From contig JANLYQ010000072.1 in the NCBI GenBank assembly GCA_031365725.1, positions 16,489 through 80,488 of the forward strand: a stretch of DNA of 64,000 nt. Reading direction: 5' to 3'. Shown piece by piece: positions 1 to 64,000 of the stretch; positions within the stretch are counted from its first letter, which is position 1; each line of letters begins with the position of its first letter. Origin of the DNA: Sporichthyaceae bacterium (GTDB lineage Bacteria; Actinomycetota; Actinomycetes; JACCUZ01). The notes beneath the pieces are model-generated. The model was not told where the DNA came from. It was given only the letters and a program-made list of their open reading frames with translations, and ran no database searches. Position numbers and translations under genes: made by a program.

Positions 1-581
1 GTCGGCGGCCGGAAGGTGGCCATGTCGACGCCGTGCGGTGCGACGTCGATGCGATCGTGGTCGGCGTCGAGGAGCCGCACGAGCTCGTCCCGCGTCGACC
101 GCGACGGGACGACGACGCGGGTGGCCCGGCGTACGGCGGTGCGGGTCGCCGACCGGTAGAACCCGGTCTTGAGCGCACTGTGCAGCTCGGGCTCGGAGAA
201 GTAGGTCGCATCGTGCACGGTCACCACCGTCGACATGGGAGCGTGCAGCGGCATCGTGTAGTAGGGCGAGTGGATGACCTCGGCCTCGACCTGCTGGGCG
301 ATCAGTGGCAGGCCGGTCTGCTCCCAGGCGAGCCGCGCCGGTCGGTGCGCCACAGCCGATGGGCCGGGGATGATCTCGACCGAGGACGCCCCGCCGGTGA
401 GCAGCGTGAAGCGTTGCGCGTCGGAACGCTGACAGACGACCACGAGGTCGCGACCGGCCGCGGCGAGAGCAGCGACGAGCCCGTCGACGTACCTCCCGAC
501 CCCCCCGCGGTCTGCAGGCACCGCGGTTGCGTCGAGGAGCACCTTGGGTGCTCCCGACGACTCTGTTGACACTGGCGACAT
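1..581 (-). CDS. glycosyltransferase family 4 (GT-B) protein, N-terminal portion; gene runs off the window start (C-terminus not in window)
   Basis: Reverse-strand translation from ATG at 579-581 gives MSPVSTESSGAPKVLLDATAVPADRGGVGRYVDGLVAALAAAGRDLVVVCQR..., a typical GT4 N-terminal domain. GAAGGAG Shine-Dalgarno lies 3 nt upstream (584-590 on + as CTCCTTC). Frame stays open to position 1. Absent from the ORF track because it is cut by the window edge. The + strand ORF 33..569 is its antisense shadow. Confidence 0.6.
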   Translation of the reverse strand, partial: MSPVSTESSGAPKVLLDATAVPADRGGVGRYVDGLVAALAAAGRDLVVVCQRSDAQRFTLLTGGASSVEIIPGPSAVAHRPARLAWEQTGLPLIAQQVEAEVIHSPYYTMPLHAPMSTVVTVHDATYFSEPELHSALKTGFYRSATRTAVRRATRVVVPSRSTRDELVRLLDADHDRIDVAPHGVDMATFRPP

Positions 582-682
582 CACTCCTTCTGCGACGACC
601 GTCCCCTGCGTGGCAGCCTACGCCGCGCTGCCGGGCAGCGCGGGGCAGACCCGAGCAGCGGGTCGACCGGATCGTGGTCGTG

Positions 683-2764
683 TCAGCCGAGGAAGGTGCT
701 CGTGGTCGTTGCGCCCGAGGCGGGGTCTGGTCTGATCGAGACCCGCGCGACGAAGCTGCGACCCCGAACCACCGTCGGAGTGCTGTCGTGGTCGCCGTCC
801 CAGTCGCCGACGACATGTCGGTCCCGGCCCGGCGATCTGCCTGCGGGAAGGCCATAGGACAGGGCCACCCGCGGGCCTAGTGCATGTCCGGTGCCGAGGC
901 CGCGCAGCACCCAGGTGGTGCCGCGGGCGACGCCCACGCCGGTGCGAGCCGCGCCGTCCCACGACCCGACGACCGGGACGTCACCGGTGCGGCCGAAGCG
1001 GAAGCTGCGCTGGGCGTGACCGCCGGACAGGGTGCGGCGCAACAGCCAGGTCAGACCGCGACTGCGACTGGGACCTGCGCTGCGCACGACACCCAGGCCG
1101 AGGCTGGTGCCGGTCCAGGACCCGATCACCGGACGGTCGCCGGCCCGGCCGAAGCGCACCGTCGTCGTGGGTGCGCCGCCGGTGAGGCCGGCGCGCAGCA
1201 GCCACGTGCCGGCGCGGAACACCCCGAGGTCGCTGCGCCCGTCGTGGTCCCAGTCGCCGACGACGGCGATGTCACCGGGCCGGCCGTAGGCGAACCTCTT
1301 GGTCCACGGACCGCTCGGGCCGGTCATCGACAGCGCGACCTGCCCGTCGCGGAACCACCCCGGCTCCTGCCGGCCGTCGCCGTCCCAGTCACCGACCAGG
1401 GGCTGCGCGGAGGGTCCGCCGGTATGCCGCACCGCGGTGGTGAACCCCGGAGAGCTCAGACCGAGCGCTTCCTTGACGTCCCACCCGTCGACGTACGTCG
1501 TGAGGAGACGGCCGGCACGCAGCCCGGTGATGCGCACGCCGGTGACGCGTTCGGCCGAGCCGCGCGGCGGCACCGAGATGCTGCTGATCGAGGCGAAGCC
1601 GAGGCGCCGGGCCAGCGTCGACCAGGTGAACCCGACCGCCCACGAGCGCTTGCCGGCCGGGTTGGAGGAGGCGGCGTCCCACGCGGAGTCATCGACCGGG
1701 CGCAGGAACGGGGCCTCGACGCCCCAGACGTAGCGCTCGTCCTCGCTGTAGCCGCCGGTGGAGGAGGAGTAGAACGCGTCGATCATGGTGCCGGTCGTGG
1801 TGGCGGCGATGACCTGTCCGGCGGTGGCGTCGACCGCAGCACGCCAGGCCGCGCCCCAGGCGCCGCCCGGTCCCTCTGACTCCTTGGCCCAGCCGGTCCA
1901 GTTCTGGTCGGCGGGGGTCGGCATGAGGATGCGACCGGCCCGCTTGGCGGCGTACGTCCGGGCCGCGATGGCCTGCGCCTGAAGGGCAGCGGCGGGGAAG
2001 GAGGAGGGGACCTCGGCGAGGCCCCAGAGGTACTTCTCCATCGCCGGGCCCTCGGGGGTGGAGTCGATCTGCTGCACCGCGTCGATCAGTCCACCGTCGA
2101 TGGTGAGCGCGGTCCAGTCCCAACGGGTGGAGCGTTCGAGGTAGATCGAGGAGCCCTGCCAGGTCGTGAGGTGGGCGACCGAGCCGCCCTCCTGCAGTCG
2201 CAGCGGTGCGGCCGCCGAGCCGCCGGTCCACAGCGCGAGCTTCGGGCTCACGCCGAGGTCGTAGAGCACGAATGCGTTGTGGGTCGCGTCGTCGAGCCGC
2301 AGCTGCCAGCGGGCGCCCTGCGGCTGGACCGGCGGGCAGGGGGGCGGAGGAGTGGTGGGGGCAGGAGTCGTGGGGGCAGGAGTGGTGGGGGGTTCCGGGA
2401 GGCAGCCGGGCACCGTCCAGGTGAGGGCTCCGGCCACGGCGTCGATGTCGACCCGGTAGCCGTTGTCGAGCAGCCGCAGCAGGACCGAGGACGGCATCGG
2501 GCGGGGTACGACGGCCGTGCCGGTGTAGTAGCGGGTGAGGATGTCCTGCGCCGAGCAGCCGAGCCGGGCCGCACCTTCGGCGCCGTACTGGCTCATCCCG
2601 AGGCCATGACCCCAGCCACCGCCCTGGAAGACGACGTCGCCGCTCGCGGTCGCTCGCGGGATCGCCACGCCACCCGAGGCGGGACAGATCGCCGCGGCCG
2701 CCGGGCCGACGACGGGGCCGGCTGCGACCAGCGGCAGCAGCAGAGTGGCGGCGAGGGCGGCCAT
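683..2764 (-). CDS. secreted SpoIID/LytB-domain protein (amidase enhancer / lytic transglycosylase-like) fused to C-terminal FG-GAP/VCBS-like repeats (GDWDGDG, VGDWDHDG, VVGDWDGD)
   Basis: SpoIID signatures GGGWGHGLGMSQYGAEGAA and FYSSSTGGYSED. Signal peptide MAALAATLLLPLVAAG begins at the ATG at 2762-2764. The track ORF 683..2869 uses a TTG start and adds 35 Arg/Pro-rich residues, judged less likely. Pro/Thr linker PTTPAPTTPAPTTPPPP is encoded by a 15-nt tandem repeat. Confidence 0.7.
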   Translation of the reverse strand: MAALAATLLLPLVAAGPVVGPAAAAICPASGGVAIPRATASGDVVFQGGGWGHGLGMSQYGAEGAARLGCSAQDILTRYYTGTAVVPRPMPSSVLLRLLDNGYRVDIDAVAGALTWTVPGCLPEPPTTPAPTTPAPTTPPPPCPPVQPQGARWQLRLDDATHNAFVLYDLGVSPKLALWTGGSAAAPLRLQEGGSVAHLTTWQGSSIYLERSTRWDWTALTIDGGLIDAVQQIDSTPEGPAMEKYLWGLAEVPSSFPAAALQAQAIAARTYAAKRAGRILMPTPADQNWTGWAKESEGPGGAWGAAWRAAVDATAGQVIAATTTGTMIDAFYSSSTGGYSEDERYVWGVEAPFLRPVDDSAWDAASSNPAGKRSWAVGFTWSTLARRLGFASISSISVPPRGSAERVTGVRITGLRAGRLLTTYVDGWDVKEALGLSSPGFTTAVRHTGGPSAQPLVGDWDGDGRQEPGWFRDGQVALSMTGPSGPWTKRFAYGRPGDIAVVGDWDHDGRSDLGVFRAGTWLLRAGLTGGAPTTTVRFGRAGDRPVIGSWTGTSLGLGVVRSAGPSRSRGLTWLLRRTLSGGHAQRSFRFGRTGDVPVVGSWDGAARTGVGVARGTTWVLRGLGTGHALGPRVALSYGLPAGRSPGRDRHVVGDWDGDHDSTPTVVRGRSFVARVSIRPDPASGATTTSTFLG
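2341..2390. repeat. 15-nt tandem repeat (~3.3 copies, unit GGGGGCAGGAGTGGT) encoding the Pro/Thr linker of the SpoIID-domain protein
   Basis: ggggcggaggagtggt / gggggcaggagtcgt / gggggcaggagtggt / ggggggttcc read directly in sequence; in frame (multiple of 3). Confidence 0.7.
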
Positions 2765-2963
2765 CAGCGGCGCGCGGACCGAACGCAGGGAGCTGGACGG
2801 CCGTGGGCGCACAGGGACCTCCTCCTCGGGACCATGCTCTGCCCCAAGGGCAGGCGGCGTGTGACGCAAGGGACTGATGGTACTGGTGGGACTGAATTGT
2901 CGTGCTGACCCGCCATCGACCTGCGGGTCCCCTTCCTTGACGTTTCACCTAAGGTTGTCGCCG

Positions 2964-4079
2964 ATGCGCCTCCTGTTCTTCGGCACCTACGACGCTGGGG
3001 CGCACCCCCGGGTCGCGGTGCTCCGCGACGGCCTGCGGGCCCACGGCAGCACCGTCCTCGAGTGCAACGTGCCCATCGGGCTCTCGACCGCTGCGCGGGT
3101 GTCGATGCTGCGCGCGCCCTGGACGTTGCCGCGACTGGCGTGGCGACTGCTGCGTTGCTGGACGGAGCTGACGCTGCGGTCGCGTCGCTGGCGGACGCCG
3201 ACCAGCTGGCCGGACGCCGTGGTGGTGGGCTACCTCGGGCACTTCGACGTGCTGCTGGCCCGACGGCTGTTCCCGCACGTCCCGATCGTGCTCGACCACC
3301 TGGTCGGGGCCTCTGACACCGCCGGCGATCGGGGCGTCAGCGGCGGTGTGCGCCAGCAGCTCTTGCGCCGACTCGATGCGACAGCACTGGGCAGCGCCGA
3401 CATCGTCGTGGTGGACACCGCCGAACATCGCGCCGCATTGCAGCTGCCGCACCGGGCCCGCGCCGTCGTGGTGCCGGTCGGCGCGCCCGAGTCGTGGTTC
3501 GACGCCGGGGACGCGACCCGCACGACGACCTACGACGGTCCGCTCCAGGTGGTGTTCTTCGGGTTGTTCACTCCGCTGCAGGGAGCACCGGTCATCGGCG
3601 AGGCACTGGCGATGCTCACCGGCGTGACGACGACGATGATCGGCACCGGCCAGGACCTGGCGCGGACCCGTGAGCTCGCGGGCGACTCCCCTGACATCAC
3701 CTGGCTGGACTGGGTCGAGGGCGAGGACCTGCCCTCGGTGGTCGCCGGGCACGACGTCTGCCTCGGCATCTTCGGCACCGGTCCGAAGGCGTTACGCGTG
3801 GTCCCCAACAAGGTGTTCCAGGGTGCTGCGGCCGGCTGCGCGATCGTGACCTCCGACACCGAGCCGCAGTCCCGCGCGCTGCGGCAGGCGGCGGTGCTCG
3901 TGCCCCCCGGCGACCCGGCCGCGCTGGCCGACGAGCTGCACGCCTTGGCTGCCGACCGGGACCGGCTCGCTGCCGCCCGCAGCGCCGCGCGCGACCTGGC
4001 CCGCGCGGCGTTCACCCCCACCGCCGTCACCGCACCGCTGCACGAACGCCTGCTCGCCGTCGTACCCCGGAGGCCTTGA
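2964..4079 (+). CDS. glycosyltransferase family 4
   Basis: MRLLFFGTYDAGAHPRVAVL...; C-terminal GT-B nucleotide-binding half (ITWLDWVEGEDLPSVVAGHDVCLGIFGTGPKALRVVPNKVFQGAAAGCAIVTSD). ATG at 2964 chosen over the longer track ORF (2877), whose N-terminal extension is not GT-like. Divergent from the SpoIID-domain gene. Confidence 0.75.
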   Translation: MRLLFFGTYDAGAHPRVAVLRDGLRAHGSTVLECNVPIGLSTAARVSMLRAPWTLPRLAWRLLRCWTELTLRSRRWRTPTSWPDAVVVGYLGHFDVLLARRLFPHVPIVLDHLVGASDTAGDRGVSGGVRQQLLRRLDATALGSADIVVVDTAEHRAALQLPHRARAVVVPVGAPESWFDAGDATRTTTYDGPLQVVFFGLFTPLQGAPVIGEALAMLTGVTTTMIGTGQDLARTRELAGDSPDITWLDWVEGEDLPSVVAGHDVCLGIFGTGPKALRVVPNKVFQGAAAGCAIVTSDTEPQSRALRQAAVLVPPGDPAALADELHALAADRDRLAAARSAARDLARAAFTPTAVTAPLHERLLAVVPRRP

Positions 4080-4855
4080 TGTCTGTCCCTCCCACGCCGT
4101 TGCCGCCGCTGAGTCCCAACGCCTGGCTGCGCTGGGAGGTGGTGTCGCGCATGCTGCCGCCCGGGCGGCTCGACGTGCTCGAGATGGGCTGCGGGCAGGG
4201 CGGTTTCGGTGCTCGGCTGGCCCGCGAGCACCGCTATCTCGGCGTCGAGCCGGACGGGGTGTCGAGCGCGGTCGCGCGGACCCGCATCGAGCCCAGCGGC
4301 GGCGAGGTGCGCCAAGGCGACCTGGCCGTGGTCGGCGCCGACGAGCTCTTCGACCTGGTCGTGGCGTTCGAGGTGATCGAGCACATCGAGCACGACGTCG
4401 AGGCGCTCACCGGCTGGGCTGCGCACCTGCGTCCGGGTGGCTGGCTACTGCTGTCGACCCCCGCGTGGCAGAAGCGGTTCGGGCCGGCGGACGAGGCGGT
4501 CGGGCACTTCCGCCGCTACGACCCGCCGGTGCTCGAGTCGCGGCTGCAGCAGGCCGGGCTGGTCGACGTCCAGCTGGTGCACGTCGGTGCGCCGTTGGGC
4601 TACGCGCTGGAAGCCGGGCGCAACGCGGTGCACCGGCGCCGGTTGGCCGCGGGCGGTTCCGCGCGGTCGGGGCACGACGCACCGGCGCCGTCGATGGCGC
4701 AGCGCTCCGATGCCAGTGGTCGCACGCTGCAGCCGGGCACGCCGTGGACGGCAACCGCTGCCCGGCTCGGGACCCTCCCGTTCCGCAAGCTGCAGCACGC
4801 GTTCCCGCGCTCCGGGCCGGGTCTGGTGGCGCGGGCTCGCAAGCCGGTCGCCTGA
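4079..4855 (+). CDS. class I SAM-dependent methyltransferase
   Basis: Motif I LDVLEMGCGQGGFGARL; post-I acidic residue and motif II (DLVVAFEVIEHIE); LRPGGWLLLSTP. ATG at 4079-4081 overlaps the upstream TGA (4077-4079) by 1 nt, TGATG. Confidence 0.7.
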   Translation: MSVPPTPLPPLSPNAWLRWEVVSRMLPPGRLDVLEMGCGQGGFGARLAREHRYLGVEPDGVSSAVARTRIEPSGGEVRQGDLAVVGADELFDLVVAFEVIEHIEHDVEALTGWAAHLRPGGWLLLSTPAWQKRFGPADEAVGHFRRYDPPVLESRLQQAGLVDVQLVHVGAPLGYALEAGRNAVHRRRLAAGGSARSGHDAPAPSMAQRSDASGRTLQPGTPWTATAARLGTLPFRKLQHAFPRSGPGLVARARKPVA

Positions 4856-4868
4856 GGGGCGTTCCCTG

Positions 4869-5873
4869 CTACCTCTCGTGGTCCACTTCGGGGCGGGCGG
4901 AGCGCGGGAGCACCGGGAGCAGGGCGGCGCTCAAAGCCAGCAGGCCGTCGGTGAGCACGAGGACCGCGCGTGAGGTGAGAGCAACAGCTGTCGCCTCGGA
5001 CGTGGACAGCACCGCCGCCAGCAGCGCGACCAGCACCGCCTCACGCACACCCACCCCCGCGGGCAGCACGACGAGCAACGGCCCCAGGGAGAAGGCGATG
5101 GCAAATCCGCCGATCGCGACCGGCAGCGCCGACACCGGGTCGGCTCCTAGCCCGACGGCGAGCAACCAGACGTGCCCGCCATAGACAGCCCAGAACGCCA
5201 CCGCCCACGCGACTCCGCGGGCGATGTCCCGACCAGCCAGCGGCTCGTCAAGTCCGGGACGTCGGATGACCCGCAGCGCGGTGTTCAGCAACCGGTTGAG
5301 CACCGTCGGCACCAGCAGTGCCAGCAGCACCGGCAGGGCCAGCAGCCCGAACAGAACGACCCGGCCCTCGGCTCCCACCAGAGCCGGCAGCGCAGCAACG
5401 CCGACCAGGACCCCGACCAGCGTCGACAGCCCCAGGGTCAACAGGAAGGCGAGAGCCATCCGCTGCCGGGGCACCCCCAGCTCGCGACCCATCCGCATCT
5501 GCGCCACCACCGGCCAGACGGCACCGGGGAGGTACTTTCCCAGCTGGGTCACGAAGAACAGGCGGGCCGCCGGGAGCACCGACAGGCTCGACCCGAGCAC
5601 CCGCAACGTCCCGCGCCACAAGAGAAAGCTCATGACCAGGCCGATCAGCGCCATAGCGAGCGCTCCGACCAGCACGAGTGGGCGCTGCCGACCGAGCTGG
5701 TCACCGACCTCCGACCACTGGCCGGCCAGCGACCACCCGAAGGCCGCAACGACGAGGACCACGAACACCGCCGACACCAGCGGGCGGCGCCACGACGAGC
5801 GGCCGGCGGGATCTTGCTCAGCCTCGACGTCGGAATCGCCGTCGGAGTCGTCCGGCGGGTCGGAGGAGACCAC
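4869..5873 (-). CDS. polytopic membrane protein, lysylphosphatidylglycerol-synthase-TM-domain-like / putative flippase (UPF0104-like)
   Basis: 8 or more hydrophobic helices (LVSAVFVVLVVAAFGWSLAG..., FFVTQLGKYLPGAVWPVVAQ...). Proposed GTG start at 5871-5873 lies 6 nt after the stop of the upstream GT2 gene. The rest of the 542-aa track ORF overlaps the GT2 gene in another frame and is low-complexity, so it was trimmed. Confidence 0.55.
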   Translation of the reverse strand: MVSSDPPDDSDGDSDVEAEQDPAGRSSWRRPLVSAVFVVLVVAAFGWSLAGQWSEVGDQLGRQRPLVLVGALAMALIGLVMSFLLWRGTLRVLGSSLSVLPAARLFFVTQLGKYLPGAVWPVVAQMRMGRELGVPRQRMALAFLLTLGLSTLVGVLVGVAALPALVGAEGRVVLFGLLALPVLLALLVPTVLNRLLNTALRVIRRPGLDEPLAGRDIARGVAWAVAFWAVYGGHVWLLAVGLGADPVSALPVAIGGFAIAFSLGPLLVVLPAGVGVREAVLVALLAAVLSTSEATAVALTSRAVLVLTDGLLALSAALLPVLPRSARPEVDHER

Positions 5874-5878
5874 CGGGG

Positions 5879-6796
5879 CTAGACCTCCGAGCGCGACCGG
5901 ACGATGAGGTCCGCCAGCAGCGCCAGGGCAGCCACCAGCATGCCGGTGATCAGGATCAGCACGGTGTTGACCGAGAACCGCACCGGGTGGACGACCAGGT
6001 CGTAGACCGCCTTGAGCATCCCCACCCCGATCAGCGTGAGCGCCGGGGGCATCAGGACCTTGAGCGGGTTGAAGTACATGACCATGCGCAGCACTTGCAG
6101 GATGTAGCGGTAGGCGTCCTTGGTGAAGTGGAACTTCGAGACACCGGAGCGCTTGGCATAGCTGATCGGCACGTAGCGGATGTCGTGCTGGTTGGACAGG
6201 AACGCCAGCGTGATGGTCGTGACGCAGGAGAAACCCGCCGGCAGCAGCCGCAGGTAGGGCAAGGACACCGTGCGGCGGAAGGCGCGCAGGCCGGAGTTGA
6301 GGTCGGGGATCGAGGAGTTGGACAGCTTCTCGGCGATCTTGCGGATGACCCATTTCGCCGGCACCCGCAACAGCTTGTGGGTGCCCTCTTCGCTGGTGCG
6401 CGCCCCGACGACCTGGTCGTATGTCGGGTCGTCGCGCAGCATCAGGACGAGCTCGGGGATGCGCTCGTTGGGGTAGGTCATGTCGGCGTCGGTCCACACC
6501 ACGATCTCGCCGCGCGCCTCGAGGGTGCCGATGCGCCGGGCTGTGCCCGACCCGCCGTTGCGCCGGAACGGCATCAGGCGCATCGCGGGGAACCGCGGCA
6601 GCGCATCCTGCAGCAGCGCGAGGGTGTTGTCGGTCGAGGCGTCGTCGATGGCCAGCAGCTCATACGTCAGGCCGCTGGCGTCCATCGCCGCGCAGATCCG
6701 CTCGACCTCGGCGATGACGTGCTCGTGCTCGTTGAAGCACGGCAGCACGATCGTCACCAGGGGCGCAGTGGTGGCGGGGGCCGGTTGCTCGCTCAT
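5879..6796 (-). CDS. glycosyltransferase family 2, polyprenol-phosphate sugar synthase-like (DPM1/GtrB-like) with C-terminal membrane helices
   Basis: VTIVLPCFNEHEHV..., LLAIDDASTDNT, VVWTDADMTYP (DXD-like), C-terminal TM helices as in Ppm1/GtrB. Confidence 0.8.
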   Translation of the reverse strand: MSEQPAPATTAPLVTIVLPCFNEHEHVIAEVERICAAMDASGLTYELLAIDDASTDNTLALLQDALPRFPAMRLMPFRRNGGSGTARRIGTLEARGEIVVWTDADMTYPNERIPELVLMLRDDPTYDQVVGARTSEEGTHKLLRVPAKWVIRKIAEKLSNSSIPDLNSGLRAFRRTVSLPYLRLLPAGFSCVTTITLAFLSNQHDIRYVPISYAKRSGVSKFHFTKDAYRYILQVLRMVMYFNPLKVLMPPALTLIGVGMLKAVYDLVVHPVRFSVNTVLILITGMLVAALALLADLIVRSRSEV

Positions 6797-6841
6797 GTCC
6801 CGCCCAGCCTATCGGCGTACCGCGGTCAGCCCGGCGCTTGC

Positions 6842-9529
6842 TCAGCGGTAGTAGCCGACGACCTCGGCGACGAGGTCGGTCGAGGCAGGACCCCCGGCCA
6901 GCAGGATCCGCCCACGGGTGCCGACCGGCACCACCACCAGGTTGGCGCTCGACCGCCACCCCGGCACCAGGAGGTCGGGGTGCAACGGCTTGCGTTGGCC
7001 GCGCCCCCAGGCCGTGACGTAGGTCGAGCCGTAGGCGTTGCGCGCGGTGAGCTGGAGCACGACCGCCCGGGTGGCCCCCGGCACCGCGCGACCGCGGCCG
7101 GCCACCGTGACGGCAAGGGTGCCGCCGGCCGCGAGACGGCGACGCGGGACCCCGATGCCGTACCTCGTGTCGAGGACGCGGGTCGCGGCGCGCGCCTGGA
7201 ACAACCGACCAGGTGTCACCTCAGGAGCGGCCCACCACCCGACCAGGTCGACGACGACGTGGGTGGCAGCGCCGTGGGCCGAGAGCGTGAAGGTGCCGTC
7301 CTGCAGCCGGGCCACCGCCCGGGTGCGCACCAGCGACCGCGGCGCGTAAGCCGTCGTCGCGTTGTCGCGGTCGCCGCTGGCTGACTGCACGGTCAGTGTC
7401 CCGGCACCGCTCGGCGCGGTGGTCGTGATGTTGAGCAGGGCGCCGGTCATCGAGGTCGAGGGGATGCCGGACAACGTCGGCACTCGCACCGACCGGTCGG
7501 TCCCCGGGACCACCATCCCGGCCGGGTCGTGCTGCGAGTCGTAGATGCGCAGCGCGCGCACCTGGTGGAAGCCCTGGCCCCCGGCGGTCGGGTAGTAGCC
7601 GACGACGTGCACGGTGAGCTCGTTGCTACCGGCGGCGTTGGAGATGCTGACGGCACCGTTCGCCCCGAGCGAGGTGACCGCGAGTCCGGACGTGGCGGTG
7701 CCGGCCGCGATGTCGACGGCTGCGGTGCTCGGTCGCCGGCCGCCGGCGGGCCACGCCGTGACGGCCGTGTCCGTGGTGGCGCAGCTCGACGCGATGCTCA
7801 GCGCCACGGCACCGATGCCGCTGCTCGGCAGCCGGCCCGCGCCGGGTACGACGATGGTGACCTGACCACCGGGGCCGAGCGGGAGAGCGCCCTCGGCGCG
7901 GGTGTCATAGACCTTGATCGGGTCGACGGGCACGAAGCCGGCCGCACCGGGCAACGCGACGGCGGCTGGGGTCGGCGGTCGCGTCGCGGTGGCCTGGACC
8001 GAGACTCGGCCGGTCCACGGCGCGACGCTGCCCAGGGCATCACCGCTGGTCAACGTGACGCTGTAGCCGCCAGGTCGCACGGGTCGCCCGGACGTGTCAC
8101 GCAGGTCCCAGGCCGCGGCGATCGGTGCGGTCGGCGAGGCGGTCCCGGTCAGGGTGCGCACGAGGGTGCCGCGGCAGGAGTCGGTGACCTGCAGGGTCCA
8201 GGTCTGGTCGCTGGTGACCCGCGCCGTGGTGGTGATGGTGGCGCCGCTGCCGTAGGTCGCCGTCGCGGGGCTGGGCGAGGGGTCGAACATCGACGTGCCG
8301 AGATAGCTCGCGGTCAGGGCGCGGATCGTCGGGAGGGCGGCGTACAGGTTGTTGCCAGGACATGAGGTCTGCCCCGCGTCGCGGTGCGCGGCGATGGTGG
8401 CGAAGGTGACCTGCGTGCCCGATCGGTAGCGCGTGAACGAACCACCTTGGGATGTGAGCACCGTGCTGCCATTGGGGTCGCGGTGGTTGGCGGCGAGCTT
8501 CCACGCCATCAGCCGGGCGATGGCGTCGAGCATCTCCGGCGCGGGGACCGTCGTGTCGTAGTTGCCGATCGCCGACACCGCGAAGCTGTCGACGTTGAAA
8601 CCACCGGTGTGCGCACCGATGACCGCGCGGTCGATGCCGCCGTAACGGCCCTCCCACAGTCGGCCGAAGCGGTCGACGAGGAAGTTGTAGCCGATGTCGG
8701 ACCAACCGTTCCCTCTGACGTGGAAGGCGTAGATGCCGCGGATGATCTTCGGCACGTCGGCGTCGGTGTAGCCGTTGGTGCCGGCCGTGTGGTGGACGAA
8801 GCCTTCCTTGATCGTGGCGTTGTACGACGGTCCGCTTCTCCGCAGCGACTCGTCGGCGCCCCACTGGGAACGACTGAGGATCGTCGGCTGGCCGGCGGCC
8901 GCCTGGGCCTGCAGGGCGGGGCCGTGCGCGCCGGCGGGGTTCGCGCTGTCCGCACTCGAGGAGCCGGGGTCGACGAGGTCGAGCCGGAGGCCGGCAGGCA
9001 GGGCCGGGGTGGTGAGTGTGGTCGGGCCGGGAGTGGTCACGCGCACCCGCACCTGCACGCCGTCGGACCGGCCGACCCAGAGCGGCTCGGTGCCCGGCCG
9101 GGCGGAGCGCGCGTCCGGGCCGCTGGGCGGGTCGGCCGGGTCGAGTGCCGTCCACGCGCCCCAGCCGTGCCGGTCGTGGGTGCGCACGGTGATGGCGAGG
9201 CGGGCGGGTGCCTGTGCCGAGGTGCGCGGGGGCGCCCAGGTCACGCCGAGCATCGAGAAAGTCCCGACGTGCGGGCGGCTGACCAGCACGTCCGCGCCGA
9301 TCGACAGGGCCGTGCTGCTGCGGGCGGCGCCGCGCACGGGGTGCGTCGCCACACCGTGCGGGGTCTGCTGCGTCGTCACCGGGTGAGCCACCTGCCGAGC
9401 CATCAGGGGCAGCGAGTGCACCTGGGCCGCTACCGGATGCGGCCTCGGGTGCGGGGCGCCCACCACAGGCAGCGCGACGACCGCGACCGGCAGCACGAGG
9501 CTGAGCAGGACGGCGGGAGCGCGGCGCAT
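6842..9529 (-). CDS. secreted N-acetylmuramoyl-L-alanine amidase (Amidase_2/PGRP domain) with three ~110-aa C-terminal repeats of unknown function
   Basis: Signal peptide MRRAPAVLLSLVLPVAVVALPVVGA; amidase_2 motifs SRSQWGADESL, FVHHTAGTN, GWSDIGYNFLVD, IGAHTGGFN, IGNYD...APEMLDAIARLMAWKL. Three C-terminal repeat units end in VHVVGYY / VVDLVGWW / VAEVVGYY. Confidence 0.8.
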   Translation of the reverse strand: MRRAPAVLLSLVLPVAVVALPVVGAPHPRPHPVAAQVHSLPLMARQVAHPVTTQQTPHGVATHPVRGAARSSTALSIGADVLVSRPHVGTFSMLGVTWAPPRTSAQAPARLAITVRTHDRHGWGAWTALDPADPPSGPDARSARPGTEPLWVGRSDGVQVRVRVTTPGPTTLTTPALPAGLRLDLVDPGSSSADSANPAGAHGPALQAQAAAGQPTILSRSQWGADESLRRSGPSYNATIKEGFVHHTAGTNGYTDADVPKIIRGIYAFHVRGNGWSDIGYNFLVDRFGRLWEGRYGGIDRAVIGAHTGGFNVDSFAVSAIGNYDTTVPAPEMLDAIARLMAWKLAANHRDPNGSTVLTSQGGSFTRYRSGTQVTFATIAAHRDAGQTSCPGNNLYAALPTIRALTASYLGTSMFDPSPSPATATYGSGATITTTARVTSDQTWTLQVTDSCRGTLVRTLTGTASPTAPIAAAWDLRDTSGRPVRPGGYSVTLTSGDALGSVAPWTGRVSVQATATRPPTPAAVALPGAAGFVPVDPIKVYDTRAEGALPLGPGGQVTIVVPGAGRLPSSGIGAVALSIASSCATTDTAVTAWPAGGRRPSTAAVDIAAGTATSGLAVTSLGANGAVSISNAAGSNELTVHVVGYYPTAGGQGFHQVRALRIYDSQHDPAGMVVPGTDRSVRVPTLSGIPSTSMTGALLNITTTAPSGAGTLTVQSASGDRDNATTAYAPRSLVRTRAVARLQDGTFTLSAHGAATHVVVDLVGWWAAPEVTPGRLFQARAATRVLDTRYGIGVPRRRLAAGGTLAVTVAGRGRAVPGATRAVVLQLTARNAYGSTYVTAWGRGQRKPLHPDLLVPGWRSSANLVVVPVGTRGRILLAGGPASTDLVAEVVGYYR

Positions 9530-9848
9530 GGTCGAGGACCTTCACTGTCGGGTGCGGGCGGCATCGGGCTGGGCGGAGCGCGGGCAGGCGGTGTGCCCAG
9601 CGCAGGTGCCCCGCGGTCGGGAAGGACGGGGCTGATGTGGCTGTCGGGGCTGATGTGACGTTGCGGCAGACCAGTGTGCACCGGATCGACCAGCGGGGCC
9701 GGACCCTTGACCAGCGCGGCGTGTGCCGAGCGTGAACCTTTGCCGCACCGTGACGTTGCCGCGCTGCAGCAGGCGGCGGCCTGGTCACCCCACGTGGTCG
9801 ACTCCGGGGACCCAGGTGGTTGCCAGGTGGAGTCCGTAGCCTGGCCGG

Positions 9849-10607
9849 ATGCCTGACCTGCTGCTGACCACCCCACCGCAGCTGTTGGACGCGGCCCTGC
9901 GGCGGGACCCGGCCCGGCCGCTGATCACCTTCTACGACGACCGGTCCGGCGAACGGGTCGAGCTCTCGGTCGTGACCTTCGCCACCTGGGTGGCCAAGAC
10001 CGCCAACCTGCTGCGCGACGACCTCGACCTGCGGCCCGGCGCCCGGGTCGTCATCGACCTGCCTCTGCACTGGCAGGCCGCGGTGTGGCTGCAGGCTTGC
10101 TGGACCCTCGGTGCCCACGTGGCCCTCGGCTCCGCTGCACCGCTCGCGGCGGACCTGTTGGTGACGTCCTACGACCGAGCGCCGGGCAGCAAGGGCGACG
10201 CGGGCGAGGTGGTCGCGCTCGGGCTGGGGCCGATGGGGCTCCCCCGGCGGGACGTGACGGCGCCGGTCTGGGCCGACCTCGACTACGACCGGGAGGTGGC
10301 CGGGCACGGCGACCGGTTCGTGCCGAGCGGCCCGGTCGACCCGGACGCCGCGGCGCTCACGCTGGGAGCCGCAGGCACCGAGCGGACGCTGACCGCCGCT
10401 GACCTCGTCGCCCACACCACCGATGCCACCGCCCTGCCCGAGGGTGCCCGGCTGCTCGTCACCGAGCAGCTGACCACGCTGGACGCCATCCAGGACGCCC
10501 TGCTGCGGCCGTTGGCCGGCACCTGCACCGCAGTGCTGTGCCGCCACCTCGACCCCGCGCTCCTGCCGGCGCGGATCGCGCAGGAGGGCATCGTGGCCCG
10601 CCGATGA
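9849..10607 (+). CDS. TIGR03089 family protein (actinobacterial conserved protein usually linked to LCP/cell-wall polymer loci)
   Basis: MPDLLLTTPPQLLDAALRRDPARPLITFYDD..ERVELSVVTFATWVAKTANLL; sits directly upstream of an LCP gene. Family assignment is from recalled sequence similarity. Confidence 0.6.
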   Translation: MPDLLLTTPPQLLDAALRRDPARPLITFYDDRSGERVELSVVTFATWVAKTANLLRDDLDLRPGARVVIDLPLHWQAAVWLQACWTLGAHVALGSAAPLAADLLVTSYDRAPGSKGDAGEVVALGLGPMGLPRRDVTAPVWADLDYDREVAGHGDRFVPSGPVDPDAAALTLGAAGTERTLTAADLVAHTTDATALPEGARLLVTEQLTTLDAIQDALLRPLAGTCTAVLCRHLDPALLPARIAQEGIVARR

Positions 10608-10673
10608 CCTAGAATCGACGGTCACCACGTCGCGCACCGCTGCCCCCCAGTCGTCTCACGGACAGGACCACGC

Positions 10674-12137
10674 GTGACCCAGCCCGCTGCTCGACGCCAC
10701 GCTCCCCGTGCGCGGCACGCCGCTCGTCGGCGTCCGCTGCGCCGCGCGCTGACCGCGCTCGGGGTGGTCGTCGCCGTGCTGCTGGTGACCGGCTCGGTGA
10801 GTGCCTTCGTGGTCTACCAGCGGCTCAACGGCAACATCCACAAGGTGGCCGTCGACAAGCAGCTCGGCGATGCGACGTCCCGGCCGACCAAGGTGGCCGA
10901 GGTCGCCAAGGCCGAGAACATCCTGATCATGGGATCGGACAAGCGCTCGGGCGAGAGCGCCGTCGCCGTCCCGGGCGAGCGCTCCGACACCACGATCCTG
11001 CTGCACCTGGCGGCGGACCGTAAGTCGGCGACCGCGGTGAGCATCCCGCGTGACTCGATGGTCTCCATCCCGGCCTGCACCATGCCCGACGGCACGACGA
11101 TCCCGCCGCGCGCCCCGGAGATGTTCAACGCCTCGTTCTCCGACGGCGGGGCGGCCTGCACCATCAAGACCGTCGAGTCGCTCACCAAGATCTTCATCGA
11201 CCACTACGTCGTGATCGACTTCAACGGCTTCAAGGACATGGTCAATGCCCTCGGCGGGGTCCGGGTCTGCCTCCCGCAGGCCGTCAACGACCCGAAGTCG
11301 CACCTCGTCATAGCGGCCGGTTACCACACGGTCAAGGGCGGCCAGGCGCTCGCCTACGTGCGCACCCGCTACGCCCTGGGCAACGGCGGCGACGTCGACC
11401 GGATCGGCCGCCAGCAGGCCTTCCTGTCCTCGATGATCAAGAAGGTCAAGAGCACCGGGCTGCTGCTCAACCCGGTCGCGCTCTTCAACTTCCTCGACGC
11501 CGCCACCAAGTCCCTCACGACCGACCCCTCCCTCGGTGACCTCAACGCGATGCGCTCGCTGGCTCAGGACGTGCGCAGCATGCCGACCAGCGCGGTCACC
11601 TTCCTCACCATCCCCAACGAGCCCTACGCCCTCGACCCCAACCGCCTGCAGTGGAAGAAGTCGGCGGCCGCGGTCTGGACGGCACTGCGCTACGACCAGC
11701 CGCTGCCGGGCAAGGCGACGCCCAGCCCGGGTGCGAGCCCGACACCGTCGGTGACCGGGCCGCCGCTGGTCACTGCGGCCAGCGCGGTCCGGGTGCAGGT
11801 GCTCGACGGCGCCGGCGACCTGGCAGCGGCGCAGAAGGTCGCCGACGGCCTGACCGCTGACGGCTTCCAGGTGGTCAGCGTGAGCAGCGCCGCCCGCTCC
11901 GACCTGACCACCACCACGGTGCGCCACGACCCGGCGTACAACGAGTCGGGACGCACCCTCGGCGCCGCCCTGCCCGGTGCCACCGTCTCCGCCGACGCGA
12001 GCCTCGGCGCGACGCTGGTCGTGACAGTGGGCAGCGACGCTCCCACCGTGGCCACGGTCACGGCGGGCTCCGGCTCGTCCCCCTCGCCCTCGGAGACTCT
12101 GCAGACCCGGTCCGCGGCACAGGGCATCTGCTCCTGA
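10674..12137 (+). CDS. LCP family protein (LytR-CpsA-Psr phosphotransferase) with C-terminal LytR_C domain
   Basis: N-terminal Arg-rich cytoplasmic tail and TM (ALGVVVAVLLVTGSV); LCP core ILIMGSDKR...RSDTTILLHL...AVSIPRDS...KLNAAF-like; C-terminal LytR_C (VRVQVLDGAGDLAAAQKVADGL). GTG start. Confidence 0.85.
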   Translation: MTQPAARRHAPRARHAARRRPLRRALTALGVVVAVLLVTGSVSAFVVYQRLNGNIHKVAVDKQLGDATSRPTKVAEVAKAENILIMGSDKRSGESAVAVPGERSDTTILLHLAADRKSATAVSIPRDSMVSIPACTMPDGTTIPPRAPEMFNASFSDGGAACTIKTVESLTKIFIDHYVVIDFNGFKDMVNALGGVRVCLPQAVNDPKSHLVIAAGYHTVKGGQALAYVRTRYALGNGGDVDRIGRQQAFLSSMIKKVKSTGLLLNPVALFNFLDAATKSLTTDPSLGDLNAMRSLAQDVRSMPTSAVTFLTIPNEPYALDPNRLQWKKSAAAVWTALRYDQPLPGKATPSPGASPTPSVTGPPLVTAASAVRVQVLDGAGDLAAAQKVADGLTADGFQVVSVSSAARSDLTTTTVRHDPAYNESGRTLGAALPGATVSADASLGATLVVTVGSDAPTVATVTAGSGSSPSPSETLQTRSAAQGICS

Positions 12138-12181
12138 CACCGACCCCGTCGGATGCCTCTCCGGTTCGTTAGAGTCCCGAC

Positions 12182-12988
12182 GTGCCCACGGACAAGGTCG
12201 TGCCCACCGCCGCCGAGGCTGTCGTCGGCATCACCGACGGAGCAAGTCTTGCGGTCGGTGGCTTCGGCCTCTGCGGCGTGCCGACCGAGCTGATCGCCGC
12301 GCTGTACGACGCCGGGCCGCGCGACCTGCAGGTCGTCTCCAACAACTGCGGCGTCGACGGCTGGGGGCTCGGCGTGCTGCTGGCCGACCACCGCGTCAGC
12401 CGGGTCGTCGCGTCCTACGTCGGTGAGAACAAGGAGTTCGCGCGACAGTTCCTCTCTGGGGAGCTCGAGGTCGAGCTGACCCCGCAGGGCACGCTGGCCG
12501 AGCGGCTGCGCTCGGGCGGGGCCGGCATCCCGGCGTTCTTCACCGTGACCGGGGTCGGCACGCAGGTGGCCGAGGGTGGACTGCCGTGGCGCTACCACCC
12601 CGACGGCTCGGTCGCTCTCGCGTCGCCGGCCAAGGAGACCCGGGAGCTGACGATGGGCGGCGAGACGCGGACGTTCGTGCTCGAGGAGTCGATCGTCACC
12701 GACGTCGCGCTCGTGCATGCCTGGAAGGGTGACCGGGCCGGCAACCTCGTCTACCGCGAGAGCGCGCGCAACTTCAACCCGCTCTGCGCGACCGCGGGCC
12801 GCGTCACCATCGCGCAGGTCGAGCATCTGGTCGAGGTCGGCGAGATCCCGCCGGAGGAGGTCCACACCCCGGGCGTCTACGTGCAGCGGGTCCTCGAGGT
12901 GGGACCGGACTTCGAGAAGCGGATCGAGAAGCGCACCGTGCGACCGCGGTCGGACGCCGGGACTCAGACGACCGACACGGGGGCCTGA
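12182..12988 (+). CDS. scoA: 3-oxoacid CoA-transferase subunit A
   Basis: GITDGASLAVGGFGLCGVPTELIAAL, SNNCGVDGWGLGVLL, ESARNFNPLCATAG; canonical ScoA. Confidence 0.85.
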   Translation: MPTDKVVPTAAEAVVGITDGASLAVGGFGLCGVPTELIAALYDAGPRDLQVVSNNCGVDGWGLGVLLADHRVSRVVASYVGENKEFARQFLSGELEVELTPQGTLAERLRSGGAGIPAFFTVTGVGTQVAEGGLPWRYHPDGSVALASPAKETRELTMGGETRTFVLEESIVTDVALVHAWKGDRAGNLVYRESARNFNPLCATAGRVTIAQVEHLVEVGEIPPEEVHTPGVYVQRVLEVGPDFEKRIEKRTVRPRSDAGTQTTDTGA

Positions 12989-12991
12989 GTC

Positions 12992-13648
12992 ATGGCACTG
13001 ACACGTGAGCAGATGGCGGCCCGGGCGGCGTCCGAGCTCGAGGACGGGCAGTACGTCAACCTCGGCATCGGGTTGCCGACTCTTGTCCCCAGCTACCTGC
13101 CTGACGGTGTCGACGTGACGCTGCAGAGCGAGAACGGCATCCTCGGCGTCGGCCCCTACCCGTTCGAAGGCGACGAGGACCCGGACCTGATCAACGCCGG
13201 CAAGGAGACCGTCACCGTGCAGCCTGGGGCGTCGTTCTTCGACTCGGCGGTGTCCTTCGGCATGATCCGCGGGGGGCACATCGACGCCGCGATCCTCGGC
13301 GCCATGCAGGTCTCGGCTGCCGGTGACCTGGCCAACTGGATGATCCCCGGCAAGATGGTCAAGGGCATGGGTGGCGCGATGGACCTCGTCGCCGGCGCCC
13401 GCCGCGTCATCGTGGTCATGGAGCACGTCGCCAAGGACGGCACCCACAAGGTCGTGGCCGAGTGCACGCTGCCTTACACCGGCCGGAGGGTCGTCGACCG
13501 CATCATCACCGACCTCGCGGTCATGGACGTGACCGGCGAAGGGCTGGTGCTGCGCGAGCTCGCCCCGGGCGTGACGGTCGGGGAGGTGCGTGCGGCGACG
13601 GGAGCCGAGCTCATCGTGGCGGGCGACCCGATCGGCATGGCGCTCTAG
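12992..13648 (+). CDS. scoB: 3-oxoacid CoA-transferase subunit B
   Basis: [22 protein letters not shown], catalytic-Glu region [12 protein letters not shown]; directly follows scoA. Confidence 0.85.
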
Positions 13649-15181
13649 GTGATGGCCACGGCCACCGTGTCCCCAGGTGATGCGTCCCCGAGTGGCGCTG
13701 CTCGGCCGTCGCGACCGCGTACGTTCCTGCCGGGTTTGCCGACCTGGGTGATCGCGCTCGGGGTCGTCCTCCTGCACCTGGTGGTGACGTTCCTCGTGCG
13801 CCCGGCGCCGCGCTGGAACGACGGCATCTTCGTGCTCAACGACGCACGCAGCTTCCCGCACGTGCCGCTGGACCACCACGCGCTGCGGATCGGCACCATC
13901 CTGCCGACGAGGCTGTTCCTCGAGGTCTTCGGCTACGGGCAGGTCACCTACTACGCCTGGCCGTTCCTCACCGGGATCATGCTGGTGGTTGCCGTGCTCG
14001 CGCTGGGCGCTGTGCTGTTCGACCGGTGGGTCGGCGCCGTGGCCGCGGTGCTGCTGGTCTTCCACCCGGTGCTCGTCGACACCGTGATCACCAACGGCAC
14101 CGAGCGCATGACGAGCTGGCAGCTGCTGCCCGACATCCCGTCGACCGCCTTTGTCACCACCGGTTTTGCGCTCATGATCGCTGCGACCCGGCGCGAGGGT
14201 CGGGCGGCCACGCGATGGTTCCTGCTGGCCGGGTTCTGCTTCGGCTGGGCCTATCTGGTACGTGAGCTGTCGGTGTTCTTCTACCCCCTGGTCGTCGCGG
14301 TGCTCGTCGTGTGGCGGGCGCGGATGGCGCGCTGGGTGCAGGTCGCGCTGCCGATGCTCGGCGCGCTGGTGCTCGAGATGGTGCTGGCGCAGTGGGCGCA
14401 CGGCGACCCGTTGGCGCGGCTCAAGGTCGACGGCGAGCACGGCAGCGCCCCGCTGTCACCGATCACCCGGCTCGACGCCCTGCTGCGGTTCCCGCGCATC
14501 GTCGAGGTCTATCCGCAGACGCTGCTGGTGCTGACCTCGTTCGTGCTCATGGTGCTCGGCGCACTCGTGGTGCGACGGCGCGAGCACGTGCTGCTGCTCG
14601 GTTGGTTCCTGGTGATCTGGGTGCCGCTGACGCTGGTGTCGGGACTGCTCGACCCGGGCTTCATCCGCATCAACGCCTCACTCATGCGCTACTGGGTGCC
14701 GGTGCTCCCCGCGCTGGTGATCGGCTCGACCGCCTTCGTGGCGTGGCTGCTGGTGCACCTGCGGCGTCGGCTGTCCGGGCTCGGGGTGGGCGTCACCGTG
14801 GCCGTAGCGGTCCTGGCTGTCCTGGTGGCCGCCGTACCGCTGCGGGGGCTGATCCTCGACAACCCGCGCGACCACTCCTGGAACGCTGTGCGCGCCTGGC
14901 TGCACACCCATGACGCGATGGTGTCGACGATCATCACCGACGACCGCGACGCCCTGGTGCTCGGCATCTTCAGCCGCGAGCCGGTCGGGGGCGGGCTGGT
15001 CGTGCACGCGAAGGTCCGCAAGGTCGGGCACGGGCTCACGGCGGCCCCGGTCGGCACCGGGGCGCCCGGCACCTACCTGGTCTGGACACCCGGCCTGTCC
15101 CGGCACGCGCCGAGGTCCTTCGACGGGTGGCGGCTGCTGCTGCGCGAGCCCCAGCTCCGCATCTACGGCCCGGCCCGGTAG
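13649..15181 (+). CDS. GT-C-fold membrane protein, putative polyprenol-phosphate-sugar dependent glycosyltransferase (PMT/ArnT/GT39-like); function unproven
   Basis: ~11 predicted TM helices in the N-terminal 380 aa followed by a soluble C-terminal domain, the layout of GT-C enzymes. GTG 13649 overlaps the scoB stop region; ATG at 13652 is an alternative. Confidence 0.45.
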   Translation: MMATATVSPGDASPSGAARPSRPRTFLPGLPTWVIALGVVLLHLVVTFLVRPAPRWNDGIFVLNDARSFPHVPLDHHALRIGTILPTRLFLEVFGYGQVTYYAWPFLTGIMLVVAVLALGAVLFDRWVGAVAAVLLVFHPVLVDTVITNGTERMTSWQLLPDIPSTAFVTTGFALMIAATRREGRAATRWFLLAGFCFGWAYLVRELSVFFYPLVVAVLVVWRARMARWVQVALPMLGALVLEMVLAQWAHGDPLARLKVDGEHGSAPLSPITRLDALLRFPRIVEVYPQTLLVLTSFVLMVLGALVVRRREHVLLLGWFLVIWVPLTLVSGLLDPGFIRINASLMRYWVPVLPALVIGSTAFVAWLLVHLRRRLSGLGVGVTVAVAVLAVLVAAVPLRGLILDNPRDHSWNAVRAWLHTHDAMVSTIITDDRDALVLGIFSREPVGGGLVVHAKVRKVGHGLTAAPVGTGAPGTYLVWTPGLSRHAPRSFDGWRLLLREPQLRIYGPAR

Positions 15182-15202
15182 GCGCTGCCTCAGGTATCCG
15201 AG

Positions 15203-16357
15203 CTACCGGTCGACGAGGTCGAAGGTGGCTTCCCACCGGGCCAGGATCTCGTCCGCGGCAAAACGCCGGACACTCTGCCGCGCCGCAGCACCGAAGCGCC
15301 GACGAAGGTCCGCGTCACCCATCAGCCGGGACAGTCCGGCCGCCAGGGCCTCGACGTTGCGCGGTGGCACGACCAGCCCGTCCACCCCGTCGGTCACGAT
15401 CTCTCGCACACCAGGTGCGCAGTCGAAAGCGACGCAGGCGAGACCGCACGCCATGCCTTCGGCCAACGCCATCGGCAGGCCCTCGTGGATGGAGGACAGC
15501 GCGAACACCGAGGACGCCAGCAGCTCGGTCTCGATGTCGCCGGCGAGACCGGGCAGCAGCACCCTGGCTTCGAGCCCGGCGGCCGTCACCTGCTTGCCCA
15601 GGTCGGCCTTCAGCGGACCGCTCCCCCAGATCGTCAGCGTCCAGTCCGGATGCTGGCCGGCGACGAGCCCGAAGGCAGTGATCAGCCGGTCGTAGCCCTT
15701 CTCCGGCGCGAGCCGGCCGGCCGCGACGACCACCTTCGTGGTCTGGTCGCTGGCCGCCTCGGGATAGTAGGACAGCGAGTTGGGCATCACGCCGACGTTG
15801 TTGAAGCCCTCGAGCTCGAACCGCGCCGCATCGTGCTCGGTCAGCAGCAGCATGAGGTCGACATCGCGGTAGAACCTCTGCACCCGCTCCCACCGGCTCG
15901 ACGCCAGCGTCGCATCGAAGGACTCGTGGCTCATGCCGATCACGTGCAGGTGACCGGTGCGGGCCGGGGCCACCCAGTTCATCGAGTGGATCTGCATCAC
16001 CACCACGACACCCTCGTCGACCACGTCGAACAACGACGAGAGCCTCTCTACCGCCGTACGGCGGGCAGCGTGGTGTCGCTCGCGGGCGGCACGGACGCGG
16101 GGGTCGACCCCGGCCAGCAGACCGCCGGTCTTCGGGGGCGGCGGGGGCTCGGCCTCCTCGTTGAGCACCAGCCACCGGTAGGGCCGGGTGCCGTAGTCGT
16201 GCGCCTCGACCGCGTGCTGGATGCCGACCACGGTGACCCGGTGGCCGCGCTCGTGCAGCATCGTGGCGAGGTTGTGCGTGACGCGCTGCACCCCGCCGAG
16301 CTCGTCGATGTTGTTGGCAACCAGGAAGATGTCCCGCGGGGTCTCGGTGGGCGTCAC
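15203..16357 (-). CDS. glycosyltransferase family 4
   Basis: GT-B C-terminal half VVVAAGRLAPEKGYDRLITAF...LTIWGSGPL...SSIHEGLPMALAEGMACGLACVAFD (EX7E-type). GTG start at 16355-16357 overlaps the TGA of the upstream gene (16354-16356) as GTGA. The track ORF extends to 16480 with an Arg-rich, non-GT N-terminus. Confidence 0.8.
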   Translation of the reverse strand: MTPTETPRDIFLVANNIDELGGVQRVTHNLATMLHERGHRVTVVGIQHAVEAHDYGTRPYRWLVLNEEAEPPPPPKTGGLLAGVDPRVRAARERHHAARRTAVERLSSLFDVVDEGVVVVMQIHSMNWVAPARTGHLHVIGMSHESFDATLASSRWERVQRFYRDVDLMLLLTEHDAARFELEGFNNVGVMPNSLSYYPEAASDQTTKVVVAAGRLAPEKGYDRLITAFGLVAGQHPDWTLTIWGSGPLKADLGKQVTAAGLEARVLLPGLAGDIETELLASSVFALSSIHEGLPMALAEGMACGLACVAFDCAPGVREIVTDGVDGLVVPPRNVEALAAGLSRLMGDADLRRRFGAAARQSVRRFAADEILARWEATFDLVDR

Positions 16358-19218
16358 GACCGCTGCCCCGGCCGGGCCGCGAGACCGCGCGCGAAGAACC
16401 GATCCACGACGTCCTGGGCGGCCGCGCCCGTCTCGAACTCGCAGAACCGCTGCTGGAAGTCGGCGTAGCGATCGGCCCACTGCTCCGGCCGCTCCTGCAC
16501 CTCGCGCAGCGCCTCGATCAATCCTGCGGTGTCTTCGACCACTGGGCCCGGCGCGATGTCGGGCAGGTCGAGATAGGTGCCACGCTCGTCGCGGACGTAG
16601 TCCTCGTAGTCGTAGGTGTAGAACACCATCGGCTTGCCCGTGTTGGCGAAGTCGAACATCACCGAGGAATAGTCGGTCACCAGGACGTCCGCGACGAGCA
16701 TCAGCTCGGTCACGTCGTGCACCAGCGACACGTCGGCGACGAACGGGTCGTAGCGCGCCGACAGCTTGTAGCGGTCGAGGTAGTGGGTGCGCAGCATGAG
16801 GAACGAGTCATCGCCGAGCGAACGGCGCATGAGCTCGAGGTCCATCGGCAGGTCGTACTCCTTCTGCAGCCGACGGGCCCGGTCCCGGAAGGTCGGGCAG
16901 TACAGCACCAGCCGCCGGTCGGTCGGTAGCTGTAGCTGCTGCTTCTTGGCCAGCACCCAAGCCGGGTCTGCGCCGCGCACCAGGAAATCGTTGCGGGGCA
17001 AGCCTCTACGCACCAGCTCGCCCTCGTAGCCGTAAGACGTCACGAAGGTCTCGACGAAGTACTCGCTCGGCACCAGCAACGCGCTCCAGCGCCGCATCAT
17101 CGTCTTGTGCTGCTTTCGCACCGATGCTGAGGCCCGCTCCAGCGCCGGCGAGTCGAAGCCCATCCGCTTGAGCGGAGTGCCGTGCCAGGTCTGGACGTAG
17201 GTCGTCTCACGACGCCGGTTGAACATCCGCGGCAGTCCCTGGTTGTCCACCCAGAACTCCGCTCGCGCCAGGTCGTAGAGGTAGCGCCAGCTCTCGCGCT
17301 TGACCAGACGGGCACCCTCGGGAAAGCCGCGCTTGCTGCGGGCGTAGGACCACACCGGCTGAAGGCCCAGCCGGTCCAACCCGGTAGCCACCGCCGCCTC
17401 GTAGATGTAGCGCGGGCTGTCGCTGTACTGCAGGCCCATGTGCGACTCGAACACGGCGAGACCGGGCGTGACCGGCAGCTTGCGGAACAGCCGGTAGGCC
17501 TGCTTCTTCAAGGTCGGGTTGTTGCCGATCGCGCGCTTGGACCGCCAGCGGACCGAGTTGGTGACCCGCCCCGCCAGCAACGCCGCCTGCGCGTCAGCCT
17601 CGGTGCCTCCGACGTCGGGCAGCTGACGGAACGCCAGGTTGAGCCGGACCGTGGCGAAAGCCTCGACCTGACCGCGGGCCGCACCACCGAGGCGGGCGCG
17701 CACGGTGATGGGTCGTCCCGTGATGGCGGTCGGGTCCACCGACACCGGGCTGATGTTGACCTCCTCGCCGTTGCGGATGCGCATTGCGACATCCCACACC
17801 GGGTGCAGCTGGTCGAGGCGGCCGAGCGCCGCGTCCAGGTCGATCACGGTGCGGTAGTGCAGCCGCTTGCCCTCGATCCACCAGTCGCGCACGGGCTTGG
17901 CCCGGTGCGGACCGGTCCGGGCCCGGTTGTTCAGCTCGATGGAGAGCTCGAGGTCGTCACCCGGCGTGATCCGGCCGAGCGGGATGACCACCTGGCCCTG
18001 GATGCGCACGGTGGACCCGACGAGCTCGCCGGCGGTGATGAGGTTGTGCAGGACCAGCCGGCTGAACGGCAGCCGGTGGAACCCCATCTCGGTAACGTCC
18101 ATGACGGCACGGTCGTGCTCGGTGTCGAGGTACTTGTCCGACCAGAACACCCGTCCGTCCCGCTCGACGAGGTCGGTCGAGAGCGCGAAGCCGTGCCGCA
18201 GGTAGTCGACTGTCTTGAGGGTCTCTTCCACGTCGCGACGTCTGATCATGGCGACACAGATCCGCTCGACCGGATACACGAGGTCGAGGGTCTTCTCGCT
18301 GATGGTCTCGAGGTAGTCCGCCGCAAGGTCCATGAACTTGCGCTGGTAGTCCTCGTCGCGCTCGGGCAGGTCCGACAGATAGAGCTTGAGGTCGTGCCGG
18401 ATGAACTTGAAGTCCTTGTGCACCTTCAGATCGCCCGACCCGTGCTCACGCAGGAAGTCATCCATCATCCGGTGCACGGCGATGCGGTCGCGGAAGTTCT
18501 CGAACTCGTGCCGACGCTGGGTGATCGACGCCGCGTCTGCGTCCTCCACCACCCGCCAGTAGTAGATGACGTTGGGCACGACCGCGATCACCTTGGCCTG
18601 GCAGTAGACCTTGGTGGAGAACAGCGAGTCCTCGTAGTGAATGCCTTCGGGGAAGGTGATGCCGTTCTCGCGCAGGAAGTCACGCCGGTAGATCTTGTTG
18701 GTCGACAGCGGGTCGAAGAAGAGCAACGGGTTCTCGCGGATGCCGTTGTAGGTCACCCGCCGGGTGAACAGCTCCTTGACCCAGCCGGTCTCCCGGTCCC
18801 GGGTGAGGTTGACCCGCACCACCTGACCAGCCACCACGTCCGCGCCGGTGCGCTCGGCCGCGAGCAGCATGTTCTTGCAGGCGTGCCGCTCGAACACGTC
18901 GTCGCTGTCGAGGAACATCACGTAGGGCGCCCGCGCGTGCTCGAGCCCGACGTTACGTGGCCGGCTGCAGCCACCACTGTTGCTCGGCAGCTGTACGACG
19001 GTCAGCCGGGCATCCTCGCGTGCCATGGCCTCGGCCACCGCGACCGAGTCGTCGGAGGAAGCGTCGTCGACCACCACCACCTCGAGGTTGCGCAGCGACT
19101 GGTCCAGCACCGAACGGATGGCCGAGGGCAGGTTGGCGCTGTCGTTGTAGCCGATCAGCACCACCGTGACGTCGGGGGTCGCTCGGGCGGGGATGGGCCG
19201 GGTGGGCATGTGCACCAC
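16354..19218 (-). CDS. bifunctional glycosyltransferase family 2 / CDP-glycerol glycerophosphotransferase (TagF/TagB-like) protein
   Basis: N-terminal GT2: VTVVLIGYNDSANL, VVVVDDASSDDS, YVMFLDSDDVF. C-terminal Glyphos_transf domain: VFESHMGLQYSDSPRYIYE, YVQTWHGTPLKRMG, VLVTDYSSVMFDF. Confidence 0.85.
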   Translation of the reverse strand: MVHMPTRPIPARATPDVTVVLIGYNDSANLPSAIRSVLDQSLRNLEVVVVDDASSDDSVAVAEAMAREDARLTVVQLPSNSGGCSRPRNVGLEHARAPYVMFLDSDDVFERHACKNMLLAAERTGADVVAGQVVRVNLTRDRETGWVKELFTRRVTYNGIRENPLLFFDPLSTNKIYRRDFLRENGITFPEGIHYEDSLFSTKVYCQAKVIAVVPNVIYYWRVVEDADAASITQRRHEFENFRDRIAVHRMMDDFLREHGSGDLKVHKDFKFIRHDLKLYLSDLPERDEDYQRKFMDLAADYLETISEKTLDLVYPVERICVAMIRRRDVEETLKTVDYLRHGFALSTDLVERDGRVFWSDKYLDTEHDRAVMDVTEMGFHRLPFSRLVLHNLITAGELVGSTVRIQGQVVIPLGRITPGDDLELSIELNNRARTGPHRAKPVRDWWIEGKRLHYRTVIDLDAALGRLDQLHPVWDVAMRIRNGEEVNISPVSVDPTAITGRPITVRARLGGAARGQVEAFATVRLNLAFRQLPDVGGTEADAQAALLAGRVTNSVRWRSKRAIGNNPTLKKQAYRLFRKLPVTPGLAVFESHMGLQYSDSPRYIYEAAVATGLDRLGLQPVWSYARSKRGFPEGARLVKRESWRYLYDLARAEFWVDNQGLPRMFNRRRETTYVQTWHGTPLKRMGFDSPALERASASVRKQHKTMMRRWSALLVPSEYFVETFVTSYGYEGELVRRGLPRNDFLVRGADPAWVLAKKQQLQLPTDRRLVLYCPTFRDRARRLQKEYDLPMDLELMRRSLGDDSFLMLRTHYLDRYKLSARYDPFVADVSLVHDVTELMLVADVLVTDYSSVMFDFANTGKPMVFYTYDYEDYVRDERGTYLDLPDIAPGPVVEDTAGLIEALREVQERPEQWADRYADFQQRFCEFETGAAAQDVVDRFFARGLAARPGQRS

Positions 19219-19270
19219 CTCTCATGTGTCGTCGGGTGAGTGGCATCGGGTGAGGTGAGTCGGGTGTCCC

Positions 19271-20140
19271 TCACACCACCGGCGGTCGTCCCGCCAGCGT
19301 GAGCCGCCAGACCGTCGACCAGCGCATGACCCGCCGCGGTCCGGCGCCCGGCCCGAAGCCCTCGCGGAAGCCGGCGAACCACTCCCGCAGCAGCCGCGGC
19401 GAGCGCAGCCGGGCGACGGACACCAGCGTCCAGGTCGTCAGGTACATGACGATCAGCGGCGCAGGGAGGTTCCGGCGGGCCACCCAGACGCGGTTGCGCG
19501 CGTTGTTGCGGAGGTAGGCCGCGTGCCGGGCCGGTGAGGTGGCCGGATGGTTCATCACCACGTCCGGGGCGTACCAGGTGGTGAAGTCCTCGTCCCAGAT
19601 CCGCCAGACGAGCTCGATGCCCTCGTGGCCGTAGAAGAAGTGCCCCGGCCAGCCACCGACCCGGTGGAACAGCTCGGCCCGCACGACGAACGTGCCCTCC
19701 CAGATCCAGCCCACCACTCCTGCCCGCAGCGGGTCACGGCCACCGGGTCGCGGAACCCACCGCGAGGGCGAGGGCGCCCCCCCGGGGTCGACCGGACGCG
19801 GCTGCACGGCACCCACCTCGGGCTGCCGCTCCAGCACTGCACAGAGCCGCGAGAGCACGTCGGTGGTCGGGAGGTAGGCATCATCGTCGTAGAAGAAGAG
19901 CACGTCGCCGCGCGCCTCGGCGGCCCCGACGTTGCGCCCCTCGGGGATGCCGACGTTCTCGGGCAGGTGAACGCTGCGCACGCCCGCCGGCAGGCCCACC
20001 GGCTCCCACCCGTTGCCCACGACCACCACGTCGAGGTCGACGTCCTCCTGCGCCAACAACGAGGCCAGTGCCCGCGGGAACTCCCGCGGCCGGGTGCCCA
20101 TGCTCAGCACCACGGCGCCGACCCGGGGACGAGTGCTCAT
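19271..20140 (-). CDS. glycosyltransferase family 2
   Basis: VGAVVLSMGTRPREF, VVVVGNGWEP, LFFYDDDAYL (DXD). ATG start overlaps the upstream TGA (ATGA at 20137-20140). Confidence 0.75.
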   Translation of the reverse strand: MSTRPRVGAVVLSMGTRPREFPRALASLLAQEDVDLDVVVVGNGWEPVGLPAGVRSVHLPENVGIPEGRNVGAAEARGDVLFFYDDDAYLPTTDVLSRLCAVLERQPEVGAVQPRPVDPGGAPSPSRWVPRPGGRDPLRAGVVGWIWEGTFVVRAELFHRVGGWPGHFFYGHEGIELVWRIWDEDFTTWYAPDVVMNHPATSPARHAAYLRNNARNRVWVARRNLPAPLIVMYLTTWTLVSVARLRSPRLLREWFAGFREGFGPGAGPRRVMRWSTVWRLTLAGRPPVV

Positions 20141-20946
20141 CGCAGCCGGCTCGAGGTGAGGATCGCCGCGAGGTGACCGGTGACGGTGACGACAGCGACC
20201 GGCAGGAGGACCAGCACGACCACCCGCGTGACCTCCACACCGCCACCGGTGAGCACGTCACCGATCGCCGCGACGAACGCCAGCAACGTCATCTCGATCG
20301 AGTGGAACACCCGGTGGAACGGCAGGTACCGTGCGAGCGAGCGCAGCCGACGCAGCAGCGACACCTGGGGTGTTGCCTCGCCGGCGTTGTCCTCGAGCTT
20401 CATCAGGCCGCTGGCGGTCCGCGCCAGGTGCACCCCGTCGTTGAGCGACTTGTTGACCAGCACCAGCACCGCGAGCACCGCGCCCAGCGTCGTCCAGCCG
20501 CCGATGGACCGGACACCCCCGTCAGCTCGTACACCGAGGGCCAGCGGGATCGCGCTCTCGGCGACCGTGTGGCCGAGCTTGTCGAGGAAGAACCCGGCCG
20601 GGGAGAAGGTCTGCCGCCACCGCGCCACCTCACCGTCGCAGCAGTCCCACAGCATCTGCAGCTGGCCGAGCAGCATCGCGAGGACGGCACCGGCAAGGCC
20701 CGGCACCAGCAGCGCGGCGCCGGCCGCCGCGCCCGTGAGGATCATCAGCACGGTCACCGCATTGGCGGTGAGCGCGGTGCCGATCAGCACGCGGGTGAGG
20801 TACGGCGACAGCCGGCGCTGGTAGAGGTCGGCCGTCCAGTGCTCGGAGTTGCGTCGGCCCCGGATCGCGGGGGGCTGGGTCACCGCGCGCAGCTCGGCGA
20901 TGGTGGGCCGCTCAGCCACCGGGTGCCCCGACGCTGACGGGCGCAC
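20137..20946 (-). CDS. CDP-alcohol phosphatidyltransferase family protein; last Asp of the signature replaced by His
   Basis: D-x2-DG-x2-AR-x8-G-x3-D-x3-H: DCCDGEVARWRQTFSPAGFFLDKLGH; 5-6 TM helices. Overlaps the upstream gene by ~35 nt if the ATG at 20946 is used. Confidence 0.7.
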   Translation of the reverse strand: MRPSASGHPVAERPTIAELRAVTQPPAIRGRRNSEHWTADLYQRRLSPYLTRVLIGTALTANAVTVLMILTGAAAGAALLVPGLAGAVLAMLLGQLQMLWDCCDGEVARWRQTFSPAGFFLDKLGHTVAESAIPLALGVRADGGVRSIGGWTTLGAVLAVLVLVNKSLNDGVHLARTASGLMKLEDNAGEATPQVSLLRRLRSLARYLPFHRVFHSIEMTLLAFVAAIGDVLTGGGVEVTRVVVLVLLPVAVVTVTGHLAAILTSSRLR

Positions 20947-22786
20947 GATCGGGCCGTCGGCGCACCTCGCGCAGCACTCTCGTCGGCTCGACCACGAGGA
21001 AGAGCATGCCGAGCCCGGCGACCAGCACCCACAGGCCCCCCCGGGCGAGCGCGGGCGCCGGGCCGGGCAGCAGAGTCGCGGCGAGCGCCAGCAGACCGAG
21101 CACGGCCAGCCGTCCGGCGAAGCCCAGGCCGGCAGCCACGGTCGCCGGTGGCGGTGGCGTCAGCCGGTGCAGGACCCGGTAGAGCTCGTCGTAGTGGTGC
21201 GAGGCGACCACCAGCAGCAGCAGGAAGGTGGCCGCAGGGACCCTGTCACGCACCCCGAGCGCGGCCGCAAGCGCGAGCAGGCCGCCGTACTCGGTGAGAC
21301 GGAGCAAGGGCGGACGCAGCCACAACCACCGCGAGGTGCCCTCCGGCGGCCCGGCGAGACGCCCCGCGACCCGGACGGGCACCAAGGCCCCGGCATCGAC
21401 CTGGGCCAGCACGATGGCTTTCTCGCGCGGGGAGACGGGGGGCGCCGGCCACGAGCGGGCACGCAGCACCCGGCCCACCGACGTGTAGCCCAGCGACACC
21501 AACGCCAGACCCAGCAGCACAGCGAGGGCCAGCAGCGGGAGCCCGAGAGCGGCCAGCAGCGAGAGCACCAGCCACCGCTCGCCGATACCCAGGTGCAGCA
21601 GCTTCTTGACCGTGGTGACACCGCGGCGATCGCCGGCGCGGCGCGACTGCTCGACGGCGCGCGCGGCACGCGCGTCACCGCACACCGGTGCGGCAGCCAC
21701 GTCGGAGCGGGTGTCCAGCGGCAGCGCGACGACGACGGTCTCGCGCAGCTCCTTGACCGCGGTGAAGGTGTAGTCGACCGTGTGCCGCGCCGTCTGCACC
21801 GTGAGCAGGGCAGCGGCCAGCCACCAGGCGCCGCGGCCCGCCAAGTGCCCCGAGAGGGGCGTGGCGCCCCAGCCGACCGACACACCCCAGGCGAGGCCGC
21901 CGTAGCAGGCGAATTCCTTCAGCCGGTCGGTCGACGCATCCAGCCACGCCCCGGTGGCGGAGAATGCCCGGCGATAGCGCGCGACCTCACCGTCGACGCA
22001 GTCGAGCACGAACGACGTCTGCATCAGCAGCGCGCCGACGAGCAGCGCCGGACGGGTGCCGAGCGCGAAGGACCCGGCCGCGGCCAGGCCGAGGACGACC
22101 GACCCGGCGGTCACCTGGTTGGGACTGAGCTCGAGACGAAGCGCCAGCGGCGTCAGCCGCCGCGACAGCGGCCGGTGCAGCAGGGTCGCCGTCACGCCGT
22201 CGTCGGCCTTCGTGGCTCTGGCGAGCCGGGCAGCATGCACCTCGTGCGGGGTGAGCGCGTCCAGCCGCAGCTGCAGACCCCGTGCCGGGTCGTCAGCGCG
22301 GGACCACTCCCACGGATCGAGCAGCACGGTGGCCACGGCCACCTCGCGGCGCACGAGAGCGAGCAGCAGAAAGGCGAGCGGGTCTCCGGTCCAGCCGCGC
22401 ACCCGGGCCAGCTCGGCGACGCTGCGTGCCACGGCTGCGGCCGGACCGCGATCGACGGCCGCGACGCGAAGTGCGCCGGCAAAGGCAGTGTCCACGTCGT
22501 ACGCCGAGTGGACCGCCGTCGCCACCCCGACCACCCGACCGGCCCGCACCCGGAGGTCAGGCGGGTAGTCGGCTGCGCGGCTGACCAGAGCCATCGTCGC
22601 GGACCGAGGGTCTTCGGCGAGGTCGGCCAACGCCGCCGGGTGCACCTGCAGGTTGCTCGACACCAGCAGCACCGGGCCGCCGGCCGCCGGGTCCGGCGAA
22701 GCAGGCAGGTCCAGTGCAGCGGCCAGGTCCGACAGCCCGGTCGCGAGGTCCGGGGGGGCTGGGTCCACCGCGACCGGCGCGCTCAC
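20912..22786 (-). CDS. IPCT/DIPPS-like fusion: degenerate N-terminal nucleotidyltransferase-like domain + complete CDP-alcohol phosphotransferase domain + extra C-terminal TM region
   Basis: CDP-OH signature complete (DCVDGEVARYRRAFSATGAWLDASTD). N-terminal ~230 aa retain IPCT-like blocks (DVDTAFAGALRVAAVD; WEWSRADDPARGLQLRLDAL) but lack the G-x-G-x-R-L NTP-binding loop. GTG start at 22784-22786 overlaps the TGA of the ABC ATPase gene (GTGA). The track ORF start at 22975 would overlap that gene by 190 nt. Confidence 0.65.
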   Translation of the reverse strand: MSAPVAVDPAPPDLATGLSDLAAALDLPASPDPAAGGPVLLVSSNLQVHPAALADLAEDPRSATMALVSRAADYPPDLRVRAGRVVGVATAVHSAYDVDTAFAGALRVAAVDRGPAAAVARSVAELARVRGWTGDPLAFLLLALVRREVAVATVLLDPWEWSRADDPARGLQLRLDALTPHEVHAARLARATKADDGVTATLLHRPLSRRLTPLALRLELSPNQVTAGSVVLGLAAAGSFALGTRPALLVGALLMQTSFVLDCVDGEVARYRRAFSATGAWLDASTDRLKEFACYGGLAWGVSVGWGATPLSGHLAGRGAWWLAAALLTVQTARHTVDYTFTAVKELRETVVVALPLDTRSDVAAAPVCGDARAARAVEQSRRAGDRRGVTTVKKLLHLGIGERWLVLSLLAALGLPLLALAVLLGLALVSLGYTSVGRVLRARSWPAPPVSPREKAIVLAQVDAGALVPVRVAGRLAGPPEGTSRWLWLRPPLLRLTEYGGLLALAAALGVRDRVPAATFLLLLVVASHHYDELYRVLHRLTPPPPATVAAGLGFAGRLAVLGLLALAATLLPGPAPALARGGLWVLVAGLGMLFLVVEPTRVLREVRRRPDRAPVSVGAPGG

Positions 22787-23571
22787 TTCCGGGTCCGCCG
22801 GTCCGCGTCCTCCTGGTACTGCCCGAGCGCGTCGTCCAAGGAGCCGTCGGTCACCAGCGCGCCGGCGTTGAGGTAGAGCCCCCGGGTACAGAACCGGCGC
22901 AGGTCGCCCTCGCTGTGCGAGACGAGGAACAGCGTCTTGCCCCCGGAGAGCATCTCGTTCATGCGGCCGTAGCACTTCTCCCGGAAGGCACGGTCGCCGA
23001 CGGCCAGCACCTCGTCGACGAGCACGATCGGCTCGTCGAGAGTGGTGATGACCGAGAAGCCGAGGCGCACCTTCATGCCGGAGGAGAAGTGCCGGAACGG
23101 TGTGTCGAGGAAGTCGCCCACCTCGGCGAAGTCGACGATCTCGTCGAACCGCTCGTTGATCGCGCGGCGCGAGAGGCCGTGCAGACCGGCCGTCAGCCAG
23201 ATGTTGTCGCGGGCGGTGAGGTCGCCCTCGAAGCCACCGGTCACCTCGATCAGCGGGGCGACTCCCCCGGTGACGGCGATGCCGCCGGCATCCGGGATCA
23301 ACACGCCGGCGATCAGCTTGAGCAGCGTGCTCTTGCCCTGGCCGTTGGCCCCGACGAGACCGACCGCCTCGCCCTGACCGACGGTGAAGGACACGTCTTT
23401 CAAGGCCCAGAAGCCACCGGTGCGTGGCTTGCGCTTGCCCCGCGCCGCCGCAGGGGTGATGACACCAGGCGGTTCTTCGCTGGCGAACATGTCGCGCAGA
23501 CGACGGTGCCGGCGACGGTTGCGCTTGAAGTAGATGCCGAGGTTCTGGGCCTCGATGACGGGTGCGCCCAC
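22783..23571 (-). CDS. ABC transporter ATP-binding protein, TagH/polysaccharide-export type
   Basis: IEAQNLGIYFK (first beta strand), Walker A GLVGANGQGKST, signature FSSGMKVRLGFS, Walker B IVLVDEVLAVGD. GTG start at 23569-23571 is 2 nt after the permease stop. The track's long N-terminal extension (to 24138) overlaps the permease gene and is Arg-rich. Confidence 0.85.
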   Translation of the reverse strand: MGAPVIEAQNLGIYFKRNRRRHRRLRDMFASEEPPGVITPAAARGKRKPRTGGFWALKDVSFTVGQGEAVGLVGANGQGKSTLLKLIAGVLIPDAGGIAVTGGVAPLIEVTGGFEGDLTARDNIWLTAGLHGLSRRAINERFDEIVDFAEVGDFLDTPFRHFSSGMKVRLGFSVITTLDEPIVLVDEVLAVGDRAFREKCYGRMNEMLSGGKTLFLVSHSEGDLRRFCTRGLYLNAGALVTDGSLDDALGQYQEDADRRTRK

Positions 23572-23573
23572 CC

Positions 23574-24407
23574 TCAGATCTCCTTCAGGACGGCGCCCTC
23601 GAGCCGGCGGAACACCACCGCACCGGCGACGAACGTGACGACCGCGATGACGGCCGACACCGCAACCGCGCGCCAACCTGCCCACTGGTCGGGGAAGAAC
23701 GCCGTGCGGTAGAGGTCGAAGATGCCGGCGAACGGGTTGAGGATGTAGATGCGCGCGACCGCATGGCCCAGCCGGTGCTGCACATCCTGAGTGCCGTAGA
23801 TCACCGGCGAGAGGTAGAACAGCAGCCGCATGACGGCGTTGATCAGCCGCTCGACGTCGCCGTACAGGATGGCCAGCGGGGCGAGCAGAAGGCCGATGCC
23901 GACCAGGAGCAGGCTCTGGATGAGGAAGGCCAGCGGCGCGAACACGACGTACCAGCTCAGGTGCGCGTGCGTCACGACGGCGAAGAACACGATCACCGGC
24001 ACCGACAGCAGGAACTCGATCGCCTTGGACCCCACGGTGCGCAGCACCCAGATCTCGCGCGGCAGGTTGGTCGAGCGCACCAGCTTGGCGTCCTTGGACA
24101 GCGCGCGCATCGAGGCACGCATCGATCCGTTGGCCCACTGCCAGGGCAGCATCGCGCAGAGCAGGAAGACGATGTACGGCGTGTCACCGACCTGTCGCGT
24201 CATCAGCTTGGTGAAGACGAACCAGTAGACACCGGCGAGCATCAACGGGTCGAGGATCGACCAGAGATAGCCCAGCACCGAGTCGGAGAACTTGACCTTC
24301 AGGTCACGGGTGACCAGCAGGGCGAGGATTCGTCGCGCCCCCCACAGCACCGAGAACCGAGAGGGAGCCACCAGATGGGTCGGCGCCGAGAGGACCTGAC
24401 CAGCCAC
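23574..24407 (-). CDS. ABC-2 type transporter permease, TagG/polymer-export type
   Basis: 6 TM helices, ABC-2 motif region RDLKVKFSDSVLGYLWSILDPL; GTG start with GGGAG-like SD; paired with a TagH-like ATPase. Confidence 0.85.
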   Translation of the reverse strand: MAGQVLSAPTHLVAPSRFSVLWGARRILALLVTRDLKVKFSDSVLGYLWSILDPLMLAGVYWFVFTKLMTRQVGDTPYIVFLLCAMLPWQWANGSMRASMRALSKDAKLVRSTNLPREIWVLRTVGSKAIEFLLSVPVIVFFAVVTHAHLSWYVVFAPLAFLIQSLLLVGIGLLLAPLAILYGDVERLINAVMRLLFYLSPVIYGTQDVQHRLGHAVARIYILNPFAGIFDLYRTAFFPDQWAGWRAVAVSAVIAVVTFVAGAVVFRRLEGAVLKEI

Positions 24408-24501
24408 GTCTCTCCCACCCGGTGATCGCTTGCGGACTGCGAAACGCTATCACCGGGACCGCGGCAACGCCGCGGACCGGGACAGCGGTCGCGGGGTCGG
24501 T

Positions 24502-25557
24502 TCAGGCGTGCAGAGCGACGAACTCCTCGACCTTGCGGCGCACCGCCGGTGCGTCGAGGTCGAGGTGCTCGAGGATCGTGAAGCGGTCCGGCCGGGTGCT
24601 GGGGGCCAGCAACACCGCCTCGGCGAACTGGTCGTCCGACAGGCCGAGATCGGCCGGCAACCGCGGCAGCTCGTGGCGTCGCAGACAGGCGTCGACGAGC
24701 ATCCTCGACTCGTCGTCACCCCGCAGGAAGAAGGCGAACAGCGCCCCGATGCCGGCGAGCTCGCCGTGGTTGCCGGCCCCGGGGAAGAGCTGGTCGATCG
24801 CGTGCAGGATCTCGTGGTCGCTGCCGCTGCAGGGCCGGCTCGACCCCGCGGCCGCCATGGCCATGCCGGACAGGACCAGCGCCTCGGCCAACGCGGTGAG
24901 GAACCGGTCGGAGTCGATGCCGTCAGTGCGGTGCACCAGCGCCTCGGCCGCGGTACGGGCGAAGGTGACGGCCAGCCCGTCGACCGGCTCGCCGCGCTCG
25001 GCGCCCGCGAGCTCCCAGTCGGCGATGGCTGAGAGGTTGGAGACGGCGTCGCCGATGCCCGAGCGCACCATGCGCGGCGGCGAGGACCGCACGTAGTCGA
25101 GGTCGACGACCACCGCCATCGGCAGCACGACACCGAAGGACCCCTTGCCGCCCTCGTGCAGCAGCGAGCTGACCGGCGAGGCGATGCCGTCGTGAGCCAG
25201 GTTGGTGGCCACCGCCACCATCGGCAGGGCGAGGCGGGTCGCGGCGTACTTGGCGACGTCGAGGGTGCGACCGCCACCGATCCCGACCACGGCGTCGTAC
25301 GTCGTGCCGCGCAGCTGGGTCTGCAGCTCGCCGGCCGCCTCGAGACTGCCGCCGCGCACGGTGAAGATGTCGGCGTTGCCGAGGCTGGGCCGGATCTCCT
25401 CGACCAGGCGCTCACCCTGTCCGGGTCCGACGGCGACCGCGACATGCCCGCCGGCCGAGATGCGCTTGTCAGCCAGCAGGTCACCCAGACCGGAGACTGC
25501 CCCGGCCCGGATGTCGATGACCAGCGGGCTGAGCAGCATCCGGGCTAGTAGTGGCAC
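24502..25557 (-). CDS. iron-containing alcohol dehydrogenase / DHQS-like superfamily protein, putative sn-glycerol-1-phosphate dehydrogenase (EgsA/AraM family)
   Basis: 351 aa; nucleotide-binding GIGGGRTLDVAKYAA (GGG-x3-D-x2-K) and metal-ligand region typical of G1PDH-type enzymes. GTG at 25557 overlaps the upstream NTP-transferase by 13 nt; ATG at 25537-25539 (MLLSPLVIDIRAG) is an alternative start. Assignment within the superfamily is from recalled motifs only. Confidence 0.55.
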   Translation of the reverse strand: MPLLARMLLSPLVIDIRAGAVSGLGDLLADKRISAGGHVAVAVGPGQGERLVEEIRPSLGNADIFTVRGGSLEAAGELQTQLRGTTYDAVVGIGGGRTLDVAKYAATRLALPMVAVATNLAHDGIASPVSSLLHEGGKGSFGVVLPMAVVVDLDYVRSSPPRMVRSGIGDAVSNLSAIADWELAGAERGEPVDGLAVTFARTAAEALVHRTDGIDSDRFLTALAEALVLSGMAMAAAGSSRPCSGSDHEILHAIDQLFPGAGNHGELAGIGALFAFFLRGDDESRMLVDACLRRHELPRLPADLGLSDDQFAEAVLLAPSTRPDRFTILEHLDLDAPAVRRKVEEFVALHA

Positions 25558-26294
25558 GCGATCTCCCGGGCCCGCGTGAGGTCGTCGTGGTTGTCGACCT
25601 CGACCCAGGGCAGATCCCCGATCGGTGCGGCGCCGATCTCGCCGCCGGTGTCGACCAGGGTCTGGTAGCCGTCCTCGTAGTAGAGGTCGGGGTCCCGGCG
25701 CCAGGTGGCTTCGAGCGCGGTGGTCAACGCATCAGCGGCGTGCGCCTCGATGAGGGTCGCGCCGATGTACTCCCCGCTCGCCTCGGCCGGGTCCATCAGC
25801 TTGGTGATGCGGCGCATCCGGCCGTGCTCGTCGAGGACGACCTTCATCTCCTCCTCGGCCAGCGACTTTCGGTCGTCGAGGGCGAGCAGGATGCCGGGCG
25901 AGCCCGGCTGCTCACGGGCGGCCAGCAGGACACGCTCGACGTCGACGGGGTGCACGGTGTCGCCGTTGACGAGCAGCGCGCCCTGAGCGAGGTGGTCACG
26001 GGCCAGCCAGAGGCTGTAGCAGTTGTTCCACTCCTCGGCCTTGTCGTTGTGCACGAGGGTGAGACGCACGCCGTAGCGCTCCTCGAGCTGGGCCCGCCGC
26101 TGATCGACCGCCTCGGCCCTGTAGCCCACGACGACCGTGACGTCGGTCAGCTCGACGGCCGCGAGGTTGCGCAGCGCGATGTCGAGGATCGTCGTCTCAC
26201 CGTCGACCGGCACCAGGGCTTTGGGCAGCGTGTCGGTGTAGGGCCGCAGTCGTCGCCCGGCCCCTGCTGCCAGCACCAGGCCGATCATCGGCAC
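25545..26294 (-). CDS. NTP-transferase domain protein, IPCT-like cytidylyltransferase (CTP:polyol-phosphate cytidylyltransferase family)
   Basis: GLVLAAGAGRRLRPYT..PKALVPV (G-x-G-x-R-L loop), EEWNNCYSLWLARDHL and WVEVDNHDDLTRAREI resemble the IPCT half of archaeal/Thermotoga IPCT-DIPPS. First gene of the minus-strand operon. Confidence 0.7.
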   Translation of the reverse strand: MPMIGLVLAAGAGRRLRPYTDTLPKALVPVDGETTILDIALRNLAAVELTDVTVVVGYRAEAVDQRRAQLEERYGVRLTLVHNDKAEEWNNCYSLWLARDHLAQGALLVNGDTVHPVDVERVLLAAREQPGSPGILLALDDRKSLAEEEMKVVLDEHGRMRRITKLMDPAEASGEYIGATLIEAHAADALTTALEATWRRDPDLYYEDGYQTLVDTGGEIGAAPIGDLPWVEVDNHDDLTRAREIACHY

Positions 26295-26470
26295 GCCTTG
26301 CTGCTCACGTCGCTGTTGCTCCTCGCACGCACCGGTCAGGACCCCCGGACGCTATCGCCCTCGCCGCGCTCCACGCCGCGGGCACCGCCGGACCGATGTA
26401 TCAGCCGGCGATGCGGCGCCTCTGGTAGCGGACGGGCGCGCAGCCCGGCGACCGCCGAAGGGGGACGACG

Positions 26471-28126
26471 ATGACGACCAGGGTGAGCACGTCCGGACAA
26501 CCGACAGGGCCGAGCCGGCGCAGCCTGCTGCGCGCCGGGGCTGGGGGCCTGGGCGCGGTCGCCCTGACGGGGATCGGTGCCTCAGCGGCCGCACCCGCCA
26601 CGGCCGCTGCCTCGAGCGGCTGCCCGATGGGCGGGGCCGGTCACGGCGGCCCGTCAACGACCTTCGGGCGGATGTTCCCGGAGCTGCCGCCCTTCGCCAC
26701 GGACAGCCCGGCGCTACGCGAGGCTCTTCTCGCCATCGGGGCCTCCGGCGGCATGCTCGACGCCGGCGATGACCTGTTCGGTCCCAACGGCGGGCCGGTG
26801 AAGCTCATCACCGACCCTGACCTGAGCCTGGTCAACCGCAACAACCCCCACGACACCGCGGGCATGACCTTCATCGGCCAGTTCATCGACCACGACCTGA
26901 CTTTCGACGCCACGTCCCGCCTCGGCGTGGCGACCGATCCGACCACCTCACCGAACGGGCGCACGCCACGGTTCGACCTTGACTCCGTCTACGGCGCCGG
27001 CCCCGTCATGTCGCCCGAGCTGTACGCCGACAACGACCCGATCAAGCTCCGGGTGGAGTCGGGTGGTGCGTTCGAGGACCTGCCGCGACGACCCGACGGG
27101 TCGGCGGTGATCGGCGACATCCGCAACGACAGCAACCTTCTGGTGTCGGGACTGCACGCGGCATTCCTGGAGTTCCACAACCACGCGGTCGACGAGGTGC
27201 GCGTCGCCGGCGCGGACCCGATGGACACCTTCGACACCGCTCGGCGGGAGACGAGGTGGCACTACCAGTGGCTGGTGGTGAACCGCGTGCTGTCGAACTT
27301 CGTCGGGACGCCGATGGTCGATGCGGTGCTGGCGCGGGCTGCGCGACGCGGCTCCGCCAGGAGCCGGGGCGCGGCGATCCCGGTCGAGTTCTCGGGTGCC
27401 GCCTACCGGTTCGGCCACAGCATGGTGCGGCCGTCGTACCGGGCGAACCTGGCCGGCGACAACGGATCGCCGTTCTTCGGCCTCATCTTCGACTCGCGCG
27501 TGACCGTGCCGGACGGGCAGCACCCGGCCACCGATCCGGGCGACCTCCGCGGCGGTTTCCGGGCGGCGCGTCGGTTCGTCGGCTGGCAGACGTTCTTCGA
27601 CTTCGGTGGCACGTTCAGCGCGGCAACCCGTCCCAACAAGACCATCGACACGGTGCTCTCGACACCCCTGTTCACCTTGCCCACGAGTGCCATCGCCCAC
27701 GTGCCGGGTTCGCCGGGCCCGCTCGCCCTGCCGCAGCGGACTCTGCTGCGGCACCTCACCTGGTCACTGCCCTCGGGTCAGGCAGTGGCCCGTCAGCTCG
27801 ATGCACCCGTGCTGCACCGGGCCGATCTCGCGGACCTCGCGGCGTTCGGTCCGGTGGCCGGCCGCGGCGTCGGGCTCGACCGGTCGACCCCGCTGTGGTT
27901 CTACGTGCTGCGCGAGGCCGACCTCGCGACCGGTGGCCAGTTCCTCGGTCCGGTGGGCGGCCGCATCGTGGCCGAGACGATGCTGAGCCTGCTGCTCGCC
28001 GACCCGGCAAGCTATCTCTGCGCGCAGCCGGGCTGGCAGCCGCACCTGGGCGGTACTGGCTCGACGTATGAGATCGCCGACTTCCTGCGCTGGGCCGGGG
28101 TCGACCCGACTAGCCGCGGCCAGTGA
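26471..28126 (+). CDS. Tat-secreted animal-heme-peroxidase family protein (peroxidasin/cyclooxygenase-like bacterial peroxidase)
   Basis: Twin-arginine signal SRRSLLRAGAGGLGAVAL; An_peroxidase motif FIGQFIDHDLTF and distal/proximal His regions. GAAGGGGGA SD upstream of ATG 26471. Confidence 0.8.
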   Translation: MTTRVSTSGQPTGPSRRSLLRAGAGGLGAVALTGIGASAAAPATAAASSGCPMGGAGHGGPSTTFGRMFPELPPFATDSPALREALLAIGASGGMLDAGDDLFGPNGGPVKLITDPDLSLVNRNNPHDTAGMTFIGQFIDHDLTFDATSRLGVATDPTTSPNGRTPRFDLDSVYGAGPVMSPELYADNDPIKLRVESGGAFEDLPRRPDGSAVIGDIRNDSNLLVSGLHAAFLEFHNHAVDEVRVAGADPMDTFDTARRETRWHYQWLVVNRVLSNFVGTPMVDAVLARAARRGSARSRGAAIPVEFSGAAYRFGHSMVRPSYRANLAGDNGSPFFGLIFDSRVTVPDGQHPATDPGDLRGGFRAARRFVGWQTFFDFGGTFSAATRPNKTIDTVLSTPLFTLPTSAIAHVPGSPGPLALPQRTLLRHLTWSLPSGQAVARQLDAPVLHRADLADLAAFGPVAGRGVGLDRSTPLWFYVLREADLATGGQFLGPVGGRIVAETMLSLLLADPASYLCAQPGWQPHLGGTGSTYEIADFLRWAGVDPTSRGQ

Positions 28127-29147
28127 TCGCGCTCGGGGCCCGGCGCAGATCGCGGGGGCTGGTGAGGAAGCCGATGCCCCAGGCGCCGTGCATGGTGGCG
28201 AGCACGACCGGCAGCCAGGCGCGCGCCTTCGGTGGCAGGTCGCGTCCGACGACGACCGAGCCGACCGCGACACCCGCGGCATAGCCCAGGGGGGCGACCA
28301 GCGCGGGTCGCCAGCCGGCCAGGCCGAGAGCAGTACCGGCGGCAACGCCGACCACGGCGGCGGGCGGCGCGAGGTAGCGCAGGTTCGCGGTCCCGGCGTG
28401 CTCGCGCATGACGACCCGACGCCAGCGGCCGTAGTCGCGGTACTGCTTGGCCAGCGCACGCACCGTGGACCGCGGCCGGTAGGACACGGTGAGGCGCGGG
28501 GTGAACCACACGAGACCACCGCTCTCGCGGATGCGGTGGTTCAGCTCCCAGTCCTGCGCGCGCAGGAAAGTCTCGTCGTAGCCACCGAGACGGGCGAGGG
28601 TCTCGCGCCGGAAGACCCCGAGGTAGACGGTCGGCGCCGGACCCTCCTCGCCACCGACGTGAAAGCTGGCCTGCCCGACGCCGATCGGGCTGGTCATCGC
28701 CGCGGCCACCGCTCGCTGGAAGTCGGTCACTCCCTCGGCTGCCATGGTGCCGCCGACGTTGTCCGCACCCGTGCGCTGCAAGGTCGCGACCGCGATCCGC
28801 ACGTAGTCACGGGGCACCAGCGCATGACCGTCGAGGCGTACGACGATGTCGTGCTGCGCCAGCGCCACCGCGAGGTTGAGCCCGGCGCCGGTGGCGCCGG
28901 TCGGATTGGTGACCAGCCGGACGCGGTCGTCAGCCGCGGCGAGCTCGTGGGCGATCTCGTCGGTGCGGTCGGTCGAAGGACCCAGCGCGAGGACGACCTC
29001 GAGGGGACCGGGATAGTCCTGGCCCAGCACCGTGCCGACCGCCGAGCGCAGGTGCGCCTCCTCGTCGAGCACCGGCACGACGACCGACACGCCGGGCCAG
29101 GCGCGGGCTGGGTCGCCGGGGGCGTTCGCATCCAGGGGCGTGGTCAT
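28110..29147 (-). CDS. glycosyltransferase family 2
   Basis: VSVVVPVLDEEAHL, VVLALGPSTDRTDEIA, RLDGHALV. ATG at 29145-29147 (MTTPLDANAPG...) preferred over the track start at 29375, whose extra 76 aa are Arg/Ala-rich. Confidence 0.75.
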   Translation of the reverse strand: MTTPLDANAPGDPARAWPGVSVVVPVLDEEAHLRSAVGTVLGQDYPGPLEVVLALGPSTDRTDEIAHELAAADDRVRLVTNPTGATGAGLNLAVALAQHDIVVRLDGHALVPRDYVRIAVATLQRTGADNVGGTMAAEGVTDFQRAVAAAMTSPIGVGQASFHVGGEEGPAPTVYLGVFRRETLARLGGYDETFLRAQDWELNHRIRESGGLVWFTPRLTVSYRPRSTVRALAKQYRDYGRWRRVVMREHAGTANLRYLAPPAAVVGVAAGTALGLAGWRPALVAPLGYAAGVAVGSVVVGRDLPPKARAWLPVVLATMHGAWGIGFLTSPRDLRRAPSAITGRG

Positions 29148-29188
29148 GGCGAGGTCACGGTATCGACGCGGCTCGGCGCTCGCCCGGC

Positions 29189-30853
29189 GTGCCTCCCCGG
29201 CCGGTCGCGCGCGCCGACCTAGCATCGCTCGCGTCGGTGTCCCAGACGTCCCGCTCTGCCCCACCCGCGTCGGAAGGTCTGCGCTTGTCCTCGCCCACGC
29301 TGCCTGCGCAGCTGAACCCGCGCGGACCCGACGCCGCTCCCCGGGCCCCCAGGACCGGTCGGCGCCCACCGACACGCCTGAGCCGCATCGCCCGCCAGCT
29401 GCTGACCGCGGTCGCTCTGGTCGCGGCCGCTGCCGTGGTGGTGGCGTCGGTGTCGGGCTACGGCCTGCTCACCTGGTCCAGCCGCTCGATCCAGCGGGTC
29501 GACGCGTTCGCCGGGCTGACGCACCGCCCGGCGCCTTCGGCGGCCGGCTCCACGACGTACCTCCTGGTGGGTTCGGACGGGCGCACCGGCATGACCACGG
29601 CAGACATGAAACGCCTGCATGTCGGCACCGAGGCGACCGCCGGTGGTCGTCGGGCCGACACGATGCTGCTCGTGCACGTGTCGGCGCGGCACGGCACGGT
29701 CGATGCGGTGAGCCTGCCGAGGGACTCCTACGTCACGATCCCGGCGCATACCGGTGTCAACGGTGCGCAGGTGCCCGAGCGTCGCAACAAGCTCAACGCG
29801 GCCTACGCGTTCGGCGGCCCATCGCTGACGGTGGCCACCGTCGAGCGCACCACGGGCGTGCGGGTCGACCACTACCTCGAGGTCGACTTCCTCGGCTTCG
29901 TCCGACTGGTCGACTCGGTCGGCGGGGTCGATGTCTGCAGTCCCACACCGATGCGGGACCGCAAGGCCGGGCTGCGACTGCCCGCCGGCGTCACTCATGT
30001 CAACGGCGAGACGGGCCTGTCCTACGTGCGGGCGCGACACCTCGATGGACGTGCCGACCTGGGAAGAGTCGAGCGCCAGCAACGGTTCTTGGCCGCGATG
30101 GTGAGTCGCGCGACCAGCACGGACGTGCTGCTCGACCCGCGCGCGCTGGTGCGCTTCCTCAACGCGGCGCTCGCGTCCGTGCGCGCCGACCCGGGTCTGA
30201 CCGAGAGCGAGCTCGTGCGGTTGGGCACCCGGCTGCGTCACGTGTCCGGCGGTGACGTGCGCTTCCGGACAGTGCCGGTGGCCAACCCGTCGATGACGGT
30301 CGCCGGCGAGGGTTCGGTGGCGCTGTGGGACACCCCGGCCGCCGACGCCGTCTTCGCGTCGATGCGCGAGGACAGCGCTCGCGCCACGACGACTGCTGCT
30401 GCGGCGCACTCGCGGCCCACGGTGCCGCCGGCGCAGATCCGGCTGCAGGTCTTCAACGGCACCGCCCACCCCGGCCTGGGCTCCATCGCGTCGGCCGACC
30501 TCGCCGCGCGCGGCTTCGAGACCACCGGGCCCGCGCAGAACTGGCGCAGCACCGACACCACGCAGACGATCATCCGCTTCGACACCCGGTGGACCGAGAG
30601 CATCAAGACGGTCGCCGCCTCGTTGCCCGGGTCGCGACTCGTGGCCGTCGCCGGACTGGGGCCGACCATGCAGGTGGTCATCGGATCGTCGTACGCCGGT
30701 GCGAAGGCGGTCACGGTGTCAGCTCCCGAGCTGGCCGGTGACGGCTCGGCCGGAGTGACCGCCTCGGCGGCCGGCGGATCCGGAGCCGCGACTCGTTCGG
30801 CTGGCGGCGCGACTGCCGGCGTCCGCACTGCCGGCGACCACGTCTGCAGCTGA
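29189..30853 (+). CDS. LCP family protein (second paralogue)
   Basis: TM LLTAVALVAAAAVVVASV; LCP core YLLVGSDGRTG...RADTMLLVHV...AVSLPRDSYVTIP...KLNAAYAFGG; LytR_C-like C-terminus (IRLQVFNGTAHPGLGSIASADLAARGF). Exact start uncertain. Confidence 0.8.
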   Translation: MPPRPVARADLASLASVSQTSRSAPPASEGLRLSSPTLPAQLNPRGPDAAPRAPRTGRRPPTRLSRIARQLLTAVALVAAAAVVVASVSGYGLLTWSSRSIQRVDAFAGLTHRPAPSAAGSTTYLLVGSDGRTGMTTADMKRLHVGTEATAGGRRADTMLLVHVSARHGTVDAVSLPRDSYVTIPAHTGVNGAQVPERRNKLNAAYAFGGPSLTVATVERTTGVRVDHYLEVDFLGFVRLVDSVGGVDVCSPTPMRDRKAGLRLPAGVTHVNGETGLSYVRARHLDGRADLGRVERQQRFLAAMVSRATSTDVLLDPRALVRFLNAALASVRADPGLTESELVRLGTRLRHVSGGDVRFRTVPVANPSMTVAGEGSVALWDTPAADAVFASMREDSARATTTAAAAHSRPTVPPAQIRLQVFNGTAHPGLGSIASADLAARGFETTGPAQNWRSTDTTQTIIRFDTRWTESIKTVAASLPGSRLVAVAGLGPTMQVVIGSSYAGAKAVTVSAPELAGDGSAGVTASAAGGSGAATRSAGGATAGVRTAGDHVCS

Positions 30854-30870
30854 GGTCGCCGGTCGGGGGC

Positions 30871-30906
30871 CGCGTGCGCGCGCCCGCGCGTACGTCGGTT
30901 TTCTCA
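30871..30906 (+). terminator. candidate intrinsic terminator downstream of the second LCP gene
   Basis: GC-rich imperfect hairpin cgcgtgcgcgcgcccgcgcgtacg followed by TCGGTTTTCTC, a rare T-run in this GC-rich sequence. Confidence 0.35.
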
Positions 30907-30951
30907 TGATCGGAGTGATCTGGCCCACAGGGTCGGCGCTGGGCTGCTCCG

Positions 30952-32220
30952 ATGAGGCGAGATCGGCCATCGAAGGGCGGGTACGGTCGTTCGATGAGCG
31001 GATCCGGCAGGTGGCCCGAGGGCTGGACCCGTGATCACCCTGCTGGCCAGCCGGCCCTGCCAGCCGCAGCGCCCAGACCGCCGCAGCCGCTGGACGAGAC
31101 CCAGGTCCTCCCGCCGCACCTGAGCCCCCGTGGGCCTGCCGGTCGCCGCCAGCCGGGTGCCGTGCCGCCCGCCCGGCCGCCGCGCACCCAGTGGTCCGCA
31201 TCCCAGCCGGCCGCATCCCAGCCGTCCGCGCCCCAGTCGTCCGCGCCCCAGTCGTCCGCATCCCAGTCGCCGCACCAGCGACGTCCCGGCCGAGCGCGCC
31301 GCTGGGCCTTCGGCATCCTCGCCACCCTGCTGCTCGTGGTGGTCGTCGTGGTCGGCACGCTGACCTACTTCGTGTCCCGCATCGCGAAGGTCGACGCCGT
31401 GCGCGACTACGCCGGCCGACCCGCGGCAGGCGCCGGCACCAACTGGCTGGTCGTCGGCTCGGACAGTCGCGAGGGCCTCACCGACCAGCAGGTCAAGACC
31501 CTGCACCTCGGTCGCGTCGCCGGTCGGCGTACGGACACGATCATCCTGCTGCACCGCCCCAGCAGCGGAGCACCGACGTTGGTGAGCCTGCCGCGCGACT
31601 CCTACGTCGCGATCCCCGGGCACGGGCGCGACAAGCTCAACGCGGCTTACGCCTTCGGTGGCGCGCCCCTGCTGGTGCAGACCGTCGAGCAGGCGACCGG
31701 GCTGCGCATCGAGCACTACACCGAGATCGGCTTCGGCGGTTTCGTCGGCACCACCGATGCGGTCGGCGGAGTGCAGCTGTGTCCGCGCCGGCGCATCGAC
31801 GACCACAAGAGCGGCCTGCACGTGGCCAAGGGCTGCCAGCAGATGGACGGTGGCACCGCTCTGGCCTACGTGCGGGCGCGCTACTTCGACCCGCAGGGCG
31901 ACCTCGGTCGCGTCAAGCGGCAACAAGAGTTCCTCGGCGCCGTCTTTGCCAAGGCGACGAGTCCTACGACGCTGGTCAACCCGTTCCGGATCATCTCCCT
32001 CGGCGACGCAGCCACCACGGCGATGACCGTGGACAACAACGACGGAGTCGTCGCGTTGGTTCGCTTCGCCCTGACCATGCGGGGCGTGGCCGGCGGCAGC
32101 GGTCGTCGTACGACGGTGCCGGTCGCGAACATCAACTACCGCACCCCAACCGGTGCGTCAGCGGTGCGGTGGGAACGGACCAAGGCACTCGCCCTCTTCC
32201 AGGGGTTGCGCGCGCGCTGA
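30952..32220 (+). CDS. LCP family protein (third paralogue) with repeat-encoded Ser/Gln/Pro-rich cytoplasmic N-terminus
   Basis: TM WAFGILATLLLVVVVVVGTL; LCP core NWLVVGSDSREG...RTDTIILLHR...LVSLPRDSYVAIP...KLNAAYAFGG. N-terminal SQPAASQPSAPQSSAPQSSASQSP encoded by a 15-nt tandem repeat. Confidence 0.8.
   Translation: MRRDRPSKGGYGRSMSGSGRWPEGWTRDHPAGQPALPAAAPRPPQPLDETQVLPPHLSPRGPAGRRQPGAVPPARPPRTQWSASQPAASQPSAPQSSAPQSSASQSPHQRRPGRARRWAFGILATLLLVVVVVVGTLTYFVSRIAKVDAVRDYAGRPAAGAGTNWLVVGSDSREGLTDQQVKTLHLGRVAGRRTDTIILLHRPSSGAPTLVSLPRDSYVAIPGHGRDKLNAAYAFGGAPLLVQTVEQATGLRIEHYTEIGFGGFVGTTDAVGGVQLCPRRRIDDHKSGLHVAKGCQQMDGGTALAYVRARYFDPQGDLGRVKRQQEFLGAVFAKATSPTTLVNPFRIISLGDAATTAMTVDNNDGVVALVRFALTMRGVAGGSGRRTTVPVANINYRTPTGASAVRWERTKALALFQGLRAR
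31186..31270. repeat. 15-nt tandem repeat, ~5.7 copies (unit CCCAGYCGKCCGCRY), inside the LCP-3 N-terminal coding region
   Basis: cccagtggtccgcat / cccagccggccgcat / cccagccgtccgcgc / cccagtcgtccgcgc / cccagtcgtccgcat / cccagtcgcc read directly. Confidence 0.75.
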
Positions 32221-32241
32221 GGCTGCAGTGGGATTGTCGGC

Positions 32242-33033
32242 ATGAGCATCCGTAGCACTCCCTGGCCCGCCGGCGTCCCCTCCTGGACCGACCTGATGGC
32301 TCCCGATGTGCCCGCCGCCTGCGCGTTCTACGGCGCCGTGCTGGGTTGGACGTTCACCGAACCCGATGAGCAGTACGGCGGCTACGTCGTCGCCTCCTAC
32401 GACGGCTCGGCGGCCGCCGGGATCGGCCCGGTCATGCCGGGGGCTCGCGCTGACTGGACCCTCTACTTCGCCAGCGACGACGCGGACGCGACAGCGCAGG
32501 CAGTTCGGGACAACGGCGGCATGCTCCACCGCGAGCCCGCCGACGTCGGACCGCTCGGGCGCATGGTCATCGCTGCGGACCCGGCCGGGGCGACGTTCGG
32601 GGTGTGGCAGGCCGGCACCCACCTCGGCGCCGAGGTCGTCAACCAGGCCGGCGGTCTGGTCTGGGAGGACCTCCGCTCGACAAACCCCGACGCGGCACGG
32701 GCCTTCTATTCCGCGGTCTTCGGCTTCCGCAACGACGCCATGCCGATGGCCGGCCCCGCCTACCAGACGTTCTCGTTGCCGGACGAGGAAGCACCGATGG
32801 GTGGCATGGGCGACATGATGGGCGCCGACGACAAGCCGTCGCACTGGCTGGTCTACTTCGGCGTCGCCGACATCAACGCTGCGGTGACTGCGGCGACCGA
32901 ACACGGTGGCACGGTCGCCACGGCGCCTTTCGAGACACCGTTCGGGCAGATGGCGGGTGTCACCGACCCGGGCGGTGCGCTGTTCTGGACCGTGGAGATG
33001 GGCGCTGCCGACCTGCCGGACCGTAGCAGCTGA
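32242..33033 (+). CDS. VOC family protein (tandem glyoxalase/bleomycin-resistance/dioxygenase domains)
   Basis: Two ~120-aa halves each with VOC-like beta-alpha-beta-beta-beta pattern (AFYGAVLGWTF...; AFYSAVFGFR...). Confidence 0.75.
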   Translation: MSIRSTPWPAGVPSWTDLMAPDVPAACAFYGAVLGWTFTEPDEQYGGYVVASYDGSAAAGIGPVMPGARADWTLYFASDDADATAQAVRDNGGMLHREPADVGPLGRMVIAADPAGATFGVWQAGTHLGAEVVNQAGGLVWEDLRSTNPDAARAFYSAVFGFRNDAMPMAGPAYQTFSLPDEEAPMGGMGDMMGADDKPSHWLVYFGVADINAAVTAATEHGGTVATAPFETPFGQMAGVTDPGGALFWTVEMGAADLPDRSS

Positions 33034-33041
33034 GAGACGAC

Positions 33042-33836
33042 TCAGCCGGGCAACCAGCTGACCTTGCCGGCGAGCAGGGCATAGCCCACGAACGCCACCA
33101 CATCGATCAACGTGTGCGCCACCACCAGCGGGGCAACCCGACCCCACCGCTGGTAGAGCCGACCGAACACCAGCCCCATCACCACGTTGCCCGCGAAGCC
33201 ACCGAAGCCCTGGTAGAGGTGATAGCTGCCGCGCAGCAGTGCACTCGCGGCCAACGCACGGTTGTCCGACCAGCCGAGCTGGCGCAGCCGGTGCAGCAGA
33301 TAGCCCGCGACCAGCACCTCCTCCAACAGCCCGTTCTGCGCCGCTGAGAGCACGAGCACCGGGATGCGCCACCACACGTCGGGCAGGTTCTCCGCGACCA
33401 CCGTGAGGTTGGCACCGGCTGCGTGCGCCACGAGGTACAGCGCAAGGCCGCTGCCGCCGATGAGCGCAGCCAGAGCCACACCCCGTACGCCGTCCCACCG
33501 TGGCCGCGTCAGGTCGAGACCCAGGACGCGCAGGCTCTCACCCGACCGGGTCAGCAGATGCGCCCCCAGCAGCACCGGCACCACCCCGAAGCCGATCGAC
33601 ACCAGCTGCAGCGTCAGGTCCAGCCACGGCCGTCCCGGCGCCTGCGAACCGTTGAGGACCGCTGTCTGGGTGTGCAGCGGTGCGCCGTTGGTGAGGTCGT
33701 CCAGCAGGCGCAGGAACGCGCGGACCCCGGAGGCGCCCAGGGACAGCGCGAAGACGAGGAGAACCTCCTGACCCAGCCACCGACGGGGTACGACGTCGAG
33801 CCCGGTGCTCTCGTCGGCGCGTCGCTGGGTGCTCAC
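33042..33836 (-). CDS. CPBP family intramembrane glutamic endopeptidase (CAAX protease/Abi family)
   Basis: Motif 1 EEVLVAGYLLHRL (EExxxR), motif 2 SALLRGSYH (FxxxH), motif 3 HTLIDVVAF (HxxxD/N); polytopic. Confidence 0.75.
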   Translation of the reverse strand: MSTQRRADESTGLDVVPRRWLGQEVLLVFALSLGASGVRAFLRLLDDLTNGAPLHTQTAVLNGSQAPGRPWLDLTLQLVSIGFGVVPVLLGAHLLTRSGESLRVLGLDLTRPRWDGVRGVALAALIGGSGLALYLVAHAAGANLTVVAENLPDVWWRIPVLVLSAAQNGLLEEVLVAGYLLHRLRQLGWSDNRALAASALLRGSYHLYQGFGGFAGNVVMGLVFGRLYQRWGRVAPLVVAHTLIDVVAFVGYALLAGKVSWLPG

Positions 33837-33875
33837 GCCGCGACAACGTAGTGGTGCGCCGGGCCGTTCCGCGCG

Positions 33876-34721
33876 TCAGGCACCCGGCGACAGCCGCAGC
33901 GGCAGCGGTGGCACCACCACGATCGGGCAGTCGCAGAGCAACGCGAGCTGACCACTCGTGGAGCCGGCGAGCAGCCGCGACACTGCGTGGTGGCCGTGCG
34001 AACCGAGCACCAGCAGCTCGGCTCCGACCGCGTCGGCGCTCAAGGCGTCCAGCGGTGCGCCGCGCTCCACCCGCAGCCGCATCAGTGGCCGCTGCGCGGT
34101 GTCGAGGGTGTCCTCCACCCACCGGCGAAGGCGGAGGGCAGCCGTCGCATCGTGCCGGTCGTGGGCGTGGCGCCCGACGTCGGCCGCGTCGGCCGCGGTG
34201 GGCTGCCAGGCCTGGGTGACCGCAAGCTCCCGGTCCTGGGCGACCGCCTCGGCGCAGGCCCAGCGCAGGGCGGCTGCCGACCCGTCCGAGAGGTCCACGC
34301 CCACGACGACGGGACCACCCGACGGTGGACTGCCCGGCCCCTCCTCGGGCACGACCACCACCGGACTGGTGCCCTGCCGCCGGAGCTGGACCAGCACTGC
34401 TGGCCGCCGGTCCCAGAAGTGGTGCCGGCCACCACCGACCACGAGCAGCGCGTCGTCGTGGCCGAGGTCGAGCAGCACCTGCGCGGGTTCGCCTTGGCGC
34501 CCGAGCACGCGCACCCGGGGCAGGACCACGCTGTCCACGTCGAGGTCGGCAGCAAGTGCGGCGACCGTGTCGGGGTCGAGCACGGCGTCGACCGACACCG
34601 GGTCGGCCCAGGCATGCACGAGGCTGACAGGTTCCCCCGAGCGTGCCGCCCGCGCCAACGCCCACCGGAGCGCCGCGCGCGAGTGCACGCCGCCGGCGGC
34701 TCCCACGACGATCTCGGTCAC
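33876..34721 (-). CDS. universal stress protein, tandem UspA domains
   Basis: Two USP halves (MTEIVVGAAGG..., GPVVVGVDLSDGS...), C-terminal ATP-binding G-x2-G-x9-G-S-like LVLGSHGHHAVSRLLAGSTS. Confidence 0.8.
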   Translation of the reverse strand: MTEIVVGAAGGVHSRAALRWALARAARSGEPVSLVHAWADPVSVDAVLDPDTVAALAADLDVDSVVLPRVRVLGRQGEPAQVLLDLGHDDALLVVGGGRHHFWDRRPAVLVQLRRQGTSPVVVVPEEGPGSPPSGGPVVVGVDLSDGSAAALRWACAEAVAQDRELAVTQAWQPTAADAADVGRHAHDRHDATAALRLRRWVEDTLDTAQRPLMRLRVERGAPLDALSADAVGAELLVLGSHGHHAVSRLLAGSTSGQLALLCDCPIVVVPPLPLRLSPGA

Positions 34722-34753
34722 TCTCGCTCCTCAGCTGGCCCCCGCACCTGGTT

Positions 34754-35083
34754 CTAGACCTCCGGGATCGGCCGCGCAAGGCCCCCCTCGCCCTCGGGAC
34801 CGACGTCGCCTTCCCGCGGCGCTGCACGGATGGTGCCGAAGGCCGCCACCAGCTCCCGCTGCACCTGCTGGCTCAAGGTGTCGAGCGGGACGTGACCCAG
34901 CAGCTCGATGGTGCGGCGCATCTGGGCGAGGTAGAGGTCGCAGCCACCGCACAGCCGTAGGTGTGCCTCGAGCTCGGTCCGGGTCACCTCCTCCAGGGCA
35001 CCCTCGAGATAGTCGGTCACCAGCTCGACCACCTGTTGGCAACGCGTGGAGTCGACGCGCAGGTCCCCATCGTTGTCACTCAT
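34754..35083 (-). CDS. zinc-binding anti-sigma factor (ZAS family, RsrA-like, no TM segment)
   Basis: MSDNDGDLRVDSTRCQQVVELVTDYLEG...HLRLCGGCDLY gives C-x25-H-x3-C-x2-C as in RsrA. ATG at 35081-35083 overlaps the sigma gene TGA (35080-35082) as ATGA. The longer track ORF start is Arg-rich and overlaps the sigma gene. Confidence 0.7.
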   Translation of the reverse strand: MSDNDGDLRVDSTRCQQVVELVTDYLEGALEEVTRTELEAHLRLCGGCDLYLAQMRRTIELLGHVPLDTLSQQVQRELVAAFGTIRAAPREGDVGPEGEGGLARPIPEV

Positions 35084-36567
35084 GCGCTTTCCTCGCTCCC
35101 CCGGTAGTAGTCCGCCAGCGCCTCGCGCAGTCGGGCCCGACCGCGGTGCAGCAGCACGCGCTGGTTGGCGGGGGTGAGTCCGAGCAGGTCGCACACCTCC
35201 TGGGAGCTCAGGCCGTGCACGTCGCGCAGCGACACGACACGGCTCTGCTGCTCAGGGAGGTCGACGAGCGCCTCCGCCACCAGCCGCCGGGTCTCGGAGT
35301 CAACCGCCGCCTGTTCAGGTCCGGGCAGCCAGCGGCCGGGCTGCCCGGTTGAGCTCCAGTGACCGGCGAACTGGTCTCCGGCGCCGGCAAATCGCCGCGG
35401 GTCGACGGTCGGCGCCGCACTGGTCGGGTCGTCACCGACCGCAAGACCAGAGACCGGCACCACCCGCGCCTCACGCACTCCACGCGTCTTGGCCAGGTTG
35501 ACCACGATGCTGAAGACCCAGGTGCGGAGAGTCGAGCGACCTTCGAACCCGTCCAACCCGCGCAGCACCGCCAGCCACGCCTCCTGGACGATCTCCTCAC
35601 TGGATGCGGCGGTCGACACATGGGCGCGAGCAAGGCGAAGCATGGCCGGAGACCAGTCGGCGACCAGGTCGGCGAAGGCGCGCTCGTCGCCGGCGCGCAG
35701 CCGATGCACCGGCCCGTCGTCCCCGGTCGGGGCACGTGGGTCAGCCGGGTCAGCCGGGTCAGCCGGGTCAGGCGCGCCCGCCACCAGCACCGTCGCGTCC
35801 GCGTCGTCCGGGCTCACGATGTACGCCGGTAGGCCGAGCTCGCGGGCTGCTGCCACCGCGGCGTCTGCCTGCCCCGCGGCGATCTCCACGACGAGCCATC
35901 CTGCCGGAGCCAGCCATGGGCCAGCCTGCGCGAGCACACGGTGCACGACGTCCAGGCCGTCAGCACCACCGTCCAGCGCAAGACGCGACTCGTGCGAGCG
36001 AGCCTCGAGGGGCAGCAGCTCGATCTGTCCGGTCGGCACGTAGGGCGGGCTCGCCACCACGATGTCGACCCGCCCGCGCAACCCCGGCGGCAGCGCGGCG
36101 ACCAGGTCGCCCTGCAGGGCCACCCCACCGACCGGTGCGAGGTTGACCGTCGCGCACCGCACGGCGACAGGATCGAGGTCGACGGCGTACAGCTCGACGG
36201 CGCGGGGTTCCAACGCGTGCAGCACGGCCAGGCCGAGAGCGCCCGAGCCGCAGCACAGGTCAACGGCCAGGACCGGTCGCTGCGGTGCACCGGCGCCGAG
36301 CAACCTCACGACCTGCGTGACGACCAGCTCGCTCCGCCGCCGCGGCACGAAGACCCCGCGCTGGACGTGGACCCGCAGCCCGGCGAATGCCGCCCAGCCG
36401 ACCACCTGCTCCAGCGGCACCCCGGCGACCCGGCGCTCGACCATTGCGGCCAGCTCCGCCGACGACGCCGCGGACTCGATCAGCAGCAGCGCCTCCTCCT
36501 CCGCGAAGACGCAACCGGCGGTCCGCAACCCCGCGGTCACCTCCGCGATCACGGCACTCGACAGCAC
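35080..36567 (-). CDS. in-frame fusion: HemK/PrmC-like N5-glutamine-type methyltransferase domain + (ADP)n linker + ECF (sigma-70 family, SigR-like) sigma factor
   Basis: N-terminus: GVPLEQVVGWAAFAGLRVHVQRGVFVPRRRSELVV, DLCCGSGALGLAV (motif I), VASPPYVP (NPPY-type). Linker PADPADPADP. C-terminus: sigma region 2 EEIVQEAWLAVLRGLDGFEGRSTLRTWVFSIVVNLAKTRGVRE and region 4 SRVVSLRDVHGLSSQEVCDLLGLTPANQRVLLHRGRARL. No stop codon between the two domains. Confidence 0.65.
   Translation of the reverse strand: MLSSAVIAEVTAGLRTAGCVFAEEEALLLIESAASSAELAAMVERRVAGVPLEQVVGWAAFAGLRVHVQRGVFVPRRRSELVVTQVVRLLGAGAPQRPVLAVDLCCGSGALGLAVLHALEPRAVELYAVDLDPVAVRCATVNLAPVGGVALQGDLVAALPPGLRGRVDIVVASPPYVPTGQIELLPLEARSHESRLALDGGADGLDVVHRVLAQAGPWLAPAGWLVVEIAAGQADAAVAAARELGLPAYIVSPDDADATVLVAGAPDPADPADPADPRAPTGDDGPVHRLRAGDERAFADLVADWSPAMLRLARAHVSTAASSEEIVQEAWLAVLRGLDGFEGRSTLRTWVFSIVVNLAKTRGVREARVVPVSGLAVGDDPTSAAPTVDPRRFAGAGDQFAGHWSSTGQPGRWLPGPEQAAVDSETRRLVAEALVDLPEQQSRVVSLRDVHGLSSQEVCDLLGLTPANQRVLLHRGRARLREALADYYRGSEESA
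35738..35773. repeat. 9-nt tandem repeat (GGGTCAGCC x ~4) encoding the ADP-repeat linker between the methyltransferase and sigma domains
   Basis: gggtcagcc gggtcagcc gggtcagcc gggtcagg on the + strand (antisense to the gene). Confidence 0.75.
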
Positions 36568-36667
36568 GGGAGGGAGCCTTCCTTACGGAGCCGTAAGACA
36601 TGACGGTGTAACGGCGGGCGGTGACCGGAGGACAACACGACATCGACGAGACAGTCCTTGGAGCAGC

Positions 36668-37174
36668 ATGCACCCCGACCTCGTGCCCGGCAGCACCTTC
36701 CCCGACCTCGAGCTGCCCGACCACAGCGGCATCGCGCGCACCCTCATCGAGCTCGCGGAGGGCGACCCCCTCGTGCTGACCTTCTTCCGCGGCTGGTGGT
36801 GTCCCAAGGAGCAGACGTTCTTCCGCGGCCTGACCCGACTCCAGGACGAGATGGAGGTGGCATACGCGCGGATCGTGTCCGTGAGCATCGACGACCCGAC
36901 CGTGTCGGCTGCTTTCCGGGCCGGGCTGGGGGCGCGCTGGACCTTCCTGTCCGATACCGAGCGCAGCTACCTCGAGCCGCTCGGTCTGCTCGAGACCACG
37001 GACACCGTCCACCGGCCCTACGCACCCGCGACGTTCGTCCTGGCGCCGGACCTGACCGTGCATGCGGTCTACAACGGGTACTGGTTCTGGGGGCGACCCA
37101 CCCTCGATGACCTGCGTCACGACCTGCGCGCGGTGACCCGCACCCTGCGCCCGGACTGGGACGTGCCTGCGTGA
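36668..37174 (+). CDS. redoxin / peroxiredoxin-like thioredoxin-fold protein
   Basis: MHPDLVPGSTFPDLELPDHSG...PLVLTFFRGWWCPKEQTFFRGL (W-C-P active-site context of AhpC/TSA-redoxin family). Divergent from the sigma-fusion gene. Confidence 0.7.
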   Translation: MHPDLVPGSTFPDLELPDHSGIARTLIELAEGDPLVLTFFRGWWCPKEQTFFRGLTRLQDEMEVAYARIVSVSIDDPTVSAAFRAGLGARWTFLSDTERSYLEPLGLLETTDTVHRPYAPATFVLAPDLTVHAVYNGYWFWGRPTLDDLRHDLRAVTRTLRPDWDVPA

Positions 37175-37731
37175 GCTGGTGCTGGTTGGCCCTGCTGACC
37201 GGTGCGGACGCCACCGCTGCCCACGGCGGCGCTAAGGCACCGAGCCTGGCCGCTGCTGCGGTCAGTGATGTGGCGGGAAAGCCGGTGGGGGTGCTTGCGG
37301 CGTGGCCGTCAGGAGCCAAGCCGGTTGCCGCGGCCGTGCGAGCGGACGCGCGGATCGTGGACCCCGAGGGTGGGTCTGCCTGGGTGTCGCTGGTGCTGCT
37401 GGCTCGCGACCGCTCGCCGCTGTTCGACGATCCTGCTGTCTCCGCAGCGCTGCGCCGGGTCCTTGCCGGGCCACCACCGGATGCCGTGAGCACGCTGGTG
37501 CGCGACTCGTCGCACATCGCGGGTGCGTTGACAGTCCGTCGATCGCAGCCGGCTCTGCTACGCGACGACCCGTTCCGTGCCGTTGGCCCGGCGCGGGTGT
37601 TGCTGGTGGCCGCCGGACTGCTCGGGACCATGGCGCCGGTGCCCGGTCCGGTGACCCAGCGCTATGGCGGCCAACCCTGGCCGGCGGCCGGCTTCCCGGT
37701 CCCGCCGGAAGCACGAGTCACGCGACCGTAG
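37171..37731 (+). CDS. hypothetical protein
   Basis: GTG at 37171 overlaps the redoxin TGA (GTGA). Codon usage consistent with coding, no recognisable domain, Ala-rich. Confidence 0.3.
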   Translation: MSWCWLALLTGADATAAHGGAKAPSLAAAAVSDVAGKPVGVLAAWPSGAKPVAAAVRADARIVDPEGGSAWVSLVLLARDRSPLFDDPAVSAALRRVLAGPPPDAVSTLVRDSSHIAGALTVRRSQPALLRDDPFRAVGPARVLLVAAGLLGTMAPVPGPVTQRYGGQPWPAAGFPVPPEARVTRP

Positions 37732-37771
37732 CGCTGCGCCTGACTCGTGGGACAGTCGCCGCGAAGGCAGG

Positions 37772-39202
37772 ATGGAACCCATGGGAGAGGTTGACCAGAA
37801 GATGAGCGATCAGACCGAGTACGACGTCCTGGTGATCGGCGGCGGACCGGCCGGTGAGAACGCCGCCGGACGGTGCGCCGCCGGCGGGCTGTCGGTCGTC
37901 CTGGTCGAGCGCGAGCTGGTCGGGGGTGAGTGCTCCTACTGGGGCTGCATCCCCAGCAAGACGCTGATCCGCCCCGGCGACGTCCTTGCCGCAGCTCGTC
38001 GGGTTCCTGGTGCCGCGGAGGCCGTCACCGGGCCGATCGACGTCGCAGCCGCGCTCGCCCAGCGGGACTACATGACCAGCAGCTGGTCCGACGCCGGACA
38101 GCTGCCGTGGCTCGCCGACAACGACATCGCCTTCGTCCGGGGACACGCTCGCCTCGTCGGCAACCGCGAGGTCGAGGTGTCCGGCAGTGACGGCACCCGG
38201 CGGCGACTCTCCGCCCGCCGCGCTGTCGTCGTGGCGACCGGCACCAGGTCGGCTTTGCCGCCCGTGCCCGGCCTTGCCGAGGCACAGCCGTGGGACAACC
38301 GTGGCGCCACCGAGGTGAAGGAGATCCCACGACGATTCGTGGTCATCGGTGGCGGACCGGTGGGGGCCGAGCTGGCGCAGGCCTTTCGCCGGCTCGGCAG
38401 CGAGTCGGTGACCGTCCTCGAGGCCGGGCCGCGGCTGTTGTCCCGGGAGGAGCCGTTCGCCGGCGAGGAGGTGCGGGTCGCGCTCGAAGCTGAAGGGATC
38501 ACCGTCGTGGTCGGCGCGTCGATCGCGTCGGTGGCTCGCGAGGGTACAGACGGACCGGTGACCGTGACGATGGCCGACGGCAGCACCCAGGTGGGCGATG
38601 CGCTGCTCGTCGCCGCCGGCCGACGCCCGACCACCGGCGACCTGGGCGTCGAGAGCGTCGGGCTGGTACCCGGCAAAGTGATTGAGGTCGACGACCAGCT
38701 TCGCGCGACCGGCGTACCCGGTGGATGGCTCTATGCCGTGGGTGATGTCAACGGGCTCGCACCGTTGACCCACATGGGGAAGTACCAAGCTCGCCTGGTC
38801 GGTGACGTCATCCTCGGCAAGGACGTGCGCGACACCTCGAGCACGGCTGCGGTGACCCGGGTGTCGTTCACCGACCCGCAGGTGGCCGCGGTCGGGCTGA
38901 CGGAGGCGCAGGCCCGCGAGAAGGGCATCGACGTGCGGGTCGTGAGCGTCGGCACCGGCAGCGTCGCCGGGGCCTCCACCCTCGGCAACGGCATCAGCGG
39001 GACGAGCCAGATCGTGGTGGATGAGACCCGCCGGGTGCTGGTCGGCGCCACGTTCACCGGGCCGGGTGTGCAGGAGCTGCTGCACTCGGCCACCGTGGCG
39101 ATCGTCGGCGAGGTCACGGTGGACCGGCTCTGGCATGCGGTGCCGGCCTTCCCGACGGTGAGCGAGGTATGGCTGCGACTGCTCGAGGCCTATGGACTCT
39201 GA
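37772..39202 (+). CDS. FAD-dependent pyridine nucleotide-disulfide oxidoreductase (class I flavoprotein disulfide reductase; mycothione/lipoamide-reductase-like)
   Basis: YDVLVIGGGPAGENAA (FAD), redox-active GGECSYWGCIPSK, NAD(P) site FVVIGGGPVGAELAQ, C-terminal dimerisation domain with H...PTVSE. ATG 37772 with AAGGCAGG SD; ATG 37802 is an alternative. Confidence 0.85.
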   Translation: MEPMGEVDQKMSDQTEYDVLVIGGGPAGENAAGRCAAGGLSVVLVERELVGGECSYWGCIPSKTLIRPGDVLAAARRVPGAAEAVTGPIDVAAALAQRDYMTSSWSDAGQLPWLADNDIAFVRGHARLVGNREVEVSGSDGTRRRLSARRAVVVATGTRSALPPVPGLAEAQPWDNRGATEVKEIPRRFVVIGGGPVGAELAQAFRRLGSESVTVLEAGPRLLSREEPFAGEEVRVALEAEGITVVVGASIASVAREGTDGPVTVTMADGSTQVGDALLVAAGRRPTTGDLGVESVGLVPGKVIEVDDQLRATGVPGGWLYAVGDVNGLAPLTHMGKYQARLVGDVILGKDVRDTSSTAAVTRVSFTDPQVAAVGLTEAQAREKGIDVRVVSVGTGSVAGASTLGNGISGTSQIVVDETRRVLVGATFTGPGVQELLHSATVAIVGEVTVDRLWHAVPAFPTVSEVWLRLLEAYGL

Positions 39203-39211
39203 GCGACGCCG

Positions 39212-40384
39212 ATGCCGCCGACGACGCTGGACAACCTCGTCATCGTGGCCGTGGTGGGAGCACTGGCGCCCCTGGCGCTGGGATTCCTCCCGTGGCTGCG
39301 GGTGCCCTCGGCAGTGGTCGAGCTCGTTGCTGGCGTCGTGCTCGGACCGGCGGTGCTCGGCTGGGTGCACATCGACCAACCGGTGCAGGTCCTCAGCCTG
39401 ATCGGCCTGGCGTTCCTGCTGTTCCTGGCAGGTCTCGAGATCGACGTGCGGCGGCTGCGCGGAGCACTCCTACGATCGGCAGCTCTCGGCTATCTGCTCA
39501 GCCTGGCGGTCGGTGCGCCGATCGCTGTGGGGCTCGCCGCGTTGCACTGGGTGAGCTCCCCCATGCTCGTCGCCATCGCCTTGTCGGCGACCTCGCTCGG
39601 GCTGGTGGTCCCGGTGCTGAAGGACGCCGGTCAGACCGACAGCACCGCTGGGCGGCTGGCGATCCTCAGCGCCACGGTGGCCGACTTCGCCGCGATCGTG
39701 TTGCTGTCATTGCTGTTCTCGGCATCGGGGGGCAGCCCGGCGGGGCGGCTCTCGCTCCTGGCGGTGTTCCTGATCCTGGTGGTGGCGACCGGAGCAGCGC
39801 TGGCAAAGCTCGGCCGGGGAATGCGGTTGGGCGAGGTACTGGTCCGGCTGCAGGACACCACGGCCGCCATCCGCGTGCGCTTTGCCGTGGTGCTGCTGCT
39901 CGGCTTCGCCGCCTTGGCGACACGGGTCGGCCTCGAAAGCATCCTGGGCGCGTTCCTTGCCGGGGTCCTCGTGTCCGTGCTCGACAGCGACATGTCGAGC
40001 CACCCGACGTTCAGGGTCAAGCTCGAGGCCATCGGATTCGGATTCGTCGTGCCAGTCTTCTTCGTTGCGAGCGGTGCCCGGTTGGACCTGCAGGGCCTCC
40101 TCGACCAGCCTTCGGCGTTGCTGCGGGTCCCCGTCTTCGTGCTGGCGCTACTCGCGGTCCGCGGCCTGCCGGCACTGCTGTCGTGGCGCATGCTGGGTCG
40201 GCGACGGACCGTGGCAGTAGCGCTGCTGCAGGCGACGTCCCTGCCGTTCATCGTCGCGGCGGTGCAGATCGGCATCGAGCTGCACCAGATCACCCCGATC
40301 ACCGGCGCGGCGATGGTGACCGCCGGTCTGGCCTCGGTGCTGGTGTTCCCTCCTGCCGCCCTCAGGCTGCTGCGCGATCCGTAG
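39212..40384 (+). CDS. cation:proton antiporter (CPA1/CPA2 Na+/H+ exchanger family)
   Basis: 12-13 TM helices, Na_H_exchanger features VELVAGVVLGPAVLGW, LLFLAGLEID. Confidence 0.85.
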   Translation: MPPTTLDNLVIVAVVGALAPLALGFLPWLRVPSAVVELVAGVVLGPAVLGWVHIDQPVQVLSLIGLAFLLFLAGLEIDVRRLRGALLRSAALGYLLSLAVGAPIAVGLAALHWVSSPMLVAIALSATSLGLVVPVLKDAGQTDSTAGRLAILSATVADFAAIVLLSLLFSASGGSPAGRLSLLAVFLILVVATGAALAKLGRGMRLGEVLVRLQDTTAAIRVRFAVVLLLGFAALATRVGLESILGAFLAGVLVSVLDSDMSSHPTFRVKLEAIGFGFVVPVFFVASGARLDLQGLLDQPSALLRVPVFVLALLAVRGLPALLSWRMLGRRRTVAVALLQATSLPFIVAAVQIGIELHQITPITGAAMVTAGLASVLVFPPAALRLLRDP

Positions 40385-40394
40385 CATCGAGTGT

Positions 40395-41756
40395 GTGAGC
40401 CGTCGACTCTTCGCCCACGCGTTCGGCGAGCGCTACGACCTGCCGATTCCGCTGTTCCTCTTCGTGCTGGGCGGCGCGGCGGTGGTGGTGCTGTCCTTCG
40501 TCCTCGTGCTGCGGCGAGGTGTCGACGACCGCGGTCGGACCGACGAGGTCGACCGAGCGCCGCGTACTCCCGTCGGGACTATCGGGTCCCGGCTCGGCCT
40601 CATCGTCCTGGCCACCCTTGTCGCCATCGGTCTGTGGGGCAGCAACGAGGTCGCCGAGAACATCGTGCCCACCCTGTTCTGGCTGCTGGCCTGGATCGTG
40701 GTGCCGCTCTCCTGCGGGCTGCTCGGCGACTGGACCCGACCGGTCAACCCCTTCGCTGCCGTCGTCCGTCTCGTGGACCACCCCGGTCTGCGTCGGGCCG
40801 TGCTCGCCCGCGCCAAGCCACTGCGCTATCCCGACCGCCTCGGCTGGTGGCCCGCGGTCGTGCTCTACTTCTCCCTCGCCTGTGGCGAGCTGATCTACAA
40901 CCTCACCGTGACGAAGCCGCACGTCATCGCCATCGGGCTGCTGGTATACGCCGTCCTCACTGCAGTCGCAGGAGTGCTGTTCGGCGCAACGTGGCTCCAG
41001 CGCGGCGAGGTCTTCTCCGTCCTCTACAACACCTGGGGCCGTCTGGGGTGGTGGCGATTCGGCGCCGGGGGCAGGCGTGGGTTCGCCGGTGGACTCGAGT
41101 CGGGTTTCGAGCGCGCTACCAGCCGCGTGGTCTTCGTCATGCTGCTGCTGGTGACGGTCAACTTCGACGGGCTGATCGCTACCCCGCAGTGGGACCGATG
41201 GGAACAGGGTCGCGTCGGCGCGGACCAGGGCGCGCTCGAGGTCCTGCGGCTCGTCACGCTGGTCGGTCTCACGGTCGTGGTCTGCGCCGTGTTCGGTGCC
41301 TTCGCCCTGGCTGCCGCACGCGCCGGCGGCCACCGCACCCGCTTTCGTGACTCGCTGTCCGGCTTGCTGCCGAGCCTGCTGCCGATCGCCTTCGGCTATC
41401 TGGTCGCGCACAACGCGCAGTACGTCCTGGTCAACTCCCAGCTGCTGCTGCCGCTGATCGGCAACCCGGTCGGTCGCGAGTCGTGGCCGCTGCACCTGCC
41501 CTACCCGTTCACCGACTCCTACGAGGTCAGTGCAACGTTCCTGCCCAGCGCCGTCTACTGGTACGTCGGCATCGCCGCGATCATCGCCGCACACGTGGTG
41601 GCGGTGGTGCTCGCCCACCGGCACCTCACCCTGCGCGGCGCGGACCGGCAACGTGGTCGGGCCAGTGAGTACCCCTGGCTGGTGGCGATGGTCGCCTACA
41701 CGATGTTCTCGCTGGTCCTCATCGCCCAGCCGCTGGTCACCGAGGTCGCGGCTTAG
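40395..41756 (+). CDS. polytopic integral membrane protein of unknown function
   Basis: ~10 hydrophobic helices, Trp-rich loops; no family recognised by eye. Confidence 0.55.
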   Translation: MSRRLFAHAFGERYDLPIPLFLFVLGGAAVVVLSFVLVLRRGVDDRGRTDEVDRAPRTPVGTIGSRLGLIVLATLVAIGLWGSNEVAENIVPTLFWLLAWIVVPLSCGLLGDWTRPVNPFAAVVRLVDHPGLRRAVLARAKPLRYPDRLGWWPAVVLYFSLACGELIYNLTVTKPHVIAIGLLVYAVLTAVAGVLFGATWLQRGEVFSVLYNTWGRLGWWRFGAGGRRGFAGGLESGFERATSRVVFVMLLLVTVNFDGLIATPQWDRWEQGRVGADQGALEVLRLVTLVGLTVVVCAVFGAFALAAARAGGHRTRFRDSLSGLLPSLLPIAFGYLVAHNAQYVLVNSQLLLPLIGNPVGRESWPLHLPYPFTDSYEVSATFLPSAVYWYVGIAAIIAAHVVAVVLAHRHLTLRGADRQRGRASEYPWLVAMVAYTMFSLVLIAQPLVTEVAA

Positions 41757-42379
41757 CGCAGGAACCACGACACGAGGTCGGCGCCGACGTGCGCCACCGC
41801 CGGCGCAGCCCACGAGCCGGCGTGCACCCGCAGCCCGCCGAGGACCACGCCGACAGCAAGGTCGAGGGGCAGCGCCGACCAGCCGTAGAGCGGCAGGTGC
41901 AGCAACGCGAAAGCCGCCGCACCCACGACGACTGCGACGCCTGGTCCCGCGGTGCGAGCGACGGCGTCGTGCAACGCACCCCGCAGGAACGCCTCCTCGG
42001 CGGTGGCGACGACTGCGACCACCAGCGCCCACAACAGAAATCCCTGGGTAGAGGTCGACACGACCAGGCCGCGGGCGCTGACGTGCGCGAGAACGGCCGG
42101 TACGCAGATCAGCGCACCTCCCGCTGCCCCCGCGACGAGGACCTGGCGGGAGACACGCGGTCGCCGGGTGCCGGCGGCGAGGACGAGGAGCACGAGAGCA
42201 ACCGCGAACACCAGTCCGGCCGGCATCGAGCGCGCGACATCCGGGCCACCCACCAGCGCTCGAAGCAGGACGGCTGCGGTGAATCCAGCCAGCAGAACCA
42301 GGATCCCGGCGCGATCGGGTGCAGCACGGCGAACCCTGTGGGCGCTGCGGGCGGGAAGGACCGTGGTGGTGGAGGTCAC
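41753..42379 (-). CDS. CPBP family intramembrane endopeptidase (second copy)
   Basis: EEAFLRGALHD (EExxxR), FALLH, HVGADL motifs. GTG start at 42377-42379 overlaps the upstream TGA (GTGA). The track's Arg-rich N-terminal extension was trimmed. Confidence 0.65.
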   Translation of the reverse strand: MTSTTTVLPARSAHRVRRAAPDRAGILVLLAGFTAAVLLRALVGGPDVARSMPAGLVFAVALVLLVLAAGTRRPRVSRQVLVAGAAGGALICVPAVLAHVSARGLVVSTSTQGFLLWALVVAVVATAEEAFLRGALHDAVARTAGPGVAVVVGAAAFALLHLPLYGWSALPLDLAVGVVLGGLRVHAGSWAAPAVAHVGADLVSWFLR

Positions 42380-43263
42380 GGCTGCTCGGCATCGTCGGCA
42401 TCGTCGGCATCGTCGGCGGTCTCGTCCTCGTCGTCTCCTGCCGACCGGCGTACGACGAGGACGACGGCCGCCAGGACGAGGACCACGAGCGCCAGCAGGC
42501 CGCCCCACAGCAGACCCGAGCGACCTCCACCGGACGCCGAGGACGTCGACCCCGTCGCCTCGACCGCGAGGGCGTAGTCACCCGCTGCGGCGAAGGTCGC
42601 GGCCCAGATGTCGTTACCGGCCTTGGTCGTCTTGAGTCGCTGCCACGGCTTGCCGGGCGCCGGGCGGTAGTGCATCCCCTCGCCGGGGGTCAGGGTCGGT
42701 GCCCGTAGGTAGATGACGGCCTCTTTCGCCTTGGCGGTGACAGTGACCGGCCCGCTCGGCGCGGCGAGAGTGACGCGATAGACGTTGCCGTCGATGGTGG
42801 TGCCGGTTGGCTCCTCGGTGGGGGCCAGCGGGGTCACGGTCACGGTGACGGGCCCGGCAGCTGCGGCAAGCGCGCCCTGCGGGACGCCCAGGCTGACCTG
42901 CGGCCCGAACTCGGGCGAGACCAGCGAGAGGTAGGCAGCTGTGACGCCCGAGGCGAGCTCAGCCTTCGCGGCGACCGTGATCGGTCGCACCGTGGTCGGC
43001 GTGCCGTCGGGCGGTGCGACGTAGCGGTACGGCTCGTCGGGCAGTCCCACGCCGTCATAGAGCGGCACCGGGTGGGGCGACACCAGCCAGCCAAGGGCAA
43101 CAACCACCGCGGTGGCCAGCCAGAACCGCCAGGCGCAAAACCGGTCAGGGGAAGCCGCTGCACGCGGTGGCCTGGTCACGCCCACAGCATCCCAGTCGCA
43201 CCCGAGCGCACGAACGAGCCCGCTGATGTTTACCTTCCGGCCACCTTGACGCCACCGCTGCAC
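42376..43263 (-). CDS. hypothetical bitopic membrane protein: N-terminal signal-anchor, extracellular beta-rich domain, C-terminal TM and acidic tail (DDEDETADDADDADDAEQP)
   Basis: WRFWLATAVVVALGWLV and LLWGGLLALVVLVLAAVVLVV helices; tail encoded by a 9-nt repeat. Start uncertain (GTG at 43263). Confidence 0.45.
   Translation of the reverse strand: MQRWRQGGRKVNISGLVRALGCDWDAVGVTRPPRAAASPDRFCAWRFWLATAVVVALGWLVSPHPVPLYDGVGLPDEPYRYVAPPDGTPTTVRPITVAAKAELASGVTAAYLSLVSPEFGPQVSLGVPQGALAAAAGPVTVTVTPLAPTEEPTGTTIDGNVYRVTLAAPSGPVTVTAKAKEAVIYLRAPTLTPGEGMHYRPAPGKPWQRLKTTKAGNDIWAATFAAAGDYALAVEATGSTSSASGGGRSGLLWGGLLALVVLVLAAVVLVVRRSAGDDEDETADDADDADDAEQP
42386..42420. repeat. 9-nt tandem repeat (TCGGCATCG x ~3.8) encoding the DDADDADDA tail
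   Basis: tcggcatcg tcggcatcg tcggcatcg tcggcggtc read on the + strand. Confidence 0.7.
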
Positions 43264-43323
43264 CAGCCGGGGGGCGCAGCGTGCGTGTCACCACCCGCCG
43301 TACGTCATCTCGGAGGCATCAGC

Positions 43324-45048
43324 ATGGGACTGCACGAGGGCCCGCACGACCACCGGCACGATCACGGACACGATCAGCCGCACGACCACGACCACCCGGA
43401 GGTGCACGAGGAGCAGGAGCTCAACCCGGCGCTGGACCTCTCGGTGCCCGACTCCGAGCTGCGACCCGAGGAGCTCGGCCGGCGTGGCTTCCTGCGCGCA
43501 GCCGGACTGCTCGGCGCGGCCGCGAGCACGGCGAGCGTCTTCAGTCAGGCAGCCCCTGCCGCGGCGGCCGAAGGCCGCGCGCGCCACCGGACACCTCGAG
43601 AGGGCTACCAGTGGTTGGCCGGTGACCACCACATCCACACGCGCTACTCGGTCGACGGTCAGTACCTGGTCGCCGACCACGTCCACCACGCAAGCGCCTA
43701 CGGCCTCGACTGGATGGTCATCACCGACCACGGCAGCCTGGCGCACGCCAAGATCGGCGTGGAGAACGTCAACCCCGACATCGTCGCGGCCCGCAAGCGG
43801 TTCAGCGACATGCTCGTCTTCCAGGGGCTCGAGTGGAACATCCCCTCGGCCGAGCACGGCACCGTGTTCGTGCACCCCGGGGTCAACGAGGTTGCCGTAC
43901 TCAAGGCGTTCGAGAACGGCTACGACGGAGTGGTCAACAAGGCGACAGCCAGCTCGGCGGCCAACGAAGCCCTCGCCGTCGGTGGCCTGCACTACCTCGG
44001 CGACGCCGTGCGGTCGCGCCAGGTGCGCGACGCGCTCATGCTCGCTAACCACCCGGCCCGAAAGGGCATCGACTCTCCGCACGAGATCCGGGGGTGGCGT
44101 GACGCGGAACCGCTGATCGCGATCGGCATGGAGGGTGCGCCCGGTCACCAGGCGGCCGGGCTGCCCACCCCGACCGGTGCCGGTTCGGGTCGCGGCTACT
44201 ACGACAACAGCCCGACCGCCGACAGCTTTGCCGGCTACCCGTTGGAGAGCTATCGCACGTACGGCGGCTTCGACTGGATGACCGCGACCGTCGGCGGCCT
44301 GTGGGACAGCATGCTCGCCGAAGGAAAGCCGTGGTGGGTGACCGCCAACAGCGACAGCCACCAGATCTGGGCGGACACCTCGGTGCGCAGCGACCCGACC
44401 GTGTTTGCCCGTCAGGGTTTCTACGACCCGCCCCTGCACCAGACCGCTCCCGTCCTGACCAACGGCGACTTCTGGCCGGGCTACTACAGCCGGACCCACG
44501 TCGGCGCGGGGGACTTCTCCTACGCCGCCGTCATGCAGGCCATGCGGGCCGGTCGGGTGTGGGTCGACCACGGTGCGCTGCTGGAGTCCCTCGACGTGCG
44601 GCTGCGCGCCGATGGCGACGAGGTCGCTCTCGGTGGGGTGCTCACCGCACGCCGCGGGTCACGAGTGCGCCTCGTCGTGCGCATAGTGCCGGCTCAGATC
44701 CCGAACTGGTCGCAGGTCACTCCTCGGCTCGCGAAGGTCGACCTCGTCAAGGGCGCCGTCACAGGCCCGGTCAGCGACAGCGACACGTTCAGCACCCCCG
44801 GCACCCGTGTCGAGACCTCGTGGGACACCACCGGCATCACCGGGGTCATCGAGCTGTCCTACGACCTCGGCCGGCTCGACGAGAGCTTCTACGTCCGGCT
44901 GCGTGGTTCTGACGGCAAGCGGACGGCTCCCGGTCTGGGCGGTGCCACCGTCGACCCGGCCGGTCCCGCGCTCGACGTGATCGGTGCCGCCGATCCATGG
45001 GATGACCTGTGGTTCTACACCAACCCGATGTGGGTCCTTGCCCGCTGA
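43324..45048 (+). CDS. Tat-secreted PHP-domain metal-dependent phosphoesterase with His-rich N-terminal segment
   Basis: MGLHEGPHDHRHDHGHDQPHDHDHPEVHEE, then Tat motif RRGFLRAAGLLGAAAS, then PHP signature GDHHIHTRYSVDG...DWMVITDHG. The track ORF 43072 start was trimmed to the ATG at 43324. Confidence 0.7.
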   Translation: MGLHEGPHDHRHDHGHDQPHDHDHPEVHEEQELNPALDLSVPDSELRPEELGRRGFLRAAGLLGAAASTASVFSQAAPAAAAEGRARHRTPREGYQWLAGDHHIHTRYSVDGQYLVADHVHHASAYGLDWMVITDHGSLAHAKIGVENVNPDIVAARKRFSDMLVFQGLEWNIPSAEHGTVFVHPGVNEVAVLKAFENGYDGVVNKATASSAANEALAVGGLHYLGDAVRSRQVRDALMLANHPARKGIDSPHEIRGWRDAEPLIAIGMEGAPGHQAAGLPTPTGAGSGRGYYDNSPTADSFAGYPLESYRTYGGFDWMTATVGGLWDSMLAEGKPWWVTANSDSHQIWADTSVRSDPTVFARQGFYDPPLHQTAPVLTNGDFWPGYYSRTHVGAGDFSYAAVMQAMRAGRVWVDHGALLESLDVRLRADGDEVALGGVLTARRGSRVRLVVRIVPAQIPNWSQVTPRLAKVDLVKGAVTGPVSDSDTFSTPGTRVETSWDTTGITGVIELSYDLGRLDESFYVRLRGSDGKRTAPGLGGATVDPAGPALDVIGAADPWDDLWFYTNPMWVLAR

Positions 45049-45073
45049 GCAACGAGCGGAGGAGGCATCGGGA

Positions 45074-45724
45074 ATGACGTACGCCGGTATCGGGCTGGAC
45101 AGCCGGGCGCTGTCCGAGCTCGACCACCAGGCTCTGGTGCTGGCCGACGCCGTGCGCGAGGTGCTCGGTGACCGCGGGCTGATCGATGACCTGGTGGGGG
45201 GCGACCTGGTGGTCGCCACCCACTGGGTCCCGTCAGCTGCTGGCTCGGCAGCAGCTGGCTCGGGGGCAGCCGGCTCGGTGGCTGCGCTGTCGGTCGGGTT
45301 GCCCGGCCTCGAGGAGACCGCGGCCTGGCAGGCGCTGCACGCCGCACTGGCAGCGGTCGACGTCGACGTACAGGCTCTGGTGGTCGGGGAGCTCGGCACC
45401 GGTGGCACCGACCGGCAGTTCCCGGCGCGCGCTGCCGCCGACCTGCACGCGCGGCACCGCGGCGGCCGACTGGTCGCCTTCGCCGGCTCGAGCACCCTCG
45501 GTGAGGAGGTCACCGTGGGTTACCTGCTCGCCAGCACCAGGATCAGCCGGGTGCGCGTGCTCGCCGGTGCCGCGGCGGAGGACGACGCCGTCGTCCTGAC
45601 CCGGCGGCACGTCCGGCCGGTCTGGAGCGCCGGCGAGCTCGAGCTGACCGTGCAGCCGGCTGCTGCTGCACGGTTCGTGCCGTTCGAGTCACCGACTCCG
45701 ACGCCGTGCTGCGCCGTGCACTGA
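45074..45724 (+). CDS. hypothetical protein
   Basis: ATG with GGAGGA upstream; Ala/Gly-rich, no recognisable domain. Confidence 0.4.
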   Translation: MTYAGIGLDSRALSELDHQALVLADAVREVLGDRGLIDDLVGGDLVVATHWVPSAAGSAAAGSGAAGSVAALSVGLPGLEETAAWQALHAALAAVDVDVQALVVGELGTGGTDRQFPARAAADLHARHRGGRLVAFAGSSTLGEEVTVGYLLASTRISRVRVLAGAAAEDDAVVLTRRHVRPVWSAGELELTVQPAAAARFVPFESPTPTPCCAVH

Positions 45725-45749
45725 GCGGCCCGGCCGCCAGAGCTCACGG

Positions 45750-46901
45750 CTACCTGAGCAGCTGGCGGGCCATCACGAGTCGCTGCACCTGGTTGGTGCC
45801 CTCGTAGATCTGGGTGATCTTGGCGTCGCGCATCATCCGTTCGACCGGATGGTCCTTGACGTAGCCGGCACCACCGAGCACCTGCACGGCGTCAGTGGCG
45901 ACCTCCATCGCCACGTCGGAGGCAAAGCACTTGGCGGCCGCGCCGAAGAACGTCAGGTCGGCGTCGCCACGCTCAGACTTGCAGGCCGCGACGTAGGTCA
46001 TCTGCCGGGCCGTCTCGACCTTCATGGCCATGTCGGCGAGCATGAACTGCATCCCCTGGAACTCCGCGATGGCCTTGCCGAACTGCTTGCGTTCCTTGGC
46101 ATACGCCGTCGCATAGGCCAGTGCACCGGACGCGATGCCGACCGCCTGCGCCGCGATGGTGATGCGGGTGTGGTCCAGGGTCCGCAGTGCCGTCTTGAAC
46201 CCGGTGCCCTCGGCCCCGACCAGTCGGTCGGCCGGGATACGACAGTCGTCGAAGTACAGCTCGCGCGTGGGTGACCCCTTGATGCCGAGCTTCTTCTCCG
46301 GCGCACCGAAGGTGAAGCCGTCGTCGGACTTCTCGACGACGAAGGCCGAGATGCCGTTGGCGCCGGCCTTGGGGTCGGTGACTGCCATGACCGTGTAGTA
46401 GTCGGACACACCGGCGTTGGTGATCCAGCGCTTGACGCCGTTGAGGACGTAGCCGTCGCCGTCGCGCACCGCACGAGTGGTCATTGCCACGGCGTCGCTG
46501 CCCGCCTCGGGCTCGGAGAGCGCGTAGGAGAACATCGCCTCGCCGCTGGCGACGGCCGGCAGATAGCGCTTGAGCAGGTCCTCCGACGCCGAGAGCATCA
46601 GCGGCAGGGTGCCGAGCTTGTTGACCGCAGGGATCAACGAGCTGGACGCACAGACGCGGGCGACCTCCTCGATCACGATGCAGGTCGCGAGCGCGTCGGC
46701 GCCGGCGCCGCCGTGCTCCTCAGGGATGTGCACCGCGTGGAACCCCGCCGCACGCAAGGCGTCGTACGACGCCTGGGGGAACTCCCCGGTGGCGTCCGCC
46801 TCGGCGGCGTGCGGGGCCACCTTGTCGTCGCACAGAGCGCGCACCGAGTCGCGCAGCATCTCGTGCTCGTCGGGCAGCCGGAAGTGGTCGAAGTCACTCA
46901 C
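45750..46901 (-). CDS. acyl-CoA dehydrogenase
   Basis: ACAD signatures SEPEAGSDA, GVKRWITNAG, QVLGGAGYVKDHPVERMMRDAKITQIYEGTNQVQ; 383 aa. Confidence 0.9.
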   Translation of the reverse strand: MSDFDHFRLPDEHEMLRDSVRALCDDKVAPHAAEADATGEFPQASYDALRAAGFHAVHIPEEHGGAGADALATCIVIEEVARVCASSSLIPAVNKLGTLPLMLSASEDLLKRYLPAVASGEAMFSYALSEPEAGSDAVAMTTRAVRDGDGYVLNGVKRWITNAGVSDYYTVMAVTDPKAGANGISAFVVEKSDDGFTFGAPEKKLGIKGSPTRELYFDDCRIPADRLVGAEGTGFKTALRTLDHTRITIAAQAVGIASGALAYATAYAKERKQFGKAIAEFQGMQFMLADMAMKVETARQMTYVAACKSERGDADLTFFGAAAKCFASDVAMEVATDAVQVLGGAGYVKDHPVERMMRDAKITQIYEGTNQVQRLVMARQLLR

Positions 46902-46976
46902 GGCACCGAGCGTACGACGGTCGTTCGCAGCGTCGCGAGGGGGTCAGGTCGTCGTCACCCTGGGTAGCCTTCCGCC

Positions 46977-48293
46977 ATGACTCTGCGTCTCAGCGTCCTC
47001 GGCACCGGCTATCTCGGCGCCACCCACGCCGCCTGCATGGCCGAGCTCGGCTTCGAGGTCATCGGGATGGACGTCGACCCGGCCAAGATCGAGGCCCTGA
47101 CCGCAGGTCGGGTGCCCTTCTACGAGCCCGACCTCGAGCCGCTGCTGCGCAAGCACGTCGAAGGCGGCCGGCTGCGCTTCACCACGTCGTACGAGGACGT
47201 GGCCACCGCCGACGTGCACTTCCTCTGCGTGGGCACCCCGCAGCGCAAGGGCGACTACGCCGCGGACATGCGCTACGTCGACGGCGTGGTCGACGGGCTT
47301 GCTCCGCACCTGGACCGCCCGACACTGGTGGTCGGCAAGTCGACCGTGCCGGTCGGCACCGCGGCCCGGCTGCAGCAGCGCCTCGCCGCACTGGCTCCGG
47401 CCGGCGAGGCCGCCGAGCTCGCGTGGAACCCCGAGTTCCTGCGCGAAGGCTTCGCCGTCGAGGACACCTTGCGCCCCGACCGCCTCGTGGTGGGCACGAC
47501 GTCCGCGCGCGCCGAGGCGTTGCTGCGTGAGGTCTATGCGAGCGCCATCGACGGGGGCACACCGTTCCTCGTCACGGACTTCCCCACCGCCGAGCTGGTC
47601 AAGGTCGCGGCCAACGCCTTCCTCGCCACCAAGATCTCGTTCATCAACGCGATGGCCGAGCTGTGCGAGGCTACCGGCGCCGACGTCACCAAGCTGGCCG
47701 ACGCGATCGGCCATGACGACCGGATCGGCCGCAAGTTCCTCAACGCCGGCCTCGGTTTCGGCGGCGGCTGTCTCCCCAAGGACATCAGGGCGTTCATGGC
47801 CCGGGCCGCCGAGCTCGGCGTCGACCAGGCCGTCGGTTTCCTGCGGGAGGTCGACGCGATCAACATGCGCCGGCGTACCCATGTCGTCGACCGGTCCCGC
47901 GAAGCGTGCGGCGGGTCGCTGCTCGGGAAACGCATCGGCGTGCTGGGTGCGGCGTTCAAGCCCAACAGCGACGACGTCCGCGACTCCCCGGCGCTGAACG
48001 TCTCGGGTCAGCTGCAGCTGCTCGGCGGTCAGGTCACCGTCTACGACCCCCGCGCCAACGACAACGCCAAGGCGCTGTTCCCGACGCTGGCCTACGCCGA
48101 CTCCGCACTCGGGGCCTGCGAGGGTGCCGACCTCGTGCTGCACCTGACCGAGTGGCAGGAGTTCCGCGACATGGACCCTGCTGTGCTGGGTGAGGTCGTC
48201 TCGGAGCGCATCGTCATCGATGCCCGCAACGCGCTGGACCCCGCCCGCTGGCGGGCCGCCGACTGGACCTACGGCTCGCTCGGGCGCCCGTGA
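46977..48293 (+). CDS. ugd: UDP-glucose 6-dehydrogenase (UDP-glucose/GDP-mannose dehydrogenase family)
   Basis: N-terminal NAD fold LSVLGTGYLGATHAACMAELG, catalytic Cys region GFGGGCLPKDI, C-terminal UDP-binding domain. Confidence 0.85.
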   Translation: MTLRLSVLGTGYLGATHAACMAELGFEVIGMDVDPAKIEALTAGRVPFYEPDLEPLLRKHVEGGRLRFTTSYEDVATADVHFLCVGTPQRKGDYAADMRYVDGVVDGLAPHLDRPTLVVGKSTVPVGTAARLQQRLAALAPAGEAAELAWNPEFLREGFAVEDTLRPDRLVVGTTSARAEALLREVYASAIDGGTPFLVTDFPTAELVKVAANAFLATKISFINAMAELCEATGADVTKLADAIGHDDRIGRKFLNAGLGFGGGCLPKDIRAFMARAAELGVDQAVGFLREVDAINMRRRTHVVDRSREACGGSLLGKRIGVLGAAFKPNSDDVRDSPALNVSGQLQLLGGQVTVYDPRANDNAKALFPTLAYADSALGACEGADLVLHLTEWQEFRDMDPAVLGEVVSERIVIDARNALDPARWRAADWTYGSLGRP

Positions 48294-48375
48294 GGACTGC
48301 TCGCTGGCGGTGAGCGTCGCATCTAGGGTCGTCGATGCGGTCAAGTGGCAGGACCTGGGGCACGATAAGTCACCT

Positions 48376-49356
48376 ATGAGCCGCTCGTTGCGCACCACCG
48401 TCCGCGTCCTGACCGCCGCCGTGCTCTCCCTGACGTCTCTCACTGCCACCGTCGGCGGAGCTCCGGCGCAGGCCACCAGCACCCCGGTCCTGTTCGGGCT
48501 CCACACCCACTCCGACGCGGGACGTCTCGCCACCCAACGGGCCCTGCACAAGCGCTCGGCACTGGTCGGCTACTTCGCCGGCTGGGAGCGCGGCATGCCC
48601 TCCGCGGCCTACCTCGGCCGCTGGAGCACCCAGCGCGGCGGGGTACCCGTCGTGGCGACCGGCCCCGCCGGACCCGCACCACTCGCCCGGATCATCAGTG
48701 GCTCCGAAGACGCCACGATCGCCGCCTGGGCCGAGGGCACCAAGGCGTTCGGCCGGCCGATCATGATCCGGCTGATGGCGGAGATGAACGGCGGCTGGGA
48801 GCCGTGGTCGACCGGGGTCAACGGCAACAAGCCCGGTGAGTACGTCGCGGCGTGGCGGCACGTGGTCGACGTGTTCCGGGCGCACGGTGCCACCAACGCG
48901 ATCTGGGTCTGGAACCCCGACCGCTCCTTCGCCGGCGCCACCCCGATGCGTTCGCTCTATCCCGGTGCGGACTACGTCGACTGGATCGGTCTGGACGTCT
49001 ACAACTTCGGCAGCTCCTCCAAGAGCGGCTGGCTGTCCTTCGCGTCGATGATGACACCCTCGGTCCGCGAGATCCGCCGGGTCGCCGGACCGTCGAAGCC
49101 CCTGATGCTCAACGAGGTCGGCTGTGCGGCGGGTCCGCGCAAGGCGACCTGGGTCAAGGCGATGTACGCGAGCCTGCCGTCGTACGGCGTCAAGGCGGTG
49201 CTGTGGTTCGACTACGACATGAAGCAGGACTGGCGGCTCACCGCAGACCCGTCGGTGCGCGCTGCGGCGAAGGTCGCCGTCTCCAGTCCGCGGCTGGCGG
49301 GCGCGGGTCAGGTGTCGCTGTCGACGATCGAACGCATCATCCGTACGGGCAGCTGA
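48376..49356 (+). CDS. secreted glycoside hydrolase, GH26-like (clan GH-A; mannanase/endoglucanase-type)
   Basis: Signal peptide MSRSLRTTVRVLTAAVLSLTSLTATVGGAPAQA; IMIRLMAEMNGGW, WVWNPD, LMLNEVG (catalytic NE). The track ORF start was trimmed to the ATG at 48376. Confidence 0.65.
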   Translation: MSRSLRTTVRVLTAAVLSLTSLTATVGGAPAQATSTPVLFGLHTHSDAGRLATQRALHKRSALVGYFAGWERGMPSAAYLGRWSTQRGGVPVVATGPAGPAPLARIISGSEDATIAAWAEGTKAFGRPIMIRLMAEMNGGWEPWSTGVNGNKPGEYVAAWRHVVDVFRAHGATNAIWVWNPDRSFAGATPMRSLYPGADYVDWIGLDVYNFGSSSKSGWLSFASMMTPSVREIRRVAGPSKPLMLNEVGCAAGPRKATWVKAMYASLPSYGVKAVLWFDYDMKQDWRLTADPSVRAAAKVAVSSPRLAGAGQVSLSTIERIIRTGS

Positions 49357-49361
49357 CCCGG

Positions 49362-50267
49362 GTGCGCCCGCTGCGTCGCCCGGTCGTCGTCGCCCTGGCA
49401 CTGGCGGCGGCGGCGATAGGCGCCACCGTCCTGCTGGGACAGCCGGGCACGGCGGCCGCGGCCGAGGCGGCTCGACCGTTCGCCGGCTCGGGCGCCTGGG
49501 TGTCGGTCTTCTCCGGCACCGCGGTGTGGGACCACCCGGAGGCGCACGTCGCCCGCATGCACCGGGCCGGCGTCCACACGCTGTTCCTGCAGACCGCGAG
49601 CTCGGTCACCCCGGTCGGCACCGACGTCTTCCGTCCGACCCAGATCGCGCGCTTCCTGACCGCTGCGCATGCGCAGGGCATGCGCGTGGTGGCGTGGTAC
49701 CTGCCACCGTTGCTGCGCGTCGCCCGCGAGCGGCGCCGGGCCATGGCCGCGATCGCGTTCCGTACGTCGACCGGGCAGCAGTTCGACGCCTTCGCGCTGG
49801 ACATCGAGCCATCGGGGACGACGCCGACGGGCCTGCTGCGCACCGCGAACCTACTGCGACTGAGCAGCCGGCTCCGGGCTGCGGTCGGTCCGTCCTACCG
49901 CCTGGGCGCGATCATCCCGTCGCCGGTAGGCATGACCTTGGCGCCGCACTTCTGGCCGGGCTTCCCCTACGACACGATCGGGCGCTTCTATGACGTCGTG
50001 CTGCCGATGAGCTATTCGAGCTACCGGGTGTCGGGGGCGGCCGCGACCTACGACTACACGATGCGCAACATCGCCTTCCTTCGCGCGACCCTCGGTCCGG
50101 CCGTCGGGATCCACGTCATCGGGGGCAGTGCCGCGGCGTCCGGGCGGCTCGAGACGCGCGCCTTCGTCGCCGCGTGCAACGACGCGCGGGTGACCGGTGC
50201 GTCCATGTGGCACTACACGGCCTATGGCCTCGAGGACTGGCAGGAGATGGCAGCGCTCGCGCTGTGA
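49362..50267 (+). CDS. secreted hypothetical protein, possible TIM-barrel glycoside-hydrolase-like (DUF4015-like)
   Basis: Signal peptide VRPLRRPVVVALALAAAAIGATVLLG...AAAAEA; GTG 49362 in frame with the track ORF 48852..50267, whose upstream part overlaps the GH26-like gene. Confidence 0.45.
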   Translation: MRPLRRPVVVALALAAAAIGATVLLGQPGTAAAAEAARPFAGSGAWVSVFSGTAVWDHPEAHVARMHRAGVHTLFLQTASSVTPVGTDVFRPTQIARFLTAAHAQGMRVVAWYLPPLLRVARERRRAMAAIAFRTSTGQQFDAFALDIEPSGTTPTGLLRTANLLRLSSRLRAAVGPSYRLGAIIPSPVGMTLAPHFWPGFPYDTIGRFYDVVLPMSYSSYRVSGAAATYDYTMRNIAFLRATLGPAVGIHVIGGSAAASGRLETRAFVAACNDARVTGASMWHYTAYGLEDWQEMAALAL

Positions 50268-50290
50268 GGCCGCCGCCCTTCCCGGAGCCG

Positions 50291-50830
50291 TCAGCCCGCT
50301 GACATCGTCGCGAGCGCATGCACCACGTCCCAGTTGCGACTGGTGGCCACACCGCCGATCTTCGCGTCGGTCAGGGAACGAGCCAGCTTCGAGGTGTGGA
50401 CGCTGTTCGGCAGCCAGAGGTAGATCTGGGTCTTGTCGACGACGAACTGGTCAGGCGCCACGGTGTCCGGGTCGTTGTCCGCCAGCCACTGCGCTGACGG
50501 CGGCGAGCGCAGGAACGTGACGAGATAGCGCTTGGGGTCGGTCGCCACCGCACCGAACGGGTCGGCGGCGACGACCGCCGCGAGCTGCGCAGCCGTGCGC
50601 ACCACGACGGCCACCTCCATGCCGAGGTGTGCCGCGATCGCCCGCTCGACGGCCGTTTCTACCGCAGCGCCGGATCTGGTCGACGTACGGAAAACCGCGT
50701 TGCCGCTCTGCAGATGCGTGCGCACGTCGTCGTAGCCGAGACCTTCCACCAGCGCGCGCAGATCGGCCATCGCGACGCGTCGCTTCGCGCCGAGGTTGAT
50801 ACCGCGCAGCAGGGCGACGTAGGTCGGCAT
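50291..50830 (-). CDS. DUF1697 family protein
   Basis: [33 protein letters not shown]...VRTHLQSGNAVF is the conserved DUF1697 N-terminus. Confidence 0.65.
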   Translation of the reverse strand: MPTYVALLRGINLGAKRRVAMADLRALVEGLGYDDVRTHLQSGNAVFRTSTRSGAAVETAVERAIAAHLGMEVAVVVRTAAQLAAVVAADPFGAVATDPKRYLVTFLRSPPSAQWLADNDPDTVAPDQFVVDKTQIYLWLPNSVHTSKLARSLTDAKIGGVATSRNWDVVHALATMSAG

Positions 50831-51363
50831 CAGATGCCGAAGCCGACGCCCTTGTGCGCGACGCGGCGGCGCAACGACTCACCCTTGGCGCGCGCGGTGT
50901 CCCCCAGCGCCTGCTGGAACTCGACCATGAGCTGCTGCAGCGCCGGGTCCGACACCCCCAGGATGCGCGCGGCCAGCAGCCCCGCGTTGCGCCCACCGCC
51001 GACCGAGACGGTCGCCACGGGCACGCCCGCCGGCATCTGCACGATCGAGAGCAGCGAGTCGAGACCGTCGAGCTGTTCCAACGGCACCGGCACGCCGATG
51101 ACAGGCAGCGGGGTCACACTTGCCAGCATGCCGGGCAGGTGCGCCGCCCCGCCGGCACCGGCGATGATGACGCGCAGGCCGCGGCCGACCGCGCCCTCGC
51201 CGTAGGCGAGCATGTCGCGGGGCATCCGGTGCGCCGACACGACGTCGACCTCATGCGGCACCCCGAGCTCGTCCAGCGCCTTGGCCGCGTCCTCCATCAC
51301 CCGCCAGTCCGAGTCGCTGCCCATGACGATGCCGACGACCGGGGTCGGGTCGGACTCAGCCAT
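50830..51363 (-). CDS. purE: 5-(carboxyamino)imidazole ribonucleotide mutase
   Basis: [34 protein letters not shown]; ATG at 51361-51363. Confidence 0.9.
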
Positions 51364-52491
51364 CGATGTCTCCTCGCAGGAACGCCGCCGCGTGCCGGGC
51401 TCGCTCACGCACGTCCTCAGCATCGTCGCCCGGGACGGTCACGTGACCCACCTTTCGCCCAGGGCGGACGTCCTTGCCGTACATGTGGATGTGCACGCCA
51501 GGGTCGTGCGCCAGGCAGTGCAGGTAGCCGTCGTACATCTCCGGCAGCTCACCTCCGAGCACGTTCGCCATCACGACGTACGGCGCGGTGGCGCGGGTGT
51601 CGCCCAGCGGCAGGTCGAGGACCGCGCGCAGGTGCTGCTCGAACTGGCTGGTGCGGGCACCCTCGATGGTCCAGTGCCCGCTGTTGTGCGGGCGCATGGC
51701 CAGCTCGTTGACGAGGACTCCGGCGGGGGTGTCGAACATCTCGACAGCCATCACCCCGGTGACGCCGAGGCCCTCGGCGATGCGCAGCGCCGCCTGCTGC
51801 GCAGCGAGCGCGTGCTCCTCGGCGATCGGCGCCGGCGCCAGCACCTCGCGGCACACGCCGTCGACCTGCAGGGTCTCGACCACCGGCCACGCGGCGGCCT
51901 GCCCGTGCGGGCTGCGGGCGACCAGAGCAGCAAGCTCACGGGTGAAGGCGACCTTCTCCTCGGCCAGCAGCGGGGACCCCGCCGCGCGGGCGAACCAGTC
52001 CTCGGCATCGGCGGCTGCCTCGACCAGCCGCACACCTTTGCCGTCGTACCCGCCTCTCGGGGTCTTGAGCATCACGGGCCAGCCGACCTCGTCGCCGAAC
52101 GCCTGCAGCTCTCCGCTGCTCGCGACCGCAGCCCACCGTGGGCAGCGCACGCCGAGCTCGGTGAGCCGGCGCCGCATGACCAGCTTGTCCTGCGCGTGCT
52201 CCAGCGCGTCGGGGCCGGGGTGCACGACGACGCCCTCGGCCTGCAGGGTGCGCAGGTGCTGCGTCGGTACGTGCTCGTGGTCGAAGGTCAGCACGTCGCA
52301 CCCGGCAGCGAAGGCCCGCAGTGCGTCGAGGTCGTCCTCGGCCCCCACCACAGTGCCCGGCACGACCTGCGCGGCGCTGTCGTGGTCGTCCCGCGCGAGC
52401 ACCCGCAGCGTGATGCCCAGCCCGATCGCCGGTGGAGCCATCATCCGCGCGAGCTGCCCGCCACCCACCACACCCACCACTGGGAACCCCA
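51356..52491 (-). CDS. purK: N5-carboxyaminoimidazole ribonucleotide synthase
   Basis: [16 protein letters not shown]-grasp region [30 protein letters not shown]; GTG start at 52489-52491; stop overlaps purE start by 8 nt. Confidence 0.85.
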
Positions 52492-52528
52492 CGGCGGCAA
52501 CCCTAGCCAGCCGTGACCTCTTACCCAC

Positions 52529-52579
52529 CGAAGTGGACCGGCCACCTGCTGCGGGATCCACCACTCCTCCGGTCCAGTT
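52529..52579. repeat. 51-bp hairpin-forming repeat element, copy 1 (GAAGTGGACCGG ... CCGGTCCAGTTC)
   Basis: gaagtggaccggccacctgctgcgggatccaccactcctccggtccagttc; 12-nt arms inverted (1 mismatch). Lies upstream of the DUF559 gene in a divergent intergenic region. Confidence 0.6.
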
Positions 52580-52715
52580 CCGCACAGTCAGACTGCCTGT
52601 GGATGACCGACAGCCTGGATCGAGCCCACCGACCACGCTGTACGGCGTGCAGGAAGCATTCTCCTCCCGACGGCTACCGGCAGCGCTGCGTCCGCTTGCC
52701 ACCCGCCAGGACGAC

Positions 52716-53654
52716 ATGGTGACGAGGGAGCAGCTGCACCGGCTCGGGCTGGGTCATGACGCCGTCGCCTCCCGGACCGCTCAGGGGGTGTGGCGCGAGA
52801 TCGGGCCGCGCGTTGTCGTCCTGCACACCGGGCTGCTCACGCCGTCGCAACGCCGCTGGGCCGGGGCCCTGCACGTCGGGGATGGCGCGGTGCTGGCGAT
52901 GGCAACGGCCGCCGAGCTCGGTGGCCTGCGCGGCTTCGAGGCACCGACCGTGCACATCGCCATCCGGCACAGCCGCGAGGTCAGTCGGCTGGAGCACCCG
53001 CTGGTCACTGTGGCCGTGCACCAGACGCGGCACCCGGACGATCACGTGGTCCTCAGTGGTCCGCATCGACGCCACGACATCGCACGGGCAGCCGTCGAGC
53101 TGGCCTCCCAGAGCAGCAGCGAGGGTCGGTCACGAGCCGTCATCGCGGCCGTCGTCCAGCAGCGACTAGCTCGGCCGGCACACCTGCTCGAGATCCTCGA
53201 GTGTTGGACCACCCTGCCGCGTCGCAGGCTCATCCGCGAGACGATCCACGACGTCGAAGGCGGTGCTCAGTCGTTGCCCGAGCTCGATTTCGCCCGCGCC
53301 TGCCGTCGCGCCGGGCTGCCTGAGCCGACCCGGCAGCAGCGAGTCCGGCGCTCCGGAGGCTCGTGGTACCTCGACAACGACTTCACGCCGTGGCTCGTGA
53401 CGGTCGAGATCAACGGGGTTCAGCATCGTGAGCTGCTCGCGGCAGAGGCCGACGACCGAAGGAGGGCCGGCTTGCAGGTATTGGGGCGACTCGTGGTCGA
53501 CATCAGCAGCTGGACCGTCCGGCACCAGCCTCAGGTGGCCGTCCTACGCACGGCGGAAGCTCTGCTCTCTCGCGGGTGGACACCAAGCGCCAAGACGGTC
53601 AGGATCCTCACGAGCTATGCCGCCGCTCACGGCTGGACCGGTCTGACGCCATGA
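52716..53654 (+). CDS. DUF559 domain protein with AbiEi-antitoxin-like N-terminal wHTH (endonuclease-like fold, Vsr/MutH-type)
   Basis: MVTREQLHRLGLGHDAVASRTAQGVWREIGPRVVVLHTG (AbiEi_4-like N-terminus); C-terminal FARACRRAGLPEPTRQQRV...YLDNDFTPWLVTVEINGVQH (DUF559). The track ORF 51588..53654 was trimmed to the ATG at 52716. Confidence 0.6.
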   Translation: MVTREQLHRLGLGHDAVASRTAQGVWREIGPRVVVLHTGLLTPSQRRWAGALHVGDGAVLAMATAAELGGLRGFEAPTVHIAIRHSREVSRLEHPLVTVAVHQTRHPDDHVVLSGPHRRHDIARAAVELASQSSSEGRSRAVIAAVVQQRLARPAHLLEILECWTTLPRRRLIRETIHDVEGGAQSLPELDFARACRRAGLPEPTRQQRVRRSGGSWYLDNDFTPWLVTVEINGVQHRELLAAEADDRRRAGLQVLGRLVVDISSWTVRHQPQVAVLRTAEALLSRGWTPSAKTVRILTSYAAAHGWTGLTP

Positions 53655-53660
53655 CGGTGT

Positions 53661-53711
53661 GAAGTGGACCGGAGCAGTGGCGGGACCTGCTCCACTCCTC
53701 CGGTCCACTTC
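53661..53711. repeat. 51-bp hairpin-forming repeat element, copy 2 (GAAGTGGACCGG ... CCGGTCCACTTC); possible bidirectional terminator
   Basis: gaagtggaccggagcagtggcgggacctgctccactcctccggtccacttc; perfect 12-nt inverted arms. Shares the GAAGTGGACCGG and CCACTCCTCCGGTCCA blocks with copy 1. Lies between convergent genes. Confidence 0.6.
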
Positions 53712-53726
53712 GGCGAGAGGGGCCGG

Positions 53727-54881
53727 CTAGAGGCCGAGGTCGCGGGCGATGAGCATCCGCTGCACCTCGGAGGTGCCCTCGCCGATCTCGAGGATCTTCG
53801 AGTCCCGCCACATCCGAGCGACGGGGTACTCATTCATGAAGCCATAGCCACCATGTACCTGGGTGGCCTCGCGTGCGTTGGTGACCGCAACCTCCGAGGA
53901 GTACAGCTTGGCGATCGCGGCCTGGCGCTTGAACGGCTCGCCGCGCAGCATCCGGCCGGCCGCGTCGTAGTAGGACAGCCGAGCCGTGTGTGCCCGCACC
54001 TCCATGTCGGCGATCTTGAAGGCGATGGCCTGGTTGGCCCCGATCGGCCGGCCGAACGCCTCCCGCTCGCCTGCGTAGCGCACCGACTCGTCGAGACACC
54101 CTTGCGCCAGCCCGGTCGCGAGCGCGGCGATAGCGATGCGTCCCTCGTCCAGGATCGAGAGGAACTGCGCATAGCCGCGACCTTCGTCGCCGAGGAGGTT
54201 CCCGACCGGCACGTGTACGTCGACCAGCGAGAGCTCCCGGGTGTCGGAGGCGTTCCAGCCGACCTTGCTGTACTTCGGGGCAACCGTCAGCCCCGGAGTG
54301 CCCGCGGGCACGATCACCGTGGAGATCTGCGGTCGCCCGTCATCGTCCACGCCCGTGATGGCGGTGACCGTCACCAGTCCGGTGATGTCGGTGCCCGAGT
54401 TGGTGATGAACGCCTTGGTGCCGTTGATGATCCATTCGGAGCCGTCGGGAGAACGCCTGGCCGTCGTGCGGGTGCCGCCGGCATCGGACCCGGCGCCAGG
54501 CTCGGTCAGCCCGAACGCACCGAGCAGCTCGCCGGTGCACAGTCGCGGCAGCCACTCACTCTTCTGCTCCACCGTCCCGAAGCGGAAGATCGGCATGGCG
54601 CCGAGGGAGACGCCGGCCTCGAGCGTGATCGCCACCGACGAGTCGACCCGCGCGAGCTCCTCCAACGCGATGCACAGGGCGAAGTAGTCCCCGCCCATGC
54701 CGCCGTACTCCTCGGGGAAGGGCAGCCCGAACAGCCCCATCTCCCCCATCTGGCGCACGATGTCGTACGGGAACTCCTCGCGCTCGTAGAAGCCGCCGAT
54801 CACCGGCGCCACCACCTCGCGGGCAAACTCCCGCACCGTCGACCGCAACGCCTGCAGGTCCTCACTCAGTGGTTCGCTCAC
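53727..54881 (-). CDS. acyl-CoA dehydrogenase (isovaleryl-CoA dehydrogenase-like; leucine catabolism context)
   Basis: ACAD signatures GLTEPGAGSDA, GTKAFITNSG, QVHGGYGFMNEYPVARMWRDSKILEIGEGTSEVQ. GTG start at 54879-54881 preceded by GGGAGG SD (5-nt spacer). The track's ATG at 54947 adds 22 aa. Confidence 0.85.
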   Translation of the reverse strand: MSEPLSEDLQALRSTVREFAREVVAPVIGGFYEREEFPYDIVRQMGEMGLFGLPFPEEYGGMGGDYFALCIALEELARVDSSVAITLEAGVSLGAMPIFRFGTVEQKSEWLPRLCTGELLGAFGLTEPGAGSDAGGTRTTARRSPDGSEWIINGTKAFITNSGTDITGLVTVTAITGVDDDGRPQISTVIVPAGTPGLTVAPKYSKVGWNASDTRELSLVDVHVPVGNLLGDEGRGYAQFLSILDEGRIAIAALATGLAQGCLDESVRYAGEREAFGRPIGANQAIAFKIADMEVRAHTARLSYYDAAGRMLRGEPFKRQAAIAKLYSSEVAVTNAREATQVHGGYGFMNEYPVARMWRDSKILEIGEGTSEVQRMLIARDLGL

Positions 54882-54907
54882 GTGCGCCTCCCGACAATTG
54901 TCGCGTC

Positions 54908-54950
54908 GATGTGTCACGAAACCGGCACAGATGCGCTGACGTGTCACGTC
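54908..54950. promoter_or_regulatory. two copies of TGTGTCACG core, 30 bp apart, the second a perfect 6-1-6 palindrome GACGTGTCACGTC; candidate operator in the ACAD/GtrA divergent region
   Basis: gatgtgtcacgaa (54908-54920) and gacgtgtcacgtc (54938-54950), 30-70 nt upstream of the ACAD GTG start. Confidence 0.35.
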
Positions 54951-55002
54951 CTACGTCCGTCATGGTGCCACGGACCGACCCGCGAGCACCCGTCCCACCC
55001 TG

Positions 55003-55554
55003 GTGACGCGCGTCGCTAGGCTCGTGAGTCGTGACCTCTGCCGCAGCGACCCGCTCGTGAAGCCGCTGCTGGCGGCCTACTACCGGCTGGGCCATCTCGT
55101 CCGTGAGCTGATGAAGTTCGGCGTGGTCGGCGGCATCGCCTTCCTCGTCGACATCGGGCTGTTCAACCTCGTGCTGCACCTGACCGACAAGCCGCTGACA
55201 TCCAAGACGGTCTCGACCGTGGTCGCGACCACCGTCGCCTATGTCGGCAACCGGCACTGGACGTTCCGCAACCGCGGCCGGTCGGCGGTCAAGCGCGAGT
55301 ACTCGCTGTTCTTCCTGCTCAACGCCCTGGGTCTGGGCATCGCCCTGGCCTGTCTGGCCGTGTCGCACTACCTGCTCGGCTTCACCGGTCGGCTGGCCGA
55401 CAACATCGCGGCCAACGGCGTGGGGCTGGTCCTCGGCACGGCGTTCCGGTTCTGGTCCTACCGGCGCTACGACTTCACCCACCCCGAACAGGCGGTCCAG
55501 CCCGTCGCCACCGACGAGGTCGCTGCTAGCGCGGACCCGCCCCAGCAGCACTGA
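55003..55554 (+). CDS. GtrA family membrane protein (polysaccharide synthesis/translocation accessory)
   Basis: KFGVVGGIAFLVDIGLFNLVL (GtrA N-terminal motif), four TM helices, RFWSYRRYDF C-terminal region. Confidence 0.7.
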   Translation: MTRVARLVSRDLCRSDPLVKPLLAAYYRLGHLVRELMKFGVVGGIAFLVDIGLFNLVLHLTDKPLTSKTVSTVVATTVAYVGNRHWTFRNRGRSAVKREYSLFFLLNALGLGIALACLAVSHYLLGFTGRLADNIAANGVGLVLGTAFRFWSYRRYDFTHPEQAVQPVATDEVAASADPPQQH

Positions 55555-56491
55555 GGAACAGAGCGAACATCGCCGGCCGCTGCTGCACCAGCTCGAGCCG
55601 GCCACCATCTGCCTCGGCCAGCTCGCGGGCCACTGCCAGGCCAAGACCGGTGCCCTTGCGCCCGCTCACCGAGCGCTCGAAGATCCGAGCGCCGAGCTCG
55701 GGCGGGACACCCGGCCCCTCGTCGGAGACCTCGACGACCAGCGAGATGCCGGTGGAGCGAGTAGAGACCGTGACCGTGCCCGCGCCGTGGATCAAGCTGT
55801 TCTCGAGCAAGGTGGCAAGCACCTGCGAGAGGCCGTTGGGGGTGGCGAGCGCCACCAGTCCGCGGGTGCCGACCGCGCGCACCACCCGGTGTCGCGCGGC
55901 AAACGCCGGCTCCCACTCGACCACCTGCTGCAGCACGACCTCGTCCAGCGGCACCGGACCGGCGCGCAAGTTGTTGTCCCGTACGCCGTCCAGCAGGTGC
56001 TCGACGACCGTCGCGAGCCGCTCGACCTGAGCCAGCGCACTGGCCGCCTCGTCGCGGACGGTCTGCTGGTCCTCGGCCTGCAGGATCTCCTCCAGCCGCA
56101 TCGACAACGCCGTCAGCGGCGTGCGCAGCTGGTGGGACGCGTCGCTGGCGAACTGTCTTTCGGCGGCGATCAGCCGGTCGATGCGATCACCGCTGCGGTC
56201 AAGCAGGTCGGCGACCCGGTCCACCTCCGGCAGGCCGGACGCCGCGAACGGCAAGCGCTTCTGGCCGGATCCGAGCGCCTCGGCCCGACGCTGCAGACCG
56301 TCCAGCGGGCCGGTGACCATGCGCGCCTGCAGCACACCCACGGCGATCGCACCACCCGCAGCCACAAGTGCGGTCACGACAGCAGCGCTGATGATCGTGC
56401 TGTCACCCGCGGGCCTGAGTGCCAGCAGCACGAGAGGGACGCCGACGAGCAGCGCGGCGACCAGACCGACCGAGCCGGTCATCAGGAGCAT
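55526..56491 (-). CDS. sensor histidine kinase (HisKA + HATPase_c), partner of the adjacent OmpR-type regulator
   Basis: H-box ASHQLRTPLTALSMRLE; N/G boxes LLENSLIHGAG, DEGPGVPPE, GTGLGLAVAREL; two N-terminal TM helices. ATG at 56491 chosen so as not to overlap the regulator gene; the track start is 56644. Confidence 0.75.
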   Translation of the reverse strand: MLLMTGSVGLVAALLVGVPLVLLALRPAGDSTIISAAVVTALVAAGGAIAVGVLQARMVTGPLDGLQRRAEALGSGQKRLPFAASGLPEVDRVADLLDRSGDRIDRLIAAERQFASDASHQLRTPLTALSMRLEEILQAEDQQTVRDEAASALAQVERLATVVEHLLDGVRDNNLRAGPVPLDEVVLQQVVEWEPAFAARHRVVRAVGTRGLVALATPNGLSQVLATLLENSLIHGAGTVTVSTRSTGISLVVEVSDEGPGVPPELGARIFERSVSGRKGTGLGLAVARELAEADGGRLELVQQRPAMFALFLSAAGAGPR

Positions 56492-56546
56492 GCGGTTCTT
56501 CACGGCCGACCTTGACTCTGAGATGCGGGACGCCGAGGTGCAGGAC

Positions 56547-57218
56547 TCACTCGCGTTCGAACCGGAAGCCCACGCCGCGGACAGTCGTGATGAACCGCGG
56601 ACTGGTCGCGTCGTCGCCGAGCTTCTTGCGCAGCCACGACACATGCATGTCCAACGTCTTGGTCGACCCCCACCACGCGGTGTCCCACACCTCGCGCATC
56701 AGCTGCTCGCGAGTCACGACCTTTCCGCTCTCGCGCAGCAGGACCCGCAGCAGGTCGAACTCCTTGGCGGTCAACGACAGCTCGTCGTCGCCCATCCAGA
56801 CCCGGTGCGAGTCGACGTCGATGCGGACTCCGTGGATGCCCTGGGTGATCTCGATGCTGCCCCGGCGCAGCAGGGCGCGCACCCGGGCGAGCAGCTCGGC
56901 CAGCCGGAACGGCTTGGTGACGTAGTCGTCGGCACCGGCATCGAGCCCGACCACCGTGTCGACCTCGTCGGTGCGCGCGGTCAGCACGAGCACCGGCACG
57001 CCACTGCCCTCGGTGCGCAGCCGCCGACAGACCTCGAGGCCGTCCATGCCCGGAAGCCCGATGTCGAGCACGACCAGGTCGACGGGGGTGCTGATCGCGG
57101 ACTCGAGAGCTCCGGGGCCGTCCTCGCACACCTCGACGTCATAGCCCTCACGGCGCAGCGCGCGCGCGAGCGGCTCGGAGATGGCCTGGTCGTCCTCGGC
57201 CAGAAGCACGCGCGTCAT
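56547..57218 (-). CDS. two-component response regulator, OmpR/PhoB family
   Basis: RVLLAEDDQAI, DLVVLDIGLPGMDG, LVLTARTDE, winged-helix C-terminus VRGVGFRFE. Confidence 0.9.
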   Translation of the reverse strand: MTRVLLAEDDQAISEPLARALRREGYDVEVCEDGPGALESAISTPVDLVVLDIGLPGMDGLEVCRRLRTEGSGVPVLVLTARTDEVDTVVGLDAGADDYVTKPFRLAELLARVRALLRRGSIEITQGIHGVRIDVDSHRVWMGDDELSLTAKEFDLLRVLLRESGKVVTREQLMREVWDTAWWGSTKTLDMHVSWLRKKLGDDATSPRFITTVRGVGFRFERE

Positions 57219-57277
57219 GGCCGCATCGTATTCACATCATCACTCGGTGCAGTGGTCCTTCGCGGGTATGTCGCGCC

Positions 57278-60028
57278 TCAGGACAGACCGGCGACCCGAG
57301 CTCCGACCCGACGGAGGTCACGGACCCGGTGCTCGTACGTCGCGCCGCACGCCACCAGCACCAGTCCCAGTGTGCCCAAGGTCACCCACCGTGGTACCGC
57401 GCTGTAGGCCGCCGCCACGACGGGAGCCAGCTGCACCAAAGCATCGAGGGCGAGCACCACCGCACCGACCACGAGCGGGGCCTGCAGGCGACCCCGGACC
57501 CCCGCGCCGACCACGATCGCCGCGGCGACCGCCAGCAGCAGCGGGCGGAGGTCGCCGGCGTCGGTGACCGCCCGGACAAGGGAAGGACCGAGGCCCAGGG
57601 CCAACCCCCCGCCGTAGGACCGCCAGGACGAGGCGGCCGGGTCCCGGCGCCGGCGCACGGCGCCGAGCACCAGCAGGGCGACCGCGGCCGGCACCGTGTA
57701 GGCCTCGGGCGCGTCGACGTGGGACAGGTCCAGGCGCACCCAGCTGCTGGCAGTCAGGAGCGCAGCCGACGCCCACCCCCAGCGCGGCAGCTCGAGGGCC
57801 AGCACGGCGACCGCGAGACCGACCGCGAGCAGAGCAACCCAGAGCCGATCCGGGTCCTGCGCTGCCCCCACCAACGCGGGCAGTGCAGCCGCACCGGCTG
57901 CGATCTGCGCGAGCCGCGCCAGCCCGTCGAGCCGGACGACGCCGTCCCACCCGCCGAGGTGCGCGAGCGACACCAGAGCGATCAGCACGGCAGCAACGAC
58001 GGCCGCCGCGAGCCCACAGCTGCCCCAGGTGGCCGAGGCCCCCGACCAGCGGGTCACTGCCCCGGCGTCGGCCACCACCGCCACGGTCGCCACCGGCACG
58101 GCCGCGGCGCGCACGACCGCTCCGAGCCGGTCCCCTCGGATCGCACCCGGAGTCGCCGCAACGGCGAAGGCGAGAGCAACCACCACCAGCAAACCCAGGG
58201 TCAGGGACCAGGTGGCCGGCCAGCCCGCGCCGAGGTGGCGGGCCACGGCGGCAGCCCACGCGAGGGCGACCAGAGCAGCCGCGACGACGAGCACCAGTCG
58301 CCAGGTGCGCAACGCGTCGGACGCGCGCGCCGCGACCGCGCCGACCAGCAGCGCGCCGACGGCAGCCGGCAGGGTGGCAAGGGTCGCGGACTCCGCAGCC
58401 AGTGACCAGCCGAGGGTGAGGACAAGCAGCACGGCACCGGACCCGAGCAGGCTCCGCCCCACCGCCACCCGCCCCCGTCCATCGAGCAACCCACCGACTC
58501 CGAGCCCGGCCGCCGCGAGGGCGACCAGAGCGCCCAGCGCCACGCTGTACGACGATCCGACCGCGCCCGGCAGCAAGGCAAGCCCACCGACGAGCGCCGG
58601 CAGACCCAGTACCGGCCCGAGGCGTGCCAGCAGACGCGGCAGCAACGGTCGCCCGGGCACCCCCGGGCCGAGCAGCAACCCGGCTCCGAGGATGCCGAGC
58701 AGTGCGGCGCCTGGCCCATGCGCACCGACGGTCACCAGGTCGGCCGCCGTCGACCAGGGCTCGACACTCGCCCGCACCGCGTCGCGCAGCACGGCCGTGA
58801 GCGAGTCGACTGCTCCCAGGCAGGGCAGCAGAACGGCGACCAGAGCGACGACGGCGGGCGCCGGGCGACGCCTGGACGGCACCAGCAGCGCAGCAGCCAG
58901 CAGCACCAGGGCTGACCCGGCGAATGCCACGGGCGACCACGGCCCGCTGCTGCGGTCGTCGACCGGCGCCCACACCGCCAACACCAGCAAGCCGACTGCG
59001 GCGACGTCGCCGAGTCCGACGAGCGCGGGGGCGACCTTGCGGGCGGCGAGCACGGTGCCGGCAGCAGCAGCACAGCCCGCGAGGACCAGGAGCAGCACAG
59101 TGCCCGACAGCAGCGAACCATCCTCGGCAAAAGCCGCGGCGGCGGCGAGGGCCGACGCGACCACCATCGAGGACAGGCCACCCACACCCAGGACCACCCG
59201 CACCGCGCCCAGACCGGACCCGCGGACCGGCATCCAGAGCACGGCGGCCGCGGCCAGCAGCACCTGTGCGGTCATCGCCGCACCGAGGACGGCGATCGGG
59301 TGGTCGGCATGCTGGGCGAACGACACACCGAGCAGCGGCACGGGCAGCAACCCCAGCACGGCGGTCGAGACCAACAGGGTGCGACTGGGCACTGCGCGCG
59401 ACAGGGCGACAGCGCCGAGGGCCACCACGGCCGTAGCGCCGGCCCAGTAGGCCGCCCCGTCGACGTGGTCCGACCCCGCCAGTCCCGAGGCTCGCGCGCC
59501 GTAGCCGTCGAGCACGCCGAGGCACACGGTCAGCAGCGAGAGCCACTCCGCGGTGGTGCTGAGACCACGTCGGTGCGTGCCGTACGCCGACAGCCCGGCG
59601 GTCACCGTCGCTCCGGCCATCACGGCAGAGCGACCGCCGACCCCGAGGCGGTCCCAGGAGACGACGAGGAAGACGACAGCAGCCACGGCCAGCAGCCCGA
59701 CACCCAGGGCCAGCAACAGGTTCTGCACCTTGCGGCGGGACATCTCGGGGTCCCGGGCGGGACGGGGCACAACGGGAACGTCGACCGGGACAGCGGCCGC
59801 CGGTGGCGCGCCCACCTCGGACCGAAGCGCGACGATCAGCTGCTCGCGGGTGCGCAGCAAGGCTGCAGCCTGCACCGACACGTCCCACAACCGGCTGGCA
59901 GCGGGTCCGGTCAGGTCGATGCCGCAGGACGGGCAGCGGCCGCTGGCGGCACGCAGGTCGAAGGCGCAGGACGGGCACCGGGTGGGATCGTCCAGCGGGG
60001 GCAACGACGGAGGTTGCTGACTCGTCAT
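57278..60028 (-). CDS. large polytopic membrane protein with N-terminal double zinc-ribbon (SCO7613-C-terminal-domain-like)
   Basis: RCPSCAFDL...GRCPSCGIDL at the N-terminus, then 25 or more hydrophobic helices over ~800 aa, Ala/Leu/Val rich. Confidence 0.65.
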   Translation of the reverse strand: MTSQQPPSLPPLDDPTRCPSCAFDLRAASGRCPSCGIDLTGPAASRLWDVSVQAAALLRTREQLIVALRSEVGAPPAAAVPVDVPVVPRPARDPEMSRRKVQNLLLALGVGLLAVAAVVFLVVSWDRLGVGGRSAVMAGATVTAGLSAYGTHRRGLSTTAEWLSLLTVCLGVLDGYGARASGLAGSDHVDGAAYWAGATAVVALGAVALSRAVPSRTLLVSTAVLGLLPVPLLGVSFAQHADHPIAVLGAAMTAQVLLAAAAVLWMPVRGSGLGAVRVVLGVGGLSSMVVASALAAAAAFAEDGSLLSGTVLLLVLAGCAAAAGTVLAARKVAPALVGLGDVAAVGLLVLAVWAPVDDRSSGPWSPVAFAGSALVLLAAALLVPSRRRPAPAVVALVAVLLPCLGAVDSLTAVLRDAVRASVEPWSTAADLVTVGAHGPGAALLGILGAGLLLGPGVPGRPLLPRLLARLGPVLGLPALVGGLALLPGAVGSSYSVALGALVALAAAGLGVGGLLDGRGRVAVGRSLLGSGAVLLVLTLGWSLAAESATLATLPAAVGALLVGAVAARASDALRTWRLVLVVAAALVALAWAAAVARHLGAGWPATWSLTLGLLVVVALAFAVAATPGAIRGDRLGAVVRAAAVPVATVAVVADAGAVTRWSGASATWGSCGLAAAVVAAVLIALVSLAHLGGWDGVVRLDGLARLAQIAAGAAALPALVGAAQDPDRLWVALLAVGLAVAVLALELPRWGWASAALLTASSWVRLDLSHVDAPEAYTVPAAVALLVLGAVRRRRDPAASSWRSYGGGLALGLGPSLVRAVTDAGDLRPLLLAVAAAIVVGAGVRGRLQAPLVVGAVVLALDALVQLAPVVAAAYSAVPRWVTLGTLGLVLVACGATYEHRVRDLRRVGARVAGLS

Positions 60029-60084
60029 GAGGTGATCATCGGCGGGTGACCGGCTCAGCAGTACCCGTACGCGTACTCATCTAC

Positions 60085-61632
60085 TCAGACCGGCGTGACA
60101 CCATGGCGGCGGCGGGAGAACGACCGGTCCTTGCTACGGGCCGCCTGCAGCCGCCGCACGAGCTCGCCGCGCAGTGCCCGCGGCTCGACGACGTCGTCGA
60201 CCACGAGCTCCGAGGCGAGACGCATGAGGTCGATGTCCTCGTCGTACTCCCGGCGCTTCTCGGCGACGAACGCCGCCCGCTCCGTCTCGTGGTCGATCGC
60301 GGCGATCTTGTTGGCGTAGACCGCGTTGACCGCGGCCTCGGCACCCATCACGGCGATCTTCGCCGTCGGCAGCGCCAACGTGGCGTCCGGCTCGAACCCG
60401 GGGCCGGCCATGGCATAGAGCCCTGCTCCGTAGGCCTTGCGCACGATGACGCACATCTTGGGCACCGTCGCCTCGGACACCGCGGTGATCATCTTGGCGC
60501 CGTGCCTGATGATGCCTTGCTTCTCGACCACGGAGCCCACCATGAAGCCGGGCACGTCGGAGAGGAACACCAGTGGCACGTTGAACGCATCACAGAGCTG
60601 GATGAACCGCGCCGCCTTGTCCGCGGAGTCGACGAACAGCACGCCACCCTTGAACATCGAGTTGTTCCCGAGCACCCCGACCACCTCACCGTCGAGACGG
60701 CCGAAGCCAACGGTCAGCTCGCGCGCCCACAGTGCCTGCACCTCGAGGAACGACCCCTCGTCGAGCAGACCCTTGACATAGCGGCGCATGTCGAAGGCCT
60801 GCCGGTCGCTGGCCGGCACCAGAGCAGCGAGGTCGACGTCCGGCGCGTGCCGCGGCTCGACCGCGGGCGGTCGGCCCTCCCAGCTCGAGGGCAGGTAGGA
60901 CAGGTAGGCGCGCACGGTGTCCAACGCCTCCGCCTCGGTGCCGACGAGGAAGTGCCCGACCCCGGACTCGGCGCAGTGCACCCGCGCCCCGCCCATCGCC
61001 TCGAGGGTGGTCTTCTCCCCCGTCACCATCTCGACCATCCGGTCCGACCCGAGGTACATCGACGCGTTGCCCTCGACCATGACCACGACGTCGCAGAACG
61101 CCGGGATGTAGGCACCGCCCGCCGCGGACGGGCCGAACAGCGCGCACACCTGCGGGATCGAGCCACTCGCCCGCACCTGGTTCCAGAAGATCTTGCCCGC
61201 ACCGCGGCGGCCGGGGAAGAGGTCGACCTGGTCGGTGATGCGGGCGCCGGCCGAGTCGACGAGATAGACCATCGGGACCCCGGTGCGATAGGCCGTCTCG
61301 ATGATCCGGATGATCTTCTCGACCGTACGAGCGCCCCACGAGCCGGCCTTCACGGTCGAGTCGTTGGCCATCAGGGCGATCGGCCGGCCGTCGAGGGTCG
61401 CGGTGCCGGTGATGACCCCGTCGGCGGGCAGGTCGGCCGCACTGGCGTTGGCGAAGGCGCCGTCCTCGACGAGGGACCCCTCGTCGATCAGCAACCGCAC
61501 CCGCTCGCGCGCGAAGAGCTTTCCCTTGGCGGCGTTGGCGTCGTGGTAGCGCACAGCACCGCCGGCCTCGACCCGGGCGCGCACGTCGCGCGGTTCCGGG
61601 TGGGTCGGCTCTGGTGGGTCGGCGTGTGACAC
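60085..61632 (-). CDS. acyl-CoA carboxylase beta subunit (carboxyltransferase; methylcrotonyl-/propionyl-CoA carboxylase-type)
   Basis: Carboxyl_trans motifs GTATLDGRPIALMANDSTVKAGSWG, VYLVDSAGARI, PQVCALFGPSAAGGAYIPAF, FKGGVLFVDSADKAARFIQLCDAFNVPLVFLSDVPGF. Confidence 0.9.
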   Translation of the reverse strand: MSHADPPEPTHPEPRDVRARVEAGGAVRYHDANAAKGKLFARERVRLLIDEGSLVEDGAFANASAADLPADGVITGTATLDGRPIALMANDSTVKAGSWGARTVEKIIRIIETAYRTGVPMVYLVDSAGARITDQVDLFPGRRGAGKIFWNQVRASGSIPQVCALFGPSAAGGAYIPAFCDVVVMVEGNASMYLGSDRMVEMVTGEKTTLEAMGGARVHCAESGVGHFLVGTEAEALDTVRAYLSYLPSSWEGRPPAVEPRHAPDVDLAALVPASDRQAFDMRRYVKGLLDEGSFLEVQALWARELTVGFGRLDGEVVGVLGNNSMFKGGVLFVDSADKAARFIQLCDAFNVPLVFLSDVPGFMVGSVVEKQGIIRHGAKMITAVSEATVPKMCVIVRKAYGAGLYAMAGPGFEPDATLALPTAKIAVMGAEAAVNAVYANKIAAIDHETERAAFVAEKRREYDEDIDLMRLASELVVDDVVEPRALRGELVRRLQAARSKDRSFSRRRHGVTPV

Positions 61633-61690
61633 GGGGCACCTCAGACGGGGCGGGACTGTCAGGACGCGGCGAGCCTAGACCCGGCGCGCC

Positions 61691-63421
61691 TCACCCTTCC
61701 GCGGATACGGCGAGCACCGGGGCCGTCAGCCCGGCGGAACCGGCCACGGGTGCCGCCGCGCCCGCCACCGCGACGGCCACCAGGGCCCGCAGCACCGGTT
61801 CGAGGTCCAGCAGCGGCAGCGATAGCCGATCCGAGTAGATCTCGACAAGCCAGGCCGACCCGCCGGACACGGTGCCGGCTGCGATGACCGCCCGGTAGCC
61901 GGCGAGCACGAGCAGCTCCTCCTCGGCCGAGTCCTGGCCGGGGACGTCACGCTCGACGGCGTACGACGACGACTCGAGCACGGCACGTCGCGAGGCGGGA
62001 TAGTCGGCAAGGACGAAGGTCGCGCCCACCGCGCCCTTCTGGTCCCACGCCGGGTCAGCGGTCGCGGCCCGGTGCACCGAGGTGGTCACCGACACCAGCG
62101 TGGACCCGTCCGGCGGCCCGTCGGAGAGCCACCAGGCGGCGGCATCGGTGCGCTCCGAGACGTGCTCGGCGACCGCCTGCAGTCGCTCGGCCGGGCTGTG
62201 CCCGCGCATGGCGTCCAGCACAGCCAGCCCGGAGTCCAACGTGTCCGGCACGAGGGCAGGACTGCGGCCCCGGCGACGGCGGCGCACGCCCGGGATGTCG
62301 CCCTGCGCGCCGTCCAGGGGGTTGACCTGGCCCGCCACCACGGGCCGGCGCAGGCCGCCGCGTTTGGCGCGGTACTGCGCAGCGTCGGCCAGACGGAGCA
62401 GCTGCACCGGGGTGTCGATCGGACTGTCCACCGCGTCGCTCGAGGCGACGCCGCACGAGACACCCGTGCTCATCGGCTGGCTGTCGACCAGCCGGCACAG
62501 CTCGTTGGCGATCGCCTCCGCAGCCTCGGCATCGGCGCCGGTGACCACGATGCAGAACTCGTCGCCGCCGATGCGCGCGGCGAGGCTGCCGGGCACCAGA
62601 CCGCTGGCCCGGCTGACGGCTTGTCCGACCGAGTTGATCAGCCGGTCACCGGCCTCGTGGCCGAACGAGTCGTTGATCTGCTTCAGGCGGTTGATGTCCG
62701 CGAGCACGACCGACACCGGGTGAGCGCTGCCGGTGCCGGCGTCGAAGGCAGCTTCGAGCCGGTCGTCGACCGCGCGTCGGTTGGCCAGACCGGTGAGCGG
62801 GTCCTCGAAGGCGAGCCGCTCGATCCGAGCGACGTGGTCGGCCTGCACCACGCCGGTGGCGACGTGGGTGCCCACCGCGGTGGCGAAGTCGAGGTCCGCC
62901 GGGATGAACGGGGCCTGGCCGGTCGCGCGCGTCGCATACAGCGCGCCCCACACCCGGGCGTCGACGACGATCGGGACGCCGAGGCTGGAGTCCTTGTCGA
63001 GGGCGACGAGCAGGTCAGCCTCCTCGTCCCCGGAGGTGCGGTCGGCGACATAGCCCCGACGGAGCTCCACGAGGGTGTACGACTGCGGGAACTGCGTGAC
63101 GGGATAGACCTCGTCGGCCGGAAAGCGCACCTCGCCCGGGCCGAGCAGGCCGACATTGACGATGACCCGCAGCTGACCCCGCTCGCCCTCCCAGCGCAGG
63201 ATCGACAGCGAGGCCGCGTCCAGCGCCCGGCGGGCCTCCTCGGCGGTGAGCTCGATGAGGTCGTCGAAGCGGCGAGCAGCCCCGACCACCTTGGCGATGT
63301 CGAGCAGCGCCTGAAGGCGGGCCGCGTCGTCGTAGGTGCTCACGGCCTCCCACTGTGTCGCACGGGAAGGGTTCTTCGTGGCAGGTTGCCCGGATCTGGG
63401 ACATCCCTCGGGGCCGCACAC
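61691..63421 (-). CDS. GAF-domain-containing diguanylate cyclase (GGDEF)
   Basis: GGDEF domain DPLTGLANRRAVDDRLE...RIGGDEFCIVV with intact GGDEF; upstream GAF-like region(s). GTG start at 63419-63421. Confidence 0.8.
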   Translation of the reverse strand: MCGPEGCPRSGQPATKNPSRATQWEAVSTYDDAARLQALLDIAKVVGAARRFDDLIELTAEEARRALDAASLSILRWEGERGQLRVIVNVGLLGPGEVRFPADEVYPVTQFPQSYTLVELRRGYVADRTSGDEEADLLVALDKDSSLGVPIVVDARVWGALYATRATGQAPFIPADLDFATAVGTHVATGVVQADHVARIERLAFEDPLTGLANRRAVDDRLEAAFDAGTGSAHPVSVVLADINRLKQINDSFGHEAGDRLINSVGQAVSRASGLVPGSLAARIGGDEFCIVVTGADAEAAEAIANELCRLVDSQPMSTGVSCGVASSDAVDSPIDTPVQLLRLADAAQYRAKRGGLRRPVVAGQVNPLDGAQGDIPGVRRRRRGRSPALVPDTLDSGLAVLDAMRGHSPAERLQAVAEHVSERTDAAAWWLSDGPPDGSTLVSVTTSVHRAATADPAWDQKGAVGATFVLADYPASRRAVLESSSYAVERDVPGQDSAEEELLVLAGYRAVIAAGTVSGGSAWLVEIYSDRLSLPLLDLEPVLRALVAVAVAGAAAPVAGSAGLTAPVLAVSAEG

Positions 63422-63443
63422 CCGATCACGCCGGCCCGACCCC

Positions 63444-64000
63444 TCACTCCCGTGCCGTACGCCGGGTCCGCGGTCCGGCGCGCAGCACCTGCGACGGCAG
63501 CGTGCGGCCGACGAGAACCTCGGCCTGGGCTGCCACGTCGATCATGGCCGCCAGATCAACCCCGGTAGCCACCCCCATGTCCTCCACCATGTGGACGAGC
63601 TCCTCGGTGGCGATGTTGCCGGTCGCACCGGGGGCGTAGGGGCAGCCACCGAGCCCCCCGACAGAGGCGTCGAAGTCGCTGACACCCAGCTCGAGAGCGG
63701 CCAGCACGTTGGCGAGGCCGGTGCCGCGGGTGTTGTGGAAGTGCAGGTTGAGCCCGGCGTCGGGCTGGGCCGAGCGGGTCTCGCCGATCAGTCGCGTGAC
63801 GCGGGTCGGGGTCGCCATGCCGGTGGTGTCGCCGTAGGACAGCGAGTCGGCGCCGTCGGCCAGGGCGCGGCCGGCAACGGCGAGGACCCGCGCGACCGGC
63901 ACGTCGCCCTCGTAGGGGCAGCCCCACGCGGTGGAGACGATGACCTGCACGGTGGCCGATCGCGCGTGTGCGAGGTCGATGATCGCCGCGATGTCGTCGA
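63444..64000 (-). CDS. hydroxymethylglutaryl-CoA lyase (C-terminal part; N-terminus beyond window end)
   Basis: LHFHNTRGTGLANVLAALELGV, GLGGCPYAPGATGNIATEELV (HMGL-like TIM barrel); ORF open to window end. Confidence 0.8.
   Translation of the reverse strand, partial: DDIAAIIDLAHARSATVQVIVSTAWGCPYEGDVPVARVLAVAGRALADGADSLSYGDTTGMATPTRVTRLIGETRSAQPDAGLNLHFHNTRGTGLANVLAALELGVSDFDASVGGLGGCPYAPGATGNIATEELVHMVEDMGVATGVDLAAMIDVAAQAEVLVGRTLPSQVLRAGPRTRRTARE

Follow-up and report, generated by a model that had tools for sequence, protein, structure and literature searches.

Gene X lies on the plus strand at positions 52599 to 53654 of the window, which is the whole 64-kb stretch of DNA analysed here. 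It encodes 351 amino acids from a GTG at 52599, or 335 amino acids from an alternative GTG start at 52647. On its 5' side X is divergent from purK (51356 to 52513, minus strand; ATP-grasp and PurK_C), a neighbour in conserved synteny, and on its 3' side it is convergent with an acyl-CoA dehydrogenase gene (ACAD; 53727 to 54947, minus strand). A REP-like palindrome is found on each side of X, neither of them assigned to a strand. Copy 1 (52530 to 52580) lies between the divergent purK and X, where it ends 18 nt 5' of GTG 52599, is about 15-40 nt from the purK start codon and occupies most of the intergenic region. Copy 2 (53661 to 53711) begins 6 nt past the X stop codon, in the gap between the stop of X (53654) and that of the convergent ACAD (53727).

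Each copy is 51 nt long, with arms of the form GAAGTGGACCGG ... CCGGTCCA(G/C)TTC enclosing an interior of 27 nt; overall identity between the two is 75%. A first-pass annotation had claimed that two inverted-arm elements of about 51 nt bracket a single gene. Both elements were found, copy 2 exactly where it had been placed and copy 1 one base further on than the 52529 to 52579 originally given. Their resemblance is above chance in shuffled sequence. A 12-mer with at most one mismatch gave 6 matches in the 64-kb window against 0.54 expected, a number reached in 0 of 100 shuffles, and a 20-mer from the right arm with at most 3 mismatches gave 3 matches against 0.00 expected. Copy 1 and copy 2 are the only complete copies in the window. 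A strong fold is predicted for copy 2 (-38.4 kcal/mol, z -3.6; z -4.6 on the minus strand), while copy 1 folds through its arms only, with z about -1.

A reading of the two copies as intrinsic terminators was rejected because neither is a GC-rich hairpin followed by a T-run, and copy 1 is situated in a divergent region, the non-terminator position that had already been pointed out for it. A promoter and terminator scan, which leaves room for terminators without a U-tract, identified no terminator-like site in 52350-53850. The promoter scan of the X locus found no promoter. Rfam returned only generic hairpin matches to miRNA models, all of them below threshold.

The predicted structure of X (pLDDT 86.8, with low pLDDT over residues 1-29) has two parts. 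Residues ~28-205 would form an AbiEi-like winged helix plus C-terminal domain, the fold of the antitoxins of type IV AbiE systems, and Foldseek matched the N-terminal part to AbiEi itself (6y8q, E=1e-5) as well as to M. tuberculosis Rv2827c (1zel). Residues ~221-325 would form a DUF559/Vsr-like nuclease domain. Here the C-terminal ~100 residues are predicted to share the fold of the I-Bth0305I catalytic domain (3r3p; probability 1.0, TM 0.75 normalised to target), of the DUF559 protein NGO0050 (3hrl) and of Vsr, and conserved acidic and histidine residues are carried on the modelled Vsr/PD-(D/E)xK-like fold. Taken as a whole, the model shows an AbiEi-type winged-helix module and a DUF559/Vsr-like nuclease joined in one protein.

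The PADLOC AbiEi model matches X with E=2.5e-6. Pfam reported nothing at threshold for X, with AbiEi_4 the only hit at E=0.017, and the DUF559 model (PF04480) did not match X even at E<=10. Over the homologues, AbiEi_4 was detected in 26 of 38 and DUF559 weakly in 13 of 38 (best E=0.004). The earlier label of X as 'DUF559/AbiEi' is sound at the level of family and fold, whereas X itself falls below the Pfam threshold. No match to X was present in NCBIfam or PHROGs, and a PDB sequence search with the X family profile gave nothing significant. A search with the family profile returned 4,684 clusters at E<=1e-10.

Residues E228, D259, E270, N272, G273, H276, R289, R297 and R308 are invariant among 38 homologues of 43-87% identity, and the conserved motif reads S-L-P-E ... 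L-D ... E-x-N-G-x-x-H ... D-x-x-R ... G-R. D259, E270, N272 and H276 form a putative active site. The canonical DUF559 motif is E-x-D-G-x-x-H; in X an Asn replaces the Asp, which makes catalytic competence uncertain. X also differs from the DUF559/Vsr-like endonucleases in lacking a methyltransferase partner and in its context, which is neither an intron nor an intein. In the literature searched, no DUF559/Vsr-like family members were reported in association with dispersed palindromes, and nothing relevant was found that links DUF559 or AbiEi to palindromic repeats.

AbiEi antitoxins autoregulate by binding inverted repeats in their own promoter. X resembles them in having an inverted repeat immediately 5' of the gene. 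However, X bears the extra nuclease-like domain, and its inverted repeat is found also 3' of the gene and at many sites in related genomes. Unlike AbiE, X has no AbiEii (DUF1814) nucleotidyltransferase partner; in the window as well as in every relative, the genes next to X are purK and ACAD. An AbiE toxin-antitoxin reading was rejected because the AbiEii toxin gene is missing beside X.

In related genomes the palindromes extend well beyond X. An exact-pattern scan with the motif GAAG(T/C)GGACCGG-N27-CCGGTCC(A/G)CTTC located at least 118 sites, nearly all of them in ~20 MAGs of uncultured soil Actinomycetota; among the matches listed, a genome has up to 12 repeat loci. A clear logo from 139 distinct copies gave the family consensus ccGAAGYGGACCGGCT-N23-AGCCGGTCCRCTTCgg, which is roughly 55 nt long. 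The interior is 27 nt in every copy, even in scans permitting other spacings, and arm positions 6-12 pair with positions 40-46 in 97-100% of copies. Self-complementarity of the interior is modest (0.57 paired vs 0.46 in shuffles), and the mean folding energy is -32.2 kcal/mol vs -30.3 in shuffles. The two hairpins at X are the local copies of a palindrome family dispersed across the lineage. The dispersal is demonstrated in the relatives, the source genome being viewed over 64 kb, in which two copies lie.

Most copies lie between genes, with 47 in tandem, 35 in convergent and 18 in divergent contexts, and tandem clusters with a spacing of 65-95 nt are common. Direct duplications of 3-8 nt around the copies were not above expectation, which means that no target-site duplications are seen. 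With its fixed length, mostly intergenic and sometimes tandem placement and no target-site duplications, the family behaves like a REP family. Together with the 118 or more sites in related genomes, this agrees with the first-pass view of the hairpins as REP-like rather than simple terminators. As in the REP class, the unit is a short palindrome, imperfect but capable of a stem-loop, and in the related genomes there are many dispersed extragenic copies in both orientations, some of them clustered. One end of the REP superfamilies described by Di Nocera et al. 2013 is a GTAG or CGTC tetranucleotide (PMC3733652). Neither head is present in the logo of the repeats at X, which starts (c)cGAAGYGG and is symmetric. 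No relevant report of REPs in actinomycetes was found in the literature searched.

Several other classifications of the repeats were rejected. A MITE is not supported, since target-site duplications are absent and no IS with matching terminal inverted repeats was found. The arms (GAAGYGGACCGG) do not contain the GTTRRRY of an integron attC site, the copies are single and dispersed, and there is no integrase nearby. Arm position 5/47 was considered as a source of T:G or C:A mispairs that might be Vsr substrates, and the idea was dismissed: the counts there (70/33/27/8) are those expected if each arm varies on its own, which leaves no more than a degenerate Y/R position.

Every X orthologue retrieved, be it through the DNA pattern or through an independent protein search, is accompanied by repeats on each observable side, in some cases by 2-3 copies per side. 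Had the element been confined to the two sites in the window and had orthologous loci carried the gene without repeats, or had the two copies been no more alike than background, the first-pass proposal would have lost its ground; neither is so, the element being present at many sites and the orthologous loci having repeats too. The upstream copy is in the same place in 15 loci. Across syntenic windows of 8-64 kb the X-flanking copies are nearly the only ones there. The upstream repeat ends 7-19 nt before CTGTGGA/GTG, and the downstream repeat begins 5-45 nt past the stop codon in most loci and up to about 140 nt past it in four. The interiors of the two X-flanking copies resemble each other (similarity 0.64 vs 0.46 for random pairs, permutation p<5e-5), and the relative orientation of the two copies shows no consistency between loci. 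Among the matches listed, no gene family other than X and the adjacent purK and ACAD turns up repeatedly beside repeats, and in particular no RAYT-like family does so.

These observations could be accommodated if X were an AbiEi-type repressor and the palindromes were the operators of a genome-wide regulon, or architectural sites, that are not copied. The nuclease-like domain would then dimerise or be inactive. We consider this unlikely. The AbiEi fold and the PADLOC match are in line with it, as are the conservation of the arms at a strict 27-nt spacing around a variable interior, the overlap of the upstream copy with the sole promoter space available to X and purK, and E-x-N-G in place of the canonical E-x-D-G. 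However, the majority of repeat copies are at gene 3' ends or in convergent gaps and not at promoters, and tandem clusters are common. The copy past the X stop codon is conserved as well as the upstream copy, and the nuclease-motif residues of X are invariant. In addition, each genome has its own interior consensus, and this is found again on contigs that are not linked, in either orientation and at 83-96% identity, which indicates copying of the whole unit and not convergent operators.

Alternatively, ordinary REP- or terminator-like hairpins may have landed around X in an ancestor and been inherited ever since, with no functional link to the gene. The loci with the same repeat are orthologous, and common ancestry could account for much of what is seen. 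Conservation between genomes is likewise found at some other repeat positions, in small clusters. At least 5-8 repeat loci remain in genomes where X has been deleted (L113, CAWBMM01) or is degraded (L071, CAWHJC01), so that the repeats persist without an intact X at the purK site. The distant homologues make this account improbable. At least 15 of the 26 X homologues examined at 33-50% identity are bracketed by other palindromes, 40-57 nt long, that match at 80-94% across the gene. Most of the 26 are at other genomic sites (L128 and L146 are at the purK site with variant arms), and non-orthologous homologues are bracketed by different, internally matched palindromes, among them ACTGTCGG... at L131, GATCTTGG... 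at L144 and L148, GGTGCCGTTTCG... at L162 and CTCCGGAG... at L138. Under a strict criterion, exact 10-mer arms are shared across the gene in 21 of 37 X homologues vs 2 of 660 control genes. Matched palindromes are absent around five family members of 34-45% identity (L145, L147, L153, L154 and L168). Passive inheritance is further opposed by the syntenic region, in which other repeat positions are not conserved (e.g. position 3664 of L004) but the X flanks always are. Copy 1 lies in a divergent promoter region, and the canonical terminator pattern fits neither copy.

The order purK / X / ACAD / GtrA is kept in every related contig (more than 20), with X orthologues at 45-87% identity. The first-pass annotation had suggested one liu-type cluster interrupted by purEK and the cassette, which may or may not be so. 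The genes concerned, namely ACAD, a carboxyltransferase and an HMGL-like one, are present, but they are interspersed with GtrA, a two-component system and genes for a membrane protein and a GGDEF protein, and since the gene order around X is the same in relatives this arrangement is old. X is 45-65% identical in relatives and ACAD 80-86%, which indicates that X evolves faster than its neighbours. The base composition of X matches its surroundings and its GC content is unremarkable. A tblastn search of 72,556 plasmids gave no match to X. The first-pass annotation had envisaged a small mobile cassette and proposed a search for empty sites in relatives. Two X-less sites were identified. One of them, L113, looked like an empty site of the form purK-[one repeat]-ACAD; it still holds the N-terminal X codons RRLPAALRPL, which make it a deletion remnant and not an ancestral empty site. 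The second, L164, is likewise a remnant with X codons. Judged from these comparisons, X has been inherited vertically in the purK-ACAD slot and is not a recent insertion.

It is very improbable that the palindrome-X-palindrome unit is a currently mobile IS-like or homing-endonuclease element, inserted between purK and ACAD and movable or excisable by repeat recombination: the unit is compact, its nuclease domain resembles that of the homing endonuclease I-Bth0305I, distant homologues are at other genomic sites and X is lost from two loci, but X keeps one slot in more than 20 contigs over a wide range of protein identity, there is no compositional anomaly, target-site duplication or plasmid copy, no multicopy X was seen, and the X-less sites are degradation products rather than clean excisions. 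An ancient mobile origin of X is compatible with the explanation that we prefer.

That explanation, to which we give slightly better than an even chance, is that X binds and processes the repeats of this family as their cognate protein and that the upstream copy is its operator. The basis is comparative anatomy, of which the best reading is that the partnership of X and the repeats is specific and conserved. Against it count the repeats that persist where X is deleted or degraded, the five family members without matched palindromes, the modest self-complementarity of the interior, the inconsistent relative orientation of the flanking copies and the Asn in the nuclease motif. X probably binds the repeats, and the conserved 14-16-nt arms at fixed spacing would be what it recognises. 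Whether the upstream copy mediates autoregulation of X, as an operator does in AbiEi antitoxins, is in our view evenly balanced. It is somewhat unlikely that X cleaves or mobilises the repeats. If it does so, the nuclease domain would nick or process the palindromes, which would be maintained in this way and occasionally copied around the genome.

A pair of this kind would parallel the RAYT-REP/REPIN systems with an unrelated protein. These systems consist of REP-associated tyrosine transposases and REPs (Nunvar 2010; Bertels & Rainey 2011, PMC3116915). RAYTs keep an extragenic slot across species, are absent from plasmids and evolve faster than their neighbours (bioRxiv 10.1101/2021.07.10.451892). 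The X repeats are likewise short, palindromic, extragenic, sometimes clustered and without target-site duplications, and one chromosomal gene has members of the family on both sides. Like RAYTs, X stays in one extragenic position from species to species, is not found on plasmids and seems to be inherited vertically, and different protein lineages carry different palindromes. However, X is not an HUH/Y1 protein of the IS200 type, as the Pfam, NCBIfam, PADLOC and fold searches point to AbiEi and DUF559/Vsr-like only. The REPs of RAYTs are 20-40 nt with a GTAG/CGTC head, whereas the X repeat measures 51-55 nt and is a nearly perfect palindrome, its arms of 14-16 nt separated by a centre of constant length (23 nt). 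The X-flanking copies differ also in their inconsistent relative orientation, and the host belongs to the Actinomycetota whereas RAYT-REP systems are mainly found in Proteobacteria. In a RAYT-REPIN system the protein is expected to cleave or mobilise the repeats, and their population to decay once the gene has gone; the 5-8 or more repeat loci left in genomes with a degraded X speak neither for nor against such a decay.

A broader proposal, which is tentative, is that the X family makes up a second class of 'domesticated' element proteins, non-HUH but likewise REP-associated and passed on vertically. Every lineage would maintain and occasionally copy its own ~50-nt palindromes in Actinomycetota, and the RAYT-REPIN lifestyle would have been invented independently. 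To our knowledge, the arrangement of a repeat with a flanked partner gene has so far been described only for RAYTs, mainly in Proteobacteria. If the proposal is true, an unrelated nuclease family has the same positional role in Actinomycetota and the pairing of a repeat with a partner gene arose more than once. Proteins of the wider AbiEi_4/DUF559 group are, as far as we know, abundant but uncharacterised in actinobacteria, and specific DNA substrates are now predicted for many members of the X family. The arms, the spacing and the candidate catalytic residues are defined well enough for the design of a direct binding or cleavage assay. For annotation, the hairpins flanking X should not be called terminators, nor X an antitoxin.

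The repeats show a further likeness to the BIME/REP clusters of enterobacteria, in that two subtypes, with GGACCGG and GGCCCCG arms, lie next to each other with a constant spacing of ~64 nt, and arrays in tandem are also seen. The repeat sequences, their sizes and the host phylum are different. BIMEs are bound by IHF or gyrase. Finally, a CTGTGGA motif (52597 to 52603, plus strand), which includes GTG 52599 and resembles the arm core GTGGAC, follows the upstream repeat at a distance of 7-19 nt. It is present in nearly all orthologous loci and is out of the X frame in three of them (L003, L080 and L111), which suggests that the motif is conserved at the DNA level and may have a function as such.

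A fast-evolving gene for a winged helix and nuclease protein is systematically and tightly bracketed by cognate palindromes, in syntenic position and across lineages. In the window this gene, X, runs on the + strand from GTG 52599 or GTG 52647 to a stop codon at 53654. Copy 1 of a 51-nt palindromic repeat (52530-52580) lies between purK and X, and copy 2 (53661-53711, 51 nt) lies between X and the acyl-CoA dehydrogenase (ACAD) gene. purE and purK are on the - strand to the left of copy 1, and ACAD (53727-54947) is on the - strand to the right of copy 2. The two 51-bp repeats reported by the first-pass annotation are present and 75% alike overall, but the true start of copy 1 is one base further right. 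The arms have the form GAAGTGGACCGG ... CCGGTCCA(G/C)TTC and are 27 nt apart. The arms are found more often than by chance: the arm 12-mer occurs six times with up to one mismatch (0.54 expected in the window) and the 20-nt right arm three times with up to three mismatches (0.00 expected), counts that no shuffle reached. On both strands copy 2 makes a much more stable fold than shuffled sequence (z -3.6 and -4.6); in copy 1 only the arms contribute to folding (z about -1). The 64-kb window has no further full copy. Two lone arm matches (1893-1904 and 56216-56227), each with one mismatch and lacking a partner arm, are probably due to chance, 0.54 being expected per window.

The repeat belongs to a dispersed family. 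An exact-pattern scan (AAGTGGACCGG-N27-CCGGTCC) of one genome per species matched at least 118 stretches, and among the matches listed nearly all come from some 20 MAGs of uncultured Actinomycetota, in which as many as 12 loci occur per genome, and a handful are chance matches in unrelated phyla. The element is therefore found well beyond the window, in related genomes; with no canonical terminator found at the repeats by a terminator scan, the earlier view that they are not simple terminators also holds. Rfam gave no match to the repeat. Relaxed scanning recovered 139 distinct copies with the consensus ccGAAGYGGACCGGCT-N23-AGCCGGTCCRCTTCgg, with 97-100% conservation and pairing at arm positions 6-12 and 40-46. 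The gap between the 12-mers is exactly 27 nt in every copy, in scans permitting 24-30 or 25-29 nt. The interior varies among genomes and pairs more than column-shuffled controls (0.573 vs 0.463±0.012), with a modest effect on folding energy. Interiors have a genome-specific consensus that recurs on unlinked contigs in both orientations (83-96% identity over five contigs in JBBRHF01), which indicates that whole units are copied within genomes. By a rough gene model most copies are intergenic (47 tandem, 35 convergent, 18 divergent); the 11 placed in an ORF are mostly gene-model artefacts. Copies often form tandem clusters, 65-95 nt apart, and a second subtype, AAGTGGCCCCGC...GCGGGGCCACTT, often lies 64 nt from a copy of the main type (GGACCGG). 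Such BIME-like hetero-pairs are seen in five related loci (L010 3259-3372; L077 7007-7119; L081 3008-3119; L085 2471-2584; L121 785-896).

Repeats and X are, we are confident, specifically associated. Most copies of the repeat have no X in their vicinity. Orthologues of X, conversely, have repeats on each observable side without exception, whether the loci were found by the DNA pattern or independently by protein search of contigs and metagenomes, and at certain loci a side carries two or three copies. Within syntenic windows of 8-64 kb nearly all copies present flank X (2/2 in the window, 2/3 in L004, 4/4 in L166). In L166 an 87-nt tandem repeat directly 3' of the X stop codon (11030-11270) holds three copies. 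In most loci 5-45 nt separate the stop codon from the downstream repeat. On the other side of X, 7-19 nt lie between the end of the upstream repeat and a conserved CTGTGGA(C/T) motif (window 52597-52603 and orthologous positions), which includes a candidate GTG start and is similar to GTGGAC, the core of the arm. In L003, L080 and L111 this motif does not share the reading frame of X, suggesting a putative DNA-level signal beyond the start codon alone. Apparent frameshifts fragment purK, purE and ACAD in L003, probably by assembly error, so frame-based arguments from this locus are weak. Copies flanking X are more alike in their interiors than random pairs (mean 0.64 vs 0.46, permutation p<5e-5). 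The flanking copies are of the GGCCCCG subtype (AAGTGGCCCCGC...GCGGGGCCACTT) in L128, L166 and L170 and of a GGCCCGG variant in L146.

The strongest evidence for the association comes from distant homologues. At 33-50% identity, at least 15 of 26 examined are bracketed by wholly different 40-57-nt palindromes, 80-94% identical within a locus and spaced 1078-1170 nt. Most of the 26 lie elsewhere in the genome; L128 and L146 occupy the purK site, and their arms are variant. Taking an exact 10-mer hairpin arm common to both sides as a strict definition, 21 of 37 assessable homologues are bracketed, against 2 of 660 other genes at the same loci. When repeat-adjacent ORFs were clustered, X was the sole recurrent family apart from its fixed neighbours ACAD and purK, and no RAYT-like candidate (REP-associated tyrosine transposase) was among them. 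Part of the family at 34-45% identity has no matched palindromes, and the association therefore marks out a subfamily and does not extend to every AbiEi_4/DUF559 protein. A profile search places 14,219 clusters in the wider family at E<=0.001 and 542 at E<=1e-30.

The DUF559/AbiEi label first given to X fails at Pfam and NCBIfam thresholds (sole match AbiEi_4, E=0.017), but it is recovered by other means. Of 38 homologues, 26 match AbiEi_4 and 13 weakly match DUF559, and the PADLOC AbiEi model covers residues 28-205 (E=2.5e-6). In Foldseek searches of a confident AlphaFold model built from a 38-sequence alignment (pLDDT 86.8, pTM 0.78), the N-terminal ~200 residues resemble the AbiEi antitoxin 6y8q (E=1e-5) and Rv2827c, and the C-terminal ~100 residues resemble the catalytic domain of the Vsr-like homing endonuclease I-Bth0305I (3r3p) and the DUF559 protein NGO0050 (3hrl). 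Residues E228, D259, E270, N272, G273, H276, R289, R297 and R308 are invariant in homologues of 43-87% identity.

X would recognise the conserved arms, given its AbiEi-type DNA-binding module and the fixed arm spacing, and on balance we favour direct binding. As the upstream copy fills most of the ~85-105-nt purK/X intergenic region, X bound there may regulate its own expression and perhaps influence purK too. An operator-only regulon would share this binding and has to be set beside the indications of whole-unit copying. The putative nuclease core may also act on the palindromes, as duplex, cruciform or single-stranded hairpin, and so contribute to their maintenance and occasional copying; that X drives the copying we regard as rather doubtful. 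The main cautions are the modest interior pairing and the persistence of repeats where X is degraded (at least 5-8 loci in CAWBMM01 and CAWHJC01, genomes of X-remnant or pseudogene loci). The latter would suit passive REPs (repetitive extragenic palindromes) inherited by descent, a rival to be weighed against the different matched palindromes around distant homologues. A currently mobile or recently inserted cassette between two hairpin repeats, which would fit the mobile or recombination-prone cassette of the first-pass annotation, is contradicted by the same slot at 45-87% identity, a GC content like that of the surroundings and the lack of any match to X among 72,556 plasmids.

X is a conserved resident of the purK-ACAD slot. 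The order purK, X, ACAD, GtrA is kept in all 45-87%-identity homologues with context available. X is far less identical (45-65%) than purK and ACAD (80-86%) over the same contigs and therefore evolves fast in place. A check for empty sites in relatives found two contigs without X in the interval, L113 and L164, yet X codons are still recognisable (440-800 and 1450-1810, respectively), so both are deletion remnants and not ancestral empty sites. In L071 (5099-5990) X is a frameshifted pseudogene.

We classify X and its repeats as a REP-partner system whose partner protein is of a new class, on comparative sequence and structure-model evidence and allowing for a prior description. RAYT-REP/REPIN systems are built around a gene on the chromosome that keeps to one extragenic slot, does not occur on plasmids and has its cognate repeats on either side (bioRxiv 10.1101/2021.07.10.451892). 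X shares the slot, the plasmid absence and the flanking repeats, but its protein is unrelated and lacks the RAYT-defining HUH/Y1 fold, and its repeat is built differently. The repeat fits the generic REP definition; described REP superfamilies have GTAG or CGTC heads (PMC3733652), and this repeat has neither. The absence of target-site duplications at its copies shows that it is not a MITE, and an attC site was likewise rejected. No AbiEii partner gene, which defines the AbiE toxin-antitoxin system, lies beside X, and X is therefore not half of such a pair. In the full-text literature, as incompletely covered, neither a link between palindromic repeats and DUF559 or AbiEi proteins nor any actinomycete REP-partner system was found.

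Soil metagenomes and MAGs of uncultured Actinomycetes, some of which carry the label Sporichthyaceae, supply almost all of the close and moderately distant homologues. The purK-X-ACAD synteny or the repeat also appears in bins of other phyla (L035, L069 and L115 in JAJAYQ01, 'Spirochaetaceae'; L025 in DASTYP01, 'Limnocylindria'), probably actinobacterial contigs that were mis-binned. In a Sporichthyaceae MAG (L168 8749-11340) a 45%-identical homologue without matched flanking palindromes lies between purM, again a purine-biosynthesis gene, and a DUF3073 gene. Beyond ACAD the window continues with GtrA, a histidine kinase and response regulator, a large membrane protein, a carboxyltransferase, a GAF-GGDEF protein and an HMGL-like gene. 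The leucine-catabolism-like genes (ACAD; carboxyltransferase, 60085-61632; HMGL-like, 63447-63950) are thus dispersed between unrelated genes, an order shared with the relatives L004, L166 and L170.
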